A stretch of DNA of 45,220 nucleotides, the filler included, from Okamejei kenojei (lineage: Eukaryota): NCBI GenBank assembly GCA_035221665.1. It is 2 parts of 2 records of this genome, joined end to end, with 100 filler letters (N's around TTAATTAATTAA, not from the genome) between each part and the next. Parts side by side here need not be neighbours in the genome. Positions count along the whole stretch, not along the records: positions 1 to 20,850 come from CM069169.1; 1 more part is not named here. One strand, given 5' to 3'. The position numbers and the translations under genes were made by a program. The stretch's first letter is position 1; every line of letters begins with the position of its first letter. Positions 1 through 45,220 of the stretch are shown piece by piece. A model generated the notes under the pieces. The model ran no database searches and was not told where the DNA came from. It worked only from the letters and a program-made list of their open reading frames with translations.

Positions 1-18
1 CGCGGCCCGAGCGGCGCC

Positions 19-36
19 ATGGACAGCCGGCGCTGA
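19..36 (+). promoter_or_regulatory. Upstream ORF (MDSRR*) in a strong Kozak context
   Basis: gccATGg at 16-22; ATG GAC AGC CGG CGC TGA, ending 67 nt before the main ATG at 104. Whether it lies in the mRNA is not shown. Confidence 0.5.
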
Positions 37-103
37 GGCGGCGTGTGAGGGAGAGGGAGAGGCAGAGCGACCGACCGACCGACGGCCGGGGAGGCAGCCA
101 GCT

Positions 104-286
104 ATGGAGCGGGCAGCCGGGGTCGGGGCCGCCGTGTGGCTGTGGGCGCTGCTGGCGGCGGCGGTGGCGGCGGTGGCGAGCGGCGGGCCGAGCGTCTACA
201 CCAACACCTGGGCCGTGCAGGTGGCGGGCGGGCGGCAGCAGGCGGAGCGGCTCGCCCGGGAACACGGCTTCATCTACCTGGGCCAG
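104..286 (+). CDS. First coding exon of a furin-like subtilisin/kexin proprotein convertase (FURIN/PCSK4/PCSK5 group): signal peptide + start of prodomain
   Basis: MERAAGVGAAVWLWALLAAAVAAVASGG (hydrophobic signal) then VYTNTWAVQVAGGRQQAERLAREHGFIYLGQ, matching the PCSK prodomain start (furin VFTNTWAV...ARKHGFLNLGQ). Phase-0 donor CAG|GTGAGC at 286/287, where this exon ends in the family. Exon 2 was not found before the join. Confidence 0.9.
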
Positions 287-330
287 GTGAGCGAGCGGGA
301 CAGGTGGGCTTCTCCGGGCAGCCGGGCCGG

Positions 331-700
331 CATCTCCAACTGCCCCGGCCCCGGCCCCCGGCCTCCGGCCTCCGGCCCCCGGCTGACATCTCCAACTACC
401 CCCGGCCCCGGGCCCCGGCCCCCGGCTGACATCTCCAACTCCCCCCGGCCCCCGGCCCCCGGCTCCCCCGGCTGACATCCATAACTACCCCCGGCCCCCG
501 GCCCCCCCGGCCCCCGGCTGACATCCACAACTACCCCCGGCCCCCGGCCCCCGGCTGACATCTCCAACTGCCCCGGCCCCGGCCCCCGGCCCCCCCCGGG
601 CTGACATCTCCAACTACCCCCGGCCCCCGGCCCCCGGGCTGACATCCACAACTACCCCCGGCCCCGGCCCCCGGCTGACATCCACAACTACCCCCGGCTC
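331..700. repeat. GC-rich minisatellite, about 9 units of about 35-55 bp (GGCTGACATCTCCAACTAC + variable CCCCGG/CCCCCGG runs)
   Basis: The core (ga)catc(t)cca(c/t)aac recurs near 331, 386, 427, 474, 520, 557, 603, 641 and 677. Confidence 0.9.
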
Positions 701-797
701 CAGGTACTCCAAGCCTGGGCAGCATCGTCCACACACACCCTCACACTGGGTGAAGTTAGTTTGATCGATTCATGTCACTCTGAACTTCTAAATTCAT

Positions 798-1148
798 GCT
801 AAACTTCTAATAACGTGTAATCAACTTGTTTATAGGACTGACACAAACCCTGAGTTGTTTACTTCGAAGTTAGTGACAGCGACTAATGTCAGGGTTTGTG
901 ACAGTGTCAAGTTGATTAATATTTTCCAAAATAATGTTAATCTAATAATAATGTGTAATCGACTTGTTTGTAGGATTCTGACACAAATCCTGAGTTGATT
1001 TGTTAGAGAAGAAAAGTTACGGGATTCTGACACAAACCCTGAGTTGTTTTGTTAGAAGTCGGTGAGAGCGATTAATGCCCCTGCAAACTTCTAATAACGT
1101 GAAATCAACTTGTTCATAGATTACTGACACAAACCCCGAGTTGTTTAG
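798..1148. repeat. Imperfect local repeat with core CTGACACAAACCCTGAGTTG(T)TT, four direct copies plus one inverted copy
   Basis: Direct copies near 838, 978, 1027 and 1124; inverted copy GTCAGGGTTTGTGACAG at 888-904. Confidence 0.75.
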
Positions 1149-1561
1149 TTTCCTTCTGTCCTGTTAAATTGCCACAACGAATTCACGTCGTCACTTTAAG
1201 TGCCCTTTATTTTTGCAAGAGCCCCTGTGGGAGACATGTTTTTCGCCTGGTTCAATTTGCTTCCCCCTCCCCGTAACACATAATTTCGTTCTGCGTAGAA
1301 CTGTGACCGAACAGTTCCCTATTTCTGCAAGTTCTCTGTTATTCGTCCTTGTTTGTGACATGTTGTGGCTCTGGAGGAATCATCAGTGAGTAAGGGACTT
1401 GCGTGACTGATGATGTTTGAATGCTGTGTTCTTCCTACGTTCGAGGGTTGTAATTTGGGTCTTAAGGCATCAGGCTATTAAACACGACAACCTTCAAATA
1501 AGCTCTGAATTACATAGATTTGGGGGCATTAGTTTTGTCTTTTTGCGTTATTGTTTGTCTT

Positions 1562-1674
1562 TATGTATGTGTATGTGTGTGTGTATATATATGTATGTGT
1601 GTGTTTATAAATATGTATGTGTGTGTGTTTATAAATATGTATGAATATATATATGTATGGGTGTCTATATGTAT
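1562..1674. repeat. (TG)n/(TA)n compound microsatellite
   Basis: Directly visible. Confidence 0.85.
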
Positions 1675-1880
1675 GCTGGTTTAAACCGAAGATGGATACA
1701 AAAAGCTGGAGTCACTCAACAGGTCACACAGCAACTCTGGAGAAAATAAACTAGGTGACAGTTCGTGTCGAGACTCTTTCCTGACTCTCGGTCTGAAGAA
1801 AGGTCTCGACCCGAAACATCGCCTCTTCCTTTTCTCCAGGGATGCTGCCTGACCCGCTGAGTGACTCCAGCTTTTTGTGA
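1672..1880. mobile_element. Fold-back Penelope-pLTR-like element with hammerhead-like core (1793-1820)
   Basis: Left arm (aaaagctggagtcactca...) is the reverse complement of the right arm (...tgagtgactccagcttttt). Core is ctgaaga-a-aggt-ctcg-accc-gaaac-atc. Confidence 0.7.
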
Positions 1881-3030
1881 TTATATGTATCTATCTGTTA
1901 CGCTGCTGCAAGGAAGAATGTCATTGTTAAGTCTTGGACATACCACAATAAAAACAGTCTTGACTCTCTCTTGATTCTTGAAGTAGGATGTTGCTGCAGA
2001 CATTTGTGTCGAACTTGTCATTTGGGCAAATAAAGTTTGTTCTTGGTGTTCATAATTTTCACCCGCATGTCCTAAGTTACTGTCAGATATTAAAGAATCA
2101 AAGACTGAGTGTGTAACTTCCATTGGCACTGCAGATTGGGATACACATTTGTTTGAACGTTGATAATAGTTTTATTGGCTAGTGATTAGCTCTAGGAGAT
2201 TCATCTTTTTAAAGTGTGGCCTGAAAGTGTGACAATGTTCTGTTCTTGTGTGAATGAGTGGTGGTAATGATTTTTTAATTCTATCAGTAATAAGTTTGCC
2301 CTCAATCATATCTGTGGACAATGCTATTTCGTAGTTTAGTCTCATTGCCTGTTTGTTCCTTGTGATACGAATGTTGAAAACTCCTCTTCCATGAATGCAA
2401 TAGAACTGGCTTTGCCAGACTGTAATATGACTACTGTGCCACTAACATGTTGATCAATACTGCTTCAGTGTTACGGTAAAGCTGCAGTTTCATATTTTAC
2501 TGTACATTTTGTGATCTTCAACAAAATGACCCCAAAAGAAAACTCCATAGGAGCTTTAATACTTTAAAGCACAGCTATTTGTTTCAAACCTCATGTAAGC
2601 CTCAAGGTTCTGATAATTTAGACCTTTAAATTTTCTTATATATATTTTAACTACTGTATTTTCACAGTTTAAGATTTGTAATATTATTAAAGTATTTCAA
2701 TTTTTGATTAGGCGTATTTTAAGAGATTTCTATAAACTATAAATAAATAATTTTTAAATTGCTGTTCTGTCAGCTACCCTTGAAGATTTTAGTTTTTAAA
2801 GTGCAAATATTGTCATCTTTTGAAGTGTTCATCCTGAAGTGAGGCAACTGCTTTTTTTGCTTGTTACACTTTGGGTTGTTTTATGAGTACGTGTCGCAGA
2901 GAGTGACTATTTCTGTAAAAGGTGTATTCTTCATTACATCCATCTTGTTCTGGTCTGAGGGTATCTACGTCCACAAGGAATTGTAAGGCAATTCACAGCT
3001 AGATAATCCTGGAATACCCTTTCATTTCAT

Positions 3031-3211
3031 TTTTTTAAAGAAGGAACTGCAGATGCTGGAGAATCGAGGGTACACAAAAAGCGAGAAACACAGCGGGTGC
3101 AGCAGCATCTAAGGAGCGAAGGAGGTCTGAAGAAGAAGGGTCTCGACCCGAAACGTCGCCTATCTCCTTCGCTACTTAGATGCTGCTGCTGAGTTTCTCC
3201 AGCTTTTTGTG
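3031..3211. mobile_element. Fold-back Penelope-pLTR-like element with hammerhead core (3127-3157) and 27-bp TSD
   Basis: TAATCCTGGAATACCCTTTCATTTCAT is duplicated at 3004-3030 and 3212-3238. Arms are inverted; core is aggt-ctgaaga(aga)-agggtctcgaccc-gaaacgtc-gcct. Confidence 0.85.
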
Positions 3212-3999
3212 TAATCCTGGAATACCCTTTCATTTCATGTTGTTTGTGTGGCTGAGAAAATATGGGAAGTAGTGGGGGTCTCGATCAGAAACGTCACCCA
3301 TTTCTTCTCTCCAGAGAAGAATCAGAGAAGAGAAGAATGACCTGAAATATCGTCCGTCCATTCCCTCCACAGATGCTGCCTGACCCGCTGAATTCCTTCA
3401 GCACTTTGTGTTCTGCACCTGTTTAAAGCCAACAGTCTGTAATAATAGGGTGGGATAAATCTGCCGTCACAGTTTTTGTTTGTTTGGAAGCAATGTAACA
3501 ACGCAGCAAAGTTGGCTAGTGTGTTTCTGTTGCAGTTGGATATTTTTGTTCTGGATTGCTATCAGCTCCGGAAGGCCTGGCTTGGCCTTTCTTGTATCTT
3601 AACTCGATATCAGGGAATGTTTTTTTGGAAATGTTGTTTCTGAAACACACACTGACTGCTTGTGCAGGTGGAAGTGTTTTGCAAATTCCACAACTGGTTA
3701 GTTGTATCGCAGTACAGTCATCTTCAAAATATGATGCATCCGAAGGTGTACTTGCCATTCTATTGAGTAATTTACAGGCCATTAAATAGGATAATTGTGG
3801 TTTAACGTCATGAGTAATTTGTGGGTTTAATTGTGCCCGAAGCCATATTTGACTTTGGTAATCATTTAGGAGTGGTTTACTTTTGCACAGTCGGATTGTG
3901 AAAAGGCCATTCAGCCTCTTGAGCCTATTCTGTATTCACTGAGAACACTCATCTGCAGCCTGATACCATCACCCCTTAACCTCTTATGGGTTTTAAGGG

Positions 4000-4600
4000 T
4001 CATGAATGTTTAATTGTCAAGTGTTCAGACAGCGCAATCATGGCATTTTTTCTTGCTGCAGCTTAACAGGCCCGTAAATGTAATATACAGGTAATATATA
4101 ATACAATAAATTAATATCAGTAATGCCAAGTAGCCATAATAATGCAAAACCCAAGTCTGTAATGCAACCAAAGACACAGTCTGTAGAAAATCATAGTTAC
4201 TGTGATCAGTGTTGTGCAGCGTTCAAGAACCTGATGGTTTTTGCTGGGAAGAAGCTGTTCTTCAAACTGAAGATAAACCTAAAAAGCCGGAGTAACTCAG
4301 CGGGACAGGCAGCAAAGAGAAGGAATGGGTGACATTTCGGGTTAAGACTCTTCAGTCTGAGTTACTCCAGCTTTTTGTGTCTATCTTTGGTGTAAGCCAG
4401 CATCCGCAGTTCCTTCTGTTCTTGTTCAACGTTCTTGAAAATGGTGATCACCGTTTTCGGGCTCCTGCACCTTCTTCCTGATGGTAGCAGCGAGATGAGA
4501 GCCAGGGTAGTTTGGGTCGTGGATGGTGGCTGACTTTTTGAGGCAGTATTTCCTGTAGATCCCTTTGATGGTGGGGATGGCAGTTACCTGTGATTTCCCG
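4000..4600 (-). mobile_element. Rex1/Babar LINE 3' fragment, interrupted by a pLTR-like fold-back (about 4270-4418)
   Basis: Minus-strand translation IPTIKGIYRKYCLKKSATIHDP..PG resembles the Rex1 ORF C-terminus. Confidence 0.6.
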
Positions 4601-6387
4601 GGCAGATCCAGATGATTCAATTTTGTTCAGACACTTTTGCAGTTAATCTAAATTTATTCGCAGTGTTTATGTCAAGTTAGTTACAATTAAATAGTTCTAT
4701 TTTCTTTCTTGGTTTCTACCTCAGGAAGTTGCAGTGTTAATTGATGCAACGTTAAACCAACAAGTAACTTTTTGTTTTTCCTGCAAAGTCTTTGCACTCT
4801 GGCCAGCTGAGTCTTCCTGGCACTTTATTTAGTTTTAAAATGTCCGTTGTTTGTCTGTTTGTTGATGCTCATGTATCGTTCAATATCCTGCCGTTCAGTT
4901 TGATCAAGGTCTGATTTGGCAAGTAGCTTTTACTGACAAAATGCTTGAAGTATTTTTGAGGACTATTCAAAGCTTTCGATTCTTTGAAACAAAATTAAGG
5001 ATTAGAAATAAACCATGAATAATAGCTCAAATATTGTGGCATGTGGGGTGGGAGGGAATTATTACCTGCCCGGGTGATCATTTGCTTAGTTCATTCTGTA
5101 CCTGAGTTTACAGCTTCTGGAATGTTTAATGTTAAAACATTGCATGTATTTATAAAGTCCTGAAAGATTAAAACGTCTTGGATTAACTGGAGAGGAAAAT
5201 ATACCTTTATTAGAAACAATTAAAATCATTGGATTTTCCTGTTGCCTCTAAACTGTAATGTGGGCTGGAACACTGGGCAGGATTGTGCTCAGTTAATCGT
5301 GCATTTCATGTTGGACCCTTGCACAATTCCATCCTACCACATAGTGCTGGAGTAACTTAGTGAGTGAGGAAGCAACTGGATAAAAAGGATGGGTGATGTT
5401 TTGGGTCGGGACCCTTCTCCTGAAGTCGCTCAATTTTTTTCTCCAGAGAATCTACCTGACCCGCTGAGTTACTCCAGCACTTTGTGTTTATCCTCTTTGT
5501 ATATACCAGCATCTGCAATTCACTGCGGAACAGCCTCCCACAGCTTAAAGTTACCCACTGTTAATTACGAAATTATAAAATGCCATCTGAGATATTGCTG
5601 GAATGTCTGCCCATAACTCTGGCCTGAAATCTGTTTACCTGGCATAACGAATTATTAATTTACTTCTTTATTGATTATTGAATATTTATGTGTTATTACA
5701 TTATTTAGCCCGTTAAGCTGCAGCAAGTAAGAATTTCATTGTTCTGCTATCAGCACATATGTCAATTAAACACATTTGATTCTTATTCATGTTGTCATTG
5801 TGGAAACCACGGGTTTGCCTGATCAGTTGCTTAATGATTAAATCGGTATTGCAGCTCAACCTGATGTGTTAGCATCGCCTGAGGAGTGGGTCTTCATTTT
5901 ACAGGTATAGATGGAAATAAATAAAATCGAGCTCTCTATTGCACAAGGAAAGGCAAGATCCAGTAGTAAGTGTCCTGTTAATGTTTGTTGTAACCAGGAC
6001 GCACGTGCTCTTCTGAGTGCATTTGGAAATTCAACCCTGGATACTGATCATTTCCCGAATGTTGGTGCATGGATCCAGAGTAATTTGAGACATCATGTGA
6101 TGTGCAGTGTTTGGAAGGAACTGATGATCTTTTGGACCTTTTGCTTCAGGAAGTCGTGCATCACTGGGATTTTCTTCATATGAAACCTTGTTCTTGCCTA
6201 TTAATGGAGTGGGATTAGTCAACAGTTTCACTGTCATTGTATGACGCAAGTATTCGTGTGGTCATGTTGCGTCCTGTCAGTTTAAAGACTGGTCCCTGTT
6301 AATGCAGTTATCTCTGCAGTGCTCTGAAGTACTTGAGCAAAACACCAAGTGCTGGAGTCACTCAGCGAGTCAGGCCGCATCTGTGGA

Positions 6388-6850
6388 CAATAGGTGTAGG
6401 CCATTCGGCCTTTCGAGCCAGCACCGCCATTCACTGTGATCATGGCTGATCATCCACAATCAGTACCCCATTCCTGCCTTCTCCCCATACCCCTTGACTC
6501 CGCTATCTTTAAGAACTCTATCCAACTCTCTTGTGAAAGCATCCAGAGAATTGGGCTCCACTGCCTTCTGAGGCAGAGAATTCCACAGATTCGCAACCCT
6601 CCATGTGAAAAAGTTTTTCCTTATCTCCGTTCTAAATGGCTTGCCCCTTATTCTTAAACTGTAGCCCCTGGTTCTGGACTCCCCCAACATTGGGAGCATG
6701 TTTCCTGCCCCTGGCGTGTCCAAACCCATAATAATCTTCTATGTTTCAATAAGATCCCCCCTCATCCTTTTAAATTCCAGAGTATACAAGCCCAGCCGCT
6801 CCATTCTATCAACATATGACAGTCCTGCCATCCCAGGAATTAACCTCGGG
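6388..6850 (-). mobile_element. CR1-clade LINE 3' fragment inserted inside a pLTR-like element
   Basis: Minus ORF ...ESRTRGYSLRIRGKPFRTEIRKNFFTWRVANLWNSLPQKAVE... is the typical CR1 ORF2 C-terminus. It is flanked by the two halves of a fold-back element (about 6340-6387, 6850-7010). Confidence 0.85.
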
Positions 6851-7639
6851 AATGGGTAGGTGCACTTGAGAGAGTTCGGGCGGAGTCTGAAGCAATGTCC
6901 TGAACTGAAATATCATCTGCCCATTTCCCTCCACGGATGTTGCCTGACCTGCTGAGTTCCTCCAGCACACTGTTTTTGCTCAAGCTTCCAGCGTCTGCAA
7001 TTTCATGCGTCTCGCCCTTTAGTTCTTGTTTGGATTAATTTCAAATCTCTGGAGTGAATACAGGAGCTCTTATTGAATACGGAAAAATATATAAATATTT
7101 ATTTTAGTTGCTCTCCACCCACCCTGCAGATTTCCCTTTGACTGTGTTCACTTTCCTGGGTTAAACAAAGCCTGTGCTCATTTCCTGCAACCTCAGGAGT
7201 GGTTCCCAATAAAAACAATAGCCACTTTTCAGGGAGGAGATGGTAAGCTTGAAGCAGTGGGCTTCTAGTGTGAGTTGTCACTCAGCAGTTGGACAGTAAG
7301 CTTGTTTGCGAGTGGTTGCTGCTTTTCGAAGAGAATGTTTCTATCGGAGGACTTTAAAACAAAAAATCATGGTATCTAATATTGTAACAAATTATAACCT
7401 TAAAAGTAGTATTACTGCATTTTAAAACAAAAATGGTTGAGATGCTGAATTCTGAATTAAAAACAATGCCAGTGATACACAACCGGCGAGGTGGGATCAA
7501 TGGCATGGGAGAACTTGGGAAGTGAGAAGCCTACAAACTCCGTACAAACAACACCCATAGCCTGGATTGATGTCGGGACTCTAGCCCAGTGAGGCAACAA
7601 CTCTCCTGCTGTGCCGCCGTGCTGCCCTGTGTCCTGTGA

Positions 7640-8440
7640 AATGTTCCCCCTGTTTTGAGCACCAAATGCAATATATTGAGTAGGAGGAATTGCAAAGAAT
7701 GTACTGCTGCAAGGACTGTTCGGGTGCCTGGATGGTGGGCACAGGTGGTTGCATGTGTGCCATTGCATGGGAAGGTAGTATGGGAGGAGTGATTGATGGA
7801 GGTGAAGTGTAAAGCAGGAGAAACGGTTTGTTCAGAACGCTGAGAGGCAGGAGATGGACTATGCGATGTTGCAAACTACACATCATGATCCATTGGCGAT
7901 GGAGACTGTTGGAGTGGAAGGCGAGGACAAAAAAAACATCCTTGCTGTGGGTGGGAGAAGGTGAGAGCAGGAGTTTCGGATAATGGCGACATTCTTCTGT
8001 AAACCACGGGAAAGGAGAATCCATGTTTATTAAAACAGGAAAGTGCTGGTGTGAATCTCTTTTCCAGAACAGTTGTATCTGAGAAGGTGAAAGGTGTTCT
8101 TTATAGGAAAGTGCGGATGAAATTTGTGGACTTCTAATAGATATTGGTCAATAAGCTATCTTCTCACCTGGGCACAGGTTCCAGGAAGGGTTAGAATCAA
8201 AAGGATGTATGGGGAGGATAGAAATTGGCAATGCAGGTCAACGAGTGAGATTGAGACCTGTGCATGTTCTCATTCACTCCTTGGATTTAGACAATGCGAG
8301 TGGAATGCAAGGCAAGATTGAATTGAGGCAGGTGACGAGGCCAGCATGAAGGTGGGCTTCTGTTCCACCCAGAAGCGAAGGGTCTTCACTAATCCTGCGG
8401 TGTGATAGGTGTCTCACGTTGGATATCCTTGGTGACAATG
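7640..8440 (-). mobile_element. Degraded Penelope-like element ORF (RT-thumb/linker to start of GIY-YIG endonuclease)
   Basis: Minus ORF 7581-8024 has KDVFFVLAFH..S (cf. PLE 'R.PLVLTFHP') and TIQAPEQS..ILCNSSYSIYCIWCSK (cf. PLE 'FTCTSSN.IYCI.C..C'). The upstream boundary is approximate. Confidence 0.65.
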
Positions 8441-8487
8441 AGCTGATTGGGACAAGAACATGGACACTCTGTGAATGAGGTCATCGG

Positions 8488-8808
8488 GTTTAGTTTAGTT
8501 TTTGTTTAGAGATTCAGCGTGGAAACAGGCCCTTCGGCCCACCGGGTCCGCGCCGACCAGCGATCCCCGCACATTAACACTATCCTACACCCACTCGGGA
8601 CAATTTTTACATTTACCAAGCCAATTAACCTACAAACCTGTACGTCTTTGGAGTGTGGGAGGAAATCGAAGATTTCGGAGAAAACCCACGCAGGTCACGG
8701 GAAGAACGTACGAACTCTGTGCAGACAGCACCCGTGGTCAGGATCGAACCCGGGTCTGCGGCGCTGCATTCGCTGTAAGGCAGCAACTCTACCGCTGCGT
8801 ACCGTGTC
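8488..8808 (-). mobile_element. HE1-type tRNA-derived V-SINE, near full length
   Basis: Minus strand has an A-box-like ggtacgcagcgg, B box ggttcgatcc, V-domain-like centre, CR1-like 3' end and (CTAAA)n tail. Related partial copies lie near 7525-7632, 9535-9670, 14025-14345 (+), 16490-16567 and 20620-20850 (+). Confidence 0.8.
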
Positions 8809-11280
8809 ATGGATCTGAGTGGGAAGGGACTGAACAATGGGAGAAAGAATAGTCAAGCTGAAAGATGATATAATTTGGACCAGAGCAGGCTGAAATTAAG
8901 ACTTTCTTAATGTTATGTAATTGGCAATGGGCATGCGGGCCACTGTACCCATGGCTTTAATGCGTGATGTTTAAATCTAGCTCAGAGTACAGTCATCACT
9001 AATTGTCAGTGTCATTTTTCTCCTATACTTTGACAATACTTCCACTGTGCAGCTCTGCAGATTTCAAAGTATCAGTTTCACAGGCGGATGAAGTGTATTG
9101 ATATCCGCAAGCTGTAACATGTTCTATTTGAGGTCATTTGGTTTTATATTGTCTCATTAGCAATAACCTTGCCAGCGTGGCTGTAGGGAGAATATTTCCT
9201 CATGTAGCAGAATCTAGAATGGGGCCACTGTTTAAAGAGGGTTGCTCATTTAAACTGAAATGAGGCCCATTTTGTTTTTAAGTTACAGCGTGTGGAAAAC
9301 AGGCTCTTTGGCCCGATTCATCTATGCCATCCAAGATAGTCCAAATTGCACGGACCCAGCAAATATCCCTCTAAACCTTTCCTATCCATGTACCTGGCCA
9401 AATGGCGTTTACAGTCTTTATTCCAGAACCTTTAGAATTCTATTCCTCAACGACCAGTGCAAGCGAGTCTGACTATTTAAAAAAAAATTAAGGCAGGTGA
9501 ACTAATGGTTCAGTGGCGAGATAGGAATGTGGAGATTAGTTTAGCGTTAGACATACAGTGTGGAAATAGGCACTTCGGCCTACCGAGTCCATGCTGACCA
9601 GCAGTCACTCTGTACAGACAGCACCCGCAGTCAGGATCGAACCCATGCCTTTGTGCCACATGCCGCCCGGATTGAGGCGACCGGATGGTCATTAAGTGAG
9701 AAGCAGACGAGTGGCAAGTGGTAAATCCCTGCACCTCGTGCTTTTGTCTCCGTTCAACCCCTCAGGTCTCAGTTCAACCCCTCAAGTGCCCCAACTTACA
9801 TCAGAAGCACACAGATCAGAACCATACCCCAGTCTTGCAGAACTCAAAATAGCCTCTCCGAACGTGACTTTACACGAGCTGGAGAAAGTATATTGCTGAC
9901 AAAGGGAAACTGTCCTCTGTTAAATAGATCCAGTAAAAGTCACAGGAGCAGTGTGAATGTCCATCAGTGCACGACTGTTAGAAATGCAAGTTCAAATTCC
10001 ACCACGTTCATTAAAATGTACTTAATTTTCTTTTTTTTAAGGGTCATATCAGCAACTGTAATGATCATGTTAGAAAATGCCACTGCCTTCAGGGAAGACG
10101 AGCTGCTATATGAACCTGTTGGATCTATGTGTGGCTGTAGACTTGCAACAATGCGGTTAAACTCTGAAGTAGCTTGTTAAGCCTTCGTTGTAAAAGTTTG
10201 TTCCACCTGGGAGCACCTTCGCCTCATGATTAACAACCGTCTAAGTGGGCTTTCCACTGCAATTTTGTTCACTTTGCATTGACCTTCAAAATGAATTACG
10301 ACTGCAACAAAAATATTACATTTCCCATCATTCCAGTGTGACGGGGATTTCACTCGCTGTAACTTCAGGGAACCTGTTGAGTGAAGAAGGGTCGCGACCC
10401 GAAACGTCACCTATTCCTTTTCTCCAGAGATGCTGCCTGACCCCGCTGAGTCACGTTGAATGAGTTTTGCAGAAGGATGCAAGCTCCTATTTTTATTAGA
10501 CTGGAAACACTACTTGTGAAATTAAACCTGAATGGCAAAAATCAGCAAGTGTTTTCTTTTTACACGTTACAGAGTTGTGGCATTTTGGTTTTAACACTAA
10601 CCACGTGTAGGTGTGATATTTTAATTGTTAGAGTAAAATTTTGCACCAGTGTTAAAACAACTGTGGGAACATTTGCTTTGCTGTCATAACAGGAGCGTCA
10701 AGCTTTGCAAGCAACCTATGATTACTCTTCTCTATCACACATTGGGCTAGAATGTCACAGTGTCTTGTCATTTTGCCTCTGAAGATGCAGCTTGACATAC
10801 AATACAATACCGTTTATTGTCATTTGAACCTCAAATGAAGTGCAAACGAAATTTGGTTTCTGCAGTCATACAACAAGAAAAGAACCAAGACACACACCAA
10901 CACAATTTACACAAATATCCATCACAGTGGATCTCCTCCTCACTGTGATGGAAGGCAAAGTCTTGTCTCTCCCCTGCTCTCCATTCTTCTCCCGATGTCA
11001 AAGTCCCCGGCGGGCGATGGCTAGGCCGCGCCAGGCGATGTAAGGCCCTGCCCAGGTCTTGATGTTACCAATATTACATTGTTTTACATATGACATAACA
11101 TTATTAATATACTAATATTACATTCTTTTCACTCAATGGAATCTGTTTCTTATTACCACTAAATGCTTTCTAACTTTCCGAGAACAAAACCAGTCAAACT
11201 TTGTATGGAAAATTCTGGATGTTACAGAAAATGTAATTCTAAATTGGGATGGTATTTTAGTTCTTTTCCCATCCTTAAAA

Positions 11281-11492
11281 GTTCTTCCAAAGCAACATTT
11301 AAGTGAGAAAAAACAAATTGTCAAATAAGAGTTACTCCAAAGCAAAATTTAAATGAGAAAAAGCAAATTGTCACGGGCGAAACCATCAAGTAAACTTGAC
11401 AATTTGCTTTTTTCTCACTTAAATTTTGTTTTGGAGGAACTCTTATTTGACAATTTGCTTTTCCACACAAATTTTGTTTTGGAGGAACTCTT
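11281..11492. repeat. Fold-back: two direct copies of an ~50-bp unit, a ~23-nt loop, then two inverted copies
   Basis: ccaaagcaaaatttaa(g/a)tgagaaaaagcaaattgtca occurs twice at 11281-11373; tgacaatttgctttt...aattttgttttggaggaactctt occurs twice at 11397-11492. Confidence 0.8.
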
Positions 11493-12324
11493 CACTCTAT
11501 CTCGGTAAAGCAACCAACATAATCAATGTCCGAAGAAGTGTCTCGACCAGAAATGTCGCCCATTCCTTCTCTCCAGAGGCGCTGCCTGTCCCGCTGAGTT
11601 ACTCCAGCATTTTGTGTCTACCTCTAACTGTAATCAAAGACTTGTCCCACCCCAGTCATTCCTCCTCACACAGGTCTGAAGAAGGGTTCCGACCCAAAAC
11701 GTCGCCCATCCTTTTTCTCCAAAGATGCTGCCTGACCAGCAGAGTTACTCCAGCACTTTGTTTCTATCTTGGGCCAACCAACCCTAACTGTTCCCGAATT
11801 AAAGTCTGGAACTGCAGCATCAATGTAAAAGCTTGTAATCTGGAGTTTTCTAGTTTGTGCAAATTCCTTACTGATATAACTTTGCTCACAAGGTTGTTGA
11901 TCATCTCAAAGAAAATAGATTCAATGTGTGAACTGTGCAAATCTACATAAAAGGAGTGGAACGGTGGTTTTAAGGGATTTGAATAAACAGTTTGATTCAA
12001 CAGTGCAGTGCTTCATGCTTGCAAGATTTGTCTAAGAAAACTGGAGAAACATTCTGTGATACTACGAATATTAATGAAATGTCCAAATATTTTTTAGTCT
12101 GGGAGATTGCTAACCAGATTTCCTAGAATAAATACTGGATGTTAATAAAATCTGACATCAGGAGGTTGCAAAGTATCAAAATTTAGCAGCTGTTTACTTT
12201 GGCTTGATGTTTTAGAGTGTAGCTATGTGTGAACGCTATTGAGGAAGAGGATCGTTCGATAAGAAAGATGAGAGGCAACGCTGTCATTCATTTTGATGAG
12301 AAGAATATAAAAATGTAAGAAATA

Positions 12325-12600
12325 GGAGTGGATGTGCCTTTGGAAAGGAGATGGGGAGGAATTTCTTGAGCCAGAGGGTGGTGAATCTGTGGAATTAATT
12401 GCCACAGTTGGTAGTGCCAGCCAAAGCCATTGGGTATGCGAGAGTGATAGGTTCTTGATTAGGAAGGGTGTCAAATGTTATGGGGAGAAGGCAGAAGAAT
12501 AGGGTTGTGAGGGAAAAAATTGATCAACTATGATCGAATGGCAGAGGAGACTCCATGGGCCGAATGGCCTAGTTCTGCTCCTATGTCTTGTGAACTTATG
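12325..12600 (+). mobile_element. CR1 LINE 3' end fragment
   Basis: gagggtggtgaatctgtggaatt...gggccgaatggccta.ttctgctcctatgtctt terminal signature. Confidence 0.8.
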
Positions 12601-12784
12601 AGTGAGCCATTAAGCCCCTCATCTGCTCTGCATGAGTGGTTTGATTAATGCAGTCTTTTTCTTTTCACTGCCATGCAGAATTTGTCTATTTTCTGTATAA
12701 TTTGTGTGTTATGAGTCTGACTGTGATAATTCTGCAAGTAAGGGTTCCATGCCACCTGTACATCATCGTACTTCTGCCTATGCC

Positions 12785-13305
12785 ATAGAAACATAGAAAA
12801 TAGGTGCAGGAGTAGGCCATTCGGCCCTTCGAGCCTGTACCGCCATTCAATATGATCATGGCTGATCATCCAACTGGGTATCCTGTACCTGACTTCTCTC
12901 CATACCCCCTGATCCTTTTAGCCACAAGGGCCACATTTAACTCCCTCTTAAATATAGCCAATGAACTGGCCTCAACTACCTTCTGTGGCAGATAATTCCA
13001 CAGATTCACCACTCTCTATGTGAAAAATGTTTTATTCATCTCGGTCCTAAAAGACTTCCCCCTTATCCTTAAACTGACCCCTTGTTCTGGACTTCCCCAA
13101 CATCGGGAACAATCTTCCTGCATCTAGCCTGTCCAAACCCTTAAGAATTTTGTAAGTTTCTATAAGATCCCCCCTCAATCTTCTAAATTCTAGAGAGTTC
13201 AAGCAGAGTCTATCCAGTCTTTCTTCATATGAAAGTCCTGCCATCCCAGGAAACAGTCTGGTGAACCTTCTCTGTACTCCCTCTATGGCAAGAATGTATT
13301 TCCTA
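12785..13305 (-). mobile_element. CR1 LINE 3' fragment (young)
   Basis: Minus ORF GLSYEERLDRLCLNSLEFRRLRGDLIETYKILKGLDRLDAGRLFPMLGKSRTRG; (ttctatg)-type tail at 12785-12800. Confidence 0.9.
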
Positions 13306-16300
13306 TGACAATAAACTTAACTTGCTTTTCATTAAGATCATGACCCTACCTTTTACTGCTGTCACTTACCTGAACCAGCCTTCTATTTTTCGATTACTTA
13401 ATATCTAAAAATCGATCTGCCTCTCTTGAAGATACTCAGCAACTGGGCATCTTCAGCCTTCTAGTACTGAGAATTTCAAAGCCTCGTTACCCTCTGGGTG
13501 AAAGAAGTTCTCTTCATTGTTGTCCTATACGGTTACCCTCTTAATTTGATGGATGACCCGTGATTCTAGAAAACCCATCTGTGTCTCAGCCCCGTTGAGT
13601 ATTGGCTGCATATTTCAATGTGGTCACCCCTCATATTTCTAAACTAGGGGGACAAGCAAACGCTTCTTAGCCCATCCTCAGGAATGACCCACCATCCCGG
13701 GAATCAAATTTTGCGTTATTGCTTCACGTATATTCCGTCGGACACGTTTTTGCGTTATTCCGTCTGAAGAAGGGTCTCGACCGGAGACGTCTCCCTTCCC
13801 TTCTCTCCAGAGATGCTGCCTGTCCCGCTGAGTTACTCCAGCATTTTGTGTCTGTCTTCAAGTATATTCCTTGTTTTGGTTGGGTAATCAGACCCCTAAA
13901 CGCACAATATGATATCTCGATATGATGTCCCCAGGGGCCTGTATAATTGTAGTAAAGCATTTCTTGTCCGCTAATCCTTGTGTATTAAAAGATTAGAGGG
14001 CGAGAGATTAAAGGATTTGGGAGTGGGACAGTGGCGCAGCGAATAAAGCTGCTACATCCAACAAACGCCAAGCACCCAGGTTCAGCCCTGACCATGGGTG
14101 CTGTCTGCGTGGAGTTTGCACGTTCTCCCGTGACTAGATTTCCCTCTCGCATCCCAAAGACGTGTGGCTTGCTGGGTTAGTTGTTGCATATTGCTCTAGC
14201 GGGTGGTGGAATGTTAGAAAATGGGGCGGTGAGGCTGCAGTGGAAATAAACATGGCATTAATGTCAGATCAGTGTGAATGGATGGTGGTTGATAGGCAAC
14301 GTCTGTGGGTCAAAGGGCCTGTTTATATCCTCCACCCCTCGGATTCTAACATATAACATGATTTTCCAAGTTTTGATGTACTTGTTAACTTTCATTTGTG
14401 TGTGTGAAAGCCCAACTTCCACGCTAGTAAATTGCCTCCATTCCCATGTGCTCTTATCTTATTTAATAACTTATCCTGTGTTAACTTAAGTGCCTCATTA
14501 CCACTTCCTTCCTAGGGTTGAGAGTTTCCTGTACTATTCACGTCAGAGTAAATTGTCTGTGGTTCCCTCTTTTCTTTCCCCTCTCCTTTAAAGGATTACA
14601 TTTTCTTCTTATTCCTTGGCAATTATATGACTGTATGAGTCTGGAAGTTATATGACTCTTTCTCATTCCCACCCTTTCCAAACCCTTTGGCTGTAGGTCA
14701 CTGGGTCCTGGGGATTTATCATCTTTAAATCACTTTCATTTCTTCTTTGAACAATTGTTAGTTTCTTTGAACTAATTTGTCGAAGACTTTAGTTCTCAAT
14801 CCTTTCAGGAAGGTCGCTTCTCTCTTCCATAAAGACAAAGGCGCAGTGTTGATTTTTTTTCTCTGCCATTTCCTCTCCCCTGATACATCTCGCTCTGCAA
14901 GTAACCCACACTGACATTTGCTCATCTTCCTTTTGCCTTACTTGAACTTAAGATGTTTGTTCACTTATTCTTATATTGTGTCGAAAGGAACTGCAGATGC
15001 TGGTTTATACTGAAGACAGACACAAAGTGCTGGAGTAACTCAGTGGGTCAGGCACCATCTCTGGAGAATAAGGATGGGCGATGTTTCGGGTCGGGGGCTA
15101 AAGAAGCCCGCTGAGTTACTCAAGCACCTTGTGTCTATGTTCATATATTGTTTTGCCTTTTGATGTGTTTATTCTTCTTTGCTTGGGAATTAATTTTAAT
15201 TATTTCATATCTCCGCAATTTTATTCATAACATTTTCAACTTTATCCTCAGTCACTTTCAAACGGGGCTATGTAGTAAAGGTACGCTGAAGAAATTGAGT
15301 GAAAAACCATGGAGGCAATTGGAGGTGGTGTAAGACATCTAATGGTGGACGTTTAACGTGAATTAACAAATGAATCTTTTCCGGTGGTGTTTTCGATACC
15401 TAAATAAGCTGTGTGACAACACTGATATCCCTTTCTCCACCGACTGGATTAATGATCGTAGCGCCAGGAAGTGCTGCAGCAAATGTTTCCCAGAGGAAGG
15501 TTATTAGGATCAAATAATTACGGAAATGAAACCAGGACAGCAATTTTTTTTTTACAGCGTTAAACACATAGGTCTTCAAAATGTTTAATGACTAGTTTTG
15601 AAAGACTTATCAAGAGGAGACTGGAGCATTTTAATTTACCTAATGTAGGGCAATTGAAATGGGATATCACTGAGGTTTCAATTCCCACAGTGACTGTAGC
15701 ATAATTATTAATTTGAATTACCTATTCATTTTGAGCTTGCACTTTAAATTCCAGCTGGTCTGTATATTGACAATACCATGACTGTTCAACACTCCGGGCT
15801 GCTAACATTGAGGGCTTTTATCCCCTTCAATTTTGAGGGATTTGGCAGGCTCAGCATTTTTGTATACCAACTGGAAAAATCCACATGATTATTACTTGCA
15901 AAATGCAAGAGAGGAAGTTTTCCCTTTTTAGTAATTTTCCATTTACTAGAGGCAGTCCTTGTGATCAGCTACGCATCATGCCTGCAAAATATAGATTGCA
16001 GCTGTGTGGGTGTCACTCGGACTGCATGGAAGTTTACATTGGAATTGGAAACAATGGTTTCTGATGGATATCATTTCTCTATAATCAAACTGTTTTGAAG
16101 CTGAAGGTGGACAAAAGTGCTGGAGAAACTCAACAGGTGAGGCAGCATCTATGGAGCGAAGGAAATGGGTAACGTTTCGGGTTGAAACCGAGATAGCTGT
16201 TTAATTTTAGAAAGAGGATATTTTTGGCTTAAGGACTTTGGGTACGAATTTTAGGTAAGCATGTTTCTCAGCACATTATATGCTTCGTGTGTGGAAAGGA

Positions 16301-16845
16301 ACTGCAGATGCTGCTTCATACTGAAGATGACACAAAGTATTGGAGTAACTCTGTGGTGAGGCAGCATGTCAGCAAAAGGGATGGATGGCATTTTGGGTCA
16401 CGACCCTTCTTCAGACTGGTCCTGACCCGAAACGTCTCCCATCTTTGTTCTCCAGAGATGCTTCTGGGCCCGCTGAGTTATTAGACGGGTTCGAACCAAA
16501 GATGTTCGAACGTAGGTCTCTGGTGCTGTAAAGCAGCAACTCTATAGCTGCGTCACTGTGCCGTCCCAAAGGTTGATATGTCTCCTGTAGATTTGTTGGT
16601 TCAGTTAGACAGTGTTCACTTGGGATACAATTTAATAAACAAAACTAAATATTGTTGCCCCATTTGGAAGGTATATGTGCCATGGGGGGGGGGGGGGGGG
16701 GGGGGTTCTGTGCCAGGGTGCCTAGGGGCGTGTCCTGCCAGGGGTCTCAGCTGGTGCTGCCGGGCGGGCAGTGCTGGGGGTTAAAAGTGGGATGAGAGAC
16801 AGGAGCGGGTACGACTTTTCCAGCCAACAGGATAGCTATGGACAA

Positions 16846-17022
16846 AAATGCTGGAGAAACTCAGCGGGTGAGGCACCATCTATGGAGGGAAGGAAATTAG
16901 GCAACGTTTCGGCCCGAAACATTGCCTATTTCCTTCACGCCATAGATGCTGCCTTACCCGCTGAGTTTCTCCAGCATTTTTGTCTACCTTTGATTTTCCA
17001 GCATCTGCAGTTCCTTCTTGAG
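16846..17022. mobile_element. Near-perfect hairpin Penelope-pLTR-like element with 18-bp TSD
   Basis: CAGGATAGCTATGGACAA at 16828-16845 and 17023-17040. Arms fold around the apex gtttcgg-c-ccgaaac. Confidence 0.85.
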
Positions 17023-17710
17023 CAGGATAGCTATGGACAACAGCTCCTCTGTGCTGCAAAGCTCTGTGTGGTAGCTGTGGACCTCCTACTTTGGAAAGTT
17101 TCTTCTGATGTTTCTTGATGCAATAGTGAGGGTGAGGTTAAGCTCCCTGATGATTCAGGTGGTAATGAATGTCCCTTCAGTTCTCCTTCATCTTTAAGGG
17201 TGATTCAGTCGCAGAATATTTCTTGGAACCTCGATATTGTCTCCTTTGTGATTTTTCTTTTAGCTTTTTTTTTTGTTGAAGATTTTTTGTTGAAACCCCT
17301 CTCTGTGTAACTCCTGTTTAATCAGTGAATCCCACAAACTCTACCTTTGTACATTACCAGAATATGAAAGACCCATGTTGCTTCCTTGGAAAGAATGGTT
17401 CATCTTTGATCATTGAAATTAAGCCAAGGAAGATGTGGTCACTTGACACGCAAGTGAAAAATGAGAAAAGGCCGCAGCTGAGATTGTGGCTTTGGCAACG
17501 AGACAATAACTCTCATACCCTGAAATCTTGTCCAAAACAATCCTTCAGCAGCGACACAGCATTTGTCCACTGGGTCTTTCCTGAAGCTGGAATGAATTCA
17601 GCACCTCAAAATATGACTTGAACCCTATTGAACAGACTGCATATTGATGACTCCACCATGCAACCAACATCGATGCTTCCTCCTCCACCAGATCTCCCCT
17701 CTGTCTTCAG

Positions 17711-18358
17711 CATGGAAATAGGCCCCTCGACCCACCGAATCCGCCCCTAACCAGCGATCAACCGTACACTAACACTATCCTACACACTAGGAATAATTTT
17801 ACTGAAGCCAATTAACCTACAAATCTGTTAAAGAAGGAACTGCAGATGCTGGAGAATCGAGGGTACACAAAAAGCTGGAGAAACTCAGCGGGTGCAGCAG
17901 CATCTAAGGAGCGAAGGAGATAGGCGACGTTTCGGGTCGAGACCCTTCTTCAGACTTTATATCTCCTCAAGGTATGCCTACTTTGAAGAAGTTCTCCTCC
18001 TCCCTACGGAGACAGTTTCACAACCTCCTCTCTAACTGCTCCCCCTCTGTGATACCCCCTTCCTTCCAACTCTACGACCACATCCTCACCCAGAAGTCTG
18101 AAGAAGGGTTTCGACCCGAAACGTCGCCTATCTCCTTCGCTCCTTAGATGCTGCTGCACCCGCTGAGTTTCTCCAGCTTTTTGTGTAACCTACAAATCTG
18201 TATGTCTTTGGAGTGTTGGAGGAAACCGGAGCTGCTGGAGAAAACCCACGGGGTCACAGGGAGAACGTGCAAACTCTTTACAGGCAGTACCCGTAGTCAG
18301 GATTGAACCCGGGTCTCTGGCGCTGCAAGGCAGCAACTCTACCGCTGCGCCTCCGTCT
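17711..18358 (-). mobile_element. HE1-type V-SINE split by a nested insertion at 17829-18185
   Basis: The halves 17711-17828 and 18186-18358 join into one SINE matching 8488-8808. Confidence 0.8.
17829..18185. mobile_element. Fold-back Penelope-pLTR-like element with two intact minimal hammerhead cores (minus 17926-17953; plus 18098-18125) and 16-bp TSD
   Basis: TAACCTACAAATCTGT is duplicated at 17813-17828 and 18186-18201. About 90-bp near-perfect inverted arms surround an ~140-bp spacer; each arm has CTGAAGA-A-GGGT(c/t)tcgACCC-GAAA-CG-TC. Confidence 0.88.
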
Positions 18359-19566
18359 CGCATGAAGGATGGGGACATTTCTTTGCTCAGTATCTGCTGA
18401 ATCTTTGGAATTCTCCACCCAAGATTGATGTGGAGGTTCAGTCACACGAGGGTATTCATAATGGTATGTGAGTTTTTAAAAAAACTTTAAGGAATCAATG
18501 GATATGCAGGAAAGTCAGTCTACCATCAGCTATAATAGCGATAAAAGGCAGGGCAGCGATGAAGGGCTGAATGGCCAGCACAGTTATTTCTTCTATTTTA
18601 GGTTCTTCATATAGTGAAAGGCATCTGGCAACATCTAATTCCCTTAGTTTTAGTTAAGTTGGGGGGATGGGGACGGGGACAAACAGCTTACTTTCACTTT
18701 GTATGTAACCAATAAAAGTCGCTGTAAATCAAAACTGTTAAGTTGGTAATGACAGACGTGAACAAGAGGTTGGAGGTTATTCTATTAATTTGGAAGGTAT
18801 AAATGCTGGAGGAATTTGCAATTTATTCATTTCAGCCTTCATAACTCTCGGCTAAATTGAACTCAATTAGCTGAAGCCATAAGTATGTTAAATCTGCTAT
18901 TTATTTTGGAACATTCAGTATTTGAATTTGATCATCAGAATAAACTATCATCTAGTCCCCATAAATTCACTCAGCGGCTCAAGAAATCTAATTGCTTGGT
19001 CTACCTTTGGTGGCCTTACCAGAACATCTTTTGGGGAAGTTTGAACAAAGAAAGCAATGAATTTTCTAAACTTGGATGCAATAAATTCCACATTTACTCT
19101 ACATTCATTATAGATGTAGCGTCTAGCTGAAGGTGGGTTGTTGCAGTGCAATTAAAATATAATTTCAGCGATCAAGCCTTGTGGTTTGTTGCCTTTAATT
19201 TCTCTAATATTCTGGCAACTTTCAACACATTCATTCACGTCTTGGCTGTGTTTTGGGTGCAGCTTTATATTTTGTTTTAATTGGTGTGAAGATTGAATGC
19301 ATCCTCAGAAAAGAATGGTGGAATTGTTCCATAGGTTACCCAACCTGTGAAGAGAAGCGCGCGTTCAGGTTTTGAATTCTGATGATAGGTCATCGACCTC
19401 AAATGTTTCTTTCTCCGTGGATGCTTACTGCCTTGCCGAGAATGTTAATGTCCCTTGTCTGCCGCATTTTGCTTTTTGACAAAGTTCTCATTCTTATTTC
19501 CATATCACAGTATGTGCCCATACTATGTTTCATTTCCTTCAATTCTCTGACCCGTAAAGATATTTA

Positions 19567-19887
19567 TGGCCCTGTCCCACTGTACGAGTTCATTCAAGAG
19601 CTCTCCCGAGTTTAAAAAAAAAATCAAACTCGTGGTAAGCACGGAGAATGTACGTAGCGGGTACGTCGGAGCTCGGGAACGTCTCTTAGCGGCTCGTAAC
19701 GCTAACGGCAGGTACTCGGAGAAACGCGGTAAGCTCGGGAAGACTTGTGAAGATTTTTCAATATGTTGAAAAATGTCAACGAGAGCCCCGAGTACCTACG
19801 AGCGGCCATTACCCTAAGTCTCCGAGTTCGAATCGGGGCAAACTCGGGAGAACTCTTTGAATGAACTCGTACAGTGGGACAGGGCTT
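19567..19887. mobile_element. PIF/Harbinger-type MITE
   Basis: Long TIRs GCCCTGTCCCACTGTACGAGTTCATTCAA... / ...TTGAATGAACTCGTACAGTGGGACAGGGC, with TTA TSD at 19564-19566 and 19888-19890. Confidence 0.88.
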
Positions 19888-20850
19888 TTAGTGTTCATTT
19901 TATGTCTTCTGGTTATCTTTGAATGTATTCACTTCACCCCTGCAGGCTGTACCTCTCAATAATGAAATTGAAATGACTTCATTGTTTTTAAACCTCCATC
20001 TCGCCTCTAAAATATCTTTGGACAATCTCCTTTTGACTAAGCATTTTTCATCTACCCCAGCATGCACCTTAGTAAAATCAGCTTTGATTAAATCTTGTTA
20101 TTCTAAATCATTTTACCACACTTGCAGTGCAGGTGGTTTCAAGTAGGAATGAGGAAGCCATTTTTCACGTAGCAAATTCTGATTCCTACTCTTGTGCTGT
20201 ACGCTTCTATGTTCTATGAACACGTTTTGATTCCTTACCATGTTGAATTGATAGTGTGTCCCAAGAAATATTTTGACTAGGGTGGTTTGCTTCATGTCCT
20301 CAGGATGGATCGTATTGCCTGATGGTGAGACTATTGGCTTAGCCCTGATTATGTTCTGTGCCGTAACTAATAATAATAATAATAATAAATACTTTATTGA
20401 TCCCCTCAGGGAAATTCAGATGCCCAGAAGCCAACAACCAACAAACCCACACATTCAGAACGAAAGCAGACAAAAAATACATAATACAATATGAACAATA
20501 CCTGAAAGCAATAAATACTTAACAAGACCCAATAATTAACTATAAAAAATGCAAAGCATCCCCATACAGCCTAGCGGTCAGCTTTGAGAAACGTAAATTA
20601 ATATGAATGTATTAGTATTTGCAAGTTCCCCCTGTGACCATGTGGGTTGCTTCTGGCTACTCTGGTTTCCTCTTGCATCGCAAAGACGTGTGGGTTGATA
20701 AGTTAATTAGCCACCGTAAATTTTCCCTTGTGTGGAGGTGAGTGGTAAACCTTGGGAAGGTGGGGGAGTTAATGAGTATGTGGGAGGAATATAAAGTGCG
20801 ATTGACATAGGGTTAGTATGAAAGGGTTCTTGAAGGTCACCGTTGACTCA

Positions 20851-20950
20851 NNNNNNNNNNNNNNNNNNNNNNNNNNNNNNNNNNNNNNNNNNNNTTAATT
20901 AATTAANNNNNNNNNNNNNNNNNNNNNNNNNNNNNNNNNNNNNNNNNNNN
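20851..20950. other. Artificial 100-bp scaffold/contig spacer (N44-TTAATTAATTAA-N44)
   Basis: Symmetric N runs surround a 12-mer that gives stop codons in all six frames. Confidence 0.95.
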
Positions 20951-21250
20951 AAGAATCCAAATATCTCTGCCTTAAAAAATATCCCTTTAATTTGAATCCA
21001 CAGCCTTCTGGGGCAATGAATTCCACAGACTCGCCACCTTGTGGAGTGCTGGGATATGGATCACATGCAGGCGGAGGAGATTAGTTTAACGGCACCATGT
21101 TCGGCAGGGACATTGTGGGCCGAAGGGCCTGTTCCTATACTCTTTTGTTCGTTGCTCTATGTTCCTGCCCTAACGACCAGAATTAATGAATGGCCCAGGA
21201 GTCGAGTCCGCTCGACCTATGGAACACTCGCTCACCAGTTAGCAACTCAC

Positions 21251-21296
21251 CTGTTACAAAGGCCAATAGAAGCGGAAATGCAGACAGGATTGACAT
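21251..21296 (-). CDS. Leader (L-PART1) exon of a second TCR V gene; its V exon lies beyond the join
   Basis: MSILSAFPLLLAFVT+G, 46 nt, phase-1 donor ACAG|GTGAG. Paralogous to the leader at 23246-23291. Confidence 0.85.
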
Positions 21297-21600
21297 GGTG
21301 CCCCGTCTAACGTCAGCTGTGAACTCAGAATATTTCTTCAGACGTTAACACTGGATAACCAAGGTGGGAAAATGAATTCAATTCACCGGGGTAACCTTCA
21401 ATTTATGCGGGTGGGAGTGGCCCTGTCCTGCTACACGATTGGCTGGTCTATCACAACCCCGACCGGCATCAGCTGCGTTTCCCGTCATCTCTCTGGTTCG
21501 CGAACCGACTTTCCCCCTTTACCGAAATCCGTCTGAAAAGTAACATTCGCGAACTAAACCCGTTCATTACATCAGTTAAAATTCCGTTCATATTTCCGAA
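21297..21600 (-). promoter_or_regulatory. V-gene 5' flank/promoter (copy 2)
   Basis: Homologous to 23292-23580; shares CAGCTGACGTTA (E-box + CRE-like), CCAATC (21437-21442) and GGGGAAAGTCGG. Confidence 0.6.
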
Positions 21601-22034
21601 ATGTCTCCCTCAACCACCCCAGTGGATAGTTCACAAGTTCATAAGTGATAGGAGTAGAATTAGGCCATTCGGTCCATTAAATCTACTCCGCCATTCTACC
21701 ATGGCTGATGTATCGCTCCCTCCTCGCCCCATTTTCCTGCCGTCTCAAGAACCGAGAACCAAGAACTCCACGGGCGTTCGTGGCAATGAATTCCACATAT
21801 TCACCATCCTCTGCCGGAATAAATTTCTCCCCATCTCCTTTCTCAAGTGACGTTCTTTAATTCTGAGGCTGTGCCCTCTGTTTCACAGTGTCCTAGACTC
21901 TCCCACCAGTGGACACTGGTGAAGAGCGGGCATTGACCGGATGGGCCGGACAGCCCCGGATTGTGTCATTTTTCCTTCCGTTTGTCCGGGCTCGACGCGC
22001 CCTCTAGTGAGCGCTCGCTGCAACAGCCAGAGCC

Positions 22035-22073
22035 GGTTTTTGTCCGGATCCGCCGTCTCCCTGCAACAGTGTG
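22035..22073 (-). promoter_or_regulatory. V(D)J recombination signal sequence, 23-bp spacer
   Basis: Minus strand: heptamer CACACTG (22073-22067), 23-nt spacer, consensus nonamer ACAAAAACC (22043-22035), abutting the V exon. Confidence 0.95.
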
Positions 22074-22383
22074 GGGTTCGTGGCGCACAGATACACGGCG
22101 GAGTCGGACACCAGAGCCCCGGAGAGAGTTAAATGAGACATCTTCTTGTCACGCTGCAAATCAACGTCAAACCTCAGCGGGCATTCTGGAGACCGTTCCA
22201 CCGTTCCTGTGTAAAGTATCCTCAGCAAGTATTCAGGAGATTGCCCGCGATGCTGAATATACCAAAATATATATGTAATAGAACCGCTGTAAGTACAGTT
22301 CAGTGTTGTGGTCTGTCCTTCTTCAGCCGTTGATTCAGGAGGGTCCTGGGTCACTGTATTCTGCCCCTTTGTTGAGCGGAGAC
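22074..22383 (-). CDS. T-cell receptor alpha/delta-type V exon (germline, apparently functional)
   Basis: Acceptor ttctatcag|GT, in frame with the leader. GLRSTKGQNTVTQDPPESTAEEGQTTTLNCTYSGSITYIFWYIQHRGQSPEYLLRILYTGTVERSPECPLRFDVDLQRDKKMSHLTLSGALVSDSAVYLCATN has the V-set Cys23, Trp41 and D-x-A-x-Y-x-C, followed by a 23-RSS. The alpha/delta assignment is by resemblance. Confidence 0.9.
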
Positions 22384-23245
22384 CTGATAGAAGTAAATAC
22401 AATGATGAGAGACATAGAGAGGGCAGACAGTCAGATCCCTTTCCCCGGGGGTGGAAATGTCAAAGACTAGAGGGCATAGATATAATGTCAGAGAGGAATA
22501 TTTTAAAGGATATAAGCGAGGCACGTTATATTACGCAGAGAGTGGTGGATGTCTGGACATTGCTGGTGGAGGCAGATACTGTAGATTCAGAGTCAGAGAG
22601 ACATACAGTGTGGAAACAGGCCCTTCGGCCCAACCTGCGCACACCGACCAACGTGTCCCATCTACACGAGCCCCACTTGCCCGCGTTTCACCCATATCCC
22701 TCTCATCCTGTCCTATCCAATGTCTAATTGGATATATATGTCTAATATATGTCTAATAACCTCTTAATCGAAGATAGTAACATTTTGGAAGGATACATGG
22801 GTGTGTAAGGAGCGGTCATATGTTCGTAAGTGATAGGAGCAGAATTTGGCCATTCGGCCCATCAAGTCTACTCCGCCATTCAGTCATGGCTGATCTCTCT
22901 TTCCCTCTTAACTCAATCCCCCTTCCTTTTCCCCATGAACCCTGACACCCGCACTAATCAAAAATCCATCTCCCTCCAAGAAAAATATCATTTTAATTGT
23001 TCTCCACTGCCTTCCGTGACAAATAATTCCACAGATTCACCACCCTGTGGGGGTGGAGGGATGTGGATCGCATGCAGGGCAGGGAAGTTTAGTTTAACTT
23101 GGCACCATGCTCGGCACGGACTTTGTGGGCCGAAGGGGCTGTCCCTGAGCTGCACTGTTCGATGTTTTATTTTCCTGCAAGAAAGAGCCGAGTGACTGGA
23201 CGGCCCAGGACCTATTGGACACTCGCTCAACAATTAGAAACTCAC

Positions 23246-23291
23246 CTGTAACAAGGGCCATTAGAAGCGGAAATGCAGACAGGAAGCGCAT
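23246..23291 (-). CDS. Leader exon of the intact TCR V gene
   Basis: MRFLSAFPLLMALVT+G, 46 nt, donor ACAG|GTGAG; an 862-nt phase-1 intron leads to the V exon. Confidence 0.9.
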
Positions 23292-23580
23292 GGTGTCCCG
23301 TCTAACGTCAGCTGCCAAACCTGAATAGATTTCTTCAGACGTTAACGCTGGATAACCAAGGTGAGAAAATGAATTCAAATCACCGGGAAACCCTTCAATT
23401 TACGTGGATGGGAGGGGGCCTGTTCTTCTTCTTGATTGGATGCTTTACCGGAAACATAGCGGCGTCATCTCTCTGGTTCCCGAACCGACTTTCCCCTGTA
23501 ACGATATCCGTCTGAAATATAACATTCCCGAGCGAGGCATTGTTGTTAAATAAAGTTGCAGCTTCCGTTCACATTCTTGT
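23292..23580 (-). promoter_or_regulatory. V-gene 5' flank/promoter (copy 1)
   Basis: Conserved with 21297-21600; CRE-like TGACG motifs, CAGCTG and CCAATC (23434-23439). Confidence 0.6.
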
Positions 23581-23599
23581 AACATTCTTTCTGTCGCGC

Positions 23600-24508
23600 T
23601 CCCCCTTTCTCTATCCGTGTCAAATTCTTCTCTCTCTCTCTCTCCCTCTCCTCTCTTAATGCTGTCTCTTCTCATTTTTTGTCACTTCGTCTCTCTTTCT
23701 GTCACCATCTCTGTCATCCCTGTCTCTTCATCTCTCTCTCTCTCTCTCTCTCTCTCTGTCCCTTTCTTTCTCTGGTTCCCTGTCTTATACACCCCCGCCC
23801 CCTTGTCTATCTCTCCTCCTCTCGTTCTCTCTCTATCTCGCTCTCCCTCCCTCGCTCCTCTCTCCCTCTCCCCGCTCTCCCTCTCTCTCCTCTCCATCAC
23901 ACACACTCTCTCTCTCTCTGTCTATCTCACCCCCTCTCTGTCTCNNNNNNNNNNNNNNNNNNNNNNNNNNNNNNNNNNNNNNNNNNNNNNNNNNNNNNNN
24001 NNNNNNNNNNNNNNNNNNNNNNNNNNNNNNNNNNNNNNNNNNNNNNNNNNNNNNNNNNNNNNNNNNNNNNNNNNNNNNNNNNNNNNNNNNTGTCTCCCTC
24101 TTTATCTCCCCGTCTTTGTGTCTTTGTCTCTCCCTCGTTCTGTCTCTTTTTCTCTCCCCACCCCCTCGCTGCCTGTCTTATTCGTCATATCGCTGTCAGA
24201 ATTCCTGCCTACCCTTCTCCCTGCCCTCTGCTGTCCATTCTTCCTCTCTGCCCCGCTCTGTCTCTCTCTTCACTCTCTCTCTCTCTCTCCAACTGTCTCT
24301 CTCTCTCCATCTCTCACTCTCACTCTCTCTTTTTCTCATACTCTTTCTCTCGTCTCTCTTCCCCTCTCTTTCATTCTCTTCCTCCCTCTTTCTCTTTCAT
24401 CTGTCCTCTAATTCTCTCTCTCTATCTCTATTTCTCTCCTTCTCTCTCACTTCCCCAAGGAGCTCCCACAGAACCGCTGTACCGCAGTGTGTGTGTTGTG
24501 TTGGGGGG

Positions 24509-24549
<41 letters not shown>

Positions 24550-24590
24550 GGGTTGTGTGTGTGAGGTTGCCGGTGATAGGGGCGCTATAA

Positions 24591-24623
<33 letters not shown>

Positions 24624-25713
24624 GAGACTGCGATTGTGTGTGTTTGTGTGTGGGGAGAGGATTTTGCCGGGATTACGCTAGAACTGCGATTCTTCTGCGC
24701 CTGTGGCCTGCAATCCCGCCCTTGTCCATTGAGGTGGCGGCGCTTCCCCTTCACTGGGGTCGGTGCCGATATCTTTTATTACACAAGTTTCAAACACAGA
24801 TGTCGGAAAGCGAAATTAGAGATGCCGGGAAATACTCAGCAGGTCGGTCAGCATCTTTGGAGAGAGAATCGCTTCCTGTCTTTCATCTGTACTTAGCCTT
24901 ACTCTCCCTCGCCCAGTTTAATCCATATTTACTCACTTACTCTCTCTCACTCTACCCTAACCGTTACCTCCTCCTCTTGCCGTCTGTCTCGCTCCTCTCT
25001 CTCCGTCACTCATTTACAATCTCACCCTCTCTTCCACCCCCCCCCCCCCCCCCCCCCGCGTAGGGTGAGAGTTCACAGAACAAGAAAGCGACAAGTAGTG
25101 AGAGGGGAAGTTAGAGAATTAATCGCCTTACTCTCCCCCTCGCTCAGTTTCATCCTCATTTATTCTCTCTCACTCCCTCTCTCTCGCTCTCCGTCACTCA
25201 TTTACACCCTCACCGTCTTTACGACGCTCCCCCGCTCAACACGTGTTCTTTATCCCGATATTTGGGAATCCTATCTCTCCCTCCCATTCCCACAATGCTC
25301 TCTGCACTTTGTCCAAACACGGTTCATCCCCATTCATCTCTNNNNNNNNNNNNNNNNNNNNNNNNNNNNNNNNNNNNNNNNNNNNNNNNNNNNNNNNNNN
25401 NNNNNNNNNNNNNNNNNNNNNNNNNNNNNNNNNNNNNNNNNNNNNNNNNNNNNNNNNNNNNNNNNNNNNNNNNNNNNNNNNNNNNNNNNNNNNNNNNNNN
25501 NNNNNNNNNNNNNNNNNNNNNNNNNNNNNNNNNNNNNNNNNNNNNNNNNNNNNNNNNNNNNNNNNNNNNNNNNNNNNNNNNNNNNNNNNNNNNNNNNNNN
25601 NNNNNNNNNNNNNNNNNNNNNNNNNNNNNNNNNNNNNNNNNNNNNNNNNNNNNNNNNNNNNCTCTCATCTCTCTCTCTGACTCTCTGTCTCCATCTCTCT
25701 ATATAATCTCCAC

Positions 25714-25746
<33 letters not shown>

Positions 25747-25750
25747 CCTC
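23600..25750. repeat. Low-complexity (CT)n polypyrimidine and (GT)n tracts with two N gaps (23945-24090, 25342-25661)
   Basis: Directly visible; explains the long S/L-rich ORFs. Confidence 0.85.
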
Positions 25751-25784
25751 TCGCTGAGCGCTCCCGTGGCCAACACACGGAGCG

Positions 25785-26004
25785 AGTATTTGCGCGGACC
25801 CGCCGCCTCCCCGCAGCGCCGTGGGCTGCTCGGCGCAAAGATACGCGGCGGCGGAATCCGCCACTGGCCGGAGATGGTCCGGTGGAAACCCGTGACTCTC
25901 TCTGCCCACGGAGCCGGACATTCGTGGTCACGTTGCACGTCTCCCGAGCTGCACAATCTTCGGCAAATAGCGCGGGGATTTTCCAGGATATTGAAGGAAC
26001 CAAA
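25785..26004 (-). pseudogene. 5'-truncated, frameshifted TCR V pseudogene with degenerate 23-RSS
   Basis: Minus-strand pieces in shifting frames: FWFLQYPGKSPRYL / SGDVQRDHECP / DSAAAYLCAEQP. Then CACGGCG-23nt-GCAAATACT (25823-25785). The flank downstream of the RSS is homologous to that of the intact V. Confidence 0.8.
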
Positions 26005-26462
26005 AGTCAAGTCAAGTCAACTTGATTTGTCACTCACACATACGAGATGCGCCGTGAAGTGAAAGCGGCAACGCCTGCGGACTGTGCAAAAACAACAGAA
26101 CCAAAAAAAATAGAACAGAACCAGTATTTACAGTTTCAGAAGAATAAGAAGACACAACACAAGAGTAAACTAGTCCCTGGTGAGATTGGCGTTTGCAATC
26201 CTGATGGCCTGCGGGAAGAAAGTCAGTCTCATCCTCTCTGTGCTCACAGTGTGACAGGGGAGGCGCTTGCCTGCCCGCACCAGCTGCAACAGTCCGTTGC
26301 TGGGCTGGTGGGGGTCCCCATAATGTTGCTGGCTCTGGATCTGGATCTGGGTCCTGGTCCAGCAGGGGGGCGAGTGTTCAAGTTCAAGTTGACGTGAGTT
26401 TATTGTGATGTGTCCCTGATAGGACAATGACATTCTTTGTCGTTCCCACAGTGCGGTCTAGT
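26005..26462 (-). mobile_element. Rex1/Babar LINE 3' part (truncates the V pseudogene)
   Basis: Minus ORF GDPHQPSNGLLQLVRAGKRL..TERMRLTFFPQAIRIAN; (gtcaa)n tail at 26006-26020. Confidence 0.75.
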
Positions 26463-26467
26463 TGTAA

Positions 26468-29400
26468 TTTTACTTCGGAGTCACGTGAGTGATTCCGTGA
26501 AGAAGGCCCGCCGGGCCGCATTGGCGCAAGCACCAGTCTGGCAGGACAGAGTTCCTGCCGGTGGTAATTTAAACCTAAAACGTTAATTCGGTTTTTTTAC
26601 TTACCAGAGTTTTTCAGGCAGGAGCCTCTTTTTACAGAGGTTTTCCTGCCACGTTCGCAGCCCGACGAGTTGCCGGTTATGGACTGTGGGGAAACCCCAT
26701 TCCGACCGCACAAGGTGGATAACCTGCAAAGTTGATCGGGTTGCGAGATAAGGAGCCGCTAACAGTGCAGTCAGCGGCTCCCAACCTGTAAAAACAGCAA
26801 GAAATGTAAGCAGAGTCGCTGACAGGGGGATCAGCGGCTCCCAGCCTGCGGGGATGCCGTTGGAACGGCAAGGAAGCAACGCTGCAGCCACTGACAGTGG
26901 GGTCAGTGGCTCACAGACGTTGATCCCCAGGTAAGGAATTACTGGGACTCATTCAGCCCTATTTGGACTCAGGTGAGTCGGGCTATAAAGGTTTCTCCTT
27001 ATAATAAAAGTATCGTATTTTATAGTGTTTTTTTAAAGTTAAAAATAAAGGCAAAGTTAAAATCATAAAAAGTTAATTTAGTTTAAGCACAAGTTGCTAT
27101 GAATTATTTTACCCTTACACAGGTAAAGCTATACACTAAAAATGTAGATTTAGTGAGCTCACACTGCAATAGGATTAGAGTGTAAGCTATGGGACAGGCC
27201 GCGGCAGCAGCGGCTGACAGAGCTGCTTCATGCGTGAAGTGCGGCCCACGGGAGAGCCGTCCAGCAGCACCTGATAGGACCAGGGTTGTTTTCATGTCAA
27301 AAAACGCCGGCCCTTTTCAAAAGGCGGGCGCCAGCAACGCCTGGGACAGGTTGCTCAAGTTCACAAATATCTGCTCCGCCAACGGAGTCGGGTGACGGTA
27401 AATTCTCACAGGGGTGGATAGGGGGCACTAAGGCCCACGGAGTCGGGGGATGATAATTGCCTCACCGGGGCTGGATAGTGCATTGTAAACGGGACTCATC
27501 CTAATACAGCAATGTTGTTTACAGTGCCTACAGATGGTCTCCCTCTCAGAGGCAGAGACCAAGACGGGTCAGTATCCTGCTGACAACAGGGTCTCAGGTA
27601 TGGCGTGGGGGAACCCATAGGGATGAAGGGGCACGTGTCAGAGGTACCTTTCCTGACATCAAAGTTGCCATCCCAATAAAATATTCTAATTGGGTTAAGG
27701 CCAAAGGGATTATATCAGCATTGTAACCTATGGGCTGCGGCAGTGCCTGTTAGGGCTTGGCGTGCCTATGAATCACCACTCTCTGCCTCTGAGGGAGGGA
27801 GAGCAAAAGGTCAAGATATAACTGACTCGGACTCTAAAGATGTCAATAGAACAGCACTCGAGCACATATGTGCCGCCAGTGAACAACGCCAACAGGGGGA
27901 TGTGAGAGCAGCGCTTGAATCGGGTTATTCAGGTAGGTCTATTCTACAGGGGAAGAAAGCTGGCGACAATTCAATAGGCCATCAGTGGCAAAAAGTCATC
28001 GTTCAAGAACCACCCCAGGTGCTCATCGGCAGTAGCGGTTCACTGGAGCTGGGCAGCACGATAGCTCAGAATTCCATGCACCTTCTAATCATATTCAACT
28101 AATGGGTCTAGCACTTCCAACATTTGGGTAGCGCACCGTTCACAGTTGTAATATTTTACATTGTTTGTACAACACACAAAGGGTAAAAATATTGGTTAAG
28201 GCACAGACGCAGCATTCCAAGTAAATTTGGATCATGGGTCAGGGTTGGAAATTGGGCAAACTTCTCATGCAAACCACCAATGGAATAAGGCAGAAGAGGC
28301 ATGTTATTATGAAGAATTGAGAGTATCGGGCATATGATCTTTCTGAATATAAAAACCTATTCCTGATCTACAAACAGATTCATATGGTATGAGAGAAATG
28401 GTATACAAATCCCATACAAAAGGTTATCTAAGACAATATAAACTGTACTATAACAGTAAAGCTCTGCGGTATGGGACAAATGTTTATTAGTCATTGGAAT
28501 TTAACTTTAATTATTTTTAAATTGTCTCGCCTTGGGGCAAAGACTATTGGAGTTATTGCAATCTGTTACAAAATTGAGTTATTTTCTTATGAGTAATTGT
28601 GGCAGTATAGCAACTGTGTTGCAGCTGAGCAAATCAAGGAAATGATATTGGTAAGTACAATTAATTCGTTTGCTAACCCTTGATGCTATTGTCAGCTGAG
28701 GCTACTCAGCCACAATGATGAAGTAACAGTATCAGCATTAGCTGAACATGACAATAACTCATTGAAACTTAACTTGAAAACTCGCTACAGTTGTGTGGTC
28801 GGTTTGAATTGAGTTATTAGAACTGATGTTTGGTACTTTAAGATGAGAAGTTCCCAAATACCATCCACCTACTCAAAAGGTAGTGGAGATTGAATGATGT
28901 ACCAATTTCAGTTGTTGGTATCAACTAAATATATAACTAAATGCACCCTTGAGTAGGGGTTTTTAAGCGAATCTAATAATCTACATGCTCAAATTTAATA
29001 TTCCTATCTTCAATGGGACATATGGTTAGTCACATTGGTATCAAGGGAAAATTCGTAATTAATCTCTTGCCACTGGTCGTATCAACAGTTTAGATCGATG
29101 ATGACACAGAATAAGTGTGGACTCAATGTTGATGAAAGCATGGATCAACAACTAGATCGAATATTCGTTCATGTTTATGCATGTTTTTCCCCCCCCCCCA
29201 ACTGATTGCAAATAATTGTGGCACAACAGTGTGGAGAATTACTTTCTTGTTTCAATAGGGAGGAATTTATTTTTTGTCTTCTCATTTTGTGCCTCCTCAT
29301 TAGCAAGGTTTAAAACTGTCAGCAAGTCGCGCTTGGTTCGTACTGTCGGCTGGCCATAGCGTCTTGTTGCCGGCTTCATCAGGCATTATAGCACAATGGT

Positions 29401-30942
29401 GTACAGTTATGCCAAAAAACAAGAACTTGCTGTTCAAATGCGGTTCAGGAGACCGGCCTTTGCACAGTTAAAAACAAATTATGTGTTTTAACTTACAATT
29501 TTGATTGGATTGACTTATGCCTCAGGGTTTGTCACATCCCTTTTCCATGAGGGTGCTCACTGCAGTGTGCAGGGATAGCACCCAAAAAAGCTAGTACATT
29601 ATTTGATGGGATCAGAAGCGTTTGTTAAATGTTCAGTTACATTAATACAGTACTTATTATTGACATTTCAAGTTCATTTTAAATGGTATTGATAATAATT
29701 CTGTTTATAGAGACACTAGCGGCAACATAAGGGAAACTATGATGTTGGGTCAAACCGGATATTCAAGTTGTTAAAAAATCTTGGCACAAGTTGTCCCATT
29801 ACAGATGATGCAGTTGGTTAATTGAAACTAGTGTGAACATTAACTTCACCAAGGAGGTTCCAGCTACATTCCTTAGTTATGGGACACGTATATCAGCACA
29901 AAACGACGGCAAACATTGCAAAACGATGTGGTGGATAAGTGGAATTGGCTGCAGGGAGGTGCCATTGCATTGTACATACTGGTCTACACAAGCAGAGGTA
30001 GGCTAGGGGTGACATGATTAAATAATCATTCCGAACACCCCACGGGTCTCACTTCTATGTTATCAAGGCCCCTGATCCTTAGAAGTATGGAATAGCACTG
30101 TTTATTAGTCAACAAAACAACTACACAAAAGAAGGTCGGTTCAGACCTATTTCAAGGGTGGCTGCAACAGTAATTAACACTGACGATTGTATGTCTCATT
30201 CCACCAGGTCAGCATTAACGTCTGTTTATCAATTAGATAGTGTGGTGACAGCTCATTCCACTAGGGCAGCAGCTACGTCGCGGCCAAGGCCAGGGACGGT
30301 GCCCTTCAACCATGATTTTGGCGGCCCGCCGAGATGGGCAAATGGGCTGATGTTTCAGAGAATTTTTATCATCGGCCGATAGTCAATCCAGGGCTGTTGC
30401 CAATGCCAGTTTAATTACTACATTTACTTTGTTTGTTTACATGTTAAATAAAGTACCTCATTTTGGTATAACAATTGGTAATTAAACCCTATTTTACCTT
30501 GAATGCAATGTTAAAACTAATGCATTTATTTCTCTTTCGTGTCAATCAAATTGCAGTGGGATGCCGAGGATTTTGTAATCTTGCGGCGTGAAATCACAAA
30601 GGCTTTGAACTCTTTCACGTAATCGTCACGTGACATCGGTTAAACTTAGTTAAGATTAAATGAGAACTTACCAGTTGAGTTTGATCTTGAAGTTTAGGAG
30701 GAGTTACGTCGGTTATTACGTGCCCCCCACGCCCAACTTTCTCATTAAAGATTATCTGTGTAGTTCCCGAGTCACTGATCTTACTGTTTACTTCGAGTGG
30801 TGTTTATTGTGATTTCTACCGCTGCTTTGAAGTGTGCTGACACGCGGCCTGGCGGGCCTTCTTCAGTTAATCACAACGTATCTCTTATAAAATCAAGATC
30901 AAACTTTCAAACTGGTTAAGTTCTCTTTTAAATCTTACTATT
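26468..30942 (+). mobile_element. DIRS1-type tyrosine-recombinase retrotransposon (structurally complete, ORFs disrupted)
   Basis: Left ITR tgaagaaggcccgccgggccgc (26498-26519) is inverted at 30844-30865. The ICR at 30614-30688 is complementary to the left terminus (gtcacgtgagtgattccgtgaa) and to the right extension (aagatcaaact..aactggt.aagttctc..taaatct). YR motifs SHSTRSA/HSTRAAATS and ...FYHRPI* lie at 30195-30382. Confidence 0.88.
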
Positions 30943-30949
30943 CCAGTGT

Positions 30950-31335
30950 AGTTCCTAGTACTACTCTCTGCAGAGCCGTCCCGTCCTGGGCAGAGCAGTA
31001 CCACACCCCAAGATGTAGGGATGTTGCCGGATCAAGACTGCTTTACATCCCCAGAGTAGAAGCAACAGGGGAATCCTCAGAGAGACTCTGAATTTCTCAG
31101 CTGCCTGAGGTGGTTAATGGCGCTGCCTTGCCTTTGTAATCTCCCAGTGCGGGCAGCGTTGGTTTTTCGGATATCCGTTTCAGATCCTCTGTGATGTGGG
31201 AACTCCCAGGTATTTGAAGCTGCTCACCCTATCCACAGTTAGTCCATTTATACCAGCCCAGCGTGTCTGCTTGTTGGGCTCTTCAAAAGTCCAACAATCA
31301 GCTCCTTCGCTTTTTTGACATTTAAAGAGGAGGCT
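30950..31335 (-). mobile_element. Upstream part of the same Rex1/Babar LINE split by the DIRS
   Basis: Minus strand HLRQLR..FYSG..SGNI..CSAQD.TALQRVV continues into R-T-V-G-T near 26440-26458. Confidence 0.7.
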
Positions 31336-31348
31336 GAATCTGCTTTTG

Positions 31349-33190
31349 GCTAAGGGTTCAGTGATGTTAAGGGTTCAGTGAGTTAAGGGTTTCAGTGAGT
31401 TAAGGTTTCAGTGAGCTAAGGTGTTCAGTGAGGTTAAGGGTTTCAGTGAGCTAGGGTTCAGTGGTTAAGGTTTCAGTGTGAGCTAAGGGTTCAGTGAGTA
31501 GGGTCTGTGAGCTAAGGTTCAGAGTTAAGGTTTCAGTGATGTAAGGGTTCAGTGAGTTAAGGGTTTCTGTGAGCTAAGGTTTAGTGAGCTAAAGGGTTCA
31601 GTGAGTAAGGGTTAGTGAGTTAAGGGTTCAGTCAGGCTAGGGGTTCAGTCAGGAAATGGTTTCAGGTCGTTTAAGGATGCAGTGAGTTAAAAGGTTCTGT
31701 GGTTAAGGGGTTCAGTGAGTAAGGGTTTCCCGTGAGTTTAGGGTTACAGTGAGTTAAGGGTCAGTGAGCTAAGGTTTCAGTGAAGGCTAAGGGTTTCAGT
31801 GAGCTAAAGGGTTCAGTGAGTTAAGGTTCAGTGAGTTAAGGATTCTAGTGAGTTAAGGTTCTTTGAGTTTAAGGGTTCAGTGAGTTAAGGGTTCAGTGAG
31901 TTAAGGGGTTCGTGAGTAAGGGTTCGTGAGCTATGGGTTCTGTGAGCTAAGGGTTCAGTGAGTTAAGGGTTTCCAGTTGAGTTAAGGATTCAGTGAGTTA
32001 AGGGTTCAGTGATGCTAAGGGTTCAGTGAGCTAAGGGTTCAGTGAGCTAAGGGTTCAGTGAGTTAAGGGTTCAGGAGTTAAGGGTTCAGTGAGTTATGGG
32101 TTCGTGAGTTAAGCGTTCAGTGGTTTCAGGGTTCAGTGAGCAAAGGTTCAGTGCATGCTATGGGTTCAGTGAGCTAAGGGTTTCAGTGAGTTAAGGGTTC
32201 AGTGAGTTATTGGTTCATTGAGTTAAGGGTTCAGTGAAGTGTAAGGGTTTCAGTGAGCTAAGGGTTCAGTGAGTTTAGGGTTCATTGAGTAAGGGTACAG
32301 TAGTTAAGGGTTCGGTGTGGGTTAAGGGTTCGGTGGATGAGTTAAGGATTCGTGTGAGTTAAGGGTTCGGGCTGCTGAGAAGGGGTTCGGTGAGTTAGAG
32401 TTCGGTGAGTTAAGGGTTCGCCTGTTGAGTTAAGGGTTCAGTGAGTTAAGGGTTAGTGAAGTTAAGGGTTCGGGAGTTAAGGGTTCAGTGAGTTAAGGGT
32501 TCAGTGAGTTAGGGTTCAGTGAGTAAGGGTTCAGTGAGCTAAGAGTTCAGTGAAGTTATGGGTTCAGTGAGTTAAGGGTTCGGTGAGTTTAGGGTTCAGT
32601 GACTGTGTGAGGGTTCAGTCAGCAAAGGTACGTCAGGGAATGGTTCAAGGTTCGTTAAGGATTCAGTGAGTTCAAGGTTCAGTGGTAAGGGTTCAGTGAG
32701 TTAAAGGAGTTTCAGTAGTGGTTAAGGGTTTCAGTGAGTTAAGGGTGGCAGTGAGTTAAGGGTTCGGTGAGTTAAGGGTTTCAGTGACCTGTGGGTCAGG
32801 TCAGCTGAGGGTTCAGTCAGGAAATGGTTAGGTCGTTAGGATTCGTGAGTAAAGGTTAAGTGAGCAAAAGGGTTCAGTGAGCTAAGGTTCGTGAGTTAGG
32901 GTTCCGTGAGTGAAGGGCTCAGTGCGTAAGGTTCAGTGAGTTAAGGGTTCAGTTGAGAAAAGGTTCAGTGAGTTAAGGGTTCAGTGAGTTAAGGGCTCAG
33001 TGCGTTTAGGGTTTCATTGAAAGTTAAGGGTTCAGTGAGCTAAAGGTTCAGTGAGTTAAGGGTTCTGTGAGTTAAGGGCTCAGTGCGTAAGGGTTCAGTG
33101 ATGTTAAGGGTTCAGAGGAGTTCAAGGGTTAGTGAGTTAAGGGTCAGGGCGTGTAAGGGTTTGTGGAGCTAAGGGTTTCAGTGAGTTAAG
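31349..33190 (+). repeat. G-rich minisatellite, ~16-bp unit GAG(T/C)TAAGGGTTCAGT, roughly 110 copies
   Basis: Directly visible tandem array of about 1.84 kb with recurring variant blocks. Confidence 0.95.
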
Positions 33191-33239
33191 AGTACCGTGT
33201 GCTTTTGTAAAGGTTAGTTTAAAGGATTTAAGGATTTTT

Positions 33240-36200
33240 TATAGTGTGAGATTGAATTAAATTTGTGGACAAGCCATTTCAGTTGAGATGGCCCCATGTT
33301 TGCTATTCCTGCAAACATGGTGGGAGATTCAGGGGGATATGGGCGCGGATTCTGGTGATTACATTTGCAGGAAGTGTGTCAGCTGCAGCTCCTGCAAAAC
33401 CATATTGAACGATGGAACTGCGGTTGATTCATACTGGTGCATCACGATGCTGAGAAACCCGTGGGAATTGCCGTACAGTGAGTTGGGCTCACACCGCAGG
33501 GTTAAAGTTAAGCGGACAGAATGGGAATGGGTTGCCATTAGCCAGATTTGCAGTAGGCAGTTGTGCGGGATGTCCCCTGCGGTCATCTCCCTCCTAAAAC
33601 AGATATCCATTTTTGGTACTGTTGGGGAAGATGGAGATGGCTCATCAGGGAAGGCAGAGCAGTAAGTTCTTGGCAACCATGGGTGGCTCTGCGGACAGGA
33701 GGGAGGAAGAATGAGTGGAAAGGAATATTAGTAAAAGGTGATTCAATTGTCAGCGGGAAATATAGATAGTCGTTCTGCGGATTTTTGCAAAAACGAGAAT
33801 CCAGGATGGTATGTGTGCCTCCCTGCTGCAAGGGTCATGGATGTCACTGACGGCTCTGGCAGAACATTCTAGAGGGGGAGGGTGAACAGCCAGCTGTCGT
33901 GGTGCACATTGGCACCAACGAATATAGGTAAAATGGGATGAGGTCCTACAAGGCGAATTTTTTAGGGGGAGCTAGGAGATAAACTTTAAAGTAGGACCTC
34001 AAAGGTAATAATCTCTGGATTATACCAGTGCCAGTGCTAGTCAGAGGAGAAATAGGAGGATATTGCGATGAATAACTGGCTTGAAAGTGGTGCAAGGGGA
34101 GGGATTCAATTTCTGGCATTGGAACAGTTCTGGGGGAAAAGGTGTGACCAGTACAAACAGGACGGTCTGCACCTGGGCTTGAAGGGAAACCAATGTTATT
34201 GTGGGGAGTTTTGTAGTGCTATGTCATAGAGGTGATAAGTATTTCAGGGTGGATTTAAACTTAATGTGGCAGGGAGATGGGAAGCAAGAGCAGAGAGGAC
34301 AGAGGGGTGTAAAATGAGGGTAGAAGCAATAGGTAGCAAGGTTCAGAGTAAAAGTGGCAGGCAGAAAAATCCAGGGCAAAAAATCAAAAAGGTGCCACTT
34401 TTCAAACATAATTGTATAATGGGGTAAGAGTGGTGTAAAAACAAGCTGGAAGGCTTTGTGTCACAATGCAAGGAGCATTCGTAATAGGGTGGATGAGTTG
34501 AATGTGCAGATAATTATTAATGATATGATATAGTTGGGATCACAGAGACATTGCTCCAGGGTCGTGACCAAGGCTGGGAGCTGAACAACCAGGGATATTC
34601 AATATTTCAGGAGGATAGGACAAGAAAGGAAAGGGAGGTGGAGTAGCATTTGTGGTTAGAGAGGAGATTAACACAATATGAAAGGAAGGACATTAGCTTG
34701 GAGAATGATGGAATCGATATGGGTAGAAGCTGCGAAAACACTAAGGGGCAGGAAAACACTACTGGGGTTGTTTACCAGGCCACTTACAGTAGTAGAGGAA
34801 GTTGGGGGAAAATGGCATCAACCAGGAAATTAGAAATGCGTGCATCAAATGTAAAATGTTATATGGGCGACTTCAATCTACATATAGATTGGGTGGAATC
34901 AAAATTGGCAGGGGTGCTGAGGAAGAGGATTTCTTGGAATTATGCGGGATAGTTTTCTAAAACCAATGCAAGGAACCAGAGAGATGAAGGCTATTCTATG
35001 ACTGGGTATTGAGTAAGAAGGAAGGGTTAGTTAGCTGCCTTGTTGTGCGTGGCCTTGGGCAAGTGAGACCATCTAATGCTATTAGACCTCAGTGCTGCAT
35101 TCGGCACTGTTTTTGATCACTCAATACTTTTGGACAGGTTGGAAAAATAGGGTGGGGCTTTCGGCACTGTTTCAAGTTGGTTCAGGTCATATCTACAATG
35201 ATGGGAAATATTTTGTTTCCATTGGTGACTTTTGTATCAGAACCAACCAACGTGACGTGTGGAGACCCCACAAGGTTCGTTGTTAGATAGGACCCGCTTT
35301 TAATCAAATCTACATGCTCCCACTAGGGCAAACAATGCCAAATATAATATTGACTACCACTGTATGCGGGGGACACTCAAATCTATGTAGCGCTTATCAC
35401 CAAATGACTATCGCCCCATAGATCTGCTTGTGCCAGTGCATTGAGCAAGTTCAAAGACTGGATGTGCCAAAATTTCCTTCAACTAGATAGGACAAAACGG
35501 AGATAATTGTTTTTGGTGCTAAAAAAAGAAAGGCTTTAAAGTAACCCAACACCTTCTGTGTGTTCTTTTGTCCCTTGATACCTCAAACAAAGTCAGAAAT
35601 CTCGGGGTTATTATGGATTCAGATTTACATTTCGACAGTCAATTAAATCAGTAACAAAATCGGCGCCTAACTATCACCTCTAAAACGTAGCAAGACAGAG
35701 GGACTCATATCAGTCAAGACTTAGAAAAGCTTGTACCACGCCCTTTATAATAGTAGGCTAGATTATTGTAACAGTCTCCCTTGAAGGTCTTCCAAAAAAA
35801 AAAACTGTAGGCAGCTACAGCTGGTTTTCAGAATCATGTTGCTAGAGTTCTAAACAAAGATCCAAAAAAATTGAACACATTACACCAATTCTTAAATCCT
35901 TACTGTATGTCAGAGAATTGAATTTAAATCTTGATGCTCACCTAGAAAAATAATACATGGTTTAGGGACAAAGTATATCACTGACATGCTTCCACTATAT
36001 AAGTCTTCTAGACCACTAAGATCTTCAGAGACCAATCTGTAGTTGATCCCAAGAGTAAAATACAAAAATGGGCGGAAAGCAGGATTTAGTTACTATGCAT
36101 AAAATAGCTGGAATAAACTTCCTGAAGATTTAAGATTTGACCACTTTTTAAAAACAAGATGAAATGTTTATGGTTTACTTTAGTTTTCAGCTTAAATCCT

Positions 36201-38170
36201 AAATACAGTGCACTTATAAACTTTTTGCACTTTTCATATAATGCATTTTTTTTTAAACTTTGCTTTTTTTTATTCTTTTATTCTTCTATTTTATTTATTT
36301 TTAATTCTTTCATATTTATTGTTATGACAGTTTTTATGTGAAGCACTTGAGTCTTGTCTCGTGTTATGGAAATGTGCTATTTAAATAAAAGTTGCCTCGC
36401 CTTCCCTTGCCTTCTTCAATTAGGATGGCGAGTGAGTGACATAGTTAATTCAGGAAAAACAGGGGTTCTGAACTTAAAGAGGTAAAACTTTGGGGAGGGT
36501 TAAGAGATGAGAATTGGCCAAGATAGACTGGCAAGTGCCTCATTTAAAGGGTTGCCGGTGGATATGCATGGAAGGCATTTAAGGACTGCATGGATGAACT
36601 ACAACAATTGTTCATCCCAGGTTCGGCAAAAGAATACTGGGGAAGGTAGTGCATCCGTGGATAACAAGGGAAATCAAGGTTAGTATCAAAACAAAAGATG
36701 AAGCATACAAATTAGCCAGGAAAAAGCAGACTACCAGGAGGACTGGGAGAAATTCAGCCTACCAGAGGACTGGAGTCCACCAGAGGAGTACAAGGGCTTA
36801 ATTAGGAAATGGGAAAGTAGCTTATGAAAAGAAAAAACTGGCAGGGAACATAAAAACGAGCTGCAAAGTTTTTTATAGATATGTTGAAGAGAAAACATTA
36901 GTGGGTGGGTATAGAGAGAATGGTTTGTGGAAAAGGTTAGTTAAAACAAATGTAGGGTCCTGGGAAGCGACGTGTCTTGTGCAGTCAGTTTGTATGTTCG
37001 AGCCTGCAGTTTTTCTTTCATAATCTACTTCCATTTCCTAAATACTATCTACAGCACTTGATTACTTCTCTTGTGTGTGTGTGTGTGTGTGTGTGTGGTG
37101 TGTAGGTTGTTGAGAGAGATCATAGCGAGATATAGTATTTAGGAAATGGGGAAGTAGATTATGAAAGAAAACTGGCAGGGAAATAAAAACTGACTGCAAA
37201 AAGTTTTTATAGAGATGAATGTTGAAGAGAAAAAGGTTAGTTAAAACAAATGTAGGTCCCTTGCAGTCAGAAATGGTGAGTAATTGATCATTGGGGAACA
37301 AGGCATGGCAGACCAAATTGAATAACTACTTTGGGTTCTGTCTTCTGTGTAGGAAGACATAAATAATCAGGATAGGCGTGGTTAGGTGAATAGCAGGGGA
37401 CTGGGGGGTCAAATGAGATGGAGGAACTGAGTGAAATCCAGGAAGTGGGTTAGTTAAATCTGTTGAGTATGGGTTTAATAGGCGATAACTCCTCAGGTGC
37501 CAGATAGGCTGCATGCGCCCAGGGTACTTAAAGATGTAAGCACCAGAAATAGTGGTTGGAATTTGGTCTGCCTTAATCTAGGAAAGCTGGCATCTTGCCA
37601 AGGAGGGAGTACAGAGAAGGGTATTCTCAGACTGATTCCTGGGATGGTTGCGGGGGGTGCTTGAGACTGCCTTATGAAGAAAGACTGGATAGACTTGGCT
37701 ATGTTGGTGAGTATGTGTACTCGCTGGAATTTACGGAAGGATTGAGGGGGGATCTTTAGAGGTGCTTACAAAATTCTTTAAGGGGTTGGGTAAAGGCTAG
37801 AAGCAGGGAGATTGTTCCCGATGTTGGGGAAGTCTCAGCGCAATCAACGGGGTCACAGGGGTTTAAGGGTGTATAAGGGGAAGTCTTTTAGGATCCGAGA
37901 TGAGGAAAATCATTTTTCACACAGAGAGTGGTGAATCTGTGGAATTATCTGCCACAGAAGGTAGTTGAGTCCAGTTCATTGGCTATATTTAAGAGGGAGT
38001 TTGATGTGGCCTCTTGTAGCTAAAGGGTTTCAGGAGGTATGGAGAGAGAAGGGAGGTACGGGATACTGAGTTGGATGATCAGCCATGATCATAAGAGGTT
38101 GAATTGGCGGTGCAGGCTCGAAGGGCGAGTATGGCCTACTACTGCACCTATTTCTATTGGTTTTCTACTG
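33240..38170 (+). mobile_element. CR1 LINE with ORF1 (zinc finger + SGNH esterase) and ORF2 (APE endonuclease; large RT deletion; 3' end), interrupted by L2
   Basis: ORF1 motifs DYICRKC, ILVKGDSIV, VVHIGTN and DGLHL; endonuclease motifs NARSIRNRVDEL, DIVGITET, KGGGVA and MGDFN. The CR1 3' end lies at about 37600-38170. Confidence 0.85.
35075..36412 (+). mobile_element. L2-clade LINE 3' fragment nested in CR1 ORF2
   Basis: Begins MLLDLSAAF.TV.DHSILLDRLE; degenerate G.PQGS and YADDTQIY motifs; ends gtgctat.taaataaaag-ttgcc-repeat tail. The CR1 sequence resumes after 36412. Confidence 0.8.
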
Positions 38171-38174
38171 TTAT

Positions 38175-38820
38175 GTTTCAGTCACAATGAAAGCAAACCT
38201 GCAGGTATTAGCACGGCAGTGAAGAAAGCGAATGCATGTTGGCCTTCATTTGTGAGGGGAATAGAGTTTTAGGGAGAGCAAGGAGGTCCTACTGTGGTGA
38301 GGACCGCACTGGAGTATTGCGTGCAATATTGGATTCCTAACTATGGAGAAGGATATTACTTAACTAATGAGGGTGTGCAGCGTAGAAGGAGGTTCTCCAG
38401 GTTATATTCTGGGATGGTTGGGACAGGACATACGATGATGAAAGAATGGTTGACTAGGCTTTGTATTCACTGGATTTTTGAAGGATGAGGAGGGATCTTA
38501 TAGAAACATATTAAAATTCTTAAAGGAGTTGGTCAGGCTAGAGACAGGGGAAAAATGTATCCCGATTTTAGGGTATAACTTAGTCTTCAACCAGAGGTTG
38601 TGAATCTGTGGTATTCTCTGCGACTGAAGGCAGGTGGAGGCCAATTTGTGGATGTTTTCAGCGAGCGAGTTAGATTTAGTTCTTAAGCTGAATAGGATAT
38701 GGGGAGAGGCAGGAATGGGTTACTGATTTTAGATGGATCTAGTATGATCATATTGAAATAGGATGCTGGCTCGAAGGGCCAAAATGGCGTTACTGATGCA
38801 GTAGTTTTCTAGTTTCTCTT
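38175..38820 (+). mobile_element. Second CR1 3' fragment
   Basis: AVKKAN..., VR.ALEYCVQYW.P, and the CR1 3' terminal hairpin motif near 38765-38815. Confidence 0.75.
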
Positions 38821-39213
38821 GTTACTTTCTCTCCAGAGCTGCGCTGGCCTGCCGCCTGAAGTTACTCAGCTTTTTCAGTCTTTAAGATTATAGAGTCTAT
38901 AGATCTAAACGCAGTACTGCACTCAAAGTTTTCTCTCCTGGAATTAATAAAGTTATTTAGTATCGTATCGTATAGAAATGTGGTAAGATAGGAAATGCAG
39001 TATGCTGGATTAACCCAAGACAGACCAAATTCGGAGAAACTCAGTGGGACCAGGCATCATCTCTGGATGAGAATGGAATGGCTGATATTTCAGGATTGGG
39101 ACCCTTCTTCCTGACTGTCAGATCAAGGCAGGGGACAGAAATCGGAGACGTGAAAAAGGCCAGCAGACAAAGTATAGGGGCTCGGCAGGCATGATGGACC
39201 ACAAGTAAGGGCC

Positions 39214-39908
39214 TGACGCGGTAGGACGGAAGTCGGGAGTTGTGAGATACCCTTTATGCTCACAATTAATACCAAAGGACTAAATCTTGGAAAGCAAGAG
39301 ATTTCCTTTTAGTTTACGAGTCTGCAGGACGGGTGCCTCTCCAACTCGAGGACACACCGAAAGCCGCAGAGAATCATTCCCCCTTTATACACAGAATCTT
39401 ACATTCAACCTCCCCTCCGGGACCCTTACTCCAAATCAGTGGGTCGGAGGTGCACAATCTGTAGTATATCCACGAAACATCCGCCTCGCACTCCCATTTC
39501 ATACATTGCATGTTTCAAAACTTGTTCATGGTAATGAGCAGTTTCTTGACAGGGGTGTGTTGTAATATTCATTTATTCTATTTATGCATGCTCAGTTGCT
39601 CATGCCCTACCCTTACGTTTTAATTACCTCCTGATGTGATCCGCTCTCAGTTATCCTATATCCAGGTACTAAAGCTAAGCCTATAGTGACAAGGGTCCCA
39701 TCTATCACTCCCTTCATGAAAAGGGATCTCTCTACATCACTCCCTTGTCTACCGGCTATACAATGCTATCACTTTTACACTCCAAGGACTCAAGATGGGT
39801 CTGGCAACCTTCAGACACTGCTGTGTCAGAATCCTCTCTTCCAGCCCCTCTCTGTTTGAATTCTCTTTTAAACTCCTTTCTTTTTAGGGTTTAATCACTT
39901 TAGCCTCA
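39214..39908 (-). mobile_element. Probable ERV 3' LTR
   Basis: On the minus strand, a polypurine tract AAAAAAAAAGGGAGGA (39927-39912) just after env precedes TG at 39908. TATA-like GTATAAAG lies near 39383-39390, and the element ends ...CGCGTCA at 39214. No second LTR is present to confirm the ends. Confidence 0.5.
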
Positions 39909-39954
39909 CTATCCTCCCTTTTTTTTTGTAGCATACACTGATATTAAAACCCTC

Positions 39955-41800
39955 ATTTTAACTTCTTCAACTCGAAACTGGATCGTAAATTGTCCATAAC
40001 CTTCTCCTCCTGTAAATCATAAACTTCCCTTGCGCATTATCATTATTTTTCTGTATTTCCCCTTTCTCTCCATGGCATACTACAGCCTGCATCTGACTTA
40101 TACTTTGGTAATAAGTTCCCTAAAACAAGGGATAACAACAGGGGGATAAAGATGGTCCAGCCACTTGTGCAATAGAAACACAATAGTCCCACCGTTCTCA
40201 CACCAGGTTCCTCCGAGGATTGGAATCCCACATTGGGGTTCCCATAATCGAATTCCACTTTTGTTATTGGAACATGCGCCATCTTTACGTGATCCCGTCT
40301 GATAATGTCATCACTGCCTGCTCCATTATCATCGGATGTTCAAACAGCAATTCAGAGAGGTTGAATTTCCCCGCATACCCTTCCTTCTTCCTGCCAGGAG
40401 ATAATCTATGGGCCTCTAACTGTTTGGTATTATCGACTTGCTTCGCATCTGGTTGCTGCTTTGCCAGATCTCCAGTGCCCGCAAGTTGTCGGTTTGGTAA
40501 TTACCTCCAGTACTGCCTGAAGCCTTATGATACGGTTTTAACATGTATTACTGGTGTTCGGTAGCCCCAGGATCCATCCTTGTGCCCATGTGGCTGGTCG
40601 TAGTATGAGATGATCTTGCTGGCTGGCCATTCATCATCTTCCCCTTCCTCCAATGTATATTTTCCTCTTCTTTCCGTATAGGTCGTTCAAATACAGGTGT
40701 TCCGATGACTGCCTTCTTTTGGCGTTTAACAGGAAGAATCAGGAGAGTTGTACCAGTCCAATAAACAAGTCCACTCCAATCATGCGTAACACCGAGTATG
40801 CCTTGTATCCGCCTAGCCATAACATCTTATCAGGGGCCGGTCCACTAGAGGCAAACCTTTGTTCCATATATCTCGCAATAACTGGGAATCCCCTGATAAG
40901 GGTTATTCCCGGTGCAGTTCCATAGTTCCGCTGAGTTCCACTCCATCGATCTCCATCGGGATATGCGCAGTTTTTCCCATATTTCTAGTTGATACCATTT
41001 TTAGGCTCCTATGGCCACCACACTCGGGGACTGATTTGGCCACTGGGAGACGATGCGCTGGCAGGGGCTGCTGCTACTAGACGGCATCCTTTGCCCAGGG
41101 CTTAGCGATTCACTTTCAGTCCCGACCGGAAGCGTCTGCCAGGACCCATACCTGGGGGATCTCGGTCTTGTCAAACTGTCAGGTTCCACCCCATCAAGGT
41201 CCATTTTCAACAATGGATCACTTCCACGGCAAACGTTGAATTCATCAGTGAGTCCTCCGCAGGACCCAACAGTTAGTCCACATCAGGGTCCAGCTTATCC
41301 GGATGGCCAAGTCCACAAAAGGTTTTTTTTTTTTTTTTTTTTTTCTCCTTCAGGGATCCGATTGCTTCTTTATCTCTTCGTTACAGTGTCTGGTGCACTT
41401 GAGGCTGAGTAGTGGGGGAGGGGGAGGCTTAGTGACTACTATCTCTGTAACCTCTTTTATTACTTCCTCCTCTCGTCTTATCTATTGACCATTTACGATC
41501 TTTGAGAGAGGAAAACTAAACCTGTTACCACAAACCCATCTCTCTCCCATTGGGCAGGTAACGGCCCCAAACTTCCCTATATACCCCCCCTATTTGCCTG
41601 CATCAAAATAATCCTTTCCCCTCTTTACAAATGCGTTCTAGGTTTTCCGGTCTGGTCATACTTTGTTCACATGGGAAATGATAGAGTAATGATCTGGTTG
41701 TCTGCCCTCTGTATTGGATAGGATGATAACATTTATCACAATTATTAATACTTTACACAATTAATACAAATGCAAACAATACCACGACTATCTTTTCCAT
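39955..41800 (-). pseudogene. env: Endogenous retrovirus envelope (ERV3/HERV-I-like, gamma-type env), full length but frameshifted in this assembly
   Basis: Motifs read across frameshifts in order: ATG at 41800 MEKIVVVLFAFVLI..CDKC..TRSLLYH; NLFVDLA..TNCWV(C)GG; DEWP..KII.YY.PATWAQ.GSWGYRTP..RIIRLQAVLEVIT; ISD-like ..DYLLA; CX6CC-like CGKFNLS.CC; KMAHVP; hydrophobic TM near 40110-40190. Confidence 0.85.
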
Positions 41801-41959
41801 ACTGTCAGTTTTACCATTCAATGCTTTTTTGTTTAAATTACTGGCTGGGGGGGGGGGGGAGGGACTCGGTAGAGGGGGCTAGGGGTCAGGGTTGTGGGGC
41901 AAGAGGCAGAGAAGGGAAGCCCTAGGATCAAAATGTAGGCGAGAGATGAAAAAGGATAA

Positions 41960-44900
41960 TAGACCGGGAATAATGGGATGGTGGGTTTCTAAAATGTGTA
42001 TATTTTAATGCTAGGGAGCATTGTGAGTAAGGTGGACGAAACTTAGAGCCTGATTGACACCTGGAAATATGATGTTTGTGGCAATCCAGTTGAAACATGG
42101 TTGCAGGAGGGCTGTGATGGAAACTAATTATTCCGGATTTCGTTGCTTCAAAGTGTGGATAGAATTGGTGAGGACCAGAGGTGGAGTGTTGCATTGCTTT
42201 GTCAGGGAAGATATTACAGCAGTGCTTTGGCAGGATTGGATAGATTAGAGGGCTCCTCTAGGGGGGAGGCTATTTGGGTGGTGGAAACTGAGAGTGGGAT
42301 ACGGTTGGTAGCAACACTTTTAGGGGTGAATTATTAGACCGCCAAATGGGGGCGTGTGAATTGGAAGAGCAATATGTAAGGATGATAGGCAGATATTAGT
42401 AGTAAGCTCATGGTTGTGATTGGTGGGAGATTTCAATTTTAAAAATAGACTGGGAAAACACCCATTCTGTAAATGGGCTGGATGTTTGAGTTTGTAAAAT
42501 GTGTGCAGGATAGTTTTTTGCAGCGTACATTGACGGTTTATCGACAGAGAAGGGGCAGTGCTGGACCTCCTGTTAGGAAATGAGGCAGGTCAGGTGACGG
42601 GGTAGGTATGGGTGGTGAGCACTTGGGACCAGTGATCACAATACCATTAGTTTCAATATATCTATGGGAGAGAGTCAGAACTGGACCTAGGGTAGAGATT
42701 TTTTGATTGGAGAAAGGCTAACTTTGAGGGAATGTGTAAGGATTTTAAAGGAGAGTGGAAGTTGGGACACTTGTGTTTCATTGGGAAGGATGTAGAAGAG
42801 AAATGGGAGGACACTTTAACAGGGGAATTTGAAGAGTACGAGTAATCTTTATGTCCCTGTGTAGGGTGAAGGAATTGGTTAAAAATGCAAACGAGCATGG
42901 TTTTCAGGGAAATTGGAACTTGTTTCGAAACAAGAAGCAGATATCTACAATAATATTAGGAGGCAGGAGTAAATGAGAGATGGTGCTCTAGAGGAGTATA
43001 AAGAATGTAAAAAGAATCTTAAGAAAGATATTTAGGAAGGCTAAAAGAAGATATGAGGTTGCTTTGGCAAGAAAGGTGAAAGTAACCGCAAAGGGGTTTC
43101 TACAGAACTATAATAATAGCAAAAGGATAACGAGGATGTAAAAATTGGAACCATTAGTGAACCATGAGATGGACAGCTATCTGCTAGGAGCCAGTAGAAA
43201 GAGCATCGGAGATGGGGGGACGATATTGAACAAGATGTTCTGTTTCCTGTGTCAGGTATTCACCAAGCGAGGAGGATATGAGAGAACTCGAGTGAGTTAA
43301 GAGCGGAGATAGATGGTAGAGTAGCCCGCATGAAACCTATGGCTCGACGACGCACAAGAGGAGGACGCCCAGTACTGCGTCTTCGAAAGAGTAGTGCGTA
43401 AAAGAGTGCGATATAATGTCTCCAGGTCCTCGCACGGCATGTAGTGCCACACCTAGGACATGTGATGCGGGTCTTAGTGTAAGATATTCTGCCACATGGA
43501 GCTATGACAGAACTATTTTCACACATATGTCATTAGAAACGGGAATGTGCCGGGGCCAGGCACTATTGTGGCTGCTACGCTCCACGCGCTCGGCATGTTG
43601 GTAGATCACAAGCATTGGTTTAAAAAGGTTCAAAGAATTAAACCTAGCAGATTAGTAGACCTGATTAGCTTTGATACGGTCAGTGGTGGGCACATATTAA
43701 TGGAAAGTTTACTTAGAGGATGTAACTATTTATAAGCCCCATCCTGGTATAAGACAGGTCTGATCGAGGAACAGCGCGTCAACATCGGATTTGTGCCTGG
43801 AAGGTCTGGTTTTGCTGACAGAACTTCTTGATTTTTGTGACGCACAGGTAAATTAGGGGAAAGTGATGAGGGTAATAAAGCACCGTGAGTACATGTTGTT
43901 ATGCTATGGATTTCTGTAAGCGCCCCTCTTGAGATCCAAGAGGACTCCGCCCGCCGCCATGGCAAGGTTTGGTTAAGAAGGTTCGAACGTCACTTGCCGG
44001 GTTGTTAATGCAGTGAGTAGCCGAGATGGATTCAACAGTGGCTCCGGTGAATGGGAGATGTCAGAGCCAGTATGGTGGATGGCTGTTTGTCAGGTTGGAA
44101 GCGGGTGGCGTGCACCATGCCGCGACGCGCACCCACAGCCGGCGCTGCCACAGGGATTGTGTTGGGTCCATGTTGTTTGTCTGTACATCGCAATGGATCA
44201 GGGATGGTATGGTGGTTGCGAAGAAATTGGATAAGTAGTATGGCAGATGATCTACGATAGGTGGTGTTGTGGATAATGAAGTAGATTTTCCAAAGTCTTA
44301 AGAGAGGATTTTGGGCCATTTGGTGAGAAAAGTCGAGGGCTAGCTCTCTCGATGGTGTTTAAGTGCTGAGAAGTGTGAAGTGCTACATCTTGGCGGTGTC
44401 GGACAAATCAAAATAGGACGTACATGGTAAATGGTAGGGAATTGAGGATATGCTGTGGAACAGAGGGATCTAGGATAATAACTGTGCATAGATTCCTGAA
44501 GTGTAAATCGCTATGTAGAATAGCCTGGTGGTCGTAGAAGAAAGCCTTTGGTTGGCAGGTGGTGTGCTTGGCCCTGTTATAAATCAGAGCATTGAATATA
44601 GGGGTAGGGAAGTAATGTTTTTAAAATGGTACAGGGCATTGGTAAGACCAATTCTGGAGTATGGTGGTGGTCACAATTTTGGTTGCCTTGTTATAGGAAG
44701 GATGTCAACAAAATAGAGAGAGTACTGAGGAGATTTACTAGAATGGTTGCCAGGGTTCCAGCAACTCATGTTACAGAGAAAGGTTGAACATGTTACGGTC
44801 TTTATTCTTTGGAGCCGCAGAAGGTTAAGGGGGGACTTTGATTGAGGTCTTTAATATGAAGAAGGGATAGACAGAGTTGACGTGGATCGTTTTCCCTGAG

Positions 44901-45220
44901 GGTAGGGGAAGATTCAAACAAGGAGGCACATGACATGAGAATTAAGGGACAGAGGTTTCGTCGAGCGGCCAGCCCGTACTCCCCCACCCCCCCCCCCCCC
45001 CCCAATCCACACCAACCCCAGGGTGGCTGACAGGTTGAAGGGCGACAGGGGGTTGGTAACTGATTGAACGGGGGTAACTTCGCTTTATGCACAAAAGCAG
45101 GGTCGGGCTTGGCACTGTGTGGATTACTGAGCTATCCAGCAGGAAGTGGGTGGAGGCGGGATCGATTTTAACATTTAAGAGTAAAGTGGATAGGTATATG
45201 GACGTGCCTAAGGTGAATGG
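41960..45220 (+). mobile_element. CR1 LINE ORF2 (endonuclease + RT), heavily indel-disrupted, running to the window end
   Basis: LKCVYFNAR.., GGGVALLV-like, VGDFN, LDLLLGNE, SDHN.ISF, PQG.VLGP, ADD, RALVRPILEY and CR1 C-terminal motifs. Confidence 0.85.

What the first reader, a model, noticed from the sequence alone, without database searches (positions are those of the whole stretch)
17829..18185. Self-complementary mobile element carrying two minimal hammerhead ribozymes, with a 16-bp TSD
Seen: about 90-bp inverted arms. Each has the hammerhead core CUGAAGA, an extra A, a GGGU-NNCG-ACCC stem II, GAAA, a 2-nt CG loop (palindromic ACGU) and GUC. One core is on each strand, and the unit is cleanly nested in a SINE with a 16-bp TSD. 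Established: Penelope-like element pseudo-LTRs carry minimal type-I hammerheads with a vestigial palindromic helix III, proposed to cleave as dimers. Inference: this is a young non-autonomous, ribozyme-bearing fold-back retroelement mobilised by Penelope RT/GIY-YIG. Either strand's transcript carries a ribozyme that its own antisense arm could mask. This is the best candidate for an under-described system in the window.
Basis: partly seen in the sequence, partly recalled or inferred. Interest (0 to 1): 0.8.

Follow-up and report, generated by a model that had tools for sequence, protein, structure and literature searches.

The report
Penelope-type inverted insertion with hammerhead motifs
This is a real, recent 357-bp retroelement insertion made of two inverted copies that each carry a minimal hammerhead-ribozyme motif, but its whole architecture matches what is already described for Penelope-like retrotransposons, so it is a clean example of a known kind and not a new system.

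Summary
Element 17829-18185 has two 93-nt arms that differ at one base. It sits between perfect 16-bp duplications inside a SINE that is uninterrupted elsewhere in the window. Each strand carries an intact minimal hammerhead core: CUGAAGA, one extra A, a GGGU/ACCC stem II, GAAA, a palindromic ACGU and GUC. Chance expectation is 0.0005 per window.

The element belongs to a very abundant family: about 25 arms, 10.6% of the window. The family shows the published structural signatures of Penelope-like element (PLE) insertions:
- constant 3' ends and variable 5' truncation;
- head-to-head inverted copies;
- a tail of about 36 bp at only one end;
- duplications of 8 to about 27 bp;
- a minimal hammerhead with the PLE-specific extra nucleotide.

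The inner junction differs in every fold-back copy. The central 133 bp belongs to a longer, rarer family member. The fold-back is therefore most likely made at insertion from two truncated cDNAs and is not a hairpin element that propagates as a unit.

No RT/GIY-YIG gene lies in the window, no Rfam hammerhead model matches, and 13 copies show no covariation. Cleavage is untested. A full transcript would fold into a roughly 95-bp duplex (-216 kcal/mol) that hides the ribozyme.

Verdict: new member of a known kind, modest interest.

The parts
17813..17828 (.). Left copy of the 16-bp target-site duplication TAACCTACAAATCTGT, within the host SINE.
   Evidence: The uninterrupted SINE copy carries this 16-mer once, at 8626-8641.
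17829..17864 (-). The 'tail': a 36-nt 3' extension found beyond one arm only. It contains the family-conserved motif CCAGCATCTGCAGTTCC (17836-17852, minus strand).
   Evidence: the motif occurs 8 times in the window, once in each of 8 fold-back insertions and never beside an arm that lacks an inverted partner. [quoted passage not shown]
17865..17957 (-). Tail-bearing arm. It is a 5'-truncated copy read on the minus strand, stopping 4 nt upstream of C3 of the hammerhead core.
17926..17953 (-). Minimal hammerhead motif on the minus strand (C3 at 17953 to C17 at 17926). The predicted cut lies between 17926 and 17925. The apparent 7-bp helix I with GGAGAUA (17962-17968) is created by the junction with the other copy and is not native.
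   Evidence: descriptor hit. (loose ends show that sequence from 17961 onward belongs to the plus-strand copy).
17958..17960 (.). A 3-nt filler (TAT) at the head-to-head junction.
   Evidence: Read directly, together with the loose-end position 17961.
17961..18093 (+). Sequence natively upstream of the plus-strand hammerhead. It is part of a longer, 30-100 times rarer family member, truncated here at 17961.
   Evidence: Summed depth is 4e4-1.5e5 here against 2-5e6 on the arms. About 170-200 contigs per DNA run continue 5' of 17961 with a shared sequence. A 112-nt contig with 1 mismatch is present in a possible RNA run. No other copy lies in the window.
18094..18185 (+). Tail-less arm: the 3' part of the longer plus-strand copy, ending at ...TTTTTGTG(T).
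18098..18125 (+). Minimal hammerhead motif on the plus strand (C3 at 18098 to C17 at 18125). The predicted cut lies between 18125 and 18126. Native helix I is only G.U plus C-G.
18186..18201 (.). Right copy of the 16-bp target-site duplication.

Best explanation
The element is one insertion event of a Penelope-like retroelement family. It consists of two 5'-truncated cDNA copies of the family's 3'-terminal module, joined head to head with their 3' ends facing outward.

Inferred mechanism, following the in vitro behaviour of the Anolis PLE protein:
1. A PLE RT/GIY-YIG ribonucleoprotein, encoded elsewhere in the genome, cut both strands of an AT-rich site in a SINE with a stagger of about 16 bp.
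2. Reverse transcription was primed from both nicks.
3. It started internally on the template RNA at either of two sites about 36 nt apart. One end therefore carries the tail (17829-17864) and the other ends at ...TTTGTGT (18185/6).
4. One cDNA stopped 4 nt upstream of C3 of the hammerhead core (129 nt). The other ran 133 nt further upstream (about 225 nt).
5. The two were joined with 3 filler bases.

Each copy carries the family's minimal type I hammerhead motif about 60 nt from its 3' end. That is why one motif lies on each strand. The motifs are intact because the insertion is young.

In the source element the motif most likely acts, as proposed for PLEs, as a weak ribozyme that needs a dimer or protein help to process tandem or pLTR transcripts. 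In this copy it is a passenger. Any read-through transcript would fold into a duplex of about 95 bp that sequesters it.

Shown here: the anatomy, the family membership of the arms, the variable junctions and TSDs, the one-tail rule, and the RNA energetics. Inferred: the enzyme, priming on both strands, and any ribozyme activity.
For: - Anatomy and TSD.
- The family has constant outer (3') ends at arm position about 93 or about 124-129. Inner (5') ends are variable, at positions 2-69.
- All nine fold-back insertions have different inner junctions.
- The tail motif is present exactly once in 8 of 9 fold-backs and beside 0 of 5 arms without an inverted partner (Fisher p about 0.003, computed by hand).
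- TSDs are 8, 9, 12, 16, about 18-20 and about 27 bp.
- The hammerhead core has every conserved nucleotide plus the PLE-specific traits listed in PMC4209133: a nucleotide between A9 and G10.1, a G10.1-C11.1 pair, and a palindromic vestigial helix III.
- The central region is part of a longer repeat.
- Literature: an inverted 5'-truncated copy adjacent head to head, with a 30-40-bp tail often at one end only (PMC8557442). Inverted pLTRs with a 31-bp tail on one of them and 9-10-bp TSDs (PMC3846280). The PLE protein cleaves and extends both DNA strands, has two internal RT start sites that define the tail, and uses uncleaved RNA as the main template (PMC11167929). Dual minimal hammerheads on opposite strands 100-700 bp apart were already noted in Schistosoma (PMC4209133).
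Against: - No RT or GIY-YIG coding sequence was found in the window. ORFs of 90 aa or more gave no transposon domain. No autonomous partner could be fetched.
- No Rfam hammerhead model matches, even at E up to 10.
- Helix I is only 2-3 bp, and 13 copies show no compensatory change.
- Read depth drops sharply, 30-fold or more, just upstream of the hammerhead core. Many contigs join two complete arms directly (joint 17956 to 18095 in 20-23 contigs per run). A short defined unit or a propagating hairpin would also explain both.
- Random priming of the two strands does not by itself predict exactly one tail per insertion.
Confidence: 0.7

Rival explanations
1. One reading: the fold-back itself is a non-autonomous element that propagates as a unit. 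A hairpin RNA (antisense arm, sense arm, tail) would be copied whole by a PLE reverse transcriptase.
For: - Every fold-back has the same asymmetric plan, with one tail.
- The most frequent joints in public contigs fuse two complete arms.
- Read depth has a sharp 5' boundary at the start of the arm.
- The antisense arm carries Pol III box A-like (TAACTCAGCGG, 2 mismatches) and box B-like (GGGTCGAGACC, 1 mismatch) motifs 51 nt apart. The sense arm ends in T4-T5, so a hairpin transcript is conceivable.
Against: - Each of the nine fold-backs in the window has a different, asymmetric inner junction.
- The closest relative (3036-3213, 97-98% identical) has a different junction and no central region.
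- Single arms, a tandem pair (11528/11673) and an arm pair enclosing an unrelated 460-bp repeat also occur.
- The central 133 bp is a truncated piece of a longer element.
- The one-tail, head-to-head plan is already described as an outcome of PLE insertion (PMC8557442, PMC3846280).
- ARAGORN finds no tRNA-like gene.
Confidence: 0.15
2. The hammerhead-like core is not a ribozyme here. It would be a fortuitous or relic motif, for example the reverse complement of a tRNA T-arm/box B-like stem-loop, in a retroposon tail that serves only as an RT recognition module.
For: - No Rfam hammerhead hit.
- Helix I is paired in only 40% of cells, with no covariation.
- Across the window's copies the core is no better conserved than the rest of the arm (0.81 against 0.79 and 0.85).
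- Stem II coincides with a box B-like 11-mer on the other strand.
- The MFE folds of the local segment and of the 129-nt arm plus tail do not adopt the hammerhead. In the arm-plus-tail fold the tail pairs with the 5' core strand.
- Published PLE hammerheads cleave poorly in vitro, and cleavage is dispensable for insertion (PMC4209133, PMC11167929).
Against: - All conserved core nucleotides, plus three PLE-specific idiosyncrasies, co-occur at 0.0005 expected per window.
- The motif sits where PLE hammerheads sit, tens of nt upstream of the RT start sites (PMC11167929).
- The Anolis PLE hammerhead, with the same minimal design, does cleave when its protein is present (PMC11167929).
Confidence: 0.1
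3. It is a non-LTR retrozyme, that is, a tandem hammerhead repeat that spreads through small circular RNAs, or a fragment of one.
For: - One tandem pair of arms with 146-bp spacing exists at 11528-11763.
- Vertebrate retrozymes, including those of one chondrichthyan, are reported as PLE-derived (bioRxiv 10.64898/2026.07.22.740005).
Against: - The element is an inverted pair, not a tandem one. Each strand has only one sense hammerhead, so a unit-length RNA cannot be excised.
- The 5' ends of copies do not coincide with the predicted cleavage site. The arms include the whole core upstream of GUC.
Confidence: 0.04
4. It is a MITE or fold-back DNA transposon with terminal inverted repeats.
For: The long, near-perfect inverted repeats and flanking duplication.
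Against: - The TSD length varies from 8 to about 27 bp among family members.
- The ends are asymmetric, with a tail on one side only.
- The arms are truncated from the inside and not the outside.
- Single arms are common.
Confidence: 0.01

Closest known systems
Penelope-like element insertions with inverted pLTRs and a one-sided tail (Penelope/Poseidon/Neptune clades; e.g. Pen2a_Av of Adineta vaga, PMC3846280; general scheme in PMC8557442)
   Same: Head-to-head inverted 5'-truncated copies with 3' ends outward. A 30-40-bp extension at only one end. Flanking TSDs of variable length. A hammerhead motif in the terminal repeat. Heavy 5' truncation. Partial tandems and captured unrelated sequence between repeats also occur in the window.
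   Different: No ORF lies between or beside the repeats here. Both copies are extremely short (129 and about 225 nt). The local density is very high (10.6% of 20.85 kb). No link to an autonomous element was demonstrated.
Minimal type I hammerhead ribozymes of metazoan PLEs (Cervera and De la Pena 2014, PMC4209133; the dimer-cleaving variants of Lunse et al. 2017, cited in PMC6765202 and not read)
   Same: A complete catalytic core. An unpaired nucleotide between A9 and G10.1. A G10.1-C11.1 pair. A 1-bp helix III with a palindromic 2-nt loop (ACGU). A short helix I. Occurrence as dual motifs on opposite strands 100-700 bp apart, as reported in Schistosoma.
   Different: Stem II is 4 bp (5 if the loop-closing pair forms). 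The Schistosoma families have 7-8 bp. Helix I is only 2-3 bp, like the Drosophila virilis variant. No activity data exist for this sequence.
Poseidon PLE of Anolis carolinensis (PAc), studied in vitro (Frangieh et al. 2024, PMC11167929)
   Same: The geometry matches. The hammerhead cut site lies tens of nt upstream of two adjacent internal RT start sites, and the distance between those sites defines the tail. Here the cut site is 61 nt from the arm end and about 97 nt from the tail end. In PAc the corresponding distance to the RT start sites is about 85-92 nt (111-118 nt into the ORF, cut site 26 nt after the start codon). The uncleaved hammerhead is retained in inserted copies. The target is AT-rich.
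   Different: In PAc the ORF starts at stem II. Here an ATG lies 21 nt downstream of the cut site. Its frame stays open through the tail only in this young subfamily and is closed in older ones. No sequence similarity was tested.
Non-LTR retrozymes and Schistosoma Sm-alpha hammerhead SINEs
   Same: Short, non-coding, highly repeated retroposed sequences that carry type I hammerheads. They are probably dependent on PLE enzymes.
   Different: Those are tandem or promoter-plus-ribozyme units cleaved to unit length. This element is an inverted pair with one sense motif per strand, and its ends are not defined by cleavage.

Membership tests
Hammerhead ribozyme, minimal PLE-type (type I) | Conserved core: C3 U4 G5 A6 N7 G8 A9, G12 A13 A14, A15.1-U16.1, H17 | tested here: met
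   Both arms match the strict descriptor, against 0.0005 expected per window.
Hammerhead ribozyme, minimal PLE-type (type I) | Helix II with a G10.1-C11.1 pair, and an unpaired nucleotide between A9 and G10.1 | tested here: met
   A, then GGGU(C/U)UCGACCC. Stem II is paired in 86.5% of cells across 13 copies. The trait is listed in PMC4209133.
Hammerhead ribozyme, minimal PLE-type (type I) | Vestigial helix III with a palindromic sequence that allows a dimeric helix III | tested here: met
   A15.1-CG-U16.1 gives ACGU. Dimer formation itself was not tested.
Hammerhead ribozyme, minimal PLE-type (type I) | Helix I between the sequence 5' of C3 and the sequence 3' of the cleavage site | tested here: inconclusive
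   The native context gives only G.U plus C-G (plus strand). 40% of cells pair across copies. The 7-bp helix on the minus strand is a junction artefact.
Hammerhead ribozyme, minimal PLE-type (type I) | Compensatory covariation in the stems across family members | tested here: inconclusive
   0 compensatory changes in 13 copies. Two stem II pairs are invariant. The copies are neutral decay products of a few masters, so the test has little power.
Hammerhead ribozyme, minimal PLE-type (type I) | Match to curated covariance models (Rfam hammerhead families) | tested here: not met
   No hammerhead hit at the gathering score or at E up to 10. This is expected for motifs without helix III, but it remains a negative result.
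Hammerhead ribozyme, minimal PLE-type (type I) | Site-specific self-cleavage 3' of H17 | not testable with these tools
   Only contigs were available, no raw RNA reads, so RNA ends cannot be seen.
Penelope-like element (insertion product) | Constant 3' ends with variable 5' truncation | tested here: met
   Outer ends lie at arm position about 93 or about 124-129. Inner ends lie at positions 2-69.
Penelope-like element (insertion product) | An adjacent inverted 5'-truncated copy, head to head | tested here: met
   This element, and 8 other insertions in the window.
Penelope-like element (insertion product) | An optional 30-40-bp tail, typically at one end only | tested here: met
   The 36-nt tail at 17829-17864. 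The motif occurs once per fold-back in 8 of 9.
Penelope-like element (insertion product) | Target-site duplication of variable length | tested here: met
   8, 9, 12, 16, about 18-20 and about 27 bp.
Penelope-like element (insertion product) | Derivation from, or mobilisation by, an element that encodes a telomerase-like RT and a GIY-YIG endonuclease | not testable with these tools
   No such ORF is in the window. The metagenome DNA scans and the protein search found nothing that could be extended.
Non-LTR retrozyme | Tandem direct repeats that each hold a hammerhead, allowing excision of unit-length (circular) RNA | tested here: not met
   The two motifs lie on opposite strands. Only one 146-bp-spaced tandem pair exists elsewhere, at 11528/11673.
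MITE / fold-back DNA transposon | Symmetric terminal inverted repeats and a TSD of fixed length | tested here: not met
   A one-sided tail, and TSDs of 8 to about 27 bp.
tRNA-derived SINE | A tRNA-like head with Pol III A and B boxes, and a LINE-type 3' tail | tested here: inconclusive
   Box A-like (2 mismatches) and box B-like (1 mismatch) motifs lie on the antisense arm. ARAGORN finds no tRNA, Rfam gives no tRNA hit, and there is no poly(A) or microsatellite tail. The direction of truncation is opposite to what such a SINE would show.

The most novel reading that the evidence does not exclude
The hairpin form has become a replicating unit of its own. The antisense arm would supply Pol III-like A and B boxes and the sense arm a T-run terminator, giving a hairpin RNA of about 190 nt. 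PLE enzymes would copy this RNA, with the hammerhead kept masked until the duplex is opened. This would explain three observations: exactly one tail per fold-back, the sharp 5' boundary 2 nt upstream of C3, and the prevalence of complete-arm fusions. It would make this family, at about a tenth of the local sequence, a major genomic source of both ribozyme motifs and long intronic dsRNA.
Probability: 0.12. Interest if true: 0.6.

Novelty: new member of a known kind. Interest (0 to 1): 0.3.

Why it matters
The element is an unusually clean, young example of the complex head-to-head insertions that Penelope-like elements make. It has a perfect 16-bp TSD, arms that differ at 1 of 93 bases, and a known empty-site sequence.

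The in-window sample adds two small quantitative observations:
- The full tail motif accompanied the inverted architecture in 8 of 9 fold-backs and 0 of 5 arms without an inverted partner.
- Inserted copies retain the complete, uncleaved hammerhead.

Both fit the recent in vitro picture of priming on both strands, two internal RT start sites and uncleaved RNA as template.

The family's density matters for annotation. About 25 arms cover 10.6% of 20.85 kb, and public contigs show very high summed depth in at least three related organisms. Automated pipelines handle PLE fragments poorly. Perfect intronic hairpins of about 95 bp are also potential substrates for RNA editing or small-RNA pathways. 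None of this changes current understanding of ribozymes or PLEs.

Tried and rejected
- **Rfam.** The gathering-score scan of the whole piece and the relaxed scan (E up to 10) of 17700-18320 gave no hammerhead or tRNA hit, only chance-level miRNA, snoRNA and sRNA matches.
- **First DNA pattern.** My first pattern for the core was mis-spaced and found nothing. It was replaced by a scripted descriptor.
- **Search for an autonomous partner or more copies.** Two exact-pattern scans of metagenome contigs gave 0 hits. A protein search with the 57-aa ORF across the central region gave no candidates. Pfam on that ORF and on all ORFs of 90 aa or more found no transposon domain.
- **Literature search for the element's own sequence strings.** 0 papers.
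- **Central region.** I suspected homology to the 54-nt linker upstream of the arm at 11673. nhmmer and blastn do not support it.
- **Core conservation.** I tested whether the hammerhead core is better conserved than the rest of the arm. It is not.
- **Covariation.** None was found.
- **The 7-bp helix I on the minus strand (GGAGAUA/UAUCUCC).** I first took it as real. I rejected it once one search showed that this sequence belongs to the other, plus-strand copy.
- **Orthologous site in related organisms.** Logan contigs break at the repeats, so this could not be decided.
- **Organism names.** They are coded. My impression that the repeats look like those of cartilaginous fishes is from memory only and was not tested.
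- **Consensus.** I did not build or report a full-length family consensus.
Full report
**1. The observation**

- The repeat finder reports inverted arms at 17860-17957 and 18094-18191 (98 nt, 98% complementary, 136 nt apart). It also reports a perfect 16-bp direct repeat, TAACCTACAAATCTGT, at 17813-17828 and 18186-18201.
- Trimmed to the family-defined arm, the two 93-nt arms (17865-17957 on the minus strand, 18094-18186 on the plus strand) differ at one base, the C/T in the stem II loop.
- One or two bases (T, TA) at the right end could belong to the arm or to the duplication.
- A second, uninterrupted copy of the host SINE at 8513-8799 aligns to the left flank up to 8641 and to the right flank from 8626. 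The flanks overlap by exactly the duplicated 16-mer.
- Contigs from other SINE copies in public runs also bridge the site without the element (joints 17823/17828 to 18203).
- A scripted minimal-hammerhead descriptor finds two hits in the 20,850-bp piece, the two arms (C3 at 18098 on the plus strand and at 17953 on the minus strand). First-order Markov surrogates give 0.0005 hits per window.

The element is asymmetric: a 36-nt extension (17829-17864) lies beyond the left arm only.

**2. What surrounds it: a very abundant family**

- nhmmer with one arm finds about 25 arms in the window. They cover 2,201 of 20,850 bases, or 10.6%.
- They form nine fold-back insertions: about 1676-1881, 3036-3213, 4277-4417, 5337-5521, 6340-7004, 14985-15134, 16296-16504, 16845-17019 and this one.
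- There are also single arms (10381, 13762, 16189), one tandem pair with 146-bp spacing (11528/11673) and some fragments.
- Only the two arms of the studied element still have an intact hammerhead core. The others are decayed, so this is the youngest copy in the window.
- Logan contigs of four runs were laid on 17600-18420. The arms have a summed word depth of 2-5 million, against 10-20 on the unique left flank. This holds in three differently coded organisms and in a possible RNA run. Summed depth is not a copy number, but the family is clearly enormous and shared by related species.

**3. Which way the copies were made**

In all copies the outer ends are constant. An arm ends either at ...TTTGTGT (arm position about 93) or about 30-36 nt further on, after the conserved motif CCAGCATCTGCAGTTCC.

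The inner ends are variable, at positions 2, 3, 4, 6, 9, 10, 14, 17, 23, 35, 65 and 69, and some copies extend upstream of the core. Constant 3' ends with variable 5' truncation are the signature of target-primed reverse transcription. They also fix the hammerhead-sense strand as the template strand.

TSDs of other family members are 8, 9, 12, about 18-20 and about 27 bp. This excludes a DNA transposase.

**4. The fold-back is most likely built at insertion**

- Each of the nine fold-backs has its own asymmetric inner junction.
- The closest relative of the studied element is 3036-3213, 97-98% identical in the shared parts. There the tail-bearing arm is truncated at position 35 and fused directly to a nearly complete other arm. 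The studied element instead has a complete tail-bearing arm, three filler bases (17958-17960) and a second copy that runs 133 nt further upstream.
- That central stretch has no other copy in the window but is itself repeated: summed depth is 4e4-1.5e5. In about 170-200 contigs per DNA run it is preceded by a shared sequence that is absent here (loose end before 17961). It is therefore the 5'-truncated remainder of a longer family member on the plus strand.
- One consequence: the attractive 7-bp helix I on the minus strand (GGAGAUA with UAUCUCC) is an accident of the junction.

**5. The one-sided tail**

The tail motif occurs eight times in the window. It occurs exactly once in each of eight fold-backs, and the ninth has a shorter tail. 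It never follows any of the five arms that lack an inverted partner. By hand, Fisher's exact test for 8 of 9 against 0 of 5 gives p of about 0.003.

The tail looks like a diverged duplicate of the arm's last 24 nt (family D1). The two alternative 3' ends therefore each follow a ...TTCTCCAGC... motif.

**6. Comparison with the literature**

These features are the published description of Penelope-like element insertions.
- Craig et al. [quoted passage not shown] - Arkhipova et al. 2013 (PMC3846280): inverted pLTRs with a 31-bp tail on one of them, TSDs of 8-10 bp or none, palindromic head-to-head junctions, and unrelated sequence captured between solo pLTRs. The 6340-7004 copy here encloses a 460-bp unrelated repeat in the same way.
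- Frangieh et al. 2024 (PMC11167929): a purified PLE protein cleaves and extends both DNA strands. It starts reverse transcription at two adjacent internal sites whose distance corresponds to the tail. It prefers AT-rich targets and mainly uses RNA that the hammerhead has not cleaved.
[quoted passage not shown] All three are present here. The paper also reports dual motifs on opposite strands 100-700 bp apart.

The geometry fits too. The predicted cut site lies 61 nt from the tail-less end and about 97 nt from the tail end. In the Anolis element the RT start sites lie 85-92 nt downstream of the cut site.

In this young subfamily an ATG at arm position 54 opens a frame that runs 13 codons to the arm end and 25 to the tail end (ORF 17817-17903 on the minus strand). 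This recalls the rotifer pLTR that holds the first 12 codons, or 22 with the tail (PMC3846280). The frame is closed in older subfamilies, so I treat this as a lead only.

**7. The ribozyme question**

For:
- The core is complete and carries the PLE-type idiosyncrasies.

Against, or neutral:
- No Rfam hammerhead model matches, even at E up to 10.
- Native helix I is 2-3 bp.
- In 13 aligned copies stem II is 86.5% paired with two invariant pairs, helix I is 40% paired, and there are no compensatory changes.
- The core is no better conserved than the rest of the arm.

These copies are neutral decay products of a few source sequences, so the covariation test has little power.

Folding gives -216.4 kcal/mol for the whole plus-strand transcript (z = -26.7) and -219 for the minus strand. 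The arms form a duplex of about 95 bp that buries the motif.

The MFE folds of the local segment and of the 129-nt arm plus tail do not adopt the hammerhead. In the arm-plus-tail fold the tail end pairs with the 5' core strand (GAAGAAGG with CCUUCUU) and CAGCAUCU pairs with AGAUGCUG. Cleavage cannot be judged here because only contigs were available, not raw RNA reads.

**8. What remains unexplained**

- Read depth falls 30-fold or more within one 28-nt bin just upstream of the core.
- The commonest joints fuse two complete arms (17956 to 18095, 20-23 contigs per run).
- Every fold-back has exactly one tail.

These points are compatible with the literature's 'EN-mediated resolution' or self-priming ideas. 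They are also what a propagating hairpin unit would give.

The antisense arm carries Pol III box A-like and box B-like motifs 51 nt apart, and the sense arm ends in a T-run. ARAGORN and Rfam see no tRNA, and the direction of truncation argues against a tRNA-SINE reading. I keep the propagating-hairpin reading as the novel case, at about 0.12.

**9. Limits**

- No RT/GIY-YIG gene lies in the window, and none could be fetched. Penelope mobilisation is therefore inferred from architecture.
- Organism names are coded. PLEs are reported in all vertebrate lineages examined (PMC4350176), and PLE-derived retrozymes in one chondrichthyan (bioRxiv 10.64898/2026.07.22.740005).
- No full consensus of the family was built or reported.

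**10. Verdict**

It is best explained as a young, dead-on-arrival Penelope-type insertion made of two inverted, 5'-truncated copies, each carrying the family's minimal hammerhead motif. It is a new member of a known kind. Interest is modest (0.3). The value lies mainly in its clarity, the family's density, and the small-sample link between the tail and the inverted architecture.

Noticed in passing
window 104-298 (+), ORF 104-475: The start of a subtilisin-like proprotein convertase gene. The ORF begins with a signal-peptide-like stretch and matches the Pfam S8 pro-domain (residues 35-65, E = 3.7e-08). The rest of the window is probably its first intron, so the studied element would be transcribed on the plus strand as part of the pre-mRNA.
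   Followed up: partly
window 322-704: A GC-rich minisatellite of 37-46-bp units (CCCCGGCCCCCGGCTGACATCTCCAACTACCCCCGG-like, about 9 copies) directly after the coding start. It inflates the apparent ORFs on both strands.
   Followed up: no
window 6340-7004 and 12802-13265: A family insertion whose two inverted arms enclose about 460 bp of an unrelated repeat. That repeat recurs without arms at 12878-13265 (73-79% identity). It resembles the 'captured sequence between solo pLTRs' described for rotifer Penelope elements.
   Followed up: partly
window 11528-11763: Two arms in direct orientation with 146-bp spacing: a partial tandem, pLTR-like or retrozyme-like. A possible 8-bp TSD (CAACCAAC) flanks it.
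   Followed up: partly
window 17829-17957 (minus strand) and the other tail-bearing copies: The tail is complementary to two parts of its own arm: CAGCAUCU with AGAUGCUG, and CCUUCUU with the GAAGAAGG of the hammerhead 5' core strand. The 129-nt arm plus tail therefore folds into a panhandle that competes with the hammerhead fold. The tail also resembles a diverged duplicate of the arm's last 24 nt.
   Followed up: partly
antisense strand of the arms, e.g. 11528-11618, 13762-13852, 18094-18185: Pol III box A-like (TAACTCAGCGG, 2 mismatches; 3 in the studied copy) and box B-like (GGGTCGAGACC, 1 mismatch) motifs lie 51 nt apart. The box B-like 11-mer is the reverse complement of hammerhead stem II. 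The sense arm ends with T4-T5.
   Followed up: partly
window 11303-11468: An unrelated AT-rich palindrome: 60-nt arms, 90% complementary, with a 46-nt spacer. It may be a MITE-like element.
   Followed up: no
window 1530-1686: A TG/TA-rich low-complexity tract (TGTATGTGTGTG... units). It lies immediately upstream of the fold-back insertion at 1676-1881, whose 9-bp TSD (TATATGTAT) lies in it.
   Followed up: no
window 17600-18420 in public runs: Position 18125, the C17 of the plus-strand hammerhead and part of a CpG, reads T in about 14-32% of summed depth in the four runs laid, three coded organisms and a possible RNA run. GUU still satisfies the NUH rule. Apart from this site, no position of either arm's core reached the 10% variant threshold, while seven sites in the rest of the left arm and its tail, and three in the rest of the right arm, did.
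   Followed up: no
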